A stretch of DNA of 64,000 nucleotides from an uncultured Chlorobiaceae bacterium (GCA_964484465.1 CAZAFL010000003.1:11731-75730), one strand, 5' to 3'; positions 1 to 64,000 are shown, numbered from the stretch's first letter. Numbers and translations: made by a program. The notes: generated from the sequence alone by a model not told the origin.

Positions 1-548
1 CTTTCGACGTGATTAATGTTCTCGTTTCTCTTCTCGGAAGAATTATTTTTGATTTCAATTTATGGAACAAGAATCGCCAGGATTTCCCGGTGCTGATTGT
101 CTTCGAGGAGGCACACACCTACCTTTCAACGACAGGGAGAAGCCATGCCGCGAGAAAAACCGTCGAACGAATCGCGAAAGAAGGAAGAAAATATGGCGTA
201 AGCTGTATGATTGTGAGCCAGCGACCGGCGGAAATATCCGAGACAATTACATCACAATGTAATAATTTTCTCGCGATGCGTCTGTTGAATCCCCACGACC
301 AGCAGTATGTCCGGAAGCTCGTGCCTGATACGCTGTCAAATATGATCGACATCCTGCCGACACTTCGTCAGGGAGAAGCCTTCATGATCGGTGACGCGGT
401 CGCCATACCGACAAGGGTGATGATCGATATGCCTTCGCCTCCACCGGCAAGCGGAGATATTAAGTTTTTTGGAAAATGGCAAAAGAAAGACGCCGACACT
501 AATGTTACCGACGTCGTTAACAACTGGTGGAAGCAAACGAGAACCTGA
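1..548 (+). CDS. HerA/FtsK-superfamily ATPase, C-terminal part (5' end lies outside the window)
   Basis: The reading frame runs off the window start (..FDVINVL..). It has a Walker-B-like hhhhEEAH (VLIVFEEAH) and a sensor motif IVSQRP typical of the HerA/DUF87 ATPase core, and is followed by a hairpin terminator. Confidence 0.55.
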   Translation, partial: FDVINVLVSLLGRIIFDFNLWNKNRQDFPVLIVFEEAHTYLSTTGRSHAARKTVERIAKEGRKYGVSCMIVSQRPAEISETITSQCNNFLAMRLLNPHDQQYVRKLVPDTLSNMIDILPTLRQGEAFMIGDAVAIPTRVMIDMPSPPPASGDIKFFGKWQKKDADTNVTDVVNNWWKQTRT

Positions 549-570
549 ATTCTGCAACACGCTAAAATTA

Positions 571-606
571 AAAAGCCGGCTCTCCTTTTGGGAACCGGCT
601 TTTTTG
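571..606. terminator. Putative bidirectional intrinsic terminator between convergent genes
   Basis: AAAAGCCGG...CCGGCTTTTTT: a short GC stem flanked by an A-run on one side and a T-run on the other. Confidence 0.4.
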
Positions 607-623
607 TATATCCCGGACTCCTT

Positions 624-3600
624 TTACTTAATCAACAACATTTTCTTCACACTCGTAAACGGTGTTCCGGACAGGTTTCCGTCTTCGTCTGTTACGGGCT
701 GGGCAACGAGTCTGTAGAAATACACTCCTGAAGAGAGATTTCCCGCATCAAATGCAATTTCCGTCCACCCTTCCTCCATCATTTCATGATCCTTTAACGT
801 TGCAACTTCCTGCCCCAACAAGTTATACACTTTCATGGTAATGATTGCCGGATTCGGTAGTTCAAACCGTATCTTCGTAGAAGGATTAAACGGATTCGGA
901 TAATTCTGATGCAGCATGTAGCTCACCGGCGTCATATCACCGACCACCTCCGGTGCGATATGATTCACTGGAGCAATACCGGGCGTCGGATGCAGGAATG
1001 GAACATCAATCAGGCGCCGTACCCCGGTTAAGCTCGTTTTTGCCGCGAACGAGTTCGTATCGATGACATTGCTGCTAAATGCAGAGTCGATACTTCGGAT
1101 AACATCGTACACTTCTGCGGGTGTTAGTGTGTCCCCTCCTTTTGTCGTATCGAGCAGGCACGAGATAACAAGGTCTGCTTTGCTGATAATTGTGTCGATT
1201 GTTTGTCCGTTGAGTAAATTCCCAGGCTGCGAGTTATCGTTGAACGTCAGCTCACCCAAACCATTCGGAAATTTGTTAAAGGCGCTTGCCGCGACATTCA
1301 ATTTCAACGCTGTGAGTTCGCCAAGAAGTTTGTTATTATGCTTGTCAGGGGACAGGCCTTCCTGTTGACGGTCTATCAAATGACCATTCCCGCTAACGCC
1401 GTTGTAGAAATCCAAGCATCTTGGGTCAAGTCCGTGGTATCGCACTCCAAAGGAAGAGACCTTCACCAGAGTTTTCATAACATCGGCGTATTTCTTATGG
1501 ATCACCGAATGTGCGCCATTGATTCCCTGCGGTACACCGACGATCATACCTGTCGGGAAGGCAACGCCCAGACCCTGACCAAATCCTTTCGGGAAAAGCT
1601 CCTCACCCACATTGTGGAGGTTTGGTAATGGCAGGCGAGGGGCATTCAATTTATAGCCGGTGTCTGGAATACGGACAGTTATTGTCTTTGTCCCAACCGT
1701 CCAAGCGACGGAGGTTCTTAGTTTCATACCTTTCGCACCAATACCCTCGACCTGAAATGTATCGCCGCTATCAATTGCAGCAGTGTACTGAACCGAACTC
1801 TGGCCTGTCCAGGAGAGAAGGGTATCTGCTTTTGCCTTGCCCGTGCTCAATCTTGCATCTGTCAACATCGAGAATTTAAGGGTGAAACCCTGTGAATTCT
1901 TCGGCGCGACGATGTTGAACTTAAACTCCACCTTATTGGCTTTTCGTCGAACAGCTTTGCGCTTAAGGCTCTGGTCCAAAGCGTTTGCCCAGTCTTCGTA
2001 CTTGCCTGTGCGGTACATCTGACCGAACGCCGGTGCTGCATTGATGAAATCAAGTGTTTTATTTTGTCCATCCGTGACAAGCACATTCCAGGAATTCATT
2101 GATGTATAGGTCGGTCCGGGGTCCATTATACCAAGATGGACCCATCCACTGCTGTCAGCCTCGACGCCAAAATACAGCCCATCTATAAGTCCCGGCACAG
2201 TGAGTGAATCGCCGTCATTACTCGCGACGAGAGGACCGTCAGCAGCTGATTTGTGAAGTTCAAGATGCCAGCTCTTTAGTGTCCTATCGCCGGTCGTGGT
2301 AAAATCTCCATCATTGTCGACAAACTTCCTGACAGTTATTGAATTGGGATGAAAGTTGCCAAAGTTGAATCCGGAATCCAGCACTGCCGCACCGACAGTT
2401 ACGATGTATGCACGAGGACCGGCGCCCGGTCCGAACGTTGACAATGTTACTCCAGGATCACCTATTCTTGGAACTGTTTGTATCCATCCAACCTGTAAGC
2501 TTTCTTCGACGGTATATGTATCGGCGGCGATGCCGGTGAACGAATAATGTCCGCCTCCGCTTGTCACAGTTCTCGCCTGCAGAATACCGCCTTTGTAGAG
2601 CTTGATAACCCATCCGTCGATCGCGTTATTTCCGGTAACCAAGCTGTCGTTTTCCACATCATTATATTTCGTTCCGCTAATGACATACTGGAAATTCCCG
2701 AAATCGTTGCCGGTGGAATTCTGACCGGATGAAAGTGGAATATTGTATGATGCGGGGCTAGTGGTTTGCGTCCATCCGGTTTGCTGCGTTTCACTCACGG
2801 TATAAATTCCCGCAGGTAAGCTGGTAAAGGAATACTGGCCATTAATGTCGGTTTGCGTCGTACCGTTTACAGTTCCAGTCAATTGAATCGTCCATCCCTG
2901 CAATACCGGTTCACTATTATTGACGCCATTTGCATTCAGGTCGTTAAACTTCAAACCTGAAATTGAAGCAGTGCCAGGAGCAATTCCTGTCCCGATCGCT
3001 CTGATGAGCCATGCGGAATAGGCCGGTTTCCAGTTCAGGGTATTGCCGGCATCGCCGGAATAGAGGCTGCGGCTCTGGTCCCCGGAAAAATCCGCACCCT
3101 GAGGATATGGTAAACCTGTGTACGTTATACTTACCCAGAAATCACTCCCATTATACATAGAAGGAGCATTCACCAACGGCAGCGACATGTATTCTCCTGA
3201 AGAACTAGAGGCAACATAATCGCTTCCCCCAAGTTTCTCGCTATACAGAAGGGCACCGGGTGTATTGTTATCGGCACCCTTACCCCAAACACGAACGAGC
3301 AATGAATCACTGCTTCCCATATTATTGATAAAGGCATCAACTTGCGTTAACTGGAGAGTTTGTGCGGGAGTAAATCGAACCGCTGCTGTAAATGAAGAGG
3401 CATTTCCGAATCCGACGTCGCCTTTTGAAGGATTCGTATTACCATCGTCATACAGTAAAGAAACTATTCCTCCCGGATATACGCGGGAGTGTCCCGTGGT
3501 AGTATTATTTGCTCCGTTGCCGTCTCCGATGGCACTCACTGTCGCTGAAATATTATGAGACCCCAAAACACTCGTCGAGTAATGCAGTCTTGCGGACTGT

Positions 3601-6077
3601 GACTGCTGTGAATTCACCGGACCACCGGAATATGGCGTTTGTGATGATCCGGAGACATTCCAATTAATCGAATAAGAAACAGAGCTTTGTCCAAGGTTAC
3701 CGACCAGCACATCAACAGAATCATTATACACCGTTGTAGTTTTCGAAGAATGATTCAAAGGGATACTCACCTGATGAACCGCCGTTGTCGAGATAGCACC
3801 TTTACGTGTCCATCGTTCGAGGGCAATATTCCCTGTGCTTTTCATGTCTAACTGATCCGCCTGGAGCTCCGGTTGCTCATTCGATGGGAAGATGAATTTG
3901 GTTTTGGGACTGATAATAAGCGGCGGAACCGAAGGCGTCAATGACCCAAGAGACAGGTCTACGGGTAGAACATCATTCAAATACTGCAACATAACGTCGT
4001 CCACGCGGATGGTATTACCTGCTGCCGAATAATCATGGAAAGCTATATAATAGAGAGAGTCAGTATTTACGCTGAAATCCTGCTGAACATATTCAAAGGC
4101 TGTGTTGGTGTTAAAGGCTCTGCTGTTGATGATCTGAGACGAGCTAACAGGTGGGCTGAAACCGACAGTCACGTCTAAACTATCTATGCCTTGTGGGCTT
4201 GCATTAATGAATGTTCGATCCCACCAGCTCAATCGGTAAATCTTATTATGTTTAAGCGTAATAGGTCCAAAATAAAGCCAATCATTTGCCTTACCGCTTG
4301 CAATCGAGCCTGTTCCGTCTTTTGCCGAACCGGGAGTCGAGTGGACTACACTGACATCACGCAGCCACGTGAAATTTCCGTTCGAGTTTACTACCCCCCA
4401 GCATGGAGGTGGAAACGTAGTGGTAGTAAAATCCTGGAACATTAACGTTGCTCCTGGGGCTATTCCCTGAACGCCAAAGTCAATTTTATCCTGACTATTC
4501 CCAGGACTGACAGCAACGGTGTATGCTCCTAGACAAGATGGCAGCGAAAGTGGAATTGTCTGAACCCAGCCGGTTTCAAGACTTTCACTTACAGTGTAGG
4601 TGCCGGACGTCAGCGAGGTCATCGAATACATTCCGTTGACGTCTGTGTAAATGGAGTCGTTTGAAGGTCCGTACGCACGCACCCGCCAGCCCGACAAACC
4701 CGGCTCGCCAATATCCTTGACCCTGTTCCCATTGAGATCGTTAAACACCGTCCCATTTATGGAGTTACCCGGTAAGGGTGTTAAATATATATCCAGATTT
4801 TGGGTATTATTAAGAACAAAAGTTAGTGTTGTGTCCTTTGGAAAATGCTGAGCCGACCTGAGATGGACCGTAGGGGATAATGTCGGATCATCGGTAAAAT
4901 AATTCAATGCATAACTTCCGCTGACATTGAGAGAATCCAAATTTTCTGTCGTGGTTATTGTAGCCGAAAGCGGGGTGCTGTTAACTCCATCCCGCACTGT
5001 CCCCTGTATAGTCGTCGTTGAAGCTCCAACATAATGATAAATCATACCGGGCCAATTGCTCCCGAAGGAATTCGTGCTTCCGGCAAGCCAGACGTCATTC
5101 GGCGCAAGCGGGTTAAGTTTGAGATTCCATGAAACGAATCCGGAATATCCTCCTGAAAGATCGATCTTAATGCCATTCTGAAAATGCTGGTATGTCATTC
5201 CTCCATCTGTCGTCCGGTCGATTCCATAACCAGAGCTGGAGAACCTTCCGGTGTACAATGTTTCCGGATGCACTGGATCTATAACTAACGACCAAAGAGC
5301 TGTGTCTTTCAGAATTGCAGCGTAAAACCACGTACTTCCCCCGTCAGTTGTTTTAATTAATCCGCAATTAGTTTCAGGAGGATTATCGGAAAACACGTTC
5401 GCATACCCGATAAGAGGATGAACGGGGTTAAAAACGATTTTAGGGACTTCACTCGTGTGAGCGTTAAATACCTGAGTCCAGTGAACACCGGCGTCGTTGC
5501 TTTTTGATATCGTACCGCCTCCAGATCCCACAAGAATGACGTTCCCGCTGTCCGGTCTCACAACAACACCGCACAACCAATCTCCGGATGTGTATTGCGC
5601 TGTCCATGTTTCTCCCCTGTTTGTACTGCGATACACAGTTCCGTCGCCATAATTCCCTGCATACATCGTATCAGGATGTTGTTTATCGTAGTCGATACTC
5701 TCACCATCAATCCCGTAATTTGCAATGACCTGGTACCAGCTTTGCCCGCCGTTCACGGTTTTCCACATTCCGCCAAGATCACGGAGAATAAACATTGTAA
5801 GCGTATCGTTAGGATGGATGAAGATATTCCTCATTCCCCTGAATGGGCCGGGGACAGGAGTCAATTGAGTCCAGGTTTTTCCCTTATCATGTGAAACATT
5901 CAATACACCGGTTCGGTCCTCGGCGTAAATCGTATTCGGATTATAGGGATTGATTGCGACATTATAACCGACACTTTGAAAGCGCGCCCGCCAATAGGAA
6001 TTTTGTGCGATAAGGGATGTTGTGATCCCCAGGGAAAGAGTGACGAATAAACAAAAGAACGATAAAAATCGCTTCAT
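624..6077 (-). CDS. Very large secreted T9SS cargo protein with BNR/Asp-box repeats and SdrD/CnaB-like beta-sandwich repeats
   Basis: Signal peptide MKRFLSFFCLFVTLSLGITTSLIAQ. There are multiple SxDxGxTW-like motifs (HDKGKTWTQ, STNRGETWT, TTDGGSTWF), repeated GxxNDxNGNGxxDxGE modules, and a C-terminal ~80-aa T9SS type-A sorting domain (NYPNPFNPSTKIRF...SGVYFYRLVA). Start trimmed to Met20 of the ORF-track protein. Confidence 0.75.
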   Translation of the reverse strand: MKRFLSFFCLFVTLSLGITTSLIAQNSYWRARFQSVGYNVAINPYNPNTIYAEDRTGVLNVSHDKGKTWTQLTPVPGPFRGMRNIFIHPNDTLTMFILRDLGGMWKTVNGGQSWYQVIANYGIDGESIDYDKQHPDTMYAGNYGDGTVYRSTNRGETWTAQYTSGDWLCGVVVRPDSGNVILVGSGGGTISKSNDAGVHWTQVFNAHTSEVPKIVFNPVHPLIGYANVFSDNPPETNCGLIKTTDGGSTWFYAAILKDTALWSLVIDPVHPETLYTGRFSSSGYGIDRTTDGGMTYQHFQNGIKIDLSGGYSGFVSWNLKLNPLAPNDVWLAGSTNSFGSNWPGMIYHYVGASTTTIQGTVRDGVNSTPLSATITTTENLDSLNVSGSYALNYFTDDPTLSPTVHLRSAQHFPKDTTLTFVLNNTQNLDIYLTPLPGNSINGTVFNDLNGNRVKDIGEPGLSGWRVRAYGPSNDSIYTDVNGMYSMTSLTSGTYTVSESLETGWVQTIPLSLPSCLGAYTVAVSPGNSQDKIDFGVQGIAPGATLMFQDFTTTTFPPPCWGVVNSNGNFTWLRDVSVVHSTPGSAKDGTGSIASGKANDWLYFGPITLKHNKIYRLSWWDRTFINASPQGIDSLDVTVGFSPPVSSSQIINSRAFNTNTAFEYVQQDFSVNTDSLYYIAFHDYSAAGNTIRVDDVMLQYLNDVLPVDLSLGSLTPSVPPLIISPKTKFIFPSNEQPELQADQLDMKSTGNIALERWTRKGAISTTAVHQVSIPLNHSSKTTTVYNDSVDVLVGNLGQSSVSYSINWNVSGSSQTPYSGGPVNSQQSQSARLHYSTSVLGSHNISATVSAIGDGNGANNTTTGHSRVYPGGIVSLLYDDGNTNPSKGDVGFGNASSFTAAVRFTPAQTLQLTQVDAFINNMGSSDSLLVRVWGKGADNNTPGALLYSEKLGGSDYVASSSSGEYMSLPLVNAPSMYNGSDFWVSITYTGLPYPQGADFSGDQSRSLYSGDAGNTLNWKPAYSAWLIRAIGTGIAPGTASISGLKFNDLNANGVNNSEPVLQGWTIQLTGTVNGTTQTDINGQYSFTSLPAGIYTVSETQQTGWTQTTSPASYNIPLSSGQNSTGNDFGNFQYVISGTKYNDVENDSLVTGNNAIDGWVIKLYKGGILQARTVTSGGGHYSFTGIAADTYTVEESLQVGWIQTVPRIGDPGVTLSTFGPGAGPRAYIVTVGAAVLDSGFNFGNFHPNSITVRKFVDNDGDFTTTGDRTLKSWHLELHKSAADGPLVASNDGDSLTVPGLIDGLYFGVEADSSGWVHLGIMDPGPTYTSMNSWNVLVTDGQNKTLDFINAAPAFGQMYRTGKYEDWANALDQSLKRKAVRRKANKVEFKFNIVAPKNSQGFTLKFSMLTDARLSTGKAKADTLLSWTGQSSVQYTAAIDSGDTFQVEGIGAKGMKLRTSVAWTVGTKTITVRIPDTGYKLNAPRLPLPNLHNVGEELFPKGFGQGLGVAFPTGMIVGVPQGINGAHSVIHKKYADVMKTLVKVSSFGVRYHGLDPRCLDFYNGVSGNGHLIDRQQEGLSPDKHNNKLLGELTALKLNVAASAFNKFPNGLGELTFNDNSQPGNLLNGQTIDTIISKADLVISCLLDTTKGGDTLTPAEVYDVIRSIDSAFSSNVIDTNSFAAKTSLTGVRRLIDVPFLHPTPGIAPVNHIAPEVVGDMTPVSYMLHQNYPNPFNPSTKIRFELPNPAIITMKVYNLLGQEVATLKDHEMMEEGWTEIAFDAGNLSSGVYFYRLVAQPVTDEDGNLSGTPFTSVKKMLLIK

Positions 6078-6245
6078 GATACGCCCCTTAAATGTTAAGA
6101 AGAACTTGTGATGGTGACCGATCCGTAACCCCAAGCAACAAATAGGTAAGTCATTTCTATTTAAAGAAAGGATAGATGAAAGTCAAGGAAAATATTGGAA
6201 AATGAGGAAGGAATAGAATCAAACAGGCTCATGACCGGAAAGGAT

Positions 6246-8768
6246 TCATTTTACCAACTGCATTTTACGCACCTGCTGATTAACTTGTCCGGTTCCAAAG
6301 TTAGATGCAATCAAACGATAATAATAGATTCCTGTTGAAAGTCCATTCGCGTTGAATAGTACTTCCTTCACCCCGGCAGTCATTTTCTGATTGTTGATGA
6401 TCACCGATACTTCCTGGCCAAGCAAATTGTATACTTTCAAGGAGACGGTACCGGAATGAGGGAGCGCAAACCGAATCACCGTCGACGGATTAAACGGGTT
6501 CGGGTAATTCTGATCGAGATGAAACGATTCCGGACCTCCGGTTGTGAAGTCATCATCAACGCCCAATATAATCGAGCCATCGAAATATCCAATAACTTTC
6601 TGCATGACATTTTTCCTGTTGCTCGACGGATTAATCGCTTCAAACCCATACCCGAAGAAAATTACTTTACTGCCCGAAACACTGTCTACTATTCTCACTC
6701 CGGCTATTCCCCCTGTTCCAGAACCCCCGTACGCAAAGACGAGGCGTGCGTTCGGGTTCAACACCGATATAATATCGGGAGATGACTGGTTGTAGGCGCC
6801 TCCCTGTCCGACAATAAGAAAGCCCATCGATGAAAATAATTCGGCTGTTCCAAGACCTTTGACAACAATTCCGAACCCCCCCGGATATCCGCCATAAGTA
6901 AGACCAAGGGTAGTGTGGAAAAAATGTGCAGTATCATTCATTTCAAGAATATCCTGTCCTGTGATAAACAGGTTGCCGCCCCCAGCGACATAAGCATCCA
7001 GACTATCCGCCTGACCCTGCGCGAGAGGGGTATGTTTTGAACCGGTAAAATAAATCAAAACGTTCTTCAGAAATTGATTCGTTTTACTCAAAGGCGCAGG
7101 ACCCCTTGTTATCATGTTCCACACATAAGACTTCAATCCTAAACTTTGAAGGGCGCTGACATAATAATTCATATAACTTGCACTGTCTTCACCGACGACA
7201 AAAATATCGGCGCGAGGGTTAAACGACAGGTTCAAGCCGTTTGTATCCAGGTTCAACTGGGTCACAGTGATATTCGCAAATGGAAGGTCGTTCGGCTCGA
7301 TTGTCATGCGTGCGTAGGAAACGACGCCCGAATATGAGACATACAAACTGTCGAAATGAAATGCCCCATACGTATCCGTACTGTCGGAGAGAACAAGGCT
7401 GTCTGACGGTGTCACAATGGTCAATTCCACTTTTGCGGCAACGGGTATTCCCGTCAGCGAATCTATCACCGTTCCATGAATCGAAGCTTTCGGAAGTTTT
7501 TGAAGTTTGATATTCTGAAGTCGGATTGAATCAAGAACAAACGTAAGTTGCTCGTCATGTGGATAGTAGGGATACGCATTCACGTGAACCATGGGGGTAA
7601 GCGACGGGTCTCCATCATAATAACGAAAGAGAAATGAACCGCCTGTTACCGCAAGATTCGCCGAATCACCCATCGCTGGTATTTTGATTGAGCCATTCGA
7701 GATGGGGATGTTCGTCTCCGCATCGAGGACTTGACCTTGCACTGTCGTCGTCGAAAACGACCACCGGTAAATTCCTCCGAAACCGAACACATCATTTGTT
7801 ACCGACGCCCATAACATGGAAGGGTCAACGGGGTGAATCTTCAGGCTCCATTGATAGCCTCCTTCGGGCATACCGTCCGCGAGGGAACTCCAGTTCAAAC
7901 CGCCATCGGTCGTTTTGAACACAGTACTCGGCGCATCGACAAAAGTTCCGGCGTAGACGGTATTCTGGTCATGAGAGTCGACAACCATCGACCATGTAGA
8001 AAGATAATCGAGTGCAGTCTGGTACCAGTGTTCTCCTCCGTCAGTCGTCTTCCACACACCCAGGTTATTTGTCCCGGCGTTAACAGTTGCATATGCGGTC
8101 ATCGGGTCGACGGCGCTGACGACAATTCTGGGGATTTCCTGACTCCCTCCCTGACCGGTCTTGACCACACGCCATGTTGCACCGAAATCCGAGCTTTTTG
8201 AAATAGTCCCTCCACCGGTCCCGGCGTAAAGAATATTTCCACTGTCAGGGCGTACAGCCAATGCGCACATCACAGAGTGTGAAGTTCCCTCGAGCACCCA
8301 GGAAAGGCCCCGGTTTGTGCTTCGGTAAACCGCACCATCGCTGAAATTCCCCGCATACATCGTATCTGGATGAACAGGGTCATACGTTATACTTTCACCG
8401 TCGATTCCGTAACCCGGAATCACTGTCTGCCATGTCGACCCGTTGTCCGTGCTCCTCTTCATGCTCGCGCTGAACGTCGCACAGAAAATTGTATTAGTAT
8501 CGTAAGGATGCACAAGTATTTGCCGGATCTGTCCGAATCCCGGCGATGTACGCTGGACCCATGACACCCCTTTGTTGTGCGAAACATAGAATGTCCCGAA
8601 TTCACCTTCAGCATAGACCGTGGCGGGGTTTAAGGGATTGATTCCTACCGTCGTCGCTACGCTTGAAAGTCTCTTTCTCCAGGAATAGACCTGTGAGAAC
8701 GCAGGAGTATGGCTTTCACAAATAATGATAATAAGGAGAAAAAGGAAAACTGCTGCGGGACGTGACAT
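6246..8768 (-). CDS. Secreted BNR-repeat protein with T9SS C-terminal sorting domain (paralog of 624..6077)
   Basis: Signal peptide, BNR-like motifs (STDNGSTWQ, TTDGGEHWY, TTDGGLNWS, SSDFGATWR), and C-terminus NYPNPFNPSTVIRFALP...GIYYYRL. Confidence 0.75.
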   Translation of the reverse strand: MSRPAAVFLFLLIIIICESHTPAFSQVYSWRKRLSSVATTVGINPLNPATVYAEGEFGTFYVSHNKGVSWVQRTSPGFGQIRQILVHPYDTNTIFCATFSASMKRSTDNGSTWQTVIPGYGIDGESITYDPVHPDTMYAGNFSDGAVYRSTNRGLSWVLEGTSHSVMCALAVRPDSGNILYAGTGGGTISKSSDFGATWRVVKTGQGGSQEIPRIVVSAVDPMTAYATVNAGTNNLGVWKTTDGGEHWYQTALDYLSTWSMVVDSHDQNTVYAGTFVDAPSTVFKTTDGGLNWSSLADGMPEGGYQWSLKIHPVDPSMLWASVTNDVFGFGGIYRWSFSTTTVQGQVLDAETNIPISNGSIKIPAMGDSANLAVTGGSFLFRYYDGDPSLTPMVHVNAYPYYPHDEQLTFVLDSIRLQNIKLQKLPKASIHGTVIDSLTGIPVAAKVELTIVTPSDSLVLSDSTDTYGAFHFDSLYVSYSGVVSYARMTIEPNDLPFANITVTQLNLDTNGLNLSFNPRADIFVVGEDSASYMNYYVSALQSLGLKSYVWNMITRGPAPLSKTNQFLKNVLIYFTGSKHTPLAQGQADSLDAYVAGGGNLFITGQDILEMNDTAHFFHTTLGLTYGGYPGGFGIVVKGLGTAELFSSMGFLIVGQGGAYNQSSPDIISVLNPNARLVFAYGGSGTGGIAGVRIVDSVSGSKVIFFGYGFEAINPSSNRKNVMQKVIGYFDGSIILGVDDDFTTGGPESFHLDQNYPNPFNPSTVIRFALPHSGTVSLKVYNLLGQEVSVIINNQKMTAGVKEVLFNANGLSTGIYYYRLIASNFGTGQVNQQVRKMQLVK

Positions 8769-8905
8769 TGAAAATCAGACTGGTGGTCGAATCGGAATTT
8801 ATACCAATCTATCAAGTATAAGTCCGAAAGTCAAGAACTGTCCCACAACGAGGCGGTGAGACAGCTCTTGATGATTTCGAGAATCTGTACGGTTATTGCT
8901 GCGGT

Positions 8906-10390
8906 TTAATTTTTTTCTTCCAGGACGGGCGCTTTTCCCAGGACGTCATCTATTGTCATATTCTGAATCGGTGCAAGATTCAGTCCGGATATTCCCTTTT
9001 CAATTTGCTGACGGTCACCCACGACAACAATTGCCATTTTCTCTGGGTCAAGATACTTTTTCGCAACCCGCTCCACATCATTCTTCGTGACGGCCAGAAT
9101 GTTTTTGACGTAATTGTTAAAATAATCATCCGATAAATTATAGAAGACAAGGTCGGACAATTGAGCCGCAACCGCTGCAACCGACTCGAAATTTTCGGGG
9201 TAACGTAACGTGAGATAATTTTTTGCCCGAATCAGTTCATCATCGGATACAGGCTGACGGATACCGGTAAGTTCTTTCATAAATTCGACCAGTGACTTAT
9301 CTGTTACTGCAGTTTGGACCGCCGCCCGGGCGATAAAGGGGCCGGGAAGCGGGCGGAAATCGAACGATGAACCCGCGCCATAAGTATAGCCATGCTGTTC
9401 ACGCAAATTCTGATTGAGCCGGGAAGTAAACGAACCGCCAAGTATCGTGTTCATCACAAGCAAAGGATAGTAATCCTCGGTCAGTCGTGGAACACCGAGA
9501 CTGCCGATGCGGATCTCCGACTGAGCAGCGGAAGGTTTGTCGACCAGATAAATTTGGCGTGACGTTAGTTGACCTACACTCTCCCATGACGCCTTGGGAA
9601 TCTGTTGAGCTTCCCATTTTCCCAGCGCTGCCTCAATTTTCGGTTGAATGGTTTCCCTTGTAATATCCCCGACGACGATCAGAATTGCATTATTCGGATG
9701 AAAGTAGGTTGTATGGAATGATTTTATATCGTTCACACTGATCGTCCGGATGGTTTTCTCATCGCCGATTGTCGGAATACCGTATGGATGATGTGTTCCA
9801 AATACGGTGCGGTTGAATATCACGGAAGCGATCGAACGCGGCTCGTCGTGCCATTGTATGAGCGTTGTCAGCCGCTCTTTGCGTTTTCTTTCAAGCTCTT
9901 CAGGCGAGAACATCGGCTTCAATGCTATATCTGAAAACAGCACAAGCGCCGAATCGAGTTTGGACAAAGGCGTATGAAGAATAACGTTTGATGTATGTTG
10001 ACCTGCAAACGTGGAAATGTCGGCACCAAGATAATCGATTGCATCAGCAAGCTGAAGAGCGTTTCTGGAACCGGCCCCTTCTTCCATCATGGCAACTGCC
10101 ACGCTGGCGAGACCCGGTTTATCTGCCGGATCATTGGCAGAACCGGCTTTTACCAGCAATTCCATTTGAACAAGCGGTACTTCATGCTTTTCCATCAATA
10201 CGACAGGCAAGCCGTTTGACAGCGTAAAGTGGGTGATTGGCGGCAGCTTTAGCGAGGGAGGCGGTCCGAGTTTCGGAGGCATTGACCGATCCACTTTTTG
10301 AGCATCCGCGAGAGATGGCTGTATCAGGGAGAATACAAGAAACAGTATTCCAGTTAATAACGTGATTGTCAAGTACCTACTCCAATTCAT
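8906..10390 (-). CDS. M16-family peptidase, catalytically inactive-type subunit (no HxxEH)
   Basis: M16 fold signatures (GSxNDPxxxPGLA, two-domain length) but no HxxEH motif. It has a signal peptide, and its start overlaps the upstream M16 gene. The ATG at 10390 (MNWSRY..) is preferred over the TTG at 10447. Confidence 0.7.
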   Translation of the reverse strand: MNWSRYLTITLLTGILFLVFSLIQPSLADAQKVDRSMPPKLGPPPSLKLPPITHFTLSNGLPVVLMEKHEVPLVQMELLVKAGSANDPADKPGLASVAVAMMEEGAGSRNALQLADAIDYLGADISTFAGQHTSNVILHTPLSKLDSALVLFSDIALKPMFSPEELERKRKERLTTLIQWHDEPRSIASVIFNRTVFGTHHPYGIPTIGDEKTIRTISVNDIKSFHTTYFHPNNAILIVVGDITRETIQPKIEAALGKWEAQQIPKASWESVGQLTSRQIYLVDKPSAAQSEIRIGSLGVPRLTEDYYPLLVMNTILGGSFTSRLNQNLREQHGYTYGAGSSFDFRPLPGPFIARAAVQTAVTDKSLVEFMKELTGIRQPVSDDELIRAKNYLTLRYPENFESVAAVAAQLSDLVFYNLSDDYFNNYVKNILAVTKNDVERVAKKYLDPEKMAIVVVGDRQQIEKGISGLNLAPIQNMTIDDVLGKAPVLEEKN

Positions 10391-10391
10391 A

Positions 10392-11750
10392 TTATTTGCC
10401 CTCCTTCCGGCCTGCGGCGGCGAGTTCCCGTTTTCCTTGCGGTACAACGCTCAAAACAAGACAGCCATCATCCCTTAAGTATGTTTGTGCTACAGTTTCA
10501 ATGTCATCGGCATCCACGGCTTTGTAGCGTGCGAGGTCTTCATTAAAATAATCCGGGTTTCCTGTTTCCGTATAATAATCCCCCAGCTGGTCTGCCTTGC
10601 CTGGGATGCTTTCCAACCTATCGAGAAAACTCGCTTCATACTGATTAACGGCACGTTTGAGCTCCCGTTCTGATGGCGCCTCGCGCTTCATGCGCTTTAA
10701 TTCTTCACGTATAACGGTCTCAATCTCTGTCAGTGTGTGGCCACTGCGGGCAGTAGCGACAACGTAAAACTTTGAAGCGAGCTTTCCCGATGCTTGAAAC
10801 GCTGAAACATCCTGTGCGATTTGCAGATCATAGACCATTCGTTTGTACAGTCTCGAATTTTTCCCGCCGGCAAATATACTTGCAAAAATATCCAGTTCTG
10901 CATCGCCAGGTGAAAAATGTGTCGGCGTGAGCCAGACAAGATATAATCGTGGCAATTGTACTTTATCCTCGGTTACCAGTCGTTTCTCTTCTGTCAATAC
11001 AGCCGGTGGGGGTGCAATGGGTTCGACCGGCTTACCTGCAGGAACGTCCTCAAACCACTTATTCATGAGTTTCTTGCACTCGGTATAATTAATATCACCT
11101 GCGATGACCATGTGGGCATTATTTGGTATATAATATTTCTTAAAGAAATCTACTACATCCTGGTAACCCGCAGCGGTGAGATCATCCATGTAGCCAATTG
11201 TAGGCCAATGATAAGGGTGTTCGGGGGGAAAGATATTCTCATCGATAATTATCGGCGCCATTCCGTACGGCCGGTTTTCGTATGATTGCCGCCGCTCGTT
11301 CTTTACAACATCGCGCTGCTGGTCCACGCGCGCAGGTGTCATCACATCGAGCAGATATCCCATGCGATCGGATTCAAGGAATAACGGAAGTTCAAGTGCA
11401 TTGCTTGGGACATTTTCAAAATATTTCGTCCGGTCTGTCGTCGTCGACCCGTTGTTATCACCGCCTGCAGCTTCCAGCCATTGGTCGAATTTACCTTCAG
11501 GCACATGGCCAGATCCCTCAAACATGATATGTTCGAAGAGATGCGCAAAACCGGTCCGCCCCGGCTTTTCCCTTCCTGAACCGACATGGTACCAGATATT
11601 TACCGAAATTACCGGTATTGAGTGATCCTCATGTAAAATGACCTGCAAGCCGTTATCAAGTGTAAATTTTTGATATTTAATTTTCAGTTGAGCAGATACC
11701 AACGAAACAGCACTCGATAACACTACAAAAAACAGAATTCGTAGTTTCAT
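10392..11750 (-). CDS. M16-family zinc peptidase, active-type subunit (pitrilysin/insulinase-like)
   Basis: HxxEH zinc motif HLFEH in GFAHLFEHIMFEGS, signal peptide MKLRILFFVVLSSAVSLVSAQ, 452 aa. It is directly followed by the overlapping inactive-type partner. Confidence 0.8.
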   Translation of the reverse strand: MKLRILFFVVLSSAVSLVSAQLKIKYQKFTLDNGLQVILHEDHSIPVISVNIWYHVGSGREKPGRTGFAHLFEHIMFEGSGHVPEGKFDQWLEAAGGDNNGSTTTDRTKYFENVPSNALELPLFLESDRMGYLLDVMTPARVDQQRDVVKNERRQSYENRPYGMAPIIIDENIFPPEHPYHWPTIGYMDDLTAAGYQDVVDFFKKYYIPNNAHMVIAGDINYTECKKLMNKWFEDVPAGKPVEPIAPPPAVLTEEKRLVTEDKVQLPRLYLVWLTPTHFSPGDAELDIFASIFAGGKNSRLYKRMVYDLQIAQDVSAFQASGKLASKFYVVATARSGHTLTEIETVIREELKRMKREAPSERELKRAVNQYEASFLDRLESIPGKADQLGDYYTETGNPDYFNEDLARYKAVDADDIETVAQTYLRDDGCLVLSVVPQGKRELAAAGRKEGK

Positions 11751-11847
11751 AACAGACTCCGGATGGTGATGATTTCGAACGTTTCAGAGGTATACGGAAT
11801 TACACACAGGAAGATACGGAGAATATCAGATAGGGGCAAGGATTGGA

Positions 11848-11890
11848 GGGTAATCTCCCCGCAGGTTCGTAACCTGCGGGGAGATTACCC
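11848..11890. repeat. Perfect 20-bp inverted repeat (GC-rich hairpin) just downstream of nuoI
   Basis: GGGTAATCTCCCCGCAGGTT-cgt-AACCTGCGGGGAGATTACCC with a 3-nt loop and no adjacent U-run. Confidence 0.8.
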
Positions 11891-11902
11891 GTGGTATCGT
11901 TA

Positions 11903-12409
11903 CTATCTATTTTGACGCAGAAATTCCAATCTTTCCTTTAGTTGCTCTGCGGGAACGAGAAGTTTGTCCTTTCCAAAGATGGCATCTTCCTGCCTGGTGA
12001 ATGTCAGCTCGTACTCTTTACTCATGACGATCGCCTCTTCAGGGCATACCTCTTCACAGAATCCGCAGAAAATACAACGAAGCATATTAATCTCGAATTT
12101 TACCGGATACCGCTCCTTCCAGTATTCACTTTCAGAACCCTGTACTTCAATGGCAAGTGCAGGACACACGCGCGCACACAATCCGCACGCAACGCATCGC
12201 TCCACTCCCTTCTCTTCGACAAGAACCGGTCTGCCGCGGAATGAAGCCGGTGGATTCCATTTCTCTTCGGGATATTGCCGCGTAAACTTCGGCTTAAAAA
12301 TTTGGCCGATCGTTATCAATAATCCCCGAAAAATCTCCGGCAGGTACATTTTCTGGAGAATTGTCAGATCTCTTTTATGAATAATCTCTTTATGTCCGTC
12401 AGGCTTCAT
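11903..12409 (-). CDS. nuoI: NADH-quinone oxidoreductase subunit I
   Basis: Two 4Fe-4S ferredoxin motifs, [12 protein letters not shown] and [12 protein letters not shown]. Start trimmed to MKPDGHKE to remove a 47-nt overlap with nuoH. Confidence 0.85.
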
Positions 12410-12428
12410 GGTTGAACTTCGTGAATTA

Positions 12429-13445
12429 TTAATTAACCAGTAACAAAATCGCACCTGTTGCAAGCAGATTCGCAATAGCCAACGGTAACATCACCTTCCA
12501 CCCCAAATTCATCAACTGGTCATAGCGGAAACGGGGGATCGTCCAGCGTACGATGATGAAGAAAACGACCAGCGCCGCAACCTTTGCGCAAAACCCAAGA
12601 ACCTGGACGACACTCACCCAGAAATCAGACAAACCGAGATGATGGACAAACGGTACTTGCCATCCGCCAAGGTACAGTGTTGTAATAATCGCGCTTGCTG
12701 TTACCATGTTCGCATATTCTGCAAGAAAGAATAACCCAAATTTCAATCCGCTGTATTCGGTGTGGTACCCTCCTACGAGCTCGGGCTCAGCCTCAGGCAA
12801 ATCGAACGGAAGACGGTTCGTTTCTGCAAACGCGGAAACGACAAACGTGATAAATCCCACCGGCTGCAGGATCATATTCCATTTCCACCCCGATTGCGCG
12901 AGGACAATTTTATCGAGCTGTAAACTTCCGGCAATCATGATCACGCCGATAACCGAAAGTCCCATCGATAATTCGTAACTTATCATTTGCGCAGACGAGC
13001 GCATTCCCCCGAGCAAAGAATATTTACTATTTGAGGACCACCCGCTCAGGGTGACACCGTAAACTCCGAGAGACGCGAACGCGAGAATAAACAGGATTCC
13101 GATATTAACATCGGCAATCTGGAGTTTTACATCGTGCCCGAAAAGGGTGATATGATTGCCGAACGGAACGACGGCAAACGTTACGAGGGCAACACTGATG
13201 GAAATCACCGGCGCGAGGTCATGAATGAACCTGTTCGCCTCAGCGGGAACAATATCTTCCTTCATCACCAGCTTGACGACATCTGCCAACGGCTGAAGGA
13301 ATCCCTTCCATCCTACCCGATTGGGACCTATCCGGTTCTGGATGGCAGCTGCAAGTTTCCTCTCGAGCAACACTGTATAGGCAACGACCGTCAGCATCAC
13401 TCCAAGAACACAGATGATTTTGATAAGAGAAATAATAATTTCCAT
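12429..13445 (-). CDS. nuoH: NADH-quinone oxidoreductase subunit H
   Basis: Polytopic membrane protein with the NuoH/ND1 signature (..[20 protein letters not shown]..). Confidence 0.85.
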
Positions 13446-13446
13446 G

Positions 13447-15129
13447 TTATACCGGGGTGGAGGTCAGTTCTTGTTTTGATTTCATCATCAACCCACGCGC
13501 GCCGAGACTGAGATAGGTCATCCCTTTAAATGGCTCCAATGTAGAAGCAAGCTCGTTAAAGACTTCTTCTGCCGTTGCGTATTTCCACTTCACGCCAAGA
13601 ATTGCAACAGCGACCGAAGAAATAATCCGCCATGCGGGCCGCGCGTCCCGTCTGATTCCCCTGGTCCAGCGATCATTCTGCGCGCCGAATTTGTCGAGCC
13701 TGCTCATCGCGAACCCGTCGAGTGCGCGGTCCTGCTCTACTGTAGTGACCGCCGGTCGTATCCGCTGAACACGTCCGTTGAAATTCGTAAACGTGCCGTG
13801 TTGTTCTGCATACGTTGAGTTTGAAAGCACAACATCAGCGTATTTCGCGGTTTCATTTTCATTCGATGTATGGAGAACAAGGAAATCCAGTTTCGGCAGC
13901 ACCTCAGCAACGGTCGGATCCGTAGCAATGTCATCGTCAAGGCAATACAGAGCTTTAATCGTTCCTTCCTTAATTCCTTTAATAATGCCCTCAAATCCCA
14001 GACCGTTTGTGCCGGGTTTGACACCTACTTCCTTTGCGCCTAAACTGTTCGGAGTCTTATCTGCGCGGATCAGGAGACCGTCTTCATCTCCACTCTTGAC
14101 ATGAGGCATATAATCAAGGTTGACAACACCGAGGTGTTTCATCATTTTTGCAAAGAGGTAATTTCCCTCATTCGTCACATACGCAGAGCCAAGGCCTGCG
14201 ATTTCATTGTTCTTGAACCCTTTCAAACCGGACGCCACCCGAGAAAATGCCTCATCCCAACCGACCTCCACTAACTCCCCTTCTTTGCGAATCATCGGCG
14301 CTTTTATTCTGGCGGGTGCATTCACAAATTTAAACGTATTGAGACGGCCGTGATCACACATCCAGTAATCATTGACATCGGGGTTGAAACGCGGAGTGAG
14401 ACGAAGAATTTCATTATTTCTCACCCACATTTTGATATTACAGCCACGCGCACAACCGTGACAAATTGTGTCTGTCGACGACAACTCCCACACGCGCGCC
14501 TTAAATCGAAAATCCCTACTCGTCAACGCGCCAACAGGACAAAGGTCGATGGTATTCATTGCATATGGATTATCGAGGCTCTCTCCGGGAAACGTGGTCA
14601 GGACAACATGGTCGCCGCGCTGAGTAAAGGTGAGCTGGGGTTTCTTTGCAACCTCATCACAAAACCGAATGCACCGTGAACACATAATACACCGCTCTAC
14701 GTCAAGCATCACACTTGGTCCCAATGCTACCCGTTTCGGTTTCCGGACCTTGTCGAAATCAAATCTGCTGACGCCGATGCTATGCTTGTACGCATAATCC
14801 TGAAGCTTGCACTCTCCCGCTTCATCACAAATAGGACAGTCGAGCGGATGATTGATGAGCAAAAACTCCATCACCGCCTCACGCGCGTGCAGAACTTTTT
14901 CCGATCGCGTTTTGACAACCATACCTTCGGTAACAGTTGTCGCGCAGGCAATCACGAGCTTCGGCATCTTGTCCACTTCGACCAGACAGATGCGGCAGTT
15001 TCCGGCAACGGAAAGCTTCGGGTGCCAGCAAAAGTGAGGGACACTGATCCCCTGTTCACGCGCGGCTTGAATAATTGTACGATTCGGTTCGACTTCGTAC
15101 GGTTGACCGTCGATAGTAATTTTTACCAT
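13447..15129 (-). CDS. nuoG: NADH-quinone oxidoreductase subunit G (short form)
   Basis: N-terminal 2Fe-2S ferredoxin-like region (CWHPKLSVAGNCRICLVEV) and Fe-S cysteine clusters (CPICDEAGEC, CIMCSRCIRFC). It lies immediately upstream of nuoH. Confidence 0.8.
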   Translation of the reverse strand: MVKITIDGQPYEVEPNRTIIQAAREQGISVPHFCWHPKLSVAGNCRICLVEVDKMPKLVIACATTVTEGMVVKTRSEKVLHAREAVMEFLLINHPLDCPICDEAGECKLQDYAYKHSIGVSRFDFDKVRKPKRVALGPSVMLDVERCIMCSRCIRFCDEVAKKPQLTFTQRGDHVVLTTFPGESLDNPYAMNTIDLCPVGALTSRDFRFKARVWELSSTDTICHGCARGCNIKMWVRNNEILRLTPRFNPDVNDYWMCDHGRLNTFKFVNAPARIKAPMIRKEGELVEVGWDEAFSRVASGLKGFKNNEIAGLGSAYVTNEGNYLFAKMMKHLGVVNLDYMPHVKSGDEDGLLIRADKTPNSLGAKEVGVKPGTNGLGFEGIIKGIKEGTIKALYCLDDDIATDPTVAEVLPKLDFLVLHTSNENETAKYADVVLSNSTYAEQHGTFTNFNGRVQRIRPAVTTVEQDRALDGFAMSRLDKFGAQNDRWTRGIRRDARPAWRIISSVAVAILGVKWKYATAEEVFNELASTLEPFKGMTYLSLGARGLMMKSKQELTSTPV

Positions 15130-15135
15130 ACGATC

Positions 15136-16566
15136 TTACACTTCTTCGAGTTCTTTAACGTAGCGTTCGTGGAATGATTTTAGTTTTTCTACAAACGCTT
15201 CAATTTCCTCGAGCGGTGGAAGGAATGTTGTTCTGAAGTGGAATGTTCCTGATGACTGGCCAAACCCCGACCCGGGAACGACGCAAATTCCTGTCTCCTC
15301 CAATAACGCCATGCAATAATCATTATCGCGCTGACTCTCGTATTTCAACCTCTCCGCCGAATCCATTTTCGAAAGGTCAACATTCGGATCGTCGGGCAAT
15401 TCAAATTTCACAAACGCGTACATTGCTCCCTGCGGAACCTCGAGCGTCATCCCTTCAATCCGGTTGACCTCTCTCCCCAGAAGCTCTGCTTTTGTTTTAA
15501 GGTCTTGAAGGACAGCGTCCCGTTCACGCACATAACGCTCATAACTTTCTTCACCCGGTTGGGGAGGAGCAACCATGACAAGAGTAGCAATTTGTCCGAC
15601 GGTGTTTGCACAAAGGCTGATCGACTGGAGCTTGATCAGTTCGGTCAAAACGTCAGTGGGAATATTCCTGAATTCAGTATAACCGCCGCGATGTCCGCAT
15701 TCCCCCCAAAAACCTTTCGAAACAGAATGAAAACTAAAGAGTGATACATCCTCTTCACCCATTTCATGCATCACCTTAGCGAACGAATAGAATTTTGCTC
15801 CTGCCGCGTACACATTCTCTTGGTAGACCTCGTCGGCAAGAATTGAAAGACGATGTCGCCTGGCGAAGCCGATAATCATCCGGATATTTTCGTGAGAAAG
15901 GACGGCACCGGTTGGATTCCCAGGATTGATAACCGCAATGGCAACAGGATTCATGCCGTCCCGAATAGCCTTATTCAAACTGTCGTTAAGAACTGACTCA
16001 TTCAATTGCCAGTGATTCTCTTCATCAAGAAAATATCCGATTTGGCGACCGCCGAAAAGTAAAATACTGGCACTGTACAGAGGATATTGCGGCATCGGAA
16101 TCATGATACCGTCATTCGGATTCTTCAAGAGTGCGATGAGCGCTCCCTGCACACCTTTACTCGCCCCGTCGGTGAGAATAACATAATCCTTATTTGTTGG
16201 AATACCGTCCCGCCGGTGGATAAAATCGGCAACCGCCTGCCGGATAAACGAAATCCCGGCGCTCTGTGTGTAGGCACCGGTTCCATGCGGATGACGTTCG
16301 AGAATCGATTGCACCCGACGAATGACGTCTGCCGGATAGAGTTTTCCGACTTGAGGAGAAGTCAGTAATTCAGGATATTCAAGTAAACTCAATATCTGCC
16401 GTAAATACGTCAGCGGTTTTTGTTTCAGTGCCTGGGGATTTCCGATGTTACAATAGATGATTTTCCTTCCTTCGTTCTCCAATTGCTGAGCCCTTATAAC
16501 AATCGGGCCCCGAACAGCATATTCGGCTTCCAGCAACCTCCGATTCAATGAATCTCTGCGCAACAT
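15136..16566 (-). CDS. Alanine aminotransferase (eukaryotic-type ALT family, PLP-dependent class I)
   Basis: Close motif match to ALT (INPGNPTG, LADEVYQENVYAAGAKFYSF, SFHSVSKGFWGECGHRGGY). Start trimmed to MLRRDSL to avoid an overlap with the downstream M16 gene. Confidence 0.75.
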   Translation of the reverse strand: MLRRDSLNRRLLEAEYAVRGPIVIRAQQLENEGRKIIYCNIGNPQALKQKPLTYLRQILSLLEYPELLTSPQVGKLYPADVIRRVQSILERHPHGTGAYTQSAGISFIRQAVADFIHRRDGIPTNKDYVILTDGASKGVQGALIALLKNPNDGIMIPMPQYPLYSASILLFGGRQIGYFLDEENHWQLNESVLNDSLNKAIRDGMNPVAIAVINPGNPTGAVLSHENIRMIIGFARRHRLSILADEVYQENVYAAGAKFYSFAKVMHEMGEEDVSLFSFHSVSKGFWGECGHRGGYTEFRNIPTDVLTELIKLQSISLCANTVGQIATLVMVAPPQPGEESYERYVRERDAVLQDLKTKAELLGREVNRIEGMTLEVPQGAMYAFVKFELPDDPNVDLSKMDSAERLKYESQRDNDYCMALLEETGICVVPGSGFGQSSGTFHFRTTFLPPLEEIEAFVEKLKSFHERYVKELEEV

Positions 16567-16609
16567 CTCATCTATTATATATAGCTGGCAACAAAATTGA
16601 CTATCGTGT

Positions 16610-17884
16610 TCACGCTGCGTTGGTTGAGGCGGCAGGTTTGAAAATGATTGTTGAAAAATTTTCCAGTTGGAAAAGACGTTTTGCCGTTTCAAAAACCTGC
16701 TCTGCAGTGACTGCTTCAACTTTTTTCAAAATAGTGCTCAGCGGAAGATAATTTCGGACATACATTTCACCGCTTCCCAAACGCATCATCCGGCTCGACA
16801 TGCTCTCGAGGCTCAGCATCATTGTCCCTTTGAGCTGGGCTTTCGTTCGTTTCAATTCGGCGTTCCCTACCGGTTTCGTCGTCAGCTTGTTCAGCTCTTT
16901 GTGAATGAGCTCAATTGAATTGTCAACATTCTGCGCATCCGTTCCGATATAGACGCCAAAATTACCGGTGTCGCTGAGAAGGTTGCTGTACGAATAGACA
17001 CTATACGCGAATCCGTATTTCTCACGAATGTTTTGAAACAAGCGTGAACTCATCCCTTCGCCAAGCAATGTGTTGAGGACGAGAAGAGGATACCGAAAAT
17101 GACTTTTTACGCTGTAGCCGATCGTACCGAGACAGACATGCGCCTGGCTGATGGGTCGCTCAAACTCTTCCCGCTTCGAGTAGACACGGTTTGAAACCGA
17201 GGCCCGCTTGGCTTGATTACGTTGCGGCTTACGGGATCGAAAATACTGTTCAACCAAATCAACGACTGCCTGATGCTTTAAATTTCCCGCTGCTGCAACT
17301 ACAATCCGGTTTGATGTATAATGGGTCTTCGCATGGTTCAGCAAATCATCTTTCGTAAAATTCCTGATATTTTCGGCTTTTCCGATCACTGGAAAACCTA
17401 GCGGGTGCTTATAATAGACACGATGGTCGAGGTAATCGTGAATAAGGTCGTCCGGGTCGTCTTCGATATTCTTCAATTCTTCCAGTACGACAAATTTCTC
17501 CTTTTCCATCTCCTTTTTATCGATAAGAGGATGTTGCACCAGTTCTGAGAGAACGTTGACTGCTTTCGCGAGATGTTCATCGAGTATTCGCGCATAAAAA
17601 CAGGTGTGCTCTTTGGACGTAAACGCGTTGAGGTATCCTCCGACCGATTCTAGACTCTGCGCAATCTGCTGGGTTGTAAATTGTCGAGTTCCTTTAAACA
17701 CCATATGTTCGACGAAATGGGAAATGCCGTTGTTATGTTCATTTTCATCCCGGGAACCGACATTAATCCACACTCCGATGGAAACTGACCGCACATATGG
17801 AATTTCTTCAGTAACAATCCGGATACCGTTTGGTAGGACAGTTTTTTTGTAATTAGACTGGTCAGATGAAAGAATGTCCGACAT
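16610..17884 (-). CDS. M16-family zinc peptidase (active type)
   Basis: HxxEH motif HFVEH (GISHFVEHMVFKGT), 424 aa, two-domain M16 architecture. Confidence 0.8.
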   Translation of the reverse strand: MSDILSSDQSNYKKTVLPNGIRIVTEEIPYVRSVSIGVWINVGSRDENEHNNGISHFVEHMVFKGTRQFTTQQIAQSLESVGGYLNAFTSKEHTCFYARILDEHLAKAVNVLSELVQHPLIDKKEMEKEKFVVLEELKNIEDDPDDLIHDYLDHRVYYKHPLGFPVIGKAENIRNFTKDDLLNHAKTHYTSNRIVVAAAGNLKHQAVVDLVEQYFRSRKPQRNQAKRASVSNRVYSKREEFERPISQAHVCLGTIGYSVKSHFRYPLLVLNTLLGEGMSSRLFQNIREKYGFAYSVYSYSNLLSDTGNFGVYIGTDAQNVDNSIELIHKELNKLTTKPVGNAELKRTKAQLKGTMMLSLESMSSRMMRLGSGEMYVRNYLPLSTILKKVEAVTAEQVFETAKRLFQLENFSTIIFKPAASTNAA

Positions 17885-18028
17885 TACATTTATGTTGAGA
17901 ATATGATATTGATTCGAACTTAAAAAGTTTATTTACTAAAAAAATATACCGATTTCAGCGGAGAGAGTCAAATAATTGGAACGGCGAGAATAGATTGTGT
18001 GTCTTCTGGCAGTACGTTCGTGAATGTA

Positions 18029-18652
18029 TCAGACCGCTCTGAGCATCTCTTCTATCTTTGTCGCAACCATGTCGATGGCGACTTCATTTTCTCCCCCCTT
18101 TGGAATAATTACATCAGCCCAACGCTTGCTCGGCTCGACGAATTCGAGGTGCATCGGTTTTACGGTGGCAACGTACTGATGCATCACGGATTCAAGAGAT
18201 CTTCCCCGCTTAAGCAGGTCACGTCGAAGTCTTCGCAACAGCCGTTCATCGGCATCGGTATCGACAAAAATTTTGATATCCATAAGATTGCGAAGTTGTT
18301 TTTCCACAAAAATCAGTATCCCTTCTACAATGATGATATTTCTCGGTTCAATCGATAATGTTTTTGAGGAACGCCGGTATGTTGTAAAATCGTAGACCGG
18401 CTGGTGAATCGATTTCCACTGTCGTAACTGCTGAAGATGTTCGACGAGAAGTGATGTCTCGAGGGCATCCGGATGGTCGAAGTTAACTTCATCCGGTGAA
18501 TGCCCGTCAAATGATGAAATATCCTTATAGTAAGAATCATGCTGGAGAACGACAACCTTCCCAAGGTCGAGACGCTCCAGGATTTTATTCGTTACAGTCG
18601 TTTTTCCGGAACCAGTCCCGCCTGCTATCCCTATAATCAATGGATGTTTCAT
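18029..18652 (-). CDS. udk: Uridine kinase
   Basis: P-loop IGIAGGTGSGKTT at the N-terminus (PRK/uridine kinase family). Start trimmed to MKHPLII. Confidence 0.75.
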   Translation of the reverse strand: MKHPLIIGIAGGTGSGKTTVTNKILERLDLGKVVVLQHDSYYKDISSFDGHSPDEVNFDHPDALETSLLVEHLQQLRQWKSIHQPVYDFTTYRRSSKTLSIEPRNIIIVEGILIFVEKQLRNLMDIKIFVDTDADERLLRRLRRDLLKRGRSLESVMHQYVATVKPMHLEFVEPSKRWADVIIPKGGENEVAIDMVATKIEEMLRAV

Positions 18653-18775
18653 ATTTTCGCGAGTCAATATAACGGAAACCCTTCGGAGAAGCAAGGAGCG
18701 GTTGGCGGCAGGAGTATCCGTTGTTTCGGTCGAATTGTTTTTTTACATTGTTCAGTTCGCAACAGAACTTATGAC

Positions 18776-19876
18776 ATGATCATCACAACTCTCCTCATTT
18801 TCGCAACAATTGCATACATTATTGAGTTCACGTTACTTCGCGCCGGGCTCAACAAGGCAGACTGCGCAAAGAAAAACCTCCACTACACGCCGAATGTTTC
18901 TATTATTGTTGCAGCAAGAAACGAGGAAGAACATATAGAGCAATGTCTCACGTCGCTCTCGCTGCTTGATTACCCGAAAGAAAAACTCCAAATCATCGTT
19001 GTCAACGACAGGTCAACTGACCGGACTCAGGAACTTGTTATCCCCTTCATCCGCCAATATCCGTTCATGAAACTGATTACCACATCGCCGGAGAAGGATA
19101 ATCTTCGGGGAAAGGCGAACGCCGTCGCTCAGGGGATTGACAATTCCAACGGGGAAATAATGATGTTGACTGACGCCGATTGCACAGTACCGCGGAACTG
19201 GGTACGGGAAACTGTTCAATACTTTGATGAAAATGCCGGAATCGTCGGTGGATTCACATTGCTTGACGCGAACAAAACCTTTGAGGGAATGCAAACATTA
19301 GATTGGATTTTTCTCTTCGGACTGGCTTCTTCGGCGGTCGGATGGAAGATCCCTTTAACCGTTATCGGGAATAATTTTTCTGTGCGACGGTCCGCATACG
19401 ATGCTGTCGGCGGGTATTCGAGTATTCCGTTCAGTGTTACCGAAGATTATGCTCTTGTGCAGGCGATAATCCGGAGAACAGCATTCGATGTCCGGTTCCC
19501 CGTTAACCCGCAAGCAGTGGTGAAAAGCCGGGCATGTCTTAACTGGGGTCAGCTATTTCGTCAGAAACAGCGATGGAGTGTCGGCGGCCTTGAGATGGTG
19601 TTCAGCGGCATGCTGATTACATCGGTCGTCTGGTTAACAAACCTCATGCTGGTCGCCGGGTTGTTCTTTGTTCCCTTGCCACTTTGGCTTGCGGCTTTTA
19701 GCGGAAAATCCATTATGGATGTCCTTTTTCTCTGGAAGCCTTTGAAATGTTTTAACGCCCGTCGATCTCTCAGATATTTTCCCGCATTTGAGTGTTATAT
19801 GGTGCTCTATGTCCTTATCGTTCCGGTTGTAGCACTATTTAGCAAGAACATCGTCTGGAAAGAGCGCACATTATAA
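18776..19876 (+). CDS. Family-2 glycosyltransferase, processive type (membrane-anchored; DXD and Q(K)QRW motifs)
   Basis: N-terminal TM helix, VSIIVAARNEEEHI, TDADCTVPRNW (DXD) and QKQRW; C-terminal TM helices. Start trimmed to MIITTLL (ATG at 18776), removing the antisense overlap with udk. Confidence 0.7.
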   Translation: MIITTLLIFATIAYIIEFTLLRAGLNKADCAKKNLHYTPNVSIIVAARNEEEHIEQCLTSLSLLDYPKEKLQIIVVNDRSTDRTQELVIPFIRQYPFMKLITTSPEKDNLRGKANAVAQGIDNSNGEIMMLTDADCTVPRNWVRETVQYFDENAGIVGGFTLLDANKTFEGMQTLDWIFLFGLASSAVGWKIPLTVIGNNFSVRRSAYDAVGGYSSIPFSVTEDYALVQAIIRRTAFDVRFPVNPQAVVKSRACLNWGQLFRQKQRWSVGGLEMVFSGMLITSVVWLTNLMLVAGLFFVPLPLWLAAFSGKSIMDVLFLWKPLKCFNARRSLRYFPAFECYMVLYVLIVPVVALFSKNIVWKERTL

Positions 19877-19900
19877 AGGAATGCAGTGTAGTAAAACAAA

Positions 19901-19925
19901 CATGCCCTTCATCGTGAAGGGCATG
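19901..19925 (-). terminator. Intrinsic terminator for the minus-strand regulator gene
   Basis: Perfect 11-bp stem CATGCCCTTCA-tcg-TGAAGGGCATG, followed on the minus strand by TTTGTTTT. Confidence 0.6.
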
Positions 19926-19945
19926 TGGAAGAAGAGGCTCGAGTC

Positions 19946-20971
19946 TCAGGCGCGGCTGCGCGAGCTTATAATATTCAGTCGTTTGAGTTTATAACGGAGC
20001 GTCTGCTCAGTCATGCCGAGGAAAATTGCCGCCTTCGATTGATTGAATCCAAATTTCTGCAACGCACGCTCAATAATACCCTTCTCAATAACATCGAGCG
20101 ATTTGTCGAGCACAAAATCCTGACCGGTTACAATATTGTTGATCATTTTCACGACCTCAGTCTTCTCATCGACGAGTTCGGGCGGAAGCATGAAACGACC
20201 GCCGCTTGAGAATAAAACTGATTTGTCGACAACGGCTTTCAGTTCCCTGATATTTTCCCGCCAACTCTGACGGACCAGAACGTCGATCGCATTGATATCG
20301 ATAACGAGCTCACCAATACCGATCTCTTTGCACAATTCGCCGGCAAAGTGTTTTACAAGAAGCGGAATATCTTCCGGTCGTTCACGAAGAGCCGGAATTT
20401 CAACCTTCTCAAAGTCGGCCATCTTTGTATACAAATCTTCCAGTAATTTCCTCTTATCGACAAGGCTTTTGGGTTCTTCTTTCACCGTCACAATGAGGCG
20501 AATATCGACAGGTTCAGAACGTGTGCCACCGATACGACGGGAGGTCCGTTCGTTCATGAACGCAAGGATCTTCATTTGATTGCGGAAGCTCGCTTCCTCA
20601 ATTTCTTCGATCAATACTGTGCCGCCGTTGGCAAGTTCAAACAGCCCCCTCCTGGTGGTATACGGCAATCCTTCGGCACCGCGGTCAAAGCCGAAAAGAA
20701 TCGATTCCAATTCTTTATCGTCCAGGACAGAGAGATTGATTGACATGAAAGGGGGATTGCTTTCAGGCGTTCGACCCGATGAATAAATATTCTTTGCAAC
20801 GGCGCCTTTTCCAACACCTGCTTCACCGATGACCACGACATCGCGTCGCGTTTTCGAAAGCCTCTGAATCTGCTTCACAAGTTGATCAACTGCACGGCTC
20901 TTCCCGATAATCGGGTATTCCATAACGGTTTTTTGTTCCTCAGCAGTTTTGACTTTCCTATCTTTTTCCAT
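19946..20971 (-). CDS. AAA+ enhancer-binding-protein-like regulator (sigma54-activator fold) lacking GAFTGA, with C-terminal Fis-type HTH; no receiver or sensor domain
   Basis: Walker A GEAGVGKG. The region that aligns to GAFTGA..GGTLFLDEIGE reads GAEGLPYTTRRGLFELANGGTVLIEEIEE. C-terminal HTH is AAIFLGMTEQTLRYKLKRL. Confidence 0.7.
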   Translation of the reverse strand: MEKDRKVKTAEEQKTVMEYPIIGKSRAVDQLVKQIQRLSKTRRDVVVIGEAGVGKGAVAKNIYSSGRTPESNPPFMSINLSVLDDKELESILFGFDRGAEGLPYTTRRGLFELANGGTVLIEEIEEASFRNQMKILAFMNERTSRRIGGTRSEPVDIRLIVTVKEEPKSLVDKRKLLEDLYTKMADFEKVEIPALRERPEDIPLLVKHFAGELCKEIGIGELVIDINAIDVLVRQSWRENIRELKAVVDKSVLFSSGGRFMLPPELVDEKTEVVKMINNIVTGQDFVLDKSLDVIEKGIIERALQKFGFNQSKAAIFLGMTEQTLRYKLKRLNIISSRSRA

Positions 20972-20991
20972 GAATCTCCCTAAGAATGAAT

Positions 20992-22125
20992 TTATTTACT
21001 GGAAGGATTTTGAAACAATCTTCCGTTGAAAATCTTGAAATTGAAAAAATGTGCCAGCACAATATTGTCGACCCAGTCTCTCCATCTGCTCACCTGCTGA
21101 GGATGGGCTGCAAGCTCGGATTCGTAGAACTCTCCCTGGACCGATGTAATGAACCGCAACCGCAAGCCGAAAAATAACGCCATCATCAATTGAATTATGA
21201 CTGTGATATACTGACCGATTGTAAACAATTCCGTCCACGAATTGAGCTCGACGCTTTTGATGTATCCCCATTGATGCAATATATCAGTGGAGACAAATAA
21301 TAGGAACAGGAACATGATCTTGTCGATATACGCCCCCTGGGGGGGGTCTTTCTTGTACTGGTATCCGAAGAAAAGAAGAACAAACATGATAATCATGATG
21401 TTCATGTAAATCATGTTAAAATACATCGGCTTCCACAATAGCACTTTGTAGCTGTCGCCGTCCAGATAGGGAATCAGTTCATCGATCCGTCTGATGTTTT
21501 CTTCCGGATAAAGGTCGCCCACAGGAAACCCGTTGCGCCATGTCTGCAGCTTCACCCTGCTCGCCAATTCCGCTGCAGTCGGCATTTCACTGCCGGAGCT
21601 TGTTGCCACAGCAGTCGACAATGTTTTGAATTGCTTGATTTCCTCCGTGGAATATAAATACATCGGGTCGGAAAAGAAGGGATGAAAATAATAACCGAAG
21701 AACATCAAAACAATCGAACAACTGATAAGATACTTTTGGTATACTTTGAAATCGCGGAACAGCAGGTCGATGACAAGATAGAGCACTGCTATTGCAAAAA
21801 ATAAAATGTATGCAATGGAAAGGTATTGTGAGAACAAGTGTCCGGCATACTTATCTGCAGTAAAAAATGCGACGCCGACAAAATCATATCCGAATTGAAG
21901 TATCATGAAAAAGTAGAAGACGACAAAATTCAAAAAGATGAATTTGTGTTTTCGGTTAGGCTCTTTCAAGAAAATAAAAAATGAGATAAAGAACAGAAGC
22001 GATTGAATTGAACGGTTTAACAAGCTTGGCAATGGGGAAGCTCTATGCGGAAACAGCACCAACAGAAGGCCGTACACGGCAAGCAGACAAGCCCAGAACA
22101 ACAATATTTTCTTTGCTAGTTTCAT
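20992..22125 (-). CDS. Polytopic membrane protein of unknown function (about 8 TM segments with a central soluble loop)
   Basis: Hydrophobic segments throughout. It ends 21 nt before the EBP-like regulator gene, so the two are likely cotranscribed. Confidence 0.6.
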   Translation of the reverse strand: MKLAKKILLFWACLLAVYGLLLVLFPHRASPLPSLLNRSIQSLLFFISFFIFLKEPNRKHKFIFLNFVVFYFFMILQFGYDFVGVAFFTADKYAGHLFSQYLSIAYILFFAIAVLYLVIDLLFRDFKVYQKYLISCSIVLMFFGYYFHPFFSDPMYLYSTEEIKQFKTLSTAVATSSGSEMPTAAELASRVKLQTWRNGFPVGDLYPEENIRRIDELIPYLDGDSYKVLLWKPMYFNMIYMNIMIIMFVLLFFGYQYKKDPPQGAYIDKIMFLFLLFVSTDILHQWGYIKSVELNSWTELFTIGQYITVIIQLMMALFFGLRLRFITSVQGEFYESELAAHPQQVSRWRDWVDNIVLAHFFNFKIFNGRLFQNPSSK

Positions 22126-22259
22126 GACCTATAGGGAATTAACTTACCTTACCTCATTTTTACCCCTAAAGATAGATATTTAACATATTCTTGTCAAGGG
22201 AATTCGCAATTTTTTTTTAATACACGTAAAAAAGGTGATGGTGCGCACGACAGTATTTT

Positions 22260-22276
22260 CGTGAAAATTTTTCACG
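22260..22276. promoter_or_regulatory. Perfect 17-bp palindrome (candidate operator) in the divergent promoter region
   Basis: CGTGAAAA-T-TTTTCACG. Nearby are direct repeats TTT(A/T)CCCCTAAA(G/A)ATA at about 22160 and 22279, and ACACGTGT at about 22323. Confidence 0.5.
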
Positions 22277-22392
22277 TTTTTCCCCTAAAAATATTGACGG
22301 TTTTACGCTATTTATATATCTTACACGTGTACCTCTGCCAAAGAAAATTCTTTTTTACCAATCACAATAGTATTACGAAGGAGAAGTTACCT

Positions 22393-22671
22393 ATGTCAAA
22401 ATCTGCTATCCGCAAGCGCAATGTAAAGCGTTTTCGGTCGATCTTGATCACGATGGCGCTGGTAGTGGCAACGAATTTTGCCATTTCCTATGCGAACGCA
22501 GGATTTGGAAACAAAGCCGGACTTTCAATGATTCCGGATTCACCGAGACCGAAAGCCGGGCTCTCGATGATTCCCGATTCTCCACGGCCGAAAGCCGGAC
22601 TTTCAATGATTCCGGATTCACCGAGACCGAAAGCCGGGCTCTCGATGATTCCCGATTCTCCTCGTCCATAG
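22393..22671 (+). CDS. Small signal-anchored/secreted protein with four exact tandem 13-aa repeats (KAGLSMIPDSPRP)x4
   Basis: RBS GAAGGAG 6 nt upstream of the ATG. Basic N-terminus (MSKSAIRKRNVKRFRS) followed by a hydrophobic stretch ILITMALVVATNFAISYANA. Four 39-bp units (22513..22668) alternate A-B-A-B' with only synonymous differences. A dedicated terminator follows. Confidence 0.65.
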   Translation: MSKSAIRKRNVKRFRSILITMALVVATNFAISYANAGFGNKAGLSMIPDSPRPKAGLSMIPDSPRPKAGLSMIPDSPRPKAGLSMIPDSPRP

Positions 22672-22689
22672 TACAACAATTTCCCCATA

Positions 22690-22742
22690 GAAGGCTCTGA
22701 ACAAAGGCGCATTTGCGCCCCGCAGAGCCTTTCTGTTTTTTT
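22690..22742 (+). terminator. Compound intrinsic terminator after the repeat-peptide gene
   Basis: AAGGCTCTG...(inner hairpin GGCGCATTTGCGCC)...CAGAGCCTT followed by TCTGTTTTTTT. Confidence 0.6.
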
Positions 22743-22800
22743 GTGCTTCTTTACTTTTGCAATGGTTTTCTGTATCTTCTTCTAGATACTTTCAAAAATC

Positions 22801-23799
22801 GTGGAAGAAGTAAACCAAGACAACGTTGTTTCACCGGAGAAGCACAGGGCAATCTTCACCAGGCTTCCTCGGTTATCCCTTCACATTTTCCTTTTCATTT
22901 TAACATTCTTTACAACCACCCTTGCAGGTATCGGATGGCTCAATAAAGACCCTCTCGAACTGACAAATTTCTCGCTGGGATTACCATACTCACTCAGCCT
23001 GCTCGCCGTTCTTGCCGCACACGAATACGGTCATTATTTCGCTGCAAAATTTTATAGGATCTCAACAACATATCCTTATTTCATACCGTTTCCGTCGGTC
23101 CCTCCTCTGATCCTTAACCCTTTCGGAACAATGGGCGCCGTTATTCGCATCCGCACACCAATTACATCTAAAAAGGTCCTTTTTGATATCGGCATCGCGG
23201 GGCCACTTGCAGGCTTAGTCGTGACTTTGGGCTTACTCTTTTATGGATTTTTTACCATGCCCCCCAAAGAGTACCTCTTCTCCATTCATCCGGAATATGC
23301 CGGAATGGATTCAATCCCCAGCGCTGGACTTACCCTCGGAAGTTCTCTTTTCTTCTGGGCAATATCCAAATTCTTTGCACTCAGCACGTTTGTTCCACCT
23401 ATGAATGAAATTTACCATTATCCTTTCCTTTGTGTAGGCTGGTTCGGTCTTTTTATCACAGCCCTTAACCTGATTCCCGTCGGACAATTAGATGGAGGAC
23501 ATGTTCTCTATGCACTCATCGGCCGCAAACAGGGTATAATCGCCCGAGTATTTTTTGTCGGATTAATCCTCACCGGATTATTAAGTTTCATTCCCTTCTT
23601 CGGCGGAAATATTCAGACCGGGACACTCGGATGGCTGGTCTGGGCAGGCATACTGTTCTTCCTTATAAAACTTGACCATCCCGAAATTTTCGACGATTCA
23701 GCACTTGATAAAAGACGAAAAGTTTTGGGATGGGTCACGTTCGGCATTTTTATCGTAACATTCCCGCCGGTTCCTTTTTATCAAATATTAGGAAGTTAA
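22801..23799 (+). CDS. Site-2 protease family (M50) intramembrane metalloprotease, PDZ-less
   Basis: HExxH within a TM segment (AAHEYGHYFAA) and the LDG motif NLIPVGQLDGGHV (NxxPxxxLDG). Polytopic, 332 aa. Confidence 0.75.
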   Translation: MEEVNQDNVVSPEKHRAIFTRLPRLSLHIFLFILTFFTTTLAGIGWLNKDPLELTNFSLGLPYSLSLLAVLAAHEYGHYFAAKFYRISTTYPYFIPFPSVPPLILNPFGTMGAVIRIRTPITSKKVLFDIGIAGPLAGLVVTLGLLFYGFFTMPPKEYLFSIHPEYAGMDSIPSAGLTLGSSLFFWAISKFFALSTFVPPMNEIYHYPFLCVGWFGLFITALNLIPVGQLDGGHVLYALIGRKQGIIARVFFVGLILTGLLSFIPFFGGNIQTGTLGWLVWAGILFFLIKLDHPEIFDDSALDKRRKVLGWVTFGIFIVTFPPVPFYQILGS

Positions 23800-23951
23800 C
23801 GTCATACGAACAACTGAATCGGTATTCTTGACTTTTGGCTTCATATTTCTTAGCTTAATCATAAGAGATTTAAGAAATCAGTCATACCGGGCTCCATGGA
23901 AAAGAACTTACAGTGAATGGCAGCTCGGTTTTTTGTAATGTATCGTCACTC

Positions 23952-25130
23952 ATGCGGATCGCTTTTCATTCTATACCCTCAATTCTCGTAGTAAGCTTAT
24001 TTTTTTTCTCTTGTGAAAAGGAACGAAACGGGTCTCTGGATTCTTCTATAAATCCACCGTTTCTATCTGGCGCCAGCCTCATGACCTCAATAATTAATCT
24101 GGATGATACTGCAAACACATTCATAACACGACTCCCGGACGGGACATTCAGCATCTCTGATTCTATTACTGCAGTGGTTTCCGACCCCGATGGCATACAG
24201 GATATCTCAAGGGTATATTTCCAGATCTATCATCCTGGAAACGCAAACCCCGATGCCAAACAGTTGCTCATAAAAAGTGGCAACATAGCGGTTTCAGGAG
24301 GCGGGGAAGGTCTTATCTTTACCGGGAAGCTTTCCTTTAATATAGACCGATCCCAAACGGGAATTTACAGAGTGGAAGTATTTGCTGTCGACAAGAGTAA
24401 TTCGATCAGCAATACTCTTCTGCGGCCTGTTATCATTACTGTGAATAATCGACCGCCACATCTTGGAATTCCTTCGTACCGAGAATATTCCCCTCCCGGC
24501 TCAGATTCGGCTACATTTACGTTTTTCGTCGCAGCTACCGACTCTGACGGCATTGAAGATATTTCGTCAGTCACAGTCCAACCGTTGTTTGCATCCGATA
24601 CATCTGTTAAATCGATGTATGACGACGGATTACCAGAACATGCAGATAACGTGCCAGGTGACGGAATTTATTCAACGAGATTTTCCATTGACACGGCTTC
24701 TCTCAGCCTGATTGAATTTCGATTTTTAGGAAAGGACAAATCCGGCGCCCTCAGCAATATCGTCAGGCGAACATTGCATAATAGACCTCCCGCATTTCTT
24801 AATTTAGATGTTCCGGATTCCATCCAGCGACCCCTCTCGGGCGTCGTTGTAGTGCAATTCTCAGCGACCGTGACTGACCTCGACAGCTTAAGCGATATTG
24901 ATTCGGTTTATTTCCGGAATTTCAGCTCAATCAATCCCTTAAACATCTTTCAGATGTACGATGACGGGAATTTTGCACAGCACGGCGATTCCACGGCAAA
25001 CGACGGCATATATTCATTTCTCGCACAAGTAGACCCATCGACTTCTCTCGGTGTGAAAGAGTTTCATTTCTATGTGGTCGATAAAGCCGGCGCGCGGGAT
25101 GAGCGTATTAAATACATAACAATTTATTGA
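23952..25130 (+). CDS. Putative lipoprotein with three tandem ~100-aa Ig-like repeats
   Basis: Signal peptide ending in the lipobox-like FFFSC. Three repeats share D(P/S/L)DG(I/L)xDI(S/D)xV ... DGIYS motifs. Its stop overlaps the start of the next gene (TGAATG). Confidence 0.55.
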   Translation: MRIAFHSIPSILVVSLFFFSCEKERNGSLDSSINPPFLSGASLMTSIINLDDTANTFITRLPDGTFSISDSITAVVSDPDGIQDISRVYFQIYHPGNANPDAKQLLIKSGNIAVSGGGEGLIFTGKLSFNIDRSQTGIYRVEVFAVDKSNSISNTLLRPVIITVNNRPPHLGIPSYREYSPPGSDSATFTFFVAATDSDGIEDISSVTVQPLFASDTSVKSMYDDGLPEHADNVPGDGIYSTRFSIDTASLSLIEFRFLGKDKSGALSNIVRRTLHNRPPAFLNLDVPDSIQRPLSGVVVVQFSATVTDLDSLSDIDSVYFRNFSSINPLNIFQMYDDGNFAQHGDSTANDGIYSFLAQVDPSTSLGVKEFHFYVVDKAGARDERIKYITIY

Positions 25131-26801
25131 ATGCGCTCCGGAAAGTTTATATCGCTGGCAATTCTTATCCTCCTTTCCTTCGCGTACCAAAACCTCTCCT
25201 ATGCACAGGGAACTTTCGCGAAGGGCTACAAGCTCGAAGGAGTTTCCTCTTCACAATCGAGCAACCTCCCCATCAGTAACAGCGTTTCGCAGATAGTAGC
25301 TGCTGATTCCATTCTATGGGCAGGAACGGGGAAAGGCGTTATGAAAAGTGCAACGTTCGGAGCCAGTTGGGAAAACTTTTATTCAGAAAAAGCCTTTGCA
25401 AATGAAGGCATCTTTGCTCTCGCAGTCAACGGAGATACTATCTGGGCGTCAACGGGTTATGACAAAGATGTTGGCGGAGACCAGACGATTCAAACCGGGA
25501 GCGGATATGCTTTTTCAATTGATGGCGGCATTACTTGGAAACACGTCAACCAGCCGCTCGATACCTGTATTCAGCTTCCCTCCTCTGATGGAAGACGAAT
25601 TTGTAAGAAAGATATTCTCAAACCCTACGGCATTAACAGCGGTACAACAACAACTGCGGTTACAACAACTGTCGCAAACGTATCGTATGACATTGCACTG
25701 GGCCCCGGCACGGTGTGGGTCGCTAGCTGGTCAAGCGGTTTGCGAAAATCCACAAATAACGGATCTACCTGGGAAACCGTCCTCCTCCCCCTGGATAACC
25801 TGAACTCGCTAAGACCAACCGATACCCTCTGGTCTTTTCATCCGAGCGATACCTTGCGTGCGGATACACTCTTCCCATTTTTCGATGTTGTACTCAACGA
25901 TAACTTAAAGGCATTTGCCGTACATGTTTCCGATAACGGGCAGACGATATGGTGCGGGACAGCAGGAGGCGTAAATAAATCCACTGACGGCGGTGTCAGC
26001 TGGGAAAAATTTTACAACAACAATTCTCAGGCAACACGGATTCTCAGTAACTGGGTGTATAGAATAGGCGAGCAGCATTTTCAGGGAAAACAACGTATCT
26101 GGACAACGAACTGGAAGAAGGAACCTCCGAGTTATTACGACCTCCCACAGGAATACGGGGTTAGCTATACGGATGACGATGGCAGAACGTGGAAGAACCT
26201 CCTTCAAGGGATAAAACCGTTTAATTTCGCTTTCAAGGATTCCATTGCATACATCACGACTGAAAACGGGCTCTACCGCACGGCGGACGGAGGCTTAAGT
26301 TTCACTAACGTATCAAATATCGTCGACCCTGTATCACATCAAATCATCACAACAACACAATTTATTTCAGTCGGAGTCATCGGCGATACCGTTTTTGTTG
26401 GAACTGACGCAGGAATCGCCTCAACTGTTGATAACGGAACTATACCGTTCGGTTCTTCCTGGAAAATCTATCGGGCATACCAGGCAGTAGGGTCGTCGCC
26501 AACAACTTATGCATACCCCAATCCTTTTTCCCCCGATCTGGAGCTTGTAAGAATCCACTATGGATCAAAAGCCTCATCGGCTTCATCGACGCGGAATGTA
26601 AGCATTGAAATTTTTGATTTCGGAATGAACCACGTGCGAACTCTCGTGAATAATGCACAACGCTCTGCTTCCCTCGAATATGATGAATTGTGGGATGGAA
26701 GAAATGATGACGGGAGACAGGTCGCAAACGGGGTATATTTCTACAGAATTAAAGTAGACAGTGACGACCCGACGTATGGAAAAATTTTAGTGCTGCAATG
26801 A
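25131..26801 (+). CDS. Secreted BNR/sortilin-like repeat protein with T9SS type-A-like C-terminal domain
   Basis: Signal peptide MRSGKFISLAILILLSFAYQNLSYAQG. Motifs SIDGGITWK, STNNGSTWE, STDGGVSWE, TDDDGRTWK. C-terminus YAYPNPFSPD...WDGRNDDGRQVANGVYFYRIKV. Its stop overlaps the next start. Confidence 0.7.
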   Translation: MRSGKFISLAILILLSFAYQNLSYAQGTFAKGYKLEGVSSSQSSNLPISNSVSQIVAADSILWAGTGKGVMKSATFGASWENFYSEKAFANEGIFALAVNGDTIWASTGYDKDVGGDQTIQTGSGYAFSIDGGITWKHVNQPLDTCIQLPSSDGRRICKKDILKPYGINSGTTTTAVTTTVANVSYDIALGPGTVWVASWSSGLRKSTNNGSTWETVLLPLDNLNSLRPTDTLWSFHPSDTLRADTLFPFFDVVLNDNLKAFAVHVSDNGQTIWCGTAGGVNKSTDGGVSWEKFYNNNSQATRILSNWVYRIGEQHFQGKQRIWTTNWKKEPPSYYDLPQEYGVSYTDDDGRTWKNLLQGIKPFNFAFKDSIAYITTENGLYRTADGGLSFTNVSNIVDPVSHQIITTTQFISVGVIGDTVFVGTDAGIASTVDNGTIPFGSSWKIYRAYQAVGSSPTTYAYPNPFSPDLELVRIHYGSKASSASSTRNVSIEIFDFGMNHVRTLVNNAQRSASLEYDELWDGRNDDGRQVANGVYFYRIKVDSDDPTYGKILVLQ

Positions 26802-27754
26802 AGAAAAAGATGCTCTATGTTGTTTTAATGTTATTGCTGCCTTTCGGGCTTTTTGCTCAGATCGGAGGTACAGCCGGCGCATTTTCTCGCCTCGGTTTCG
26901 GGGCACGGGGAATGGGAATGGGAAATGCGTTAACTGCTGTCAGCACTGGCGATATCAGCACGTATTATAATCCTGCGCTGGCAGCGTTCAGCGATCAACG
27001 GACAATCGCCGCTTCGTTCGGCATTCTCTCCCTCGACCGCTATCTGAATTTCATCAGTTACACGCAATCGATACAATCTCAGGCGGGCATCTCCGCCGGA
27101 CTGATCAACTCGGGCGTGCGAAATATTGATGGACGTGATAACGACGGCGTCCACACCGATGATTATTCAACCTCGGAAAATCAGGTATATCTTGCGTTTG
27201 CGAACCGCGTCGACCCTCGTGTCTCCCTCGGCGTCTCGATCAAACTTCTTTACAGCAGACTCTTTGACCAGGTGACTTCGTCAACTGTCGGTTTCGATGT
27301 TGGCGGGTATTTCCAGTTGACCGATGAGCTATCCGCCGGACTCACTGTTCAGGATCTAAATTCAAAATACAAATGGAATACACAATCGGTGTATGGTTCA
27401 GAGAATGGAGGACAAAGGCAAACACAAAACGATTTTCCTACACTGGTCCGTGTCGGACTCGCTTATCGCCTGCCGCAAAACACCGGCGTTGTATCTGCAG
27501 AGTTCGAAAATTCTTCGGAACACACAAACAGCATACGCCTCGGTGCAGAATATAGTATGATGGAATACTTTAGCGTTCGGAGTGGCATTGACCGGTGGGA
27601 ATTTGGCGACAACACAACCGGAGTGAAACCGACGTTTGGATTTACTGCAAAAAAATCGTTTAATCAATGGACGCCGGCTGTTACCTATGCATTTATTGTT
27701 GAAGGGTTTAGCCCTCACGGCATACATATGATCACACTCTCAACTACATTTTAA
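26798..27754 (+). CDS. FadL/PorV/PorP-like outer-membrane beta-barrel protein (paralog 1)
   Basis: Signal peptide, then the FadL/OMPP1-type N-terminal motif LGFGARGMGMGNALTAV..DISTYYNPAALA. C-terminus ends in an aromatic residue (..STTF). Confidence 0.55.
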   Translation: MKKKMLYVVLMLLLPFGLFAQIGGTAGAFSRLGFGARGMGMGNALTAVSTGDISTYYNPALAAFSDQRTIAASFGILSLDRYLNFISYTQSIQSQAGISAGLINSGVRNIDGRDNDGVHTDDYSTSENQVYLAFANRVDPRVSLGVSIKLLYSRLFDQVTSSTVGFDVGGYFQLTDELSAGLTVQDLNSKYKWNTQSVYGSENGGQRQTQNDFPTLVRVGLAYRLPQNTGVVSAEFENSSEHTNSIRLGAEYSMMEYFSVRSGIDRWEFGDNTTGVKPTFGFTAKKSFNQWTPAVTYAFIVEGFSPHGIHMITLSTTF

Positions 27755-27756
27755 GT

Positions 27757-28662
27757 ATGAAAAAGCAGATTCTCGTATTCACTCTCTTGCTCATTACCTG
27801 CAGAACATTCTTATATTCCCAGGCTGGGAGTACGGGGTTATCTTTCCTGAAACTTGGCGTTGGTGCAAGGGCGCTCAGCATGGGCGAAGCATATACCGCA
27901 ATCGCATCGGACCCTTCGGCAACGCATTACAACCCGGCAGCATTATCGCTGATGAACAATTCTCAAATCTTATTGATGCATAAGGAATGGATTCAGGATA
28001 CAAAGACAGAATTCCTCGCAGCGACAACGTCATTCGACAAGTTTAATGCTGGTATTAGTATCAACGGCACGACAATCAGCGATATTGAGCTCCGCACAAC
28101 TCCCGGTCCTGCACAGGGAACGTTTACAGCACGCAACGCCGCTATCGGAATTTCCGCTTCTTATGCACTCGATACGGCGCTGAGCGTGGGCGCAACTATG
28201 AAATACCTTTATGAAAAAATTCTTGTCGATGAAGCCAACGGATTAGGGTTCGATATCGGGGCTATTTACAGGACACCATGGGACATCCGGCTGGGTGCGG
28301 CTGTCTGTAACCTGGGGTCAATGAACGAATTGCGGAATGAGTCGTCAAAACTTCCACAAATGGTAAGATTCGGTGCAGCGTATGAGTCCCGGATTGAAAG
28401 CTTCGATGGTACGTTTACCGGATCAATCGATGTGGTGACACTATCAGGCGAAAGCCTGACACACGTCCTTTTCGGTGGAGAATTAAATTACCACAATACG
28501 TTTGCATTGCGGGCAGGGTATCAGACGTCATACGAATCGAAAAATTTCACGGCTGGAATCGGTATACATTACGGGTTGATCGGACTAAATTACGCTTTTG
28601 TTCCTTTTAAATACGACTTCGGTACGACCCACACATTTTCCTTAGGGATTGAAATCCCATAA
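27757..28662 (+). CDS. FadL/PorV/PorP-like outer-membrane beta-barrel protein (paralog 2)
   Basis: Same N-terminal motif (LGVGARALSMGEAYTAIASDPSATHYNPAALS). Tandem paralog of the preceding gene, separated from it by 2 nt. Confidence 0.55.
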   Translation: MKKQILVFTLLLITCRTFLYSQAGSTGLSFLKLGVGARALSMGEAYTAIASDPSATHYNPAALSLMNNSQILLMHKEWIQDTKTEFLAATTSFDKFNAGISINGTTISDIELRTTPGPAQGTFTARNAAIGISASYALDTALSVGATMKYLYEKILVDEANGLGFDIGAIYRTPWDIRLGAAVCNLGSMNELRNESSKLPQMVRFGAAYESRIESFDGTFTGSIDVVTLSGESLTHVLFGGELNYHNTFALRAGYQTSYESKNFTAGIGIHYGLIGLNYAFVPFKYDFGTTHTFSLGIEIP

Positions 28663-28717
28663 ACTGTTCCCTATACAATGCTGGTCAATTGATATTGTGA
28701 ACTTTAGTGAGATACCT

Positions 28718-29218
28718 ATGAAACAATTACCCATATTCTTCCTTCTTCTTGGTTTAACGGCGCCTGGATTGGCTGGCGAAAAAAAAGAGCTTACCTGGAC
28801 TAATTTTAATGATGGACTCGAACAGGCGAAGAAAAACGAAAAACACCTTCTCATCGACGTTTACACCAGTTGGTGCGGATGGTGTAAAAAAATGGACAAA
28901 GATGTCTACGGTAATGATTCAGTTGCGCAATATCTCAATCAACATTTTATCCTTGTGAAACTAGATGCAGAGTCACAGGAGAAAGTAACCTACAACGGCA
29001 AGCCCCTCACCGAACGAGCGCTTGCTGAATATTTCGGTGTCGCGGCATATCCGACCACAGTTTTCTTGGAATCCGACGGTAAACTTGTCTCCCCAGTCGA
29101 AGGCTACATCGAGGCAGAAACGTTTCTGGATGTTACTAAATTCATCGGTGAAAGCCTGTATAAAAAGATGACATGGAAAGAATACCAGTCAAAAACGGAA
29201 AATTCCATAAAAAAATAA
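28718..29218 (+). CDS. Periplasmic thioredoxin-fold protein (CxxC)
   Basis: Signal peptide MKQLPIFFLLLGLTAPGLAG and thioredoxin-like motif YTSWCGWCKKMDKDVY. Start trimmed to ATG 28718. Confidence 0.65.
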   Translation: MKQLPIFFLLLGLTAPGLAGEKKELTWTNFNDGLEQAKKNEKHLLIDVYTSWCGWCKKMDKDVYGNDSVAQYLNQHFILVKLDAESQEKVTYNGKPLTERALAEYFGVAAYPTTVFLESDGKLVSPVEGYIEAETFLDVTKFIGESLYKKMTWKEYQSKTENSIKK

Positions 29219-29242
29219 TATTATCTTTTTTTCGTCATGTTA

Positions 29243-29283
29243 AAATCTCGACTATTCCTTTTGTAGTTGAGATTTTTTTATTT
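29243..29283 (+). terminator. Intrinsic terminator at the end of the five-gene operon
   Basis: AATCTCGACT...AGTTGAGATT stem followed by TTTTTTTATTTT. Confidence 0.5.
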
Positions 29284-30339
29284 TCGACTATCCCAATCCG
29301 CTCTCTTGCTAAGTGCGGGGACGGCGTGCCCTGCACTTGTTACCATTCGTCGAAACGCTTCGACAACATCCCTGACGGGTAATTCCATCATACATTGATG
29401 CTCAATGGGACAGTGTAATAAATTACACACAAGGCAGGAAAGCTGTTCATTGCGTACCCACGAATGGAGATTGCCATAGGGCCCTTCCGGGAAGGTTGGA
29501 CCGTAAATACACAGTATGGGCACGTCAAAGGATGATGCGATATGCGTCGGTCCGGAATCATTCGCAATGATGGCTGTACATTGAGTCAACAAAGCGATAT
29601 TCCGGCTTAAGGATACGCGAGGGCCTAGTATCACTTTCGATTCGAGAGCTGTTGAAATTTCCCGTGCATCCTGTTCGTCTGTCGGACCCCACACAATAAG
29701 TCCCACAGCATTGAATTGCTCCACCAATGCCGATAGTATTTCCACAAATTTTACAGGCTCACACCGTTTTGAGGGCCACGAACCTGCCGGTAACACCCCA
29801 ATAATAAATCTATCTTTGAGATCATGTTCTTCAATAAATTTTCTTGCGAACTGCAGTTCATCCGCACTCAAAGAAAATTTCAGCCTTGGTGAATATGTTG
29901 GGGCGCCAAGAACGGGTAGTACCTGAAGGTTAACTTCAGCGCCGTGCAGTTGTTCCCGGCGGGCTTCACCCGTCATCGAATAAAGATATTTTCTCCATCC
30001 ATAATCCAAGCCGACACGGTACCGGGCGCCGCTGCAGAATGTGATAATTGCAGAGCGCGGGTTGCCGAACAGGTCTATCACAACATCATACTGCCGGCGG
30101 CGGACATTGAGGATAACACTGACAGGGTTTGTTTTATTTTTTTCTATTGCTATGATGGAATGAACGCGGGGGTCATGCGCAATAGCCTCCTGCCCGGCAC
30201 GTTCCACCAGATAATCAATTTCTGCATTCGGAAAATGCTGCCTCAAACTGTCGAGAACGATGGTCGAAAGAAAGACGTCACCAAGCCCGCCAAGTTTGAT
30301 GAGCAAAATCTTCCTGATTTCCTCTGCCTTTTCGATCAT
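29278..30339 (-). CDS. Family-9 glycosyltransferase (ADP-heptose:LPS heptosyltransferase-like)
   Basis: N-terminal ILLIKLGGLGDVFLSTIVLDSLRQHFPNAEIDYLV, typical of GT9 (WaaC/WaaF/RfaQ-like). Confidence 0.7.
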   Translation of the reverse strand: MIEKAEEIRKILLIKLGGLGDVFLSTIVLDSLRQHFPNAEIDYLVERAGQEAIAHDPRVHSIIAIEKNKTNPVSVILNVRRRQYDVVIDLFGNPRSAIITFCSGARYRVGLDYGWRKYLYSMTGEARREQLHGAEVNLQVLPVLGAPTYSPRLKFSLSADELQFARKFIEEHDLKDRFIIGVLPAGSWPSKRCEPVKFVEILSALVEQFNAVGLIVWGPTDEQDAREISTALESKVILGPRVSLSRNIALLTQCTAIIANDSGPTHIASSFDVPILCIYGPTFPEGPYGNLHSWVRNEQLSCLVCNLLHCPIEHQCMMELPVRDVVEAFRRMVTSAGHAVPALSKRADWDSRK

Positions 30340-31124
30340 CTCCTTTTACGAACCTTTCCTGTCCCCTCATGGATATGATCGAGCAGCATGAAATCATATT
30401 TGCCGTTGATTGAAGGATGTGACGGCATCTGCCGAAATCGTGACTTGCCGATGAATCGGCATTCTGTATAAAGAGGGCACTCACCGCAACGGGGACGGTC
30501 AGACCTGCAGATTTGTCTGCCGAAACGAATCAGATTCGTATGAAACGAATAAGATTTTTTTGCAGGAACGAGCTCCTTCATCCACTCATAGGTCTTTTCC
30601 GGCGTTTTACAATCCTGTGAAAGCCCAAGCCTTTCACAAATTCTGTGAACGTGCGTGTCAACAGGGAAAACATTTCTCCCGAGTGAGAATAATAGAACAC
30701 ATGCGACGGTCTTGGACCCGACTCCATCCAGAGAAAGCAGTATATCAGCGATTTCCACATCGGTTTTTGTCCTGAGAAAATTGAGGTCGAGTGTCCCGAA
30801 CCGCTGGTAAAGAGTTTTCAATATTCTTTTTATCCGTACACTTTTCTGATTTGCCATTCCACCCACCCTGATTGCTGTTGCAATTCTTCCCGTGGGAGCA
30901 GCGAGAACACCCGACCAGGCAGGGAACGTCTCTCTGAGTGAACAATACGCACGATGACTGTTTTTATCGTTCGTATTTTGTGAAAGGACGGTAGCGACAA
31001 GCATATCGAGCGGTTTTGCTTTTCGCTTTGGAGGAAGCGGAGTGCCCAAAAAGTGTTCCAGCTTTTTTATGACGCGTGAAGTCTTCTGTTTGCGCATCCT
31101 GAAGTCACGATCCATTGTTTTCAA
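30336..31124 (-). CDS. nth: Endonuclease III-family HhH-GPD DNA glycosylase with 4Fe-4S cluster loop
   Basis: HhH-GPD motif LLSLDGVGSKTVACVLLFSLG..FPVDTHVHR and C-x6-C-x2-C-x5-C (CRSDRPRCGECPLYTEC). 4-nt overlaps with both neighbouring genes. Confidence 0.7.
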   Translation of the reverse strand: MKTMDRDFRMRKQKTSRVIKKLEHFLGTPLPPKRKAKPLDMLVATVLSQNTNDKNSHRAYCSLRETFPAWSGVLAAPTGRIATAIRVGGMANQKSVRIKRILKTLYQRFGTLDLNFLRTKTDVEIADILLSLDGVGSKTVACVLLFSLGRNVFPVDTHVHRICERLGLSQDCKTPEKTYEWMKELVPAKKSYSFHTNLIRFGRQICRSDRPRCGECPLYTECRFIGKSRFRQMPSHPSINGKYDFMLLDHIHEGTGKVRKRR

Positions 31125-32527
31125 GCTTTAGCAGAAAAGTGCTCGAGCACTTCGAACGTCTCAGCGTCGTTTGTCGATTCGAAGAATACACGATGCATTC
31201 GTCTCACAACATCGTGGACTGCTGCGTCATCAACAAGAAAACTCAAATTTGAGGGAGTAGCACCAAACGATATCATTGAAACACCGATTCCCGCAATCGA
31301 TTCAAATACATTCCGGCTGACCTCGGGTGAATTCCGCATATCTGTCCCGACAACACTCACAATTCCCTTCCCTTCAATAAGTTCGACAACACTAATCTCT
31401 TCAAGTTCACGTTTGATCGACGGTATGTTGCCTGACTGTTCCAGGACAATAGATACATTATAATCCGACGTTACCGAGAGCGGACTGACGGCTCCGTATT
31501 TTGTGAGAATTCCGTAGATATGTTCCCAGAACGAATATTGGCTAAACCGTTTTTGCGGTACTGCATTGAGAATGACAACGTCTCGTTTAAATGCAATCGA
31601 TTTAACAATATTTCCTGTCGTCGCAGGATTTGCAGTGACAAGTGTACCGGAAAGGTTCGGCCGTTTCGAATTAAAGATATGGATAGGAATATTTTTCTCG
31701 ATCGCCGGCAACATCGTATTCGGGTGAAGTACCTTCGCGCCGAAAAATGAAAGTTCGAACGCCTCCCGGAATGAGAGCACTTTTACTTTTTTGGGGGAGG
31801 TTACGACGCGAGGATCCGCCGTCAGCACTCCGTCGACGTCCGTCCAGATCTGGACATCATCGACATGTAATCCGGCACCGATGACGGAGGCGGAATAGTC
31901 CGAACTCTCCCGACCCATCGTCGTCCTGACACCGGTCTGCGTTGCCCCGATAAATCCCTGTGTCACCGGTATCTTTCCCTCCTCCACAAGCGGCAGAACA
32001 AGCCTTTGCAATTGCTTTCTGACAATATCCATGATCGGCTTTGCCGAGTTATGGTGTTCATCTGTCACCATGAATTCCCTGGTATCGACCCATTCGGCAC
32101 TGATTCCCTGTTCCTGCAGGACCGCGGTCACGATGCGCGACGACAACAGTTCCCCGTAGCAGTAGAACGCATCCAGTGTGCGGGGAGTCAACTCGCGGAG
32201 GATGGAAACTCCCTTGATCAATTCCTCCAGTTCAGACAATGATCCTGCGATTGCCTTTCGCAGCGCCCCATGACGAAATTTGTCTTTGACAAGTTCATCC
32301 ACGATTGCAAAATGCCGGTCGAAGAGCTTTAGGAGTGTGTCTCGCGCCTCTCCCGGCTTACCCGCCGCCGCAAGCTTCCCCGCTCCCTCAAGATTGTTTG
32401 TCGCCTGCGCAATCGCTGAAATGACAAGAACGGGCTGCTGGGCGGATCGGGATTGCACGATGCGCGCAACATTCATCATTGCAGACGCATCCTGCGTCGA
32501 CGTCCCCCCAAATTTCATGACGATCAT
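31121..32527 (-). CDS. lysC: Aspartate kinase
   Basis: N-terminal MKFGGTS amino-acid-kinase signature and C-terminal ACT-like region. Start trimmed to MIVMKFGG. Confidence 0.75.
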   Translation of the reverse strand: MIVMKFGGTSTQDASAMMNVARIVQSRSAQQPVLVISAIAQATNNLEGAGKLAAAGKPGEARDTLLKLFDRHFAIVDELVKDKFRHGALRKAIAGSLSELEELIKGVSILRELTPRTLDAFYCYGELLSSRIVTAVLQEQGISAEWVDTREFMVTDEHHNSAKPIMDIVRKQLQRLVLPLVEEGKIPVTQGFIGATQTGVRTTMGRESSDYSASVIGAGLHVDDVQIWTDVDGVLTADPRVVTSPKKVKVLSFREAFELSFFGAKVLHPNTMLPAIEKNIPIHIFNSKRPNLSGTLVTANPATTGNIVKSIAFKRDVVILNAVPQKRFSQYSFWEHIYGILTKYGAVSPLSVTSDYNVSIVLEQSGNIPSIKRELEEISVVELIEGKGIVSVVGTDMRNSPEVSRNVFESIAGIGVSMISFGATPSNLSFLVDDAAVHDVVRRMHRVFFESTNDAETFEVLEHFSAKA

Positions 32528-32612
32528 ATACTCTTCCTCTTCCTCCAAAAATGATATTGATGCGAAAATATAACAAAGCCACTGTTGACTAGCAATTCCC
32601 AAAAACAAAAAT

Positions 32613-32637
32613 GCCTCTTATGAGAATCATAAGAGGC
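32613..32637 (-). terminator. Intrinsic terminator for the small ORF upstream of lysC
   Basis: Perfect 11-bp stem GCCTCTTATGA-gaa-TCATAAGAGGC, followed on the minus strand by ATTTTTGTTTTTGGG. Confidence 0.65.
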
Positions 32638-32665
32638 ACCATAGGAAATCCCGCAGAGAATTATC

Positions 32666-32800
32666 TCATCGAGAAGAATCCTCATGAAGAAATTTTTGTT
32701 TGCGCCGTTTGTTGATAATCACTACCAGATACACCAGCACAACCAAAATCACGACGCTGATAATGATGACATTTAATCCCAGAAATTCTACTTTTTCCAT
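32666..32800 (-). CDS. Unannotated 44-aa hydrophobic small protein (single TM plus basic tail); possible type-I-toxin-like or small membrane protein
   Basis: MEKVEFLGLNVIIISVVILVVLVYLVVIINKRRKQKFLHEDSSR. SD-like GAGAGGG 5 nt upstream. A near-consensus promoter sits about 100 nt upstream and a terminator lies just downstream. It is absent from the ORF track because it is short. Confidence 0.45.
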   Translation of the reverse strand: MEKVEFLGLNVIIISVVILVVLVYLVVIINKRRKQKFLHEDSSR

Positions 32801-32903
32801 GTGACCCTCTCTCTATATCGAAACCCCTTATCGCATGCTGCATCCATTGTACGAAACGGAAAGCGATTCGTTACATTTTATATTCCGGGAATTATTAAGA
32901 ATC

Positions 32904-32932
32904 TTTATACTAATTTAAATTCATATTTGCAA
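32904..32932 (-). promoter_or_regulatory. Sigma70-like promoter (TTGCAA-17 nt-TATAAA) driving the small ORF
   Basis: On the minus strand: TTGCAAatatgaatttaaattagTATAAA. Confidence 0.45.
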
Positions 32933-33071
32933 ACAAATTCCATCCGATGTGCATTGAATGCGAAATCAGCGGTATTACGCAAAAAATTTTCCCTCCAATA
33001 CTGTGACTATGGATCGATCAGGAACAACATGGCGAGACAAGAATCTCTCTCTTCCCGGATAACGCGGTAAA

Positions 33072-34436
33072 TCATCTGATAGAAGGATGTTTCTTGTAAC
33101 GGTCGATTTCCTGATAGAGCCGAGCATTTTCCAGCGCTACTGTCGCTGCTTCCGCAAAGGATTTGACAAGTAAGGCCTCTTCCTCAATAAATCCCGGGTC
33201 TCGGTTTCTTGACACGACGAGAACCCCGAAAAGGGCTCCCCGTCCCTTTAACGGAACGGCAATGAAATGTTCTTTTTCGGGGCGCATACCAGGAGGATAT
33301 CTTGACCGCGGGTCGTGGTGTGCATTGTTGACCATTACCATTTTTCCGGACTGTGCTGCCATGCCGATGATTCCTTCTCCCATTGGTAAGGGCAGTTTCG
33401 CCAGCTTTCTTGAGAAGACGGTTTGCTTCGACAGCGTGTGCGCAATCAGATTTTTCCGTTGCGGATCGTACGAATATATGCCGGCAAGGTCATGTTCCAC
33501 AAGTTTTTTAATTCCATTTGTTATCGCCTTAAATATCTGCGGGATATTCGCATTTTTGAGAACCAACAAGTTTACTTCCTCTAAGGTCTGAAGCCGTTGC
33601 GCTTTGCGTTGTATGTCCATGGTGAGCCGCTGCATCCGCTCATACGACCTGTGAAGCTCCTCAATATAGTGTATCTTTGAGTTCTGGCGGAGGGATATCA
33701 CAAAACGCCTCGTCGCACCGGACCGTGAGTGGAGTAAGTAAAGCGACAGGCTGACAACAACTTTGGATCCATCTCTGCGCCGCCAGCCAATGGTGTAGTT
33801 CCTCAACTTACCCTCCTTCGTAACTATCTTCAACCCTTTCCTGAGTTTCTCCGCATCAGCTTGATCCACCCACGGGTATGGAAGACTGGCTCCCACAATT
33901 TCGTCTTTTCGATAGCCAAGCAGTCTGCCGTGCGCTTCATTACACATGAGAATTTTGCCTTTGACGTCGGCTACAAAAATTGCATCTTCCATCGATTCAA
34001 TGACCGACTGCAGTTTTCCTTCAGACTCCCACACCCGTTGTTCGAGAAGCCTTCTATCCCGAAGATCATGACCGATTCCGATAGTACCTGCCGGCATTCC
34101 ACGTTCATCAAAAAAAACAAAAATTGTCGCGTCGGTGCAGAGGCTTGTACCGTCTTTTTTCCTTATCTCAATTTCACCTTCCCAGAAATCCTCCTCGTGA
34201 AGTGCTTTATAGATCCTCGCTGTATATTTTGAGCGGTTCCGGACATGATAGAGCAACGGAATCTTTTCACCGACAAGCTCTTTAACCTTATATCCGGTTT
34301 TCTCACACACTGACCGATTGGCAAACGATATCGTGCGCTCCCAGTCGGCAATGACAATAAGGTCGCGTGAATAGTTTGCAACCGCCCGAAGAAGATCGAA
34401 CTCGGCGATTGGAGTAGTAAGCTTTATTTTACTCAC
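33072..34436 (-). CDS. PAS-PAS-GAF sensor protein without a recognisable output domain
   Basis: Two PAS-like segments, a coiled-coil stretch, and a C-terminal GAF-like region (GEGIIGMAAQSGKMVMVNNAHHDPR..FIAVPLKGRGALFGVLVV). No kinase or HTH domain. Confidence 0.6.
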   Translation of the reverse strand: MSKIKLTTPIAEFDLLRAVANYSRDLIVIADWERTISFANRSVCEKTGYKVKELVGEKIPLLYHVRNRSKYTARIYKALHEEDFWEGEIEIRKKDGTSLCTDATIFVFFDERGMPAGTIGIGHDLRDRRLLEQRVWESEGKLQSVIESMEDAIFVADVKGKILMCNEAHGRLLGYRKDEIVGASLPYPWVDQADAEKLRKGLKIVTKEGKLRNYTIGWRRRDGSKVVVSLSLYLLHSRSGATRRFVISLRQNSKIHYIEELHRSYERMQRLTMDIQRKAQRLQTLEEVNLLVLKNANIPQIFKAITNGIKKLVEHDLAGIYSYDPQRKNLIAHTLSKQTVFSRKLAKLPLPMGEGIIGMAAQSGKMVMVNNAHHDPRSRYPPGMRPEKEHFIAVPLKGRGALFGVLVVSRNRDPGFIEEEALLVKSFAEAATVALENARLYQEIDRYKKHPSIR

Positions 34437-34569
34437 AGAAGTATTTAGCGGCTAGTATATATCGAAGGAACCCACGACAATAAAATATAACCATGGTAGT
34501 TGCAGGAAACACCGTCTCACTCTCCGATTTCTGAATTCGGGGAGCATAATATGCCTCTCATTACATTTC

Positions 34570-34872
34570 TTATTTTTTCTTACACTCTTTTCCCGTTGTC
34601 CCGGCAAGCGCCTCTTTCTTATGTGTGATCTGGGTCCCTATCGGCGCCTTTTCATAATTTATTGGGATCCAATTTTTCCATTGCTCGGGGACGTCTGCCT
34701 CGGCAAAAATCGCTTCCACCGGACATTCCGGGATGCAGGCGCCGCAATCGATGCATTCATCGGGATGGATATACAACATACGGTCATCTTCATAAAAACA
34801 ATCGACCGGACAGACCTCCACGCAATCGGTGAATTTACAATCAAAGCAAGGTTCACAGACAATATATGCCAT
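34570..34872 (-). CDS. 7Fe-type (Azotobacter-type) ferredoxin
   Basis: [25 protein letters not shown]...[16 protein letters not shown] (3Fe-4S plus 4Fe-4S cysteine pattern). Confidence 0.75.
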
Positions 34873-34973
34873 ATAATCCTCTCAAGACAGGGATAGCTAC
34901 AGTGTGGGATAAATATATGTAATGACTTATTTTAATATTGTCAAGTAATGAGGTCAAAAACAGTCCTGCAGGG

Positions 34974-35318
34974 CTATTTTTCACCTAATTCGTCAAGAAA
35001 CGCCACTGCACGTCGAAGATGCGGAATTACAATGGAACCTCCAACTGTTAAAGCAACGCTGAAAATATCAAACATCTCTTCATTCGTCACCCCTTCATTC
35101 TTGCATTGAATAATATGATAAGAAATACAATCATCACAACGAAGCACCATAGACGCCACAAGTCCGAGCATTTCCTTCGTGCGCGTGTCAAGTTTACCTG
35201 ACTCGTAAGTTAACGTATCGACACCAAAGAACCGCTTGATCGCACGATGATTAGCGTCAAGAATTCTCTTATTCATTTTTGAACGGAAGGATTGAAATTC
35301 TTGTACACGCTTACCCAT
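34974..35318 (-). CDS. Carboxymuconolactone decarboxylase (AhpD-like) family protein
   Basis: CMD-family core with CDDCISYHI (CxxC...H), 114 aa. Confidence 0.6.
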   Translation of the reverse strand: MGKRVQEFQSFRSKMNKRILDANHRAIKRFFGVDTLTYESGKLDTRTKEMLGLVASMVLRCDDCISYHIIQCKNEGVTNEEMFDIFSVALTVGGSIVIPHLRRAVAFLDELGEK

Positions 35319-35417
35319 AGTAGTTAATCCCTTTCATAAATGAGATAGGTGAGAAGGAAATTGTACAAACATTCTCCCAAAAAATAAAAAGCAGGCCGGG
35401 TTTAGCCGCTGCTTTTG

Positions 35418-35490
35418 TGGAGCTGAAGGGGATCGAACCCTCGACCTCGTGAATGCCATTCACGCGCTCTCCCAGCTGAGCTACAGCCCC
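35418..35490 (-). tRNA. tRNA-Ala (anticodon GGC)
   Basis: Minus-strand cloverleaf GGGGCTGTAGCTCAGCTGGGAGAGCGCGTGAATGGCATTCACGAGGTCGAGGGTTCGATCCCCTTCAGCTCCA. Anticodon loop is AUGGCAU and the G3:U70 alanine identity pair is present. CCA is not encoded. The overlapping ORF 35311..35607 is a translation artefact. Confidence 0.85.
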
Positions 35491-35731
35491 AGGATAATTC
35501 TTACTCCCCGATTGCCAATTCATAATTGACAAGGGACACTGGTAATTTCTCCTAGAATATACAAAACTTTGGGTGGTAAAACAAGGAGGAGTTGAAAAGA
35601 AGGCCACCTGTTACCCTTTATTTCCAAAATTAGTTTTTCTGTTTATATTGTGTTCATTAATCCGGGTATACATTATTTGATTTCTACAAGTGCGTTAAGA
35701 TGTTCATCAAGCAATCTATATTTTCCGAATA

Positions 35732-37261
35732 ATGGATAAAAAGGCTTTTCTCTTTTTTCTCTTCATCACCACCTGTTCATTCGCTCAACCCGGCGGACAT
35801 GCTCATCTTACTATACTCCACTGGAATGATTTTCATGCACAAAATTTTCCTTTTCAGGTCACCGACACGATATCCGGTAAAGAACCGCATACGTATCTTG
35901 TCGGCGGAACAGCTACGTTACTTGCGTACATCAATCAAATCAAACAAGGGTCTAACAACGTTGCTCTGTTGAATGCAGGAGATGATTTCCAGGGAACCCC
36001 CATTTCGACGCTAACATCCGGCCGTTCACAAATCGAGCTGATGAATCTCATTAACCCCGATGCTGTGACGCTTGGGAACCACGAATTTGATTATGGAAGC
36101 GACAGCCTTCGGGTCAATCTCAGCCGCGCTCACTATCCGGTGATCTGCGATAATATTATTACTTCCGGCTATGATTCAACACTCGGATTGCCGTACATAG
36201 TGAAGACGTTCGGCGACGTGGAACTCGGGATCATCGGATTGACCGCCCCTGATTTGGAAAGCCTTTCACTAAAGAACAACCTTGCCGGACTGCGTCTGCG
36301 AGATACGGACAGCTCGCTGAACATTACGCTCAGAATGATAAGAACACATTACCATCCGAATATCATTGTTCTGCTCAGCCATATGGGATTCGATAAAGAC
36401 ACGCTACTTGCATCCCGTCGGAATGATATCGACGTTATTGTAGGTGGTCATTCACATACCGCCCTTCGTTCTCCGTTCAAAAAAAATCGTACCATCATAG
36501 TGCAGGCAGGGTCCAGAGGTCAGTACCTCGGAAAACTCGACCTCGATGTCGACGTAAAAGGAGATTCAGTGTTCAATTATGCAGGCAAGCTTATTGAAAC
36601 AAAAAACGACAATATACCACCCGATCCTGTCGCAGAAAGAATCGTTAACGAATATGAAACTCTCGTCGAGTCAAAATTTGGGACAGTGATTGGCGTGCTT
36701 ACCACACCGTGGAAACGACAAGAAGGAAAAAAAACTGAAATTAATATCGGGAATTTCGAATGCGATGCAATGAGATATGCTGCAAAAACCGATATCGCAT
36801 TCCACAACGTTGGAGGGATTCGCAAAGACCTCGACAACGGCGTTATCAAAATTCGCGACATCTGGGAGATCAACCCATTCGGCAATACGTTGGTGACGTT
36901 CTCCGTCGATGGCTCAACATTGCGCACTATGATGGAGTGGCAGGCAGGTGTTGCTCCGAGAGAATTCGCACAGGTTGGAGGGTTGCATTACAAATATGAC
37001 GCAACGAAACCGGCGGGGAAAAAATTACTTTCGGTGGAGGTCGACAATCGGCCATGCATCGACACTGCGTTGTATTCGATATGTACAAATAATTTTATCG
37101 GAAGCCATTTGTATGATTTTTTCGGACTGCGTGAAGGCTCTGTAAACGTGACCGACACCGGAATGGTTGACCGCGATATCATTATTGATTACATTAAGAT
37201 TAAGAAGAACATTTCGTCTGTCATTGAAGGCAGGATTATTGATGTTTCTTCCCAAAAATAA
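35732..37261 (+). CDS. 5'-nucleotidase/UDP-sugar hydrolase family metallophosphoesterase
   Basis: Signal peptide; calcineurin-like motifs ILHWNDFH, GDDF, GNHEFD; C-terminal 5'-nucleotidase substrate-binding domain. Confidence 0.75.
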   Translation: MDKKAFLFFLFITTCSFAQPGGHAHLTILHWNDFHAQNFPFQVTDTISGKEPHTYLVGGTATLLAYINQIKQGSNNVALLNAGDDFQGTPISTLTSGRSQIELMNLINPDAVTLGNHEFDYGSDSLRVNLSRAHYPVICDNIITSGYDSTLGLPYIVKTFGDVELGIIGLTAPDLESLSLKNNLAGLRLRDTDSSLNITLRMIRTHYHPNIIVLLSHMGFDKDTLLASRRNDIDVIVGGHSHTALRSPFKKNRTIIVQAGSRGQYLGKLDLDVDVKGDSVFNYAGKLIETKNDNIPPDPVAERIVNEYETLVESKFGTVIGVLTTPWKRQEGKKTEINIGNFECDAMRYAAKTDIAFHNVGGIRKDLDNGVIKIRDIWEINPFGNTLVTFSVDGSTLRTMMEWQAGVAPREFAQVGGLHYKYDATKPAGKKLLSVEVDNRPCIDTALYSICTNNFIGSHLYDFFGLREGSVNVTDTGMVDRDIIIDYIKIKKNISSVIEGRIIDVSSQK

Positions 37262-37282
37262 ATTTCGAATACCGACTGAGTC

Positions 37283-37957
37283 TTGAGAAATATTGGTGAA
37301 GCGTTTTCATTCCCGTTTAAGGACCCGGACTGGGTCAGCAAATTCCTCAAGGGAGGAGCATTCATTTTTCTTTCCTTCTTTATCATTGGAATCCCGGTAG
37401 TCTTTGGTTATGACACTGAACTCGTTCAACGCGTCCGGCGTGGAGACCAACACCCATTACCCGAATGGAATGAACCGGGAGTGAAATTTATTCTTGGAAT
37501 CAAATATCTCACGGTCTTGTTCATATACCATATACCGTTGATATTCATCATATTCCCGACATGGATTCTCATCATCATCACTTCTCTTCATGGAGTACAC
37601 ATCACCTCAATCGTTAGTACAGCGGCGGTAGTGTTTGGGGTTTTCACAGTTGTTATTCCATATGTATTGTTCATTAATCTCCTTACGCCGATTATTTCGG
37701 CTAAGTTTGCTGAGCGTGAACGCATTGCGGACGCTGTACAGGTGGGTACAATCCTTCACTTGTTCAAAACACATTGGCGGGACTGTCTTGCGGCAACTCT
37801 TATTTCTGTTGTTACCGGGATATTCGCTGCAGTAGGAATAATCTTCTTCATTATCGGAATTTTGTTTACCACATTTTATGCTTCACTCATCCGGTTTCAT
37901 CTCTACGGTCAAATTGCACAATGTATAAAACAATCGCCCGACTACAACACTCCTTGA
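37283..37957 (+). CDS. Membrane protein, DUF4013-like
   Basis: N-terminal FSFPFKDPDWVSKFLKGGAFIFL...IPVVFGY resembles the DUF4013 signature. 4-5 TM segments. Confidence 0.45.
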   Translation: MRNIGEAFSFPFKDPDWVSKFLKGGAFIFLSFFIIGIPVVFGYDTELVQRVRRGDQHPLPEWNEPGVKFILGIKYLTVLFIYHIPLIFIIFPTWILIIITSLHGVHITSIVSTAAVVFGVFTVVIPYVLFINLLTPIISAKFAERERIADAVQVGTILHLFKTHWRDCLAATLISVVTGIFAAVGIIFFIIGILFTTFYASLIRFHLYGQIAQCIKQSPDYNTP

Positions 37958-38382
37958 AACGGATTAATGCCCGGCAAAAAATCCTCGTCGGCGTTGTTGT
38001 TCTGCTAGTGCTGTGGATTTGCGGAAACTGTAAAGACGAAATTACAGGCGGGACAATTGTTTTTCCGGACTCAGGAGTAAGTTACGGGAAGCAGGTCGAG
38101 CCATTATTCCTAGAAAATTGTGCGTTTTCCGGTTGTCACGGAGAAGATACATATTCAGAACGGGGATACAGCCTTGAAGCCTACCAGCATGCGACTGCAA
38201 GAGCGGGAATTATTGTTCCTTGCATACCGAATCAACCCTGTGATCCTGAAAACAGTATTTTGGTGAGGAGAATTGAAGGGCTGGATGGACTTCCGCAGAT
38301 GCCGATTTCAAGACCCGCGCTTAACTCGAATCAAATCAACGGTATTAAGACGTGGATCCGTGAAGGAGCGCAAAATAATTAA
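37921..38382 (+). CDS. Small lipoprotein with a PSCyt1-like (planctomycete cytochrome c-like) domain carrying CX4CH instead of CXXCH
   Basis: Signal/lipobox-like VLLVLWICGNC. Domain VEPLFLENCAFSGCHGED...SILVRRIEGLDGLPQMP...INGIKTWIREGAQ matches my recollection of the PSCyt1 consensus (..C..CH.....S.L......MP.....L......WI..GA). Start at Met50 of the ORF-track protein; 37-nt overlap with the previous gene. Confidence 0.5.
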   Translation: MYKTIARLQHSLKRINARQKILVGVVVLLVLWICGNCKDEITGGTIVFPDSGVSYGKQVEPLFLENCAFSGCHGEDTYSERGYSLEAYQHATARAGIIVPCIPNQPCDPENSILVRRIEGLDGLPQMPISRPALNSNQINGIKTWIREGAQNN

Positions 38383-39683
38383 GATGCAGTCGTTACAAGA
38401 TGAGGCGGCGATACAATTTTCGGTGAACGGAGGGTCTTACCGGCTCTTCTCTCAAACTCATCACGAAATTTCCTGATAACACTTTGCACGGGCCAAGCTG
38501 CGGCATCTCCGAGTGCGCAAATGGTATTCCCTTCAATGTTGTTCGCGACATTTAGCAGCAGGTCGACATCTTCCAGAGATCCTTCTCCGTCGACAAAACG
38601 TTGAAGGATTTTCTCCATCCAACCGCACCCTTCACGGCAGGGTGTACATTGTCCGCACGATTCGTGGTGGTAAAAATGTGTTATACGAGTGAGAACTTTC
38701 AGAACATCCGTGTCCTCATCCATGACAATTACGCCACCGGTACCGATGGATGTACCCGCGGCTTTTAAGGAATCTGCATCCATTCTGACGCCTTCGATTT
38801 CTTTACCCCTCAGCCACATCGTCGAAGAGCCGCCCGGGATAACCGCTTTGATTTTTTTGTTCCCGCGAACACCCCCCGCGTATTTATAAATGATATCTGA
38901 CAATAGAACACCGGTTGGAAGTTCATACACGCCGGGCTTATTTACATGTCCGCTGATTCCAAAGAGAAGTGTTCCCGGTTGTTTTGGCGCTCCGATCTTT
39001 GAGTACCATTCCCATCCTTTATGAACAATTACCGGGACGTTTGCCAGAGTTTCGATATTATTAATTGTGGTGGGACATCCCCACAATCCAAACTGTGCAG
39101 GAAAAGGGGGCTTCACACGTGGATATCCGCGATCCCCTTCGAGCGAATTCATGAGTGCGGATTCTTCACCACAGATGTACGCACCCGCCCCTTTGTAAAT
39201 CACGATGTCAGTATTAAATTGTGTGCCTAAAACATTTTCCCCGATATACTGCTTTGCATACGCATCATCTACTGCTTTTTGCAACATCCTGATCCAGGGT
39301 GCATATTCACCACGTACATAGGTGTACACGGTTTTTATCCCCATTGCGTACGCAGCTATTAGGGCACCTTCAACGAAAAGATGCGGATTGAACTCAAAAA
39401 TCTGTCTATCCTTAAACGTTCCGGGTTCGCTCTCATCACCGTTGGCGCAAAGATACTTCGGTTTAACACCTTGCTTGGGCATGAACGTCCATTTTAAGCC
39501 AGTTGGAAAACAGGCTCCTCCACGCCCACGAAGGTTCGATTTTTTTATCTCATCAGTCACCGCATCTGGCTTCATTGTCACTGCTTTGCGGAGCGCCTGA
39601 TAACCACCATGTTCTTCGTACACTTCAATCCGGTGAAGGTTGGGTATATCCGGAAGAATCAGTTTTTCGGTAAACTCTGCCAT
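38379..39683 (-). CDS. nuoF: NADH-quinone oxidoreductase subunit F
   Basis: FMN/NADH site GAGAYICGEESALMNSLEG and 4Fe-4S motif ESCGQCTPCREG. Its stop overlaps the stop of the convergent gene (AATTAA). Confidence 0.85.
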   Translation of the reverse strand: MAEFTEKLILPDIPNLHRIEVYEEHGGYQALRKAVTMKPDAVTDEIKKSNLRGRGGACFPTGLKWTFMPKQGVKPKYLCANGDESEPGTFKDRQIFEFNPHLFVEGALIAAYAMGIKTVYTYVRGEYAPWIRMLQKAVDDAYAKQYIGENVLGTQFNTDIVIYKGAGAYICGEESALMNSLEGDRGYPRVKPPFPAQFGLWGCPTTINNIETLANVPVIVHKGWEWYSKIGAPKQPGTLLFGISGHVNKPGVYELPTGVLLSDIIYKYAGGVRGNKKIKAVIPGGSSTMWLRGKEIEGVRMDADSLKAAGTSIGTGGVIVMDEDTDVLKVLTRITHFYHHESCGQCTPCREGCGWMEKILQRFVDGEGSLEDVDLLLNVANNIEGNTICALGDAAAWPVQSVIRKFRDEFERRAGKTLRSPKIVSPPHLVTTAS

Positions 39684-39684
39684 C

Positions 39685-40149
39685 TTACTTCAACTCCATG
39701 AGAAGTTTTTCCACTTTCTCTTCTGAGAGATTCTCGTAATATGATTCATTCACCTGCATCATCGGCGCCGTACCGCAAGAACCGAGGCATTCGACTTCCG
39801 ATAGAGTAAATTTCCTGTCCGTAGTCGTTTCCCCGACCTTGATATGGAGGCGGTTGCAAATATGGTCGACAATTTTCTCTGCCCCAAGCAACTGACAGGA
39901 AACATTCGTACACACCTGAAGATGGTTGTTTCCGACAGGCTTGGTGTTGAACATCGTATAGAACGTAACAACGCCCAAAATATGGCTCAACGGGAGGTTC
40001 AGCAGGCCGGCAACGTATTTCATCGTGTCAGGGGAAATCCAGCCGAACTGTTCCTGTGCAATCCATAAAACTGGCAGTGTGAGTGATTTACCGGTTGGAT
40101 ATTGTTTCCTAAGCTTTTCAACTTTCTCAACGTTTTCTATTGTGAACAT
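39685..40149 (-). CDS. nuoE: NADH-quinone oxidoreductase subunit E
   Basis: 2Fe-2S thioredoxin-like ferredoxin motifs (..VCTNVSCQLLG.., ECLGSCGTAPMMQVN). Confidence 0.85.
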   Translation of the reverse strand: MFTIENVEKVEKLRKQYPTGKSLTLPVLWIAQEQFGWISPDTMKYVAGLLNLPLSHILGVVTFYTMFNTKPVGNNHLQVCTNVSCQLLGAEKIVDHICNRLHIKVGETTTDRKFTLSEVECLGSCGTAPMMQVNESYYENLSEEKVEKLLMELK

Positions 40150-40222
40150 GGAGTTGGTTCTACTGTGGATACATTATTGCCCTGATAATTTTCATCTTTG
40201 ATTTATGCAGAAACACGGAAGA

Positions 40223-41473
40223 TTATTTATCGGCTTCTCCCATCACTGGGTCAACGCTCCCGATGACTGCCACAACATCGGAAATCATCCCACCTTTCAG
40301 CATCGGGGGCAGCGCCTGCAGGTTGACAAAGGATGGGGAACGAATCTTTAATCTCCAGGGATAACCTTCCCCGTGACTCGCAATGTAGAAGCCCAATTCT
40401 CCTTTCGAGCCCTCGATTGCATGGTACACTTCACCGATAGGGGGGTTGATGCCAAAATTCACTATCATAAAATCGTGAATTAATTCTTCCATTTTGGCGT
40501 ACGTGCGCTCCTTTCGGGGCAATACGCGTTTGGCGTCGTTCGCGTGAATTGGTCCTTCCGGAATTTTTTCCAACGCCTGACGAAGAATTTTTACACTTTC
40601 CCGCATCTCTCTCATTCGCACGTAAAACCTGGCAAGAGTGTCACCATCGGTATAGACGGGGATCTCAAAATCGAATTCATTGTACACGAGATACGGTTCA
40701 TCACGTCGCAGATCGTGCATAACACCACTCGCACGAAGACATGGCCCGGTAAGACCCATATCGACTGCATCCTGTTTTGAGATATACCCGACGCCTTCAC
40801 AACGCTCCAGGAAGATACGGTTCTTCACGAGAAGTTTATTACACTCCTCCAACTTCTCGCCAAACTGGTCGAGGAAATTCCTCGTCAGCATGACAGCTTC
40901 ATTCGTCATATCCTGAGCAAGACCCCCTACACGAGTGAAGCTTGTCGTGAAGCGAACACCGGTCAGGACGTCCCATATATCCTGGATCTTCTCGCGCTCA
41001 CGAAACCCCCATAAGAGAACAGTAACAGCGCCGACATCCATCGCCTGAGTGCCGAGCCATACTAGGTGTGAAGCAAGCCGTGCGAGCTCAGCACAGATGA
41101 CTCTTATGATTTGCGCACGCCGGGGGACTTCAATGCCAGCTAATTTTTCAACTGCGAGAACATAGGCAACGTTATTGGCGAGAGGTGAAAGGTAATCAAG
41201 CCGGTCTGTGTGTGGGATGAACTCATGGTACGTGCAATTTTCTGCAATCTTTTCATATCCCCGATGGAGATAGCCAAGTTCGGGAACTGCCGAGACGATC
41301 GTTTCCCCGTCGAGACGAACGAGCAGACGCAGCACTCCATGCGTTGCAGGATGTTGAGGCCCCATATTGAGGACCATCTCATTTTCGAGAGGGTCGTCAA
41401 ACATGACGGTTGTATCCTGGTTCTCAAGCGCCTGAAGGATTTTTTCCCGGGAGACGGGAAGAGAAAGGGTCAT
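40223..41473 (-). CDS. nuoD: NADH-quinone oxidoreductase subunit D
   Basis: 49-kDa subunit signature LNMGPQHPATHGVLRL. Confidence 0.85.
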   Translation of the reverse strand: MTLSLPVSREKILQALENQDTTVMFDDPLENEMVLNMGPQHPATHGVLRLLVRLDGETIVSAVPELGYLHRGYEKIAENCTYHEFIPHTDRLDYLSPLANNVAYVLAVEKLAGIEVPRRAQIIRVICAELARLASHLVWLGTQAMDVGAVTVLLWGFREREKIQDIWDVLTGVRFTTSFTRVGGLAQDMTNEAVMLTRNFLDQFGEKLEECNKLLVKNRIFLERCEGVGYISKQDAVDMGLTGPCLRASGVMHDLRRDEPYLVYNEFDFEIPVYTDGDTLARFYVRMREMRESVKILRQALEKIPEGPIHANDAKRVLPRKERTYAKMEELIHDFMIVNFGINPPIGEVYHAIEGSKGELGFYIASHGEGYPWRLKIRSPSFVNLQALPPMLKGGMISDVVAVIGSVDPVMGEADK

Positions 41474-41483
41474 ATAACTTGTA

Positions 41484-41969
41484 TCATTTTCGCGGAAGAG
41501 AAAGCGAACCGGGAATTCCCATTAACGGAAAATCTTTTCGCAGTGGATAATATTCGAATTCCTCAGGAATATACATTCGCCGGAGATGTGGATAACCGTC
41601 AAAAATTATACCTAACAGATCGTATGGTTCCCGTTCATGCCAATCTGCAGTTCGCCAAACAGAAGTCACGGAAGGAACATGAAGGTCGGATTCACCCGTC
41701 CGGACTTTAATCCGAAGCCGGAAATTACTCTGCAGGGAATAAAGATTATAAATGACTTCGAATCGATCGTCCGTTCGATAGTAGTCCGCGCCGCATATAT
41801 CCCTCAGGGAATCGAACCGAAGGTCGCTGTCGTCGCGAAGGAACTCACATACCCGGACAATATCCCTTTTCCTGACGACAACAGTCAGTTCCCCCCGAAA
41901 TTCGTTTATGGTCTCGATTGAATCACGGAAATTGTCCAGAAGTTTTTGTGTAACTTTTTCTTTCATCAA
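41484..41969 (-). CDS. nuoC: NADH-quinone oxidoreductase subunit C
   Basis: 30-kDa subunit fold (..[11 protein letters not shown]..), 161 aa. Confidence 0.8.
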
Positions 41970-42475
41970 AAACGTGCAGATTCTTGAATATAAACCTTTT
42001 CGCTTTGCCCCGGTTTTTCGCCGCGTGCAATTTTATTCTGAACCTCCATCAAACCTTTGAGTAGGTTGTCCGGCCGTGGAGGGCAGCCTGCCACGTACAC
42101 GTCGACAGGAAGAAACAAATCAATTCCCTGAACAACGGCATAGGAACGGTACATACCTCCGCTTGAAGTACACGCGCCCATTGCGATGACCCATTTAGGG
42201 TCAGGCATCTGATCATATATCTTGCGGACAACATGAGACATTTTATAGGTCACTGTGCCCGCGACAATCATGAGGTCGCTTTGTCGGGGCGAAAACCGAA
42301 ACGCTTCCGAACCGAATCGTGATACATCGTACCGGGGTCCCGCAAACGCCATCATCTCGATTGCACAACATGAGATGCCCATCGGCATAGGCCAGAGGGA
42401 ATTTTTCCTCGCCCAGCCGATGATATTATCCAATCTGGTGGTAAAAAAACTTTCCTTCGTAAATTCTAATCCCAT
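41966..42475 (-). CDS. nuoB: NADH-quinone oxidoreductase subunit B
   Basis: PSST subunit motifs [20 protein letters not shown] and CPPRP (cluster N2 ligands). Confidence 0.85.
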
Positions 42476-42822
42476 TTCAACGCCCCTTTTCTCCAGACAT
42501 AAACAAATCCTAACATTACCACTGCGATAAAAACTCCCATTTCGACAAGACCGAACATTCCAAGACTACGAAAATTTACCGCCCAGGGGTAGAGAAACAC
42601 AACCTCAATGTCGAAGAGGATGAACAACATGGCAACCATATAATATTTTACGGAGACCCGTTCATGAGCGCTGCGCAACGGTTTCATTCCGCTTTCATAG
42701 GTAGAAAGTTTTTGATCGGTTGGATTTTTCGGACCAAACCATTCACTAGCCTTCGACATCACAACACCGAACCCGATGCCGAATATGATCATGATTCCGA
42801 TCGGAATATAATGTTCAACCAT
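42466..42822 (-). CDS. nuoA: NADH-quinone oxidoreductase subunit A
   Basis: Three-TM ND3-like protein (..YESGMKPL...[23 protein letters not shown]). Start trimmed to MVEHYIPIG (118 aa). Confidence 0.75.
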
Positions 42823-42957
42823 TGTAGAAAACAAATAAAATTCTAAAAAAATGTAGCTAAAAAGAGGAATAAATGCAAACCTTAGGACGCCTTCCCTTAA
42901 AACAGAGAGCCGACCCGATTGGGCCGGCTCCATGAAATTGACGTAGAATGTAATATA

Positions 42958-45816
42958 CTATTTCAGAAGCATCATTTTCCTTACGCTTGTAAATTTTTGA
43001 CCTCCGATGCCGTTCTCATTTGGAATACCATGCGCTTCAAGCCTATAAAAATAAATTCCCGAAGCAACATTACCCCCGTTAAATTCGATTTCCTGGATTC
43101 CTTCATCCATCGATTCATTGTTTACCAGCGTCGCTACTTCCTGACCGAGAAGAGAATAAATTTTCAATGTAACAGTAGCAGGCTCAGGCAGCTGAAATCG
43201 TATCATTGTCGACGGGTTAAACGGATTCGGGTAATTCTGCCGCAACGCATATCCTGACGGCATTGTCCATTGATTTTTTGTCGACGGAATAAATGTCGCG
43301 GACAAAATTCCGGGAGTGAAATGAAGGTACGGCACGTCCGCTAATCGTTTTATCCCTGTTAAATTTGTCTTTGCAGCAAAACTGTTTGTATCGACAGTGT
43401 ATGGACTATCTGCAAACGCGCAATTGATCTTTCGTACGACGTCGTACATGTCCTCCGGTGTGAGCGTATCCCCTTTTGTCGTGTCGATAAAGCACGCAAG
43501 GACCCGGTCGGCTTTCACCACAATCGAGTCGACAAGCTGGCCGTTTAGTAACCCGCCGGGGTCGCTTTGGTCATCGTACGTTAACTGACCAAGCCCGGAA
43601 GGAAACTTCCCGGTGACGCTGGCGGCAACATTAAGCTTTAACGTGAGCACTTCCGCGAATAGCTTGTTGTTGTGTTTATCCGGCGGCAAACTCTTCGGCT
43701 GTTTGGTAATCGGCTTTGATGAATTCGGCGACCCGTTTGTATCAAAAAAATTAAGACATCTTGCGGGCATATTATGAAGGACGTCGCCATTCTTTGTTCT
43801 CTTGATAAGAGATTTCTGCACATCTTTGTACTCCTGATGCCGGACCGAATTAGGATTGTCTCCCCCCTTAAGCGTGCCGACAACCAGCGGGTTCGATGGA
43901 CTGTAATAGGAAATCTGTTGCCCAAATCCCTTCGGGAAAAGCTCTTCTCCAACATTATGAAGATTCGGCATTGGTAAACCGAGAAGGTTCTTTTTCCAGC
44001 CAGGAGAATTTTTCTTATATTTGACGGTTGTCGCACGGCCGGCAGTTTCCCAAACCACGCTTACCTCAAAGGGCTTGCCTTTAAAACCACGCCCTTCGAT
44101 CTGGAAACTGTCGTTCGCTGAAACCGCCTCGGTGTAGTGGACTTCCTTTACGCTATCCCACGGAGCATCAGGAATTAGCGTATCATCTTTGGCTTCAGTA
44201 AAGAATAATTTTCCCCTTGATTCGACGTTCAACTTTAAAGTAAATCCATCTGCGTCAGCAGGAGCTACGATGTTTCTCTTAAAATCAACTTTATCCGCTT
44301 TGCGCTTGAGGGATTTAAGATTACCCTTCATGTCCTCAGCAGTTGCCCATTCGAGAGATGTTGCAGTCCGATATTTTTGACTACTCGGAGGAACATTAAC
44401 AAAATCCAGCACAACATGATGATTATTCGATAAGGCAACGCCGACATTATTGCTGTCGGCTTCAACGGGCACACCGTCCGTGAGATATCCGAGATGGAGC
44501 CAGCCATTGCTGTCGGCTTCAACAGCGTAATATGTTCCATTCGGCAGACCCGTCGCCGACACAGAATCACCGTCCCCCGATGCAATCACAGCACCTCCGG
44601 CTGAGCCTTGCCTGATTTCAAGATGCCAATTTTTTAGCGTTCTATCACCAGCCGTTGCCATGGCGCCGTCTTCATCATCGTAGCTACGTACCGTGAGGTG
44701 GTTGTCTGGTGGACCCAGAGTTTCTGCGTACTTTGAAATACTTCCGAACGTGCCAACCGCGTATCCAAAAAGTCCGTTTGATGAATTATTCTCTCTTATT
44801 TTCAAATGGTTAAACCCAACCGATGGATTCGAATGAGTATAATCGGTTTGCCAACTGGTGCCACGGTTAGTGGAGACCTGAACTTCGTTTGTCCCGTTGG
44901 TTTTCCACCAGCGCTCACCACCTGTAGTTGTTCCGGCTAAATGGACGAACTCATCATTCCCCGGAATAATCTCGTGCGAATAGACACTATCCCATATAGC
45001 TCCACCATCGGTCGTGAGATTCACCAGCGAATCTCCTGATAAGCCAGTGTTGGCATCGTTGAATGCAACAGTATAATCATTGACTGATTTTGTCGATGAT
45101 GCTGTCCACGAACCGCCACCATTTGTCGTTCGATAGATGCGTGAGTTATCCGTGCCAAACCATCCGTTTTGTGTACCCGACCATGCCATTGAATTTGGGT
45201 AACCTGCTTCCCCTCCATTCTGAGAAAGTGCGCCGGACGGGGACCATGTACTTCCACCGTCAGATGTTCTTAGCAGGACCCAGCTGCCGGTGACAGGGTC
45301 ACCGACTGCAAATCCATTGTTTGTATCGAACATGAATATGTCATCCATAAATGCTGCCGGGTCGGAGTTATTATAGACCAACGCCCAGCTGATGCCGCCA
45401 TCAGACGTACGATACATGTTTCCAAATACTGGCGCCAGGACAGTGTCCTTGCTTAACGCGCATACACTGAAACAAAAGTCAGGCAATCTTGTGACAGCCA
45501 GCCAGTTTGTTCCACCATCTGTCGTGCGCAACGCGATGCCACTATCTCCGACTGCCCATGCAACCTGGTCATCAACAATCGACACGCTCCAAAGCGTTAA
45601 ATTCGTGCCGCTCGACTGTTCTGTCCACGTGCCGGATGATAGAGTTTTGGAGAGTCCTACAGAACGAGTCCGGCTTTGGACGGCTATACTTGCAGTATGT
45701 GAAACTTCGGCAAAGTGCCTAAACCGGTCTATTTTGGAAATCTTACCGGAGGATAAACAGTTACTAACACCAAAAATCAGCGCAGAAAGAATAATCAGCA
45801 CATTTGCAAGTTTCAT
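42958..45816 (-). CDS. Secreted BNR-repeat T9SS cargo protein (paralog of 624..6077 sharing a ~550-aa C-terminal module)
   Basis: Signal peptide MKLANVLIILSALIFGVS. BNR-like motifs (TTDGGTNWL, TSDGGISWA, TSDGGSTWS, TTNGGGSWT, STNRGTSWQ). Shared blocks PNLHNVGEELFPKGFGQ and PPDKHNNKL..LTLKLNVAAS. C-terminus LRQNYPNPFNPSTMIRF...SGIYFYRLEA. Confidence 0.75.
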   Translation of the reverse strand: MKLANVLIILSALIFGVSNCLSSGKISKIDRFRHFAEVSHTASIAVQSRTRSVGLSKTLSSGTWTEQSSGTNLTLWSVSIVDDQVAWAVGDSGIALRTTDGGTNWLAVTRLPDFCFSVCALSKDTVLAPVFGNMYRTSDGGISWALVYNNSDPAAFMDDIFMFDTNNGFAVGDPVTGSWVLLRTSDGGSTWSPSGALSQNGGEAGYPNSMAWSGTQNGWFGTDNSRIYRTTNGGGSWTASSTKSVNDYTVAFNDANTGLSGDSLVNLTTDGGAIWDSVYSHEIIPGNDEFVHLAGTTTGGERWWKTNGTNEVQVSTNRGTSWQTDYTHSNPSVGFNHLKIRENNSSNGLFGYAVGTFGSISKYAETLGPPDNHLTVRSYDDEDGAMATAGDRTLKNWHLEIRQGSAGGAVIASGDGDSVSATGLPNGTYYAVEADSNGWLHLGYLTDGVPVEADSNNVGVALSNNHHVVLDFVNVPPSSQKYRTATSLEWATAEDMKGNLKSLKRKADKVDFKRNIVAPADADGFTLKLNVESRGKLFFTEAKDDTLIPDAPWDSVKEVHYTEAVSANDSFQIEGRGFKGKPFEVSVVWETAGRATTVKYKKNSPGWKKNLLGLPMPNLHNVGEELFPKGFGQQISYYSPSNPLVVGTLKGGDNPNSVRHQEYKDVQKSLIKRTKNGDVLHNMPARCLNFFDTNGSPNSSKPITKQPKSLPPDKHNNKLFAEVLTLKLNVAASVTGKFPSGLGQLTYDDQSDPGGLLNGQLVDSIVVKADRVLACFIDTTKGDTLTPEDMYDVVRKINCAFADSPYTVDTNSFAAKTNLTGIKRLADVPYLHFTPGILSATFIPSTKNQWTMPSGYALRQNYPNPFNPSTMIRFQLPEPATVTLKIYSLLGQEVATLVNNESMDEGIQEIEFNGGNVASGIYFYRLEAHGIPNENGIGGQKFTSVRKMMLLK

Positions 45817-45951
45817 ACTCGTTATCGTAAGTTGTGACTGTATGATAGAGTATCAGTTTTGCTAATACTCCTTAAGCAGCAAATTCTACTGAAAATATGT
45901 CTCTAGGTCAAGGGAGGTATGATTGCCGTCAATGCATGGGATTGACGTATG

Positions 45952-46776
45952 TCACGGTGAAGGCTGGTGGAGAGCAAGTTTACAGGCACTAAGTATAATC
46001 CCGCATGAAACGGCAACATTTAATGATTCCGCTTTCCCGAATTGGGGAATCGTAACTATTTCATTCGCAATTTCTTTTAGCTCTGGTGATATGCCGTTTG
46101 CTTCGTTTCCAAAGACAAGAGCAAGCTTGCCCAGACGAGGGCGGCTCTTAATAAACTTGCCCTCCCCCACTGCGGTTGCAACGACATTAAATCCATGATG
46201 TTTTTCTTTTCTGAAGACATCAGCTAAATCAACTTCAGGATAAACTGGCAGGTGAAATAATGCTCCCATCGTAGCACGAACAACCTTCGGATTATAAATA
46301 TCTGCACAGGTTCGATTCAGCAAGACCGCATCCACGCCAAACCAGTCGCATGTGCGAAGGATTGTTCCGACATTCCCGGGGTCGGCAATATTTTCGAGCG
46401 CGACGATAATTGAAGAATGATCAAGGGTTTTCGATACTTTGTTCAATTCGAATTCTTTCATTTCCACAATTGCCAGTATCCCTTGAGGAGTTACGGTTTC
46501 TGAAAGCTTTCGAATATCCTGCTCCGCAATCTCATATATGGTAATTTTCCGCTCTTTGGCTCTATGAATAATGTCTTTGCTCGCTTCCTTTGACAAATAA
46601 TCGCTGCTTACCAGGAGAGCTGCAATAGTCCAGTCAGAATTTAATACCTCAGTTACCAGACGCGTGCCTTCGACAATGAATTTTTGTTCCTCTTTCCGGT
46701 ATTTTTTCTGGAGAAGTTTTCGAAAATCCTTCAGGGTATCCCTGCCGATTCTACTCTTTGCGCTCATAGAGTGCAA
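45952..46776 (-). CDS. TrmH/SpoU-family RNA 2'-O-methyltransferase (RlmB-like)
   Basis: SpoU methylase motifs LENIADPGNVGTILRTCDWFGVDAVLL and GNEANGIS...ESLNVAVSCGIIL, plus an N-terminal substrate-binding domain. Confidence 0.7.
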   Translation of the reverse strand: MHSMSAKSRIGRDTLKDFRKLLQKKYRKEEQKFIVEGTRLVTEVLNSDWTIAALLVSSDYLSKEASKDIIHRAKERKITIYEIAEQDIRKLSETVTPQGILAIVEMKEFELNKVSKTLDHSSIIVALENIADPGNVGTILRTCDWFGVDAVLLNRTCADIYNPKVVRATMGALFHLPVYPEVDLADVFRKEKHHGFNVVATAVGEGKFIKSRPRLGKLALVFGNEANGISPELKEIANEIVTIPQFGKAESLNVAVSCGIILSACKLALHQPSP

Positions 46777-46874
46777 ATATAGATAATAAGAGCAACAGTT
46801 CCAAAGACCTTATTAGAGGTTTACTTGATTCTCAGAGCACTTCTCCATATATTGCAACGCTAAATACATTTTTT

Positions 46875-47918
46875 TTGAATCCGGAGCATGCATTCGTGAT
46901 ACATATTTCTGAACAACGCTTGGATGAATTATTCAATCGATTTTCAGGCAAGCAGGTTGCTGTGATCGGTGACCTGATGATTGACCGATATATCTGGGGC
47001 CATGTCAACAGGATATCCCCCGAGGCACCTGTACCCATAGTAGACCTGGAGACAGAACAGGCAAGGCTTGGCGGCGCTGCAAATGTTGCTATGAACATCA
47101 AATCACTTGGAGGCGAACCATTCCTGATGGGTGTAATAGGCGCGGACAATAGCGGTAAGCAGTTGCTGGAACTTGTCCGTGAGAGCAATTTCAAGCTTAA
47201 CGGCATCATTACCGATCCTTCCCGCCCTACAACAGTAAAAACACGTGTGATTGCTCATAGTCAGCATGTAGTCCGGATCGACAGGGAATCAAAATCGGAT
47301 ATTTCCTATTCCATTCAGGATGAAATTGTTGATGTTCTTCGCCATAACATCGATTCTATCGATGCGATTATACTTGAAGATTACAACAAAGGGGTCATTG
47401 TTGCGAGCCTTATTAAACAAGTTATTGAGCTCGCGAACCGACACAACAAAGTCGTAACGGTTGACCCAAAATTCCACAACTTTTTCGATTATAAGAATGT
47501 TACAGTATTTAAGCCTAACAGAAAAGAAGTCGAGGAAATTCTGGGAATGCGAATCAAAAATGAAGAAGATGCGGCACAGGCCGGTAAAACTTTACTCAAT
47601 AAACTGAGCGCAAAATGTATTCTTCTTACCCTTGGCGAACAGGGGATGACATTGTTTGAAGAAAATGGCACGATCACACATGCTGAGACAAAAGCACGTA
47701 ATGTGATCGATGTCTCAGGGGCAGGTGACACTGTTATTTCGACATTAACCATTGCTCTTGCCGGGGGCGCATCAACAAAAGAAGCGGCTACATTATCAAA
47801 TTTTGCCGGAGGGATTGTGTGTGGCTCAGTCGGCATTGTTCCGATCGACCGAGAGCAACTGAGAAAAGCCGTGCTTTCCGAGATAAACCATCGCCCTCGC
47901 TCAACCGGAGAGCGTTAA
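46875..47918 (+). CDS. hldA: D-glycero-beta-D-manno-heptose-7-phosphate kinase (RfaE domain I, PfkB-type)
   Basis: VAVIGDLMIDRYIWG..ISPEAPVPIV (ribokinase-like heptose kinase). Its stop overlaps the next start (TAATG). Confidence 0.7.
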   Translation: MNPEHAFVIHISEQRLDELFNRFSGKQVAVIGDLMIDRYIWGHVNRISPEAPVPIVDLETEQARLGGAANVAMNIKSLGGEPFLMGVIGADNSGKQLLELVRESNFKLNGIITDPSRPTTVKTRVIAHSQHVVRIDRESKSDISYSIQDEIVDVLRHNIDSIDAIILEDYNKGVIVASLIKQVIELANRHNKVVTVDPKFHNFFDYKNVTVFKPNRKEVEEILGMRIKNEEDAAQAGKTLLNKLSAKCILLTLGEQGMTLFEENGTITHAETKARNVIDVSGAGDTVISTLTIALAGGASTKEAATLSNFAGGIVCGSVGIVPIDREQLRKAVLSEINHRPRSTGER

Positions 47919-48394
47919 TGGGAAAAATTGTCGATGTGTTAACGCTAAAGAAAATCCGAACCGACTTGCGTCAGAACCGGAAGAAAGTTGTCTTTACCAA
48001 CGGCTGCTTCGATATTCTTCATCGCGGTCATGTTGAATATCTTCTCAATGCAAAAGCATTGGGAGATGTCTTGATTGTAGGAGTAAATTCCGATGGCTCA
48101 GTCCGTCGCATCAAAGGCGAAAAACGTCCCATCATTCTTCAGGACGACAGGGCGTTTATTGTCTCATGCCTTTCTCCCGTTGATTACGTTTGTCTCTTTG
48201 ATGATGATACACCCCTCCAACTCATCTCCGCTATAGTTCCGGACATCCTTGTCAAAGGCGAAGACTGGAACATCAACGACATTGTGGGTAAAGATGTTGT
48301 CGAACAAGCGGGGGGAAGGGTCGAAACAATTTCCTTCATACCTCACCGTTCCACATCGATCATCATCGAACGGATAGTCGACCGTTTCTCCTGA
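47918..48394 (+). CDS. hldC: D-glycero-beta-D-manno-heptose-1-phosphate adenylyltransferase (RfaE domain II)
   Basis: Cytidylyltransferase motif VFTNGCFDILHRGHVEYL. Start taken at MGKIVDV (ATG 47918). Confidence 0.7.
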   Translation: MGKIVDVLTLKKIRTDLRQNRKKVVFTNGCFDILHRGHVEYLLNAKALGDVLIVGVNSDGSVRRIKGEKRPIILQDDRAFIVSCLSPVDYVCLFDDDTPLQLISAIVPDILVKGEDWNINDIVGKDVVEQAGGRVETISFIPHRSTSIIIERIVDRFS

Positions 48395-48410
48395 TACTGA
48401 AGTCCTCCTT

Positions 48411-51400
48411 ATGACGAAACTCAAACGCATCTTGAAATTCTTCGGTTATGCGATTGGAGTTGTGCTCATATTGTTGATGCTGGTTGCCGGTTTTACTCAA
48501 ACAGGATTTTTTAAGGACCGTCTCCGTGTAATTCTTGTTTCACAACTTACCTCACACCTTAACGGATCGCTGGCGTTAGGCACGATACGGGGAAATTTTG
48601 TAACGGGTTTTGTCATTGACTCCGTTGCTGTGTATTACGGAGATGAACTGTTTCTCACCACCTCCAGAATCACATGCCAGTATGAGGCGATGTCGTTGGT
48701 AAAAAAATCCATCCATGTCAAAAATATCATTGTTGAACAGCCCCGGATATACTTGTTGAGAGCGAATAATGGAGAATGGAATTTTAAGAAGCTGTTGAAG
48801 CCTGTTGAAAAAACCAGCGAGGGTGGTCCTGTGCAGGCGGTTACTCTCGACAACCTCGAGCTCAAAAACGGGCTCGTCGCTGTGATGGATTCGACATCTC
48901 CTGTATCATCTCAAGACAAAAACCAGTCCGGACAATATATTGATTATCATCGTTTCACCGTGCGGGACCTCAATTTGAAACTCAGCGCGGCAATGACACA
49001 GAATGGCTACGTTGCTCACGTGACACATGCAAGTTTTTATTCTACACAGCCGAAATTCGAACTGACGCATTTCACAGGCACATTCATACTTAATAAAACT
49101 GAACTATCACTGAAGGATCTCGTTCTCCAGACAGGGCATTCTTACATGGAAATGGATGGTAAACTCGGTGGAAGCAATTTTCTGGAGTTACCGACCTTGC
49201 AGGGGCTGGTTAACGATTCGCTACTGCTTCATCTCACTGCAAGAAATCTCGACTTTGCCGAGCTCAAAAGCTTCATTCACCCTGTCTCATTTCTCGAGGG
49301 GTCTGCAATTGTGAACCTGGATGCCGCCGGTACATTCGGCGACTTCAGCATTCAGCGGCTGAACATTCAGACATACCGAAGTACTTTAAAAATAAGCGGA
49401 AGGGTTCAACATCTTCATCAACCGCGAAATTTATCCCTCGACGTCTATCTTGGAGACAGTAAAATCGACATGTCCGATCCGGTGAAGCTTTTGCCGACGT
49501 TCAACCTTCCGGATTTTAATGATTCCGGTGAGACATCACTCTACGCACACTACGTTGGGAAACCGCTTAATTTTAAATCAAATGTCTCTCTTCAGGGAAA
49601 ATTTGGAAAAGTTGAGCTCGACGGGCACCTGGACATTGAACATCATCTTCCTAAATATGATCTTTCGTTTAAGACGGAAAGACTCAATCTCATCCCTCTT
49701 ATTCGTCAACATCAGCTGCTCACCGGACTTTCGTCTACAGGTGAATTAAAAGGAGAAGGAACGTCGCTTGATAACATCGATGCACATCTCAAAATGACAA
49801 TCGATTCCGCAAAAACTCAGGATTTCACCATCGGGAATTCAGAGATCCAAATCACAGCATCGCCTCATATTCTTGAAGGGACCGCGCATCTCGCATCGGG
49901 AAAAACAAAAGTCCACCTTGCTTCGAACGTCGATTTCTCCGACGCTCAGAGCCCAAAGTTTACGTCTGACATTACGATGTCATCATTCGACCTGTCAAAA
50001 ATCCTCATGGATCAGAAGTACAATACCGACCTTAACCTCGAGGCAAAGGTATCCGGTTCCGGAAGGAATATCGATAATCTCAACGGTAACATGGAGATTT
50101 CCCTTTTTCAATCGACGATCCGGCAATATGAATTCTCTCCCGAAACAATTACGCTTTCAGTGAATCAGCGAGACGTCAGCAACAAGCGTATACAGTTCCA
50201 GTCATCGATTGCTGATATCGACCTCCGGGGAAAATTCGATCTCGACGTTGCCGAATTAACCCTCCGGCAGCAACTTACAACCCTCATCCATGCGATTGTG
50301 AAACACGCGTCATTGGGGGATACGATACAGATTGCAAACGAAAAAAACGCAAAAAAAATCCTGCAGCACCCGTTGGAGGAGCGACAGCTGGATTTTCAAT
50401 ATTCTTTCAACTTTAAAGACCTCGAACCGATCTCCGGTATCATCAACGAGACCCCATTCAACATGCAATGTCAATTCGGGGGACATGTTCAGGGGAATGA
50501 ACAATTGCTCTCGATGGACGGCAAGGGTACAATTGATGAACTATATATCGGTTCGATCCAAAAAGGCCTTCTTGTGCGGGGAGGGACGGTAGAGGTTCAC
50601 GTACGCGACATCTCCCCCGAACAGACTTTGCAACAATTGTCGGCAAGAGTAGACCTGACAATGCAATCATGCATCACGAAATCACTTACGTTTGACAGCG
50701 TTCAAGCGATGGTACGATATCAAAATAACAAGAACACCTTTTCGTTCAGCAGTATACTCGATTCCACATACGCGGTTTCGCTCACCGGGAATTCAGCTAC
50801 ACAACCACGGACATACGCGGTCGATTTTGATAAAATTGCAATTGCATTCGGCCCGTATCTCTGGACGAATGAAGACGATGTTCAGCTTCGCATCAACAAA
50901 GACGGCGTGAGAATCATGCACGCACTCATGAAACATGATTCCGAATCTGTCTCTCTCATGGGGCTCGTAGCGGATACAGGGTCTTCCGATCTTACGGTAG
51001 CGCTCAGAAAATTTCCCCTCAAAGTCCTGCACACGCTTATCAGAGGTGCAAAATCCACGCGACGGACCCAGGACCTTGACGGGGTGGTTTCTGCCGATGC
51101 GCATATCGGCGGATCAATAACCTCCCCAATCATTAACCTCCGGGCGGTTGCCGACGGGATAATGTACCGGAAAAGTTCTATTGGGAGTGCAACGGCGAGA
51201 GTCGAATATGCCGAAAAACTGGCGACAGTCGACCTGACTATTAAGCCTTCCACAACCGATTCGCTCACCGGCCTCATCATTAAGGGAAGGATCCCTATTG
51301 ACCTCGCTTTGTCCGGAGTTCAGGAGCGATTTCCGGATCAGGAACAACATATCCGTATCTATTCGGAACACTTCAATATGAATGTGCTTGAACCTTTCTT

Positions 51401-52928
51401 GCCGGAGTTCGAAAACCTTACCGGAAATATTGTTTGCGACATGACAATCACCGGGACTCCGCAACGTCCGCAGTACCTTGGTTCATTGTCTATTACTGAT
51501 GCCCGTTTTATTTTTGTGCCGAATAATGTTTCATACACCGTTGCCGGTACATTTGAGCCATCAGGAGACAGTATAACGCTGAAAAACTTCTTCATCCGCA
51601 ATGTCCCCGAAGACCGGGTAAACGGCGAAGCTCGTGTTACGGGCGGCATCACGATAAGAGACTTCCGGATTCATAATTTTAACCTGTGGCTGTACGGTCA
51701 ATTATTATTTATGAATGATGCCACCAGAAAGCCTATTCCGACAATGTATGGCCCTCTATTTGCCGCAATGGGCCCCGATGGGCTTCATCTCACTGGAACA
51801 TTCGACCGCCCCTTTCTTTCCGGAAACCTGTTTGTCCGGGATGCCAATCTCACGTTTCCACCGACCAAAGAAGGGTTGGGCGGTCGGTCCGGCGTCAAAC
51901 TCGTCTACATCGTTGTCGATGATACGTCAAAACCAAAACAGGGTCAATCTCCTTTTAGCGAACGCTTTTATGCTCTGCATGACACTGTTACTCAGGTTGT
52001 TGTAAAACAACGAGCCCCGTCAGACCTATCCTTGATCGACCGGCTGCGGTACGACGTGAATATCGAAACACAGGGCCCCACAAGAATTCGCATGATATTT
52101 ACTCCAAGTACGAACGAAGAGCTTTATGCGGAACTCGAAGGAAAAGTCAACGCCATCAATTACACAGGCACACCTAATATTTATGGAGAAATTACTATCT
52201 CCCCCAATTCATACTACAATTTTTTCAAGAAATTTGATGCTACGGGAACGTTGAAATTTACAGGACAATGGGACAACCCGGAACTCGACATCAAAGCAAC
52301 CTATGAAGGCGTGGCCATTCGGGATACTGCCGAACAGAAAGTGATTGTCGACCTTAGCATTACTGGCAAACGCTACGAACCAAAACTTGAAATGGGTATG
52401 AAAGTCCAGCTGGAACAAGGAAGAGATCCCGTTGATTGGGCAACGCAAGCCAAGGGAGGAGACGTGCAATCGGATGCCATCTCATTTATCCTGACCGGGA
52501 AATTCCGTGATGAGCTGACAACAAGAGATAGAGAAAACATTGTTTCCAACGTCGGCTCCGCAGCCGGCACCTCGGCAGTGTCAGGGCTTACATCGACATA
52601 TCTTTCGGGGATGTTGACCGACTTTCTCAGAAAAGAATTTTCCTTCATTCGCAGCGCCGAAGTAACGTACGGAGGCGGGAATTTGCAGGGATCTGCCGAC
52701 CTTCGCTTGAGCGGGGAGGCATTCAAAGGATACTGGAAATTTGGCGGAAGAATATTTAACGACATCGGGAACGCAAACGTCAACTATCAGGTCAGCCTCG
52801 GCGATGTGTTCAACACTGCAACTATCCGCAACCTGTTCATCGAACTCGAGCGCAAAGTTGAAGGCAGTGAATATGAGGAAAAAAAACTTACCAACGCGGC
52901 GCGCATCTATTATCGAATCTCTTTTTGA
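48411..52928 (+). CDS. tamB: TamB/AsmA-family translocation and assembly module protein
   Basis: N-terminal signal-anchor (IGVVLILLMLVAGF), 1505 aa of beta-rich repeats, and a C-terminal DUF490-like region. Confidence 0.65.
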   Translation: MTKLKRILKFFGYAIGVVLILLMLVAGFTQTGFFKDRLRVILVSQLTSHLNGSLALGTIRGNFVTGFVIDSVAVYYGDELFLTTSRITCQYEAMSLVKKSIHVKNIIVEQPRIYLLRANNGEWNFKKLLKPVEKTSEGGPVQAVTLDNLELKNGLVAVMDSTSPVSSQDKNQSGQYIDYHRFTVRDLNLKLSAAMTQNGYVAHVTHASFYSTQPKFELTHFTGTFILNKTELSLKDLVLQTGHSYMEMDGKLGGSNFLELPTLQGLVNDSLLLHLTARNLDFAELKSFIHPVSFLEGSAIVNLDAAGTFGDFSIQRLNIQTYRSTLKISGRVQHLHQPRNLSLDVYLGDSKIDMSDPVKLLPTFNLPDFNDSGETSLYAHYVGKPLNFKSNVSLQGKFGKVELDGHLDIEHHLPKYDLSFKTERLNLIPLIRQHQLLTGLSSTGELKGEGTSLDNIDAHLKMTIDSAKTQDFTIGNSEIQITASPHILEGTAHLASGKTKVHLASNVDFSDAQSPKFTSDITMSSFDLSKILMDQKYNTDLNLEAKVSGSGRNIDNLNGNMEISLFQSTIRQYEFSPETITLSVNQRDVSNKRIQFQSSIADIDLRGKFDLDVAELTLRQQLTTLIHAIVKHASLGDTIQIANEKNAKKILQHPLEERQLDFQYSFNFKDLEPISGIINETPFNMQCQFGGHVQGNEQLLSMDGKGTIDELYIGSIQKGLLVRGGTVEVHVRDISPEQTLQQLSARVDLTMQSCITKSLTFDSVQAMVRYQNNKNTFSFSSILDSTYAVSLTGNSATQPRTYAVDFDKIAIAFGPYLWTNEDDVQLRINKDGVRIMHALMKHDSESVSLMGLVADTGSSDLTVALRKFPLKVLHTLIRGAKSTRRTQDLDGVVSADAHIGGSITSPIINLRAVADGIMYRKSSIGSATARVEYAEKLATVDLTIKPSTTDSLTGLIIKGRIPIDLALSGVQERFPDQEQHIRIYSEHFNMNVLEPFLPEFENLTGNIVCDMTITGTPQRPQYLGSLSITDARFIFVPNNVSYTVAGTFEPSGDSITLKNFFIRNVPEDRVNGEARVTGGITIRDFRIHNFNLWLYGQLLFMNDATRKPIPTMYGPLFAAMGPDGLHLTGTFDRPFLSGNLFVRDANLTFPPTKEGLGGRSGVKLVYIVVDDTSKPKQGQSPFSERFYALHDTVTQVVVKQRAPSDLSLIDRLRYDVNIETQGPTRIRMIFTPSTNEELYAELEGKVNAINYTGTPNIYGEITISPNSYYNFFKKFDATGTLKFTGQWDNPELDIKATYEGVAIRDTAEQKVIVDLSITGKRYEPKLEMGMKVQLEQGRDPVDWATQAKGGDVQSDAISFILTGKFRDELTTRDRENIVSNVGSAAGTSAVSGLTSTYLSGMLTDFLRKEFSFIRSAEVTYGGGNLQGSADLRLSGEAFKGYWKFGGRIFNDIGNANVNYQVSLGDVFNTATIRNLFIELERKVEGSEYEEKKLTNAARIYYRISF

Positions 52929-55091
52929 ATGACCACAGGGAACAACCCCCAACAACTGAAGGACCGCATCCTTCGACTGTTCGCAAAATATCCTCAACAG
53001 TACTTTAAACCGAAAGAGATAGCGCACAGATTGGCAATCAGGGGTGAGGATGAGTATCGAAACATCCTGAAAGCGCTGCATGAACTCCTCCAAGAACAGC
53101 TTATCAGCCGCGCCCGACGGAAGCGCTATGGCCACGGTCAACCGCCGCCGGGTGCGCGGAGACTCACAGGCGTACTCTCCCTGACGAAACAGGGTCATGG
53201 TTTCATCGACCTTTCCCCTCCGGACGAAGGGAGGGTTTTGATCCCGGCAAGATTCCTCAGCAACGCACTGGACGGTGACACGGTCACGGTTGTGCTCTTC
53301 GCACAACGCTCCCCAGCCGATGAGGAGGGAACAGAGCATATTCTTCCTGAGGGTGAAGTCGTGGAAGTGGTGAAAAGAAGTAATAAACCAATTATCGGTA
53401 CGTTTGGAAAAAGCAGTCATTTTTTCTTTGTAACACCCGATGAAACTCGAATCGGGCGTGACATCTATATCGCCAGGGGAAAAACACTCGGTGCTCGCCC
53501 GGGCCAAAAAGTGGTCGCCCTTCTTGACGGCTGGATCTCACGCCATCTGAATCCCGAAGGGCACATCATTGAAGTGCTTGGCAAGGCAGGTGAAGTCCGC
53601 GCAGAGATGGCCTCTGTTGCGCGGCAATTCCGATTGCCACTCCGGTTCCCGAAAGAGGTGGTATCGGACGCGGAGAACATACCTGAATCAATCCCCAAGG
53701 ATGAAATTAAAAAAAGACTCGATCTGCGGAAATCGGTCTGCTTTACAATCGACCCTGAGGATGCAAAAGATTTTGATGATGCCGTCTCTCTCGAAATCCT
53801 CCCCGATGGAAATTGCCTTCTCGGTGTTCACATCGCCGATGTCAGCTATTACGTCGGCGAAGCGTCTTCCCTCGACAACGAAGCGTTCACGAGAGGAACG
53901 AGCGTGTATCTGGCAGACGAAGTCATTCCCATGTTACCGGAAAAATTATCGAACAGTGTCTGCAGCCTCCGTCCTCACGAAGACCGGCTTACGTATTCCG
54001 TTGTGATGAATATTTCTCCGCAGGGTACCGTCAAAGAATATCGGATAGCAAAAAGTATTATCCACAGCAAGCGAAGGTTTTCGTATGAAGAAGTCCAAAA
54101 AATTATTGAAACCGGTAAAGGCGAATTTTCCGAACCTATTGCGGCGATGCACGCATTGAGTAAAATCCTTCTGAAGAAACGCATGAAGGAAGGAAGCATC
54201 GATTTTGAATCTGTGGAGACAAAGTTTCGATTCGATGAGAATGGGAAACCGTCAGCGATCATAAAAAAAGTCAGATTGGACGCTCATCGGCTTGTAGAAG
54301 AATTTATGCTGCTTGCGAACCAGGTCGTGGCAAAACATATAGGTCTTTCAAAAAAGGATGGAAATAGTAGTCCATTCGTTTATCGGGTTCACGACCTCCC
54401 TGACCCCGAAAAACTCCGCGACCTTGCTTCCTTTGTCGAACACCTCGGCTATTCCTTGCATGCGGGCAAGGGGGTCACATCCCGCGCAATACAAACACTG
54501 CTCAATAGCATTAAAGGAAAAGAAGAAGAAAATGTTATCAATGAAGTTGCGATCCGTTCGATGGCAAAAGCCGTTTACTCGGAAAAAAACATAGGTCATT
54601 TTGGATTGGGCTTCAAATACTATACGCACTTCACATCTCCAATCCGCCGGTATCCCGACCTGATCGTTCACCGGTTGCTTTGGGAGTATGACCACAACAT
54701 GGCTCACAGACGGCGAGAGCAGATTGCCGCAAAATTGCCGGATATGTGTAAACACTCATCTGAAATGGAACGAAATGCAATGGAAGCTGAGCGCGCTTCG
54801 GTGAAGGTCATGCAGGTCGAATATATGAAACGGCATGTTGGAGATGAATTCCATGCTATCATTTCCGGCGTTACAAATTTTGGAATATTTGTCGAAATCA
54901 CCGACACGCTTGTTGAAGGCCTCATCCATGTGCGTGATTTGGAAGACGACTTTTATGTCTACGACGAAAAAAAATACTCACTCATCGGTAAGCGCACAAA
55001 AAAACGTTATCGCCTCGGCGATAAAGTAACGGTGCAGGTCGTGCGCGTCGATCCCGAAGAGCGCGAGATCGATTTCGCACTTGTGGAATAA
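52929..55091 (+). CDS. rnr: Ribonuclease R
   Basis: Cold-shock/OB N-terminus; RNB catalytic domain (CFTIDPEDAKDFDDAVSLE..); C-terminal S1 domain (HAIISGVTNFGIFVEI). Confidence 0.8.
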   Translation: MTTGNNPQQLKDRILRLFAKYPQQYFKPKEIAHRLAIRGEDEYRNILKALHELLQEQLISRARRKRYGHGQPPPGARRLTGVLSLTKQGHGFIDLSPPDEGRVLIPARFLSNALDGDTVTVVLFAQRSPADEEGTEHILPEGEVVEVVKRSNKPIIGTFGKSSHFFFVTPDETRIGRDIYIARGKTLGARPGQKVVALLDGWISRHLNPEGHIIEVLGKAGEVRAEMASVARQFRLPLRFPKEVVSDAENIPESIPKDEIKKRLDLRKSVCFTIDPEDAKDFDDAVSLEILPDGNCLLGVHIADVSYYVGEASSLDNEAFTRGTSVYLADEVIPMLPEKLSNSVCSLRPHEDRLTYSVVMNISPQGTVKEYRIAKSIIHSKRRFSYEEVQKIIETGKGEFSEPIAAMHALSKILLKKRMKEGSIDFESVETKFRFDENGKPSAIIKKVRLDAHRLVEEFMLLANQVVAKHIGLSKKDGNSSPFVYRVHDLPDPEKLRDLASFVEHLGYSLHAGKGVTSRAIQTLLNSIKGKEEENVINEVAIRSMAKAVYSEKNIGHFGLGFKYYTHFTSPIRRYPDLIVHRLLWEYDHNMAHRRREQIAAKLPDMCKHSSEMERNAMEAERASVKVMQVEYMKRHVGDEFHAIISGVTNFGIFVEITDTLVEGLIHVRDLEDDFYVYDEKKYSLIGKRTKKRYRLGDKVTVQVVRVDPEEREIDFALVE

Positions 55092-55127
55092 TAATCAATC
55101 TTATCGGATTAACATTTCATTCTGGCC

Positions 55128-55781
55128 GTGGAATTTCTTACAAAGGTATTCGATTTCGCCCTCCACATTGATGTCCATCTTCATGAGCTCATTGTTACCT
55201 ACGGGTTGTGGACGTATGCGATTCTATTCATCATTATTTTTTGTGAAACCGGACTCGTGGTCTTTCCTTTTTTACCCGGCGATTCCCTCCTTTTTGCTGC
55301 GGGAGCATTTGCGGCAACCGGAACGCTGGACCCCATCTGGCTCTTTATTTTGCTATCTGTGGCAGCTATCACGGGCAATATTGTTAATTACTGGATAGGA
55401 TATTATGTTGGACCAACGGTATTACAGAAAAATAACATCCGGTTTTTGCGCAAGGAATATCTTGACCGTACTCATAAATTTTTTGAGAAACATGGGGGGA
55501 AGACAATCGTGTTTGCGAGATTCATTCCGATCATCCGAACCTTTGCTCCCTTCGTGGCAGGCGTTGGGTTTATGACATATGGCCGGTTCATGCTGTACAA
55601 TATTGTTGCAGGCATCGGTTGGGTCGGAATGTTTGTCGCCGGCGGATATTTCTTTGGAAACCTTCCATCCGTCAAAGAGCATTTCACACTCGTGATTGTC
55701 GCAATTATCGTCATCTCCACGCTCCCCCCGATCATTGAGTTTGTCCGCGGCCAGTTTCGTTCAAACACCTCCGGAGAGTAA
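55128..55781 (+). CDS. DedA-family membrane protein
   Basis: DedA/SNARE-associated signature FIIIFCETGLVVFPFLPGDSLLFAAG...GKTIVFARFIPIIRTF. Confidence 0.75.
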   Translation: MEFLTKVFDFALHIDVHLHELIVTYGLWTYAILFIIIFCETGLVVFPFLPGDSLLFAAGAFAATGTLDPIWLFILLSVAAITGNIVNYWIGYYVGPTVLQKNNIRFLRKEYLDRTHKFFEKHGGKTIVFARFIPIIRTFAPFVAGVGFMTYGRFMLYNIVAGIGWVGMFVAGGYFFGNLPSVKEHFTLVIVAIIVISTLPPIIEFVRGQFRSNTSGE

Positions 55782-55828
55782 TTCATGCCCGGTTTCTGTT
55801 CTTGCCATTTTTTGCTATATTGCGCCGC

Positions 55829-56686
55829 ATGAGAACAATACCAATACTATGTGCTGTTGCTATCCTCCTAACTGGGTGTATTCATACAATTGCGATCAAC
55901 ACCATCGGTGGAATTCTCGACAACGGGTTTGATGTTATTAACGAAGAACAGGATCTTGATATTGCGGAGAAAAGTATCGCGTCAAATCTAAAATTATTGG
56001 AAGCGCTTATAAAAAGCGACCCCGGAAATGAACATTTTCTCCTCATGGCGTCCGAAGGGTATTCGAGTTATTCCCTCGGTTTTGTTGAAGACGACAGCAT
56101 CGAGCGGGCAAAACTGTTTTACCTGCGTGGGAAAGAATACGGCTTGAGAGTCCTAAAACAACATAAGCAATTCGCAGATGCTCTTGACGGATCCATCAAC
56201 GAATTTCAGCTTGCACTGGCACAATTGACAAAGGAGGATGTTCCGGCAGTATTCTGGACTGCGGTCGGCTGGGGAAGCTACTCAGGCCTGAGTCTTACAG
56301 ACCCCGGCGCTATCGCGGACATCCCTAAAATTGAAGCGATGATGAAGTTTGTGATGGAAGAAGATTCAACCTATTTTCACGGCGGCGCACTTTTTTTTCT
56401 TGGTGCATTATATGGCGGCAGGACGAAAATTCTCGGTGGCGAACCGGAACGGTCCCACGACCTCTTTGACAGATGCCTGAAAATCAATCAGGGTAAATTT
56501 TTGATGACCTATTACTACTACGCACGTTCATACTCAATCCAAACACAGAACCGGGAACTGTTTAAGCAGTGCTTGTCGGCAATCGATGCAGCTTCTCTCA
56601 ACGTTCTTCCGGAATCCAGACTTTCGAATGCAATTGCAAAAAGGAAGAGTCATCTCCTGAGAGAAAAAATCGATAGTTTATTCTGA
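55829..56686 (+). CDS. TPR-like lipoprotein, TatT-type (T-component of TPAT TRAP systems)
   Basis: Lipobox LLTGC, a helical TPR-like body, and position immediately upstream of a DctP-type binding protein. Family assignment is from memory. Confidence 0.45.
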   Translation: MRTIPILCAVAILLTGCIHTIAINTIGGILDNGFDVINEEQDLDIAEKSIASNLKLLEALIKSDPGNEHFLLMASEGYSSYSLGFVEDDSIERAKLFYLRGKEYGLRVLKQHKQFADALDGSINEFQLALAQLTKEDVPAVFWTAVGWGSYSGLSLTDPGAIADIPKIEAMMKFVMEEDSTYFHGGALFFLGALYGGRTKILGGEPERSHDLFDRCLKINQGKFLMTYYYYARSYSIQTQNRELFKQCLSAIDAASLNVLPESRLSNAIAKRKSHLLREKIDSLF

Positions 56687-56734
56687 CATGTGTACACAGA
56701 CACAATTATACGATAGAATACGGAAGGATAACGA

Positions 56735-57733
56735 TTGAAAAACATTCTGCTATGCCTGCTGATAGCAGCGACTCATATGTATGCCCAACAATACACCATC
56801 AAGTTTGCGACACTGGCGCCCGAAGGGAGTACGTGGATACAGGTGATGAAGGAATATGACCAGGCAATCCGGAAAGAAAGTGGAGGAAGACTCGGCTTCA
56901 AAATCTATCCGGGCGGCGTTCAGGGAGACGAAAAAGATGTTCTTCGTAAAATCAAGCTCGGACAGCTGCAGAGCGCGGGAGTGACGGGCAACGGACTGAC
57001 AACAATTGCGCCAAGAGCCCGCATTCTCGATTCCCCGTTCCTTTTCAAATCATATGGTGAAGTCGATTATGTGTATAAGAATTTTGAAAAAGAATTCAAC
57101 CAGGCATTCGAAGAAAATGGTTTTATCAACCTCGGATGGTCCGAAGTCGGATTCGTGTATGTTTTTACAAACACTCCGGTAAAAACGCAGGCGGACTTGA
57201 AAAAGGTGAAAATGTGGATGTGGGAAGGAGACCCCGTCGCAGAGGCAACATTCAGGGCGTTGGATATCCACCCGATTCCGCTTTCGATTGCCGATGTGCT
57301 GACGTCACTTCAGACAAAACTTATCGACGGCGTATACACCACACCACTCGCTGCATTAGGATACCAGTGGTTTACTCGCGTGAAATATATGCTGAATATA
57401 CCTCTTGCTGATGCAGCCGGTGCTATTGTTATTTCAAAGAAAAAATTTGACGAACTTCCCACCGACCTTCAGGAGATTCTCCTCAGGAACGGCAAACATT
57501 ACATGCGCAAACTTACAGAGCTCATCCGTAAAGATACATCAATTGAAACATTGAAGAAAAATGGAGTCACCGTGATCGAACCGCCTTCCCGGGAAGAACT
57601 TGCAAGATACGACGACGTGGGAAAGCGGGGAAGGCGTCTTCTTGCAGGAAAGCTCTATAGTGAGGACCTATTGAACCGGGTTGAAAAGGCAATCGCCGAT
57701 TATCGAACGACCAACGGCAAAGAATCCAAATAA
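56735..57733 (+). CDS. TRAP-transporter DctP-type periplasmic solute-binding protein (TatP(T)-like)
   Basis: Signal peptide and DctP-family length and motifs (..KFATLAPEGSTW..GGRLGFKIYPGG..). Confidence 0.65.
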   Translation: MKNILLCLLIAATHMYAQQYTIKFATLAPEGSTWIQVMKEYDQAIRKESGGRLGFKIYPGGVQGDEKDVLRKIKLGQLQSAGVTGNGLTTIAPRARILDSPFLFKSYGEVDYVYKNFEKEFNQAFEENGFINLGWSEVGFVYVFTNTPVKTQADLKKVKMWMWEGDPVAEATFRALDIHPIPLSIADVLTSLQTKLIDGVYTTPLAALGYQWFTRVKYMLNIPLADAAGAIVISKKKFDELPTDLQEILLRNGKHYMRKLTELIRKDTSIETLKKNGVTVIEPPSREELARYDDVGKRGRRLLAGKLYSEDLLNRVEKAIADYRTTNGKESK

Positions 57734-57784
57734 CCTTCTTCAACAAACTATCCATGTCGATAGAACATTTCAGGAGATGAGAGA

Positions 57785-58312
57785 ATGAAAAAAAAATTGT
57801 TACTCCTTACACTTGTTTTTTGTTTGACTGTTGCAATTCATGCACAGGAAGGTCACCTCATCCCAAACCCGGTCAGGAAAATCCCGAAATGGGTGAGAAC
57901 GGTTTTCACTTCTCAGCAACTCGATAACCGTTACCAGATCACGTATCAACTTTATCCTCCCTCTCTTAATGGAGATTTTAACGGAGACCATAAAAAAGAT
58001 TGTGCGATTCTCGTTCAGGAAAAATCGAGCGGGAAATTCGGCATCGCTGTCATTCATGGAAAAGAAGCCCAGGCATTCAAAAACCGCATCATCGTCCTTG
58101 GCGCCGGCAACGCGTTCAGCACTCTCGGTGATGATTTAAAATGGATGAAACTTTGGAGTACTTTTAGCCCGCGGAAGCCCGCTCAGGGAAGCGAACAATT
58201 GAAACATCCTCAATTGGAAGGAACCGCCATCAGAGTGCAGTCGACAGATGGCGGCAGCGGCCTTGTGTATTGGGACGGGAAAAAATATGCATGGTATTCA
58301 CTGCGCCGATGA
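57785..58312 (+). CDS. Hypothetical secreted protein
   Basis: Signal peptide MKKKLLLLTLVFCLTVAIHAQ. No recognisable motifs. Confidence 0.5.
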   Translation: MKKKLLLLTLVFCLTVAIHAQEGHLIPNPVRKIPKWVRTVFTSQQLDNRYQITYQLYPPSLNGDFNGDHKKDCAILVQEKSSGKFGIAVIHGKEAQAFKNRIIVLGAGNAFSTLGDDLKWMKLWSTFSPRKPAQGSEQLKHPQLEGTAIRVQSTDGGSGLVYWDGKKYAWYSLRR

Positions 58313-58368
58313 AAATGTGTTGATTCATAACCTCCAAACCCTTTTGGGTCTTCTATTTACTCCACCGA

Positions 58369-59403
58369 ATGGGTACATTTACCCTCAACGAATCGTTACT
58401 TGCAAGCCTTAATATACTCCCGAGAGCTATCTATGATGCCTTCCCTGCTGTATTATTCGGCAGGATGCTTGTCATTTCAACCAGGCTGGGTGTATTCGAC
58501 ACCCTTGATGAACAGGCACAAACCTGCAGTGAGCTCGCCCGCCGTCTGAAGGTCCACCCAAAAGGAATGGCACTCATCTGCGATGCTCTCACCGCATCTC
58601 ATTATCTTAAGAAACATGGAGAAAAATATTCCCTATCCGCACAATCAAAAAAATGGCTTGTTCAGTCCTCTCCTTCATATCTCGGAAACTTTTTTGCATA
58701 TATAGACCTTCTCTATTCACATTGGCTAAACCTCGAAGAAACCTTGAAACAGGGTAAACCCCCAACGACCTATGTTCAATCCTTCAATGAGAACGAATGG
58801 AAAATATACACATCAGGCATGATGGACCTTGCAAAATTATTATTGCCTTACCTCATTCCGAAGATCGACATCCCTGTTCATGCCCGGTCGCTTCTTGACG
58901 TCGGAGGTTCCCACGGGTTGTATGCCATGGAAGTGTGCAAGAGACACCCCTTGCTACACGCGACCATTGCCGACTTTCCTCAGGTCCTCGCCATCACTCA
59001 ACAGTTCGTTCACGAACATCACGTTGAAAACCGCGTAGCTCTGATGCCTTGCGATCTGACAACAACAGCCTTCGAGCCGGAAAAGTATGACGTTGTCTTT
59101 GTGTTCAACATTGTCCACGGTTTTAACCATGAAACCAACAAAAAGTTATTCTCTGTCATTTCATCTTCACTGAAACCGCAAGGGGTGGTGTACATTATGG
59201 ATCAATTCAAAGAAAGTCGTGCATCCGGTGTTCGGCGTCTGCTACCTCTTATGGTCGGATTAAACCTGCTCAACGAAATCGGCGGGAATGTCTACACGTT
59301 CCAGGAAATTAAGGCGATCTGTACAGATGCAGGACTATCCCCTGTCAAACTCACCCGACTAATTACTCCCGGTGTAAGCCTCATAACAGCGAAGCGAGGA
59401 TAA
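58369..59403 (+). CDS. Class I SAM-dependent O-methyltransferase (family 2, with dimerisation domain)
   Basis: SAM-binding motif LLDVGGSHGLYAMEV and N-terminal winged-helix dimerisation region. Confidence 0.7.
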   Translation: MGTFTLNESLLASLNILPRAIYDAFPAVLFGRMLVISTRLGVFDTLDEQAQTCSELARRLKVHPKGMALICDALTASHYLKKHGEKYSLSAQSKKWLVQSSPSYLGNFFAYIDLLYSHWLNLEETLKQGKPPTTYVQSFNENEWKIYTSGMMDLAKLLLPYLIPKIDIPVHARSLLDVGGSHGLYAMEVCKRHPLLHATIADFPQVLAITQQFVHEHHVENRVALMPCDLTTTAFEPEKYDVVFVFNIVHGFNHETNKKLFSVISSSLKPQGVVYIMDQFKESRASGVRRLLPLMVGLNLLNEIGGNVYTFQEIKAICTDAGLSPVKLTRLITPGVSLITAKRG

Positions 59404-59404
59404 T

Positions 59405-61096
59405 TTAATTACCAACAATGAAGTCGCGTTTTTGAGAATACTCCCCCGCGACCAGCAAGCAGGTATAGTTTCCTTTCTTAAGATTTGAAACATTCGTCGC
59501 TGCGATATATCGTCCCGCCTCCTGTACTGAATCCACGATATTCATGACCTCATTATTCGCCATATCCAAAATTTTCAGCAGAACCGGCGATTGCCGTTTA
59601 ATCTCGTATGGAATAAAGACGATCCCATTCGCTGAACCGGGATATTGCTCACCCAGCTTAAACTCAAGCTCATACCGTTTTGCAAGCTCCGCGATTTCGG
59701 GAATAAGCGCCGCGCGTTCCCGCGTCGGTGCACTTTCATTATTTCCTTTATCGAAGGAGCTCACCGCATAATAATATTGAGCCGCAGCAGGGTGGACAAT
59801 GGTGTCGCTGTACATTGTAGCTGCAGAAGTTGTAATCGTCAGAAGATTTTCCGGCGCGAGTACATTCACAGGCGATCGTGACGATCGATAAATATTATAA
59901 TAACGCGCATAATCTCCATCGACTGCACGCGTCGGTTTATCCCACTGAAGGTTGAAGATTCCACCCGTACTACTTCTGACGACAAGATTCTGAGGAGGGT
60001 TTGGAGGAATTGAATCCTTCCATGGCATCGGCGGAATATTTGCAGGATACCTGTACCGCATTCCTACCTCCAGCATGTTTGCAATGTGTTCGTAGCGGAA
60101 AAAGGAATTTCCTGCAGCTCCTGCACAGCGGGAGGTATCGATAAGTTCGGGAATTTGCTCATGAACCTCCGGTTTATATGCACCGATGCCGAGGTACACA
60201 TGACGGCCAAAGGAATGAGTCGACCAGTCTCTGGCCAGCAGACCGAAGTCGGGATTGCCCGACTTCCCTCCTAACTGCCAGTACACCTGCGGCGCAACGT
60301 AGTCATGTTTTCCTTCACGGAGCCATTCACGAGAATCCTGAAAAAGTTCATAGTATCCCTGCAAGCCGCTTGCCCGGGGGAGGTTCGTATAAATCCCGAT
60401 GGGAGCCGAACCTATTTTTAACATTGGCTTTACAGCCGTTGCAGAATCGTAAAATGACCGCACAAATTGATTGATATTCTCTCTTCTCCAATCTTCCTTC
60501 GAGAGTTTCTTTCCGTATCGTTTGTACGTAGATTCGTCGGGGAATGGTTTCCCCGGATATCGAATGAAGTCAAAATGAATGCCGTCAATGTCGTACCGAC
60601 GCACAATCTCCATTCCAATTTCAACTAGATAATTACGAACTGCAGGAATACCGGGGTCTAACCACCATTCATTTTCGATAAGATGAAACCATTCGGGGTG
60701 CCGCAAGATGATATGTTGCGGATTGGATTCCGGAGGCTTCGACTTGCCTGTTCTGGTAAGAAATGCGTTGAACCAAGCATGGACCTCCATTCCCTGTTCG
60801 TGAGCTTCCCGTATGATAAACGCAAGCGGATCCCATCCCGGGTCTTTTCCAAGTGTACCGGTGAGTTGATCTGACCAGGGTTCGGTCCTGGACTTATACA
60901 TCGCATCACCCCGACCACGCGCCTGAAAAAAAATAGTATTAAACCTGGCAGCTTTCAGGTTCATGACGATTTGTTGAAGGGAACGCTTCTGCTGAGCTGT
61001 GTCGAACGTTGTAGGCCAATCAAGCCCGCCGATAGTCGTAACCCAGACGGCCCGAAACTCATGTGTTGTAGGATGAGCACAATCAGTCTGCGACAT
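59405..61096 (-). CDS. Glycoside-hydrolase-like GHL10 (DUF187/YngK-like) family protein
   Basis: N-terminal FRAVWVTT...NTIFFQARGRGDAMY typical of GHL10. The true start is uncertain: a signal-peptide-like in-frame sequence lies upstream of the annotated ATG. Confidence 0.6.
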   Translation of the reverse strand: MSQTDCAHPTTHEFRAVWVTTIGGLDWPTTFDTAQQKRSLQQIVMNLKAARFNTIFFQARGRGDAMYKSRTEPWSDQLTGTLGKDPGWDPLAFIIREAHEQGMEVHAWFNAFLTRTGKSKPPESNPQHIILRHPEWFHLIENEWWLDPGIPAVRNYLVEIGMEIVRRYDIDGIHFDFIRYPGKPFPDESTYKRYGKKLSKEDWRRENINQFVRSFYDSATAVKPMLKIGSAPIGIYTNLPRASGLQGYYELFQDSREWLREGKHDYVAPQVYWQLGGKSGNPDFGLLARDWSTHSFGRHVYLGIGAYKPEVHEQIPELIDTSRCAGAAGNSFFRYEHIANMLEVGMRYRYPANIPPMPWKDSIPPNPPQNLVVRSSTGGIFNLQWDKPTRAVDGDYARYYNIYRSSRSPVNVLAPENLLTITTSAATMYSDTIVHPAAAQYYYAVSSFDKGNNESAPTRERAALIPEIAELAKRYELEFKLGEQYPGSANGIVFIPYEIKRQSPVLLKILDMANNEVMNIVDSVQEAGRYIAATNVSNLKKGNYTCLLVAGEYSQKRDFIVGN

Positions 61097-61368
61097 CGAC
61101 GGCGAGCCGAAGAAACAAACAGTGAGCGTACAAAGCCAGACAACACGTACGAAAGTCGTAGTAATATCAATCGCCTTTGTTAATGAAAAAGAATATAGAA
61201 GAGTACGTTCTGATAAGCAAGTATATTTGCCAATCCTATGCTTTATGTCGAATCGGGATGAGGAAAAATGATTGACTTTGAGGAAAATTTACGTTATATT
61301 TTTCTCCTAAATTCTCGATAAACAAGCCTCATTGTACCAATTTTGAACTAGAAGTGTAAGGACGTTAC

Positions 61369-63252
61369 GTGAAGAAAAATCGCGGCAAGATAGTTATTAT
61401 TCTTATTTCCATCCTGCTTTCTCTCTACTTTCTCTATCCCACGTATAAGGACTATAGTTTCAACAAGGATATACGAAAGCTTTCCGGAACGGATAGTCTA
61501 AAATATTTTGATGAACACGAAAGCGGAATCAGGGATGCACGTCTGAAGCGTATTAAACTGGGTCTTGACTTGCAGGGGGGAATGCGAGTCGTGTTGGAAG
61601 TGAATGTCATTAAACTTCTCGAAGACCTTGCAAAAAACAAAGACGACCAGTTTACTTCGACGATGCAGGAAGTCCGCTCCGAAATAAAAACTGGTGAAGA
61701 GGACCTCATCGATTTACTGCAGAAAAAATTCCAGGCAAAACAAATTCGTCTCAGCCGGTACTACGGCAGCATCCGGGACAGTGACGATGACATTGTAAAA
61801 AAATTACGGGATGAAACTACCAATGCTATCGACCGGGCAATGGAAATCGTCCGGAACCGTGTCGACCAATACGGTGTTTCTGAACCTTCCATTCAGAAAC
61901 AGGGCGGCAGGAGAATCATCGTTGAATTACCGGGCGTCAGTAAAGAAGCAGAGGTGCGGCAATTACTGCAGGGTACTGCACTATTGGAATTCAAATTGCT
62001 TATCGACCCGCAGATTACCCAGAAGATTTATGAATCGATCGATAAGGTAGTCGCCGGAAAGAACCCGAACGATACCACTGGAACCGATACTTCTGCCGCC
62101 ACGGCGACAAACGATACAAGTTCCAAAAAGGATTCCGCTCTGGCTGCCCTTCCCGAGGAACAGCTGAAAGCTGAAAAGAAAGCTGAAAAGGAACATCCTT
62201 TCTTCATGTTGGCAAATCCTTTTCAGCAGGAAGGACAAAACTGGAGCGGCGAGCTGTACAGCACTGAAGAAAACAAAGCCAAAGTTATGCGGATACTCGA
62301 ACAGCCGGAAGTAAAAAAACTTATTCCGTCCGACATGGCGTTTGTCTGGGAAGCAAAACCCCGGTTCATAACGGAGGCAAAAAAGTATTATGCTCTGTAC
62401 GCTGTAAAGAAACAACCGGAGCTGACTGGAGGCGTTATCGTGAACGCTCGTGCGACGATCGACCCCAGTTTCAATACACCTATTGTAACGATGGAGATGA
62501 ACAGCGAGGGTTCCCGGGAATGGGCGCGCATCACGGGCGCCAACATCAACAAGCGAATGGCGATCATCATGGATAATTCCTGTTTCTCTGCTCCTGTCAT
62601 TCGTACAAAAATTACCGGTGGAAACTCTCAGATTGAAGGAATGGCGAATGTGGAAGAGGCAAAGCTGCTGGAAATCGTGCTGAAGGCGGGTGCTCTTCCG
62701 GCTCCCGTTGATATTATTCAACAGGCAACAGTGGGACCCTCATTGGGCGAAGATTCGATTCAAAAGGGTGTTCTGGCAGCGATGCTTGCGCTTGGGCTGA
62801 CTGCAATATTTATGATCGTTTATTACCGCACCGGCGGAACAATGGCGGACATTGCCCTGCTTTTGAATATTCTCTTCGTGCTGGGTGTGCTCGCGGGGTT
62901 CCAGGGAACATTAACGCTTCCTGGCATCGCTGGATTAATTCTGACTGTAGCAATCGCTGTCGATGCCAACGTTCTTATCTATGAGCGCATCCGGGAAGAA
63001 TCGGTAACCGGAAAAACTCTCTCTGCAGCAATTGATGCCGGATATAAACGGGCGTTTACGGCAATTTTTGATTCCAACCTGACGGCATTTATCACCGGCG
63101 TTATTCTTTACCAATTCGGCAGCGGGCCAGTTCAAGGATTTGCTCTGACGCTTATGATCGGCATTGTCGCAAGCGTCTTCAGTGCAGTGGTAGTGAGTCA
63201 TGTCATTATCAACGTCCTGGTCGAACGCGGCAAACACGTCGGTTTCGGATAA
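61369..63252 (+). CDS. secD: Protein translocase subunit SecD
   Basis: N-terminal TM helix, large periplasmic domain (LGLDLQGGMRVVLEV) and C-terminal 6-TM region. GTG start. Confidence 0.85.
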   Translation: MKKNRGKIVIILISILLSLYFLYPTYKDYSFNKDIRKLSGTDSLKYFDEHESGIRDARLKRIKLGLDLQGGMRVVLEVNVIKLLEDLAKNKDDQFTSTMQEVRSEIKTGEEDLIDLLQKKFQAKQIRLSRYYGSIRDSDDDIVKKLRDETTNAIDRAMEIVRNRVDQYGVSEPSIQKQGGRRIIVELPGVSKEAEVRQLLQGTALLEFKLLIDPQITQKIYESIDKVVAGKNPNDTTGTDTSAATATNDTSSKKDSALAALPEEQLKAEKKAEKEHPFFMLANPFQQEGQNWSGELYSTEENKAKVMRILEQPEVKKLIPSDMAFVWEAKPRFITEAKKYYALYAVKKQPELTGGVIVNARATIDPSFNTPIVTMEMNSEGSREWARITGANINKRMAIIMDNSCFSAPVIRTKITGGNSQIEGMANVEEAKLLEIVLKAGALPAPVDIIQQATVGPSLGEDSIQKGVLAAMLALGLTAIFMIVYYRTGGTMADIALLLNILFVLGVLAGFQGTLTLPGIAGLILTVAIAVDANVLIYERIREESVTGKTLSAAIDAGYKRAFTAIFDSNLTAFITGVILYQFGSGPVQGFALTLMIGIVASVFSAVVVSHVIINVLVERGKHVGFG

Positions 63253-63274
63253 TTTATCTCAAAGGAGATTTTGA

Positions 63275-64000
63275 ATGCGGTTTTTCGGTAAAACAAATAT
63301 TGATTTTATGGGGAAACGGAAAATGTGGTACACAGTTTCTGTTTCCGTCATTCTCATTGGATTCCTGTCACTCGGCATCAAAGGTTTTCACTTTGGCATT
63401 GATTTCCTGGGTGGGACGGAACTCATCATCGAATTCTCTCAACCTCCCGACGTCGGCAAAGTCCGCACAATGATGGACAATGCCGGTTTCACCAAAGCTG
63501 AAATCAAGGCGTACGGCGGTGAGAGAAGATTGCTGATACGCACAGAACGTCAGGGGGAAGGAACCAGCATCGGTGATAGGATTAAAGAGGAACTCCAGAA
63601 AACATTCCCGGAATATAACCCGAAAGTTCTGCAGGAACAAAAAATCGGTCCGAAGATAGGCCAGGAACTTCGGCGCAACGCTCTCTATGCCGTCCTTTCA
63701 TCTCTTGTACTTATGGGGCTGTACGTTGCATTCCGGTTTGAGTTTATTTACGGTCTTGGTGCGATCGTGGCTCTTTTCCATGACGTTGCGGTCGCTCTCG
63801 GCTTCGTCTCTCTCATCGACGGACTCACGCCGTATACAAATTTTGAAATTGACCAGAATATGATCGCTGCGTTTCTGACAATCATCGGTCTTTCGATGAA
63901 TGACACCGTAGTGATTTTCGACCGTATTCGCGAAAACAAAAAGATCTACCGTTCCATGGGACTTCAGGACTTGATTAATAAGAGTCTTAATGAAACACTC
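63275..64000 (+). CDS. secF: Protein translocase subunit SecF (3' end outside window)
   Basis: RBS AAAGGAG; MRFFGKTNIDFMGKRKMWYTVSV...GIDFLGGTELII. The frame stays open to the window end. Confidence 0.75.
   Translation, partial: MRFFGKTNIDFMGKRKMWYTVSVSVILIGFLSLGIKGFHFGIDFLGGTELIIEFSQPPDVGKVRTMMDNAGFTKAEIKAYGGERRLLIRTERQGEGTSIGDRIKEELQKTFPEYNPKVLQEQKIGPKIGQELRRNALYAVLSSLVLMGLYVAFRFEFIYGLGAIVALFHDVAVALGFVSLIDGLTPYTNFEIDQNMIAAFLTIIGLSMNDTVVIFDRIRENKKIYRSMGLQDLINKSLNETL

Follow-up and report, generated by a model that had tools for sequence, protein, structure and literature searches.

We analysed 64,000 nucleotides of DNA from an uncultured Chlorobiaceae bacterium (the window, as this whole stretch is called here), in which a sensor gene, a small open reading frame (ORF) and the aspartate kinase gene lysC follow one another on the minus strand. 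The first-pass annotation had proposed that the small ORF is an overlooked gene for a hydrophobic peptide of 44 aa, and its translation proved to be exactly as quoted there, with an ATG start and a TGA stop. The features of the locus are as follows.

31121..32526, minus strand: lysC, aspartate kinase with AA_kinase and ACT domains (Pfam); N-terminus conserved in relatives
32567..32595, minus strand: lysC's own promoter, TTGCTA-17 nt-(TG)TTATATT, placed 40 nt before the ATG of lysC
32600..32640, minus strand: intrinsic terminator, consisting of a hairpin (32640..32610) and a T-run (32609..32600)
32666..32800, minus strand: small ORF, 44 aa, ATG start, TGA stop, product MEKVEFLGLNVIIISVVILVVLVYLVVIINKRRKQKFLHEDSSR
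32811..32805, minus strand: Shine-Dalgarno sequence GAGAGGG, 4 nt (tcac) from the small-ORF ATG
32801..32897, minus strand: putative 5′ UTR of about 97 nt, unstructured by folding, with the Shine-Dalgarno sequence at its 3′ end
32904..32932, minus strand: putative promoter-like element TTGCAA (32932..32927)-17 nt-TATAAA (32909..32904), read directly and by regular expression
33072..34436, minus strand: PAS-PAS-GAF sensor, cytoplasmic, with no output or transmembrane (TM) domain (Pfam); upstream neighbour of the small ORF

The true start of lysC is the ATG at 32526 (MIVMKFGGTS, conserved in relatives) and not the mechanically assigned TTG at 32608. The gap of 463 bp originally given between the sensor gene and lysC is correct only up to this TTG; from the PAS-GAF stop (33072) to the ATG it measures 545 nt. 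The best matches to LysC were 53-61% identical and came from Chlorobi, Ignavibacteriales and Bacteroidota MAGs and from metagenomes.

Signals around the small gene

Because an in-frame stop lies four codons upstream of the small-ORF ATG, this ATG is the sole usable start, and it aligned with the starts of all homologues (31 distinct coding sequences). The Shine-Dalgarno sequence GAGAGGG was found as first described, except that it is separated from the ATG by 4 nt instead of 5 nt. Most relatives have no Shine-Dalgarno sequence at the small ORF; low usage of this signal is normal for Bacteroidota.

The promoter that had been called textbook, TTGCAA-17-TATAAA, is present 103 nt before the ATG. 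It was not listed by the consensus promoter scan, which requires a T at position 6 of the -10 element, because its -10 ends in A. Neither was it conserved in relatives, whose upstream regions were unalignable, so that the window promoter of the small gene is plausible but putative. In the L004 clade, a conserved TTGTAG-17-TATAAT lies 31 nt upstream of the small gene. In locus L103 the upstream gene is divergent, which requires a separate promoter for the small gene there. Folding of the window's 5′ UTR together with the start gave a z-score of +1.26, and 183 of 200 shuffles were at least as stable.

The terminator hairpin starts 25 nt past the small-ORF stop. Its stem comprises 13-14 bp, longer than the perfect 11-bp hairpin initially reported, which corresponds to the core of 11 perfect Watson-Crick pairs; a loop of 3 nt closes the stem, and TTTTGTTTTTG follows it. 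In an 81-nt context the fold reached -29.9 kcal/mol (z = -4.6), a stability matched by none of 200 shuffles. Among relatives, a hairpin with a T-run was located 23-39 nt after the small-ORF stop in 14 of 29 cases, about 11 of them convincing. Because the counts of promoter-like and terminator-like elements in the 1-kb region were near shuffle expectation, it is conservation, and not these signals themselves, that sets the small ORF apart from chance.

Conservation of the encoded peptide

A first protein search returned one homologue, the 47-aa protein P0001 (66% identity, E = 4.3e-9), whose 714-bp contig carries the C-terminus of a GAF protein, the small ORF and lysC in the same order as the window. 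A peptide-pattern scan of species genomes (tblastn) gave no matches. We fetched 80 lysC loci and scanned their upstream regions for ORFs; a homologous hydrophobic ORF directly preceded lysC in three MAGs (L002, L004 and L005), and at L003 and L006-L081, the lysC loci of relatives a little further away, no such ORF was present. The profile search contributed five further proteins and a metagenome scan 25 loci; metagenomes and MAGs together yielded about 40 homologous ORFs. When 1.84 billion representatives were searched exhaustively with an HMM, 55 clusters were recovered at E <= 1e-3, all of them 42-91 aa in length. In an alignment of 44 sequences, N10 and H39 were invariant, and F6, Y24, R32 and L38 were at least 90% conserved.

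The mean pS of the 31 distinct coding sequences was about 0.79, which is saturated, whereas pN relative to the window peptide gene was 0.22-0.38 within its subfamily; where pS was unsaturated, the median dN/dS was 0.26. Pairwise nucleotide identity was highest at the second codon position (0.79), followed by the first (0.60) and the third (0.375), the conservation of the second position being in part a composition effect of the NTN codons of hydrophobic residues. Each of the other five frames was interrupted by stops in 19-31 of the 31 loci, and the DNA flanking the small ORF was unalignable among relatives. Saturated pS against low pN, the identity pattern across codon positions and the unalignable flanks show that selection acts on the peptide, that is, on the amino-acid sequence of the small ORF. 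Judged from sequence, the small ORF is a genuine protein gene.

The exact window peptide was absent from a collection of 15 billion proteins that contains the window's LysC, which indicates that the gene caller skipped the small gene in this genome. The claim that the gene had been missed is thereby borne out, as is the wider proposal of a real unannotated 44-aa gene with one TM helix, a basic cluster and an intrinsic terminator; the conservation in relatives that had been suggested as a check was found throughout the aligned homologues. Where homologues had been called, they carried the name 'hypothetical protein', for example RCK75163.1 from an Ignavibacteriae MAG.

The peptide consists of a short acidic N-terminus, a TM segment at about residues 9-30, the basic cluster KRRKQK, a conserved KFLH and a variable hydrophilic tail. 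Its hydrophobic core and basic cluster can be read directly from the sequence, and AlphaFold2 (AF2) predicted one continuous helix over residues 2-42 (pLDDT 83). The consensus of the family is M-x3-E-F-L-G-L-N-[IV]-x-I-V-G-x8-Y-L-I-x-L-I-[NRK]-K-R-[RW]-K-x-[KG]-F-L-H, followed by the variable tail. On its conserved face lie a polar Asn where the helix ends on the outer side, Gly15, Tyr24 within the inner half, Arg32, and the cytoplasmic F-L-H. We defined the family ('N-x13-Y-x7-R-x4-FLH') by a length of 42-91 aa, a single TM segment, equivalents of N10, Y24, R32 and F37-L38-H39, and an HMM match. The window peptide has all conserved residues and scored 77.5 bits (E = 4e-22) with the A4 profile, a score that is not independent because the profile alignment includes this peptide; independent support for its membership therefore comes from the match to P0001. 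As far as seen, the family is confined to Ignavibacteriota/Chlorobi-like Bacteroidota.

Sequence searches of Pfam, NCBIfam, PHROGs, PADLOC and the PDB matched the peptide to no family and revealed no homology to a characterised protein. Candidates that were considered and set aside comprised Stevor, ErbB TM, LPXTG/CTERM anchors, holin, CcmD_alt and PspB, all of them sub-threshold, composition-driven TM matches. Searches of the literature for comparable small membrane proteins brought up nothing specific. Small single-pass membrane proteins missed by annotation are a well-known kind; no curated model exists for the present, uncharacterised family.

Transcription of lysC and the leader hypothesis

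Between the end of the terminator and lysC lie about 75-85 nt. Of 29 distinct intergenic regions, 22, including that of the window, contain a strict TTGNNN-17-TATATT at a distance of 25-43 nt from the ATG of lysC, and the same promoter precedes lysC in two loci without the small ORF (L006 and L010). In several loci the T-run of the terminator passes straight into the lysC -35 (TTTTTCTTGCTA). Because its promoter lies downstream of the terminator, lysC in the window is independent of transcription through the small gene. The suggestion that the terminator modulates read-through into lysC thus found no support in the window, where lysC has its own conserved promoter and antiterminator pairing did not exceed that of shuffles. 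The remaining seven of the 29 intergenic regions have no lysC promoter, so read-through into lysC may occur more generally, and co-transcription or read-through probably does occur in some relatives. In two loci, L090 and L108, a hairpin about 20 nt before lysC is combined with the absence of a promoter.

These observations bear on whether the small ORF could be a leader peptide or attenuator of lysC, in which translation of an upstream ORF rich in Ile/Val/Leu or Lys would decide terminator formation. The layout is that of the leaders thrL, ilvL and ivbL of amino-acid operons and of the Thermus lysine cluster: a short ORF and, beginning 25 nt past it, a strong terminator close to the start of an amino-acid biosynthesis gene, here one of the aspartate family. 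The Ile/Val/Leu-rich composition is likewise that of ilv leaders, the loci L090 and L108 have the arrangement expected of an attenuator, and the region shows a sub-threshold likeness to two-hairpin cis-regulators in Rfam (trpB motif, 28.4 bits against a gathering threshold of 59). Unlike in these known leaders, however, a promoter for lysC is placed after the terminator, and it recurs even where the small ORF is missing. Antiterminator complementarity did not rise above shuffles in 11 loci (RNAduplex, z from -0.35 to +0.94), and the minimum free energy (MFE) fold contained no alternative, antiterminator structure. The basic residues swap between Lys and Arg, and there is no conserved run of Lys, Thr or Met codons; instead of regulatory codons only, the entire peptide is conserved as amino acids, also outside lysC contexts, and its Ile/Val/Leu richness coincides with the TM helix. 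In addition, homologues precede unrelated genes, and the terminator is found in only about half of the loci. With the promoter after the terminator, no antiterminator, no regulatory codons, conservation at the protein level and unrelated downstream genes, we reject the leader or attenuator as highly improbable.

A search of the whole window against Rfam at the gathering threshold, together with a permissive E-value search of the region, yielded only a tRNA elsewhere, and neither the window nor any of 13 related lysC loci matched a lysine riboswitch or another Rfam cis-regulator at the gathering score. Sub-threshold Rfam matches (trpB motif, PyrR, ylbH and others) aligned to the generic hairpin-plus-terminator and were discarded. 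Our literature search for an aspartokinase leader peptide in Bacteroidetes found nothing specific. The riboswitch or leader function that the first-pass annotation had named as the competing account of the region was accordingly not borne out by an Rfam match at threshold, by an antiterminator or by the position of the lysC promoter, which lies past the terminator. We also considered a force-sensing arrest peptide of the SecM/MifM type. At a length of 44-53 codons the TM segment would still be in the ribosome tunnel at termination, and the residues after KFLH vary in length and sequence, so this candidate was dropped.

Genomic context and possible function of the microprotein

In the clade of the window, the small gene belongs to a block of CMD, (ferredoxin), (PAS-PAS-GAF), small gene, lysC, (nth) and heptosyltransferase, in which the bracketed genes are lineage-dependent. 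Nearly all of the about 30 informative loci have lysC 75-210 nt downstream of the small ORF; in one exception (L086) a protein with an M1-peptidase domain follows the small gene, and in another (L109) lysC is inverted at the contig end. Upstream neighbours are more varied. PAS-PAS-GAF is the immediate upstream neighbour in about 18 related loci, where the small gene often follows it in the same orientation at a distance of 10-45 nt, and is absent in L002, L083, L096, L098, L099, L102 and L103-L105; CMD is the upstream neighbour in six loci, a divergent VIT1 gene in L103, and two response regulators in the L004 clade. Distant members with the same motif were located between SpoU(/PALP) and DsbD (two members adjoin dsbD), between ThyX and a PAS/GAF histidine kinase and, for one subfamily, between an unknown gene and a receiver-less sigma-54 activator. 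Signalling proteins are the most frequent neighbours and adjoin the small gene in four of five context types. The pair of small gene and lysC is the sole adjacency common to the window clade and the L004 clade. This sole shared adjacency could indicate a link to aspartate kinase; it is treated as incidental in the explanation given next.

With moderate confidence, we interpret the small gene as a translated, monocistronic unit for a 44-aa single-pass inner-membrane accessory microprotein that acts in trans. It would be transcribed from its own promoter-like element, translated from its own Shine-Dalgarno sequence and closed by its intrinsic terminator. By the positive-inside rule, the predicted topology is N-out/C-in, with the acidic N-terminus facing outward and the KRRKQK-FLH segment in the cytoplasm. 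By analogy with bacterial small membrane proteins, we infer that the microprotein is an accessory or regulatory subunit, which may use its helix face (N10, G15 and Y24) and the cytoplasmic R32...K36-F-L-H39 to dock onto a larger protein in or close to the membrane. Because the same motif recurs in members that adjoin dsbD, a sigma-54 activator or a histidine kinase, the microprotein is expected to act in trans and not to be tied to lysC. The terminator would end the small-gene transcript and insulate lysC, which would fire from its promoter 15 nt further on. The adjacency of the two genes may best be explained by tight packing: because the T-run of the terminator abuts the lysC -35, there would be almost no neutral breakpoint between them and the adjacency would persist. 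In some relatives, co-transcription may add to it.

Several other functions have to be weighed against an accessory microprotein of this kind. The first-pass annotation had left the choice between a small membrane regulatory protein, which remains the best generic description, and a type I toxin such as Hok, Fst, TisB or Ldr, that is, a membrane-depolarising peptide silenced by an antisense RNA. The peptide resembles these toxins in its 44 aa, its single hydrophobic TM helix and its charged C-terminus, and the gene resembles theirs in standing alone with a promoter-like element, a 5′ UTR of about 100 nt and a terminator, and in having been missed by annotation. On the plus strand, TTGACT-16-AAAAAT (32585..32612) is a weak promoter-like site that could drive an antisense RNA, but it matches at only 9 of 12 positions and the region's count of such sites is at shuffle expectation. 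For the antisense RNA over the 5′ UTR or the ORF that had been suggested as a check, a sequence-only scan of the plus strand with the relaxed consensus TTGNNN-16/18-TANNN[TA] gave no promoter for the window and none for 21 of 31 relatives, nor was any position conserved. In contrast to the toxin systems, the 5′ UTR is unstructured and offers no fold that would sequester the ribosome binding site, the gene is single-copy in the 64-kb window, and it is deeply conserved in stable synteny, fixed in a housekeeping block across lineages with only about 50% LysC identity. In several loci it is likely co-transcribed behind PAS-GAF. The invariant polar residues and the cytoplasmic FLH suggest a specific partner over generic membrane damage, and neither PADLOC nor PHROG gave a match. 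There is no evidence for a toxin, and we consider this function very unlikely. Even less probable is that the peptide serves an envelope system as a divergent accessory protein of the CcmD or PspB type. This possibility was brought up by TIGR04391 (CcmD_alt_fam), which describes similarly small single-pass proteins with an aromatic, Tyr-containing helix and a subsequent basic cluster and which gave sub-threshold matches to 12 of 44 family members (best P0080, 21.8 bits against a cutoff of 24), by the two distant members adjoining dsbD, by weak PspB matches and by the subfamily that precedes the receiver-less sigma-54 activator. However, every score fell below the curated cutoffs, with a single distant member near the threshold, and the window peptide had no TIGR04391 match even at E <= 1. 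Pfam CcmD was not among the matched families, no ccm (ccmA-F) or psp genes occurred in any context examined, and the matches span only the TM segment and the basic cluster and are composition-driven.

The adjacency itself can also be read as co-function, with the microprotein tethering or modulating LysC or the output-less PAS-PAS-GAF protein at the membrane. The nearly constant position of lysC downstream points in this direction, all the more as the other neighbours differ between the window and L004 clades, and the seven intergenic regions without a lysC promoter imply co-transcription there. The close PAS-PAS-GAF genes upstream and the prevalence of signalling neighbours also speak for co-function. 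Nevertheless, the same motif is found in family members that have no lysC in their vicinity, the PAS-GAF gene is missing from the loci listed above, and the lysC loci of slightly more distant relatives do without the small ORF. The enzyme LysC is soluble and is not known to have a membrane partner. On balance we regard this co-function as unlikely, and its stricter form, a partner anchored in the membrane and dedicated to the aspartate-kinase locus, which recruits or modulates LysC or anchors the PAS-PAS-GAF sensor, as somewhat more doubtful still. If it were true, selection would hold small gene and lysC side by side in clades that have no other neighbour in common, the LysC version would link aspartate-family (Lys/DAP) flux to envelope status, and with either version the peptide would found a new family of regulatory microproteins.

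As a trans-acting accessory microprotein, the peptide would join the kind represented by MgrB, AcrZ, MgtS, KdpF and CydX of E. coli, which likewise have fewer than 50 aa, one TM helix and a short juxtamembrane motif, are frequently missed by annotation and are under selection for their peptide sequence. In contrast to these, it comes from a different phylum, has no sequence homology to them and carries the motif N...G...Y...R...FLH, which is unique to its family. To our knowledge, small membrane proteins are under-annotated, and almost nothing is known of them outside Proteobacteria and Firmicutes.

The analysis reveals no new regulatory mechanism for lysC. For the annotation of this genome, it corrects the lysC start to the ATG at 32526, locates a conserved lysC promoter and adds a well-supported, deeply conserved small membrane protein where the gene caller had skipped it. 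The family to which this protein belongs comprises about 55 clusters at 50% identity, for which neither Pfam nor NCBIfam has a model; public databases already contain its members, named 'hypothetical' wherever they were called. Its recurrent position by lysC and signalling genes is a concrete starting point for finding the partner of the microprotein.

The lysC start and a recurrent promoter

The conserved start of lysC is ATG 32526 (-), which gives a 468-aa product with the N-terminus MIVMKFGGTS. The mechanically called lysC ORF (TTG 32608, -, 495 aa) is over-extended relative to this start; it would overlap the tail of the small gene's terminator and the promoter of lysC itself. This promoter follows the pattern TTGNNN-17-TATATT, is kept in 22 of the 29 related loci with an invariant TATATT as its -10 element, and was also found in L006 and L010, two lysC loci that lack the small ORF. 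Across the 64-kb window there are nine strict matches, one of them directly upstream of a tRNA gene (window 35418..35490), and the pattern looks like the standard promoter of the window's lineage.

Strict matches to TTGNNN-17-TATATT in the window
32567..32595, -, lysC copy
35584, -
18694, -
17971, -
46804, -
46825, +
61220, -
61272, +
63640, -

A conserved gene block around the small gene

The small gene lies in a block ordered CMD, ferredoxin, PAS-PAS-GAF, small gene, lysC, endonuclease III and heptosyltransferase.

Block features in the window
29278..35318, -, conserved gene block, also present in the related loci L088, L090 and L093
33072..34436, -, PAS-PAS-GAF protein with neither an output domain nor a transmembrane domain

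The PAS-PAS-GAF protein is conserved (41-66% identity) and is encoded immediately upstream of the small gene in approximately 18 related loci. Ferredoxin and CMD are approximately 90 and 80% identical among relatives, respectively, whereas LysC is only 50-60% identical.

Regions upstream of lysC in relatives

In the related loci L090 (4148..4222) and L108 (107..181), lysC is separated from the small ORF by a 75-nt spacer, which contains a strong terminator-like hairpin with a T-run ending approximately 20 nt upstream of the lysC ATG. Because this spacer contains no recognisable promoter, lysC expression in both loci seems to need read-through or co-transcription.

Two Ignavibacteria-like MAGs without the small ORF, L008 (~4880..5000) and L009 (~1960..2079), share a similar leader directly upstream of lysC. 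Its terminal hairpin reads CCCGTCTC(T/C)GG...CC(A/G)GAGACGGG, followed by TTTGTCATT. No Rfam family matches this element, which could represent either a lysC leader not described before or the terminator of the upstream gene. Separately, in L109 (1623..1742) the small ORF is followed by an inverted lysC N-terminus where the short contig ends; this could reflect a rearrangement or an assembly artefact.

Distant members of the microprotein family

Features of the distant loci
L111 5001..5189, distant family member between a SpoU methylase (or PALP enzyme) and DsbD
L112 5001..5150, distant family member in the same setting
L113 347..538, member of a long-tailed subfamily with the motif ..LTRKRFxxGFLHR..LLQR..LK.FG
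L113 567..1553, sigma-54 activator

P0080, a related family member, scored 21.8 bits against NCBIfam CcmD_alt_fam, just below the cutoff of 24. The L113 microprotein gene shares 4 nt with the gene before it and lies 28 nt upstream of the sigma-54 activator, which comprises AAA+ and HTH domains only, a receiver-less architecture like that of PspF. This arrangement looks operon-like.
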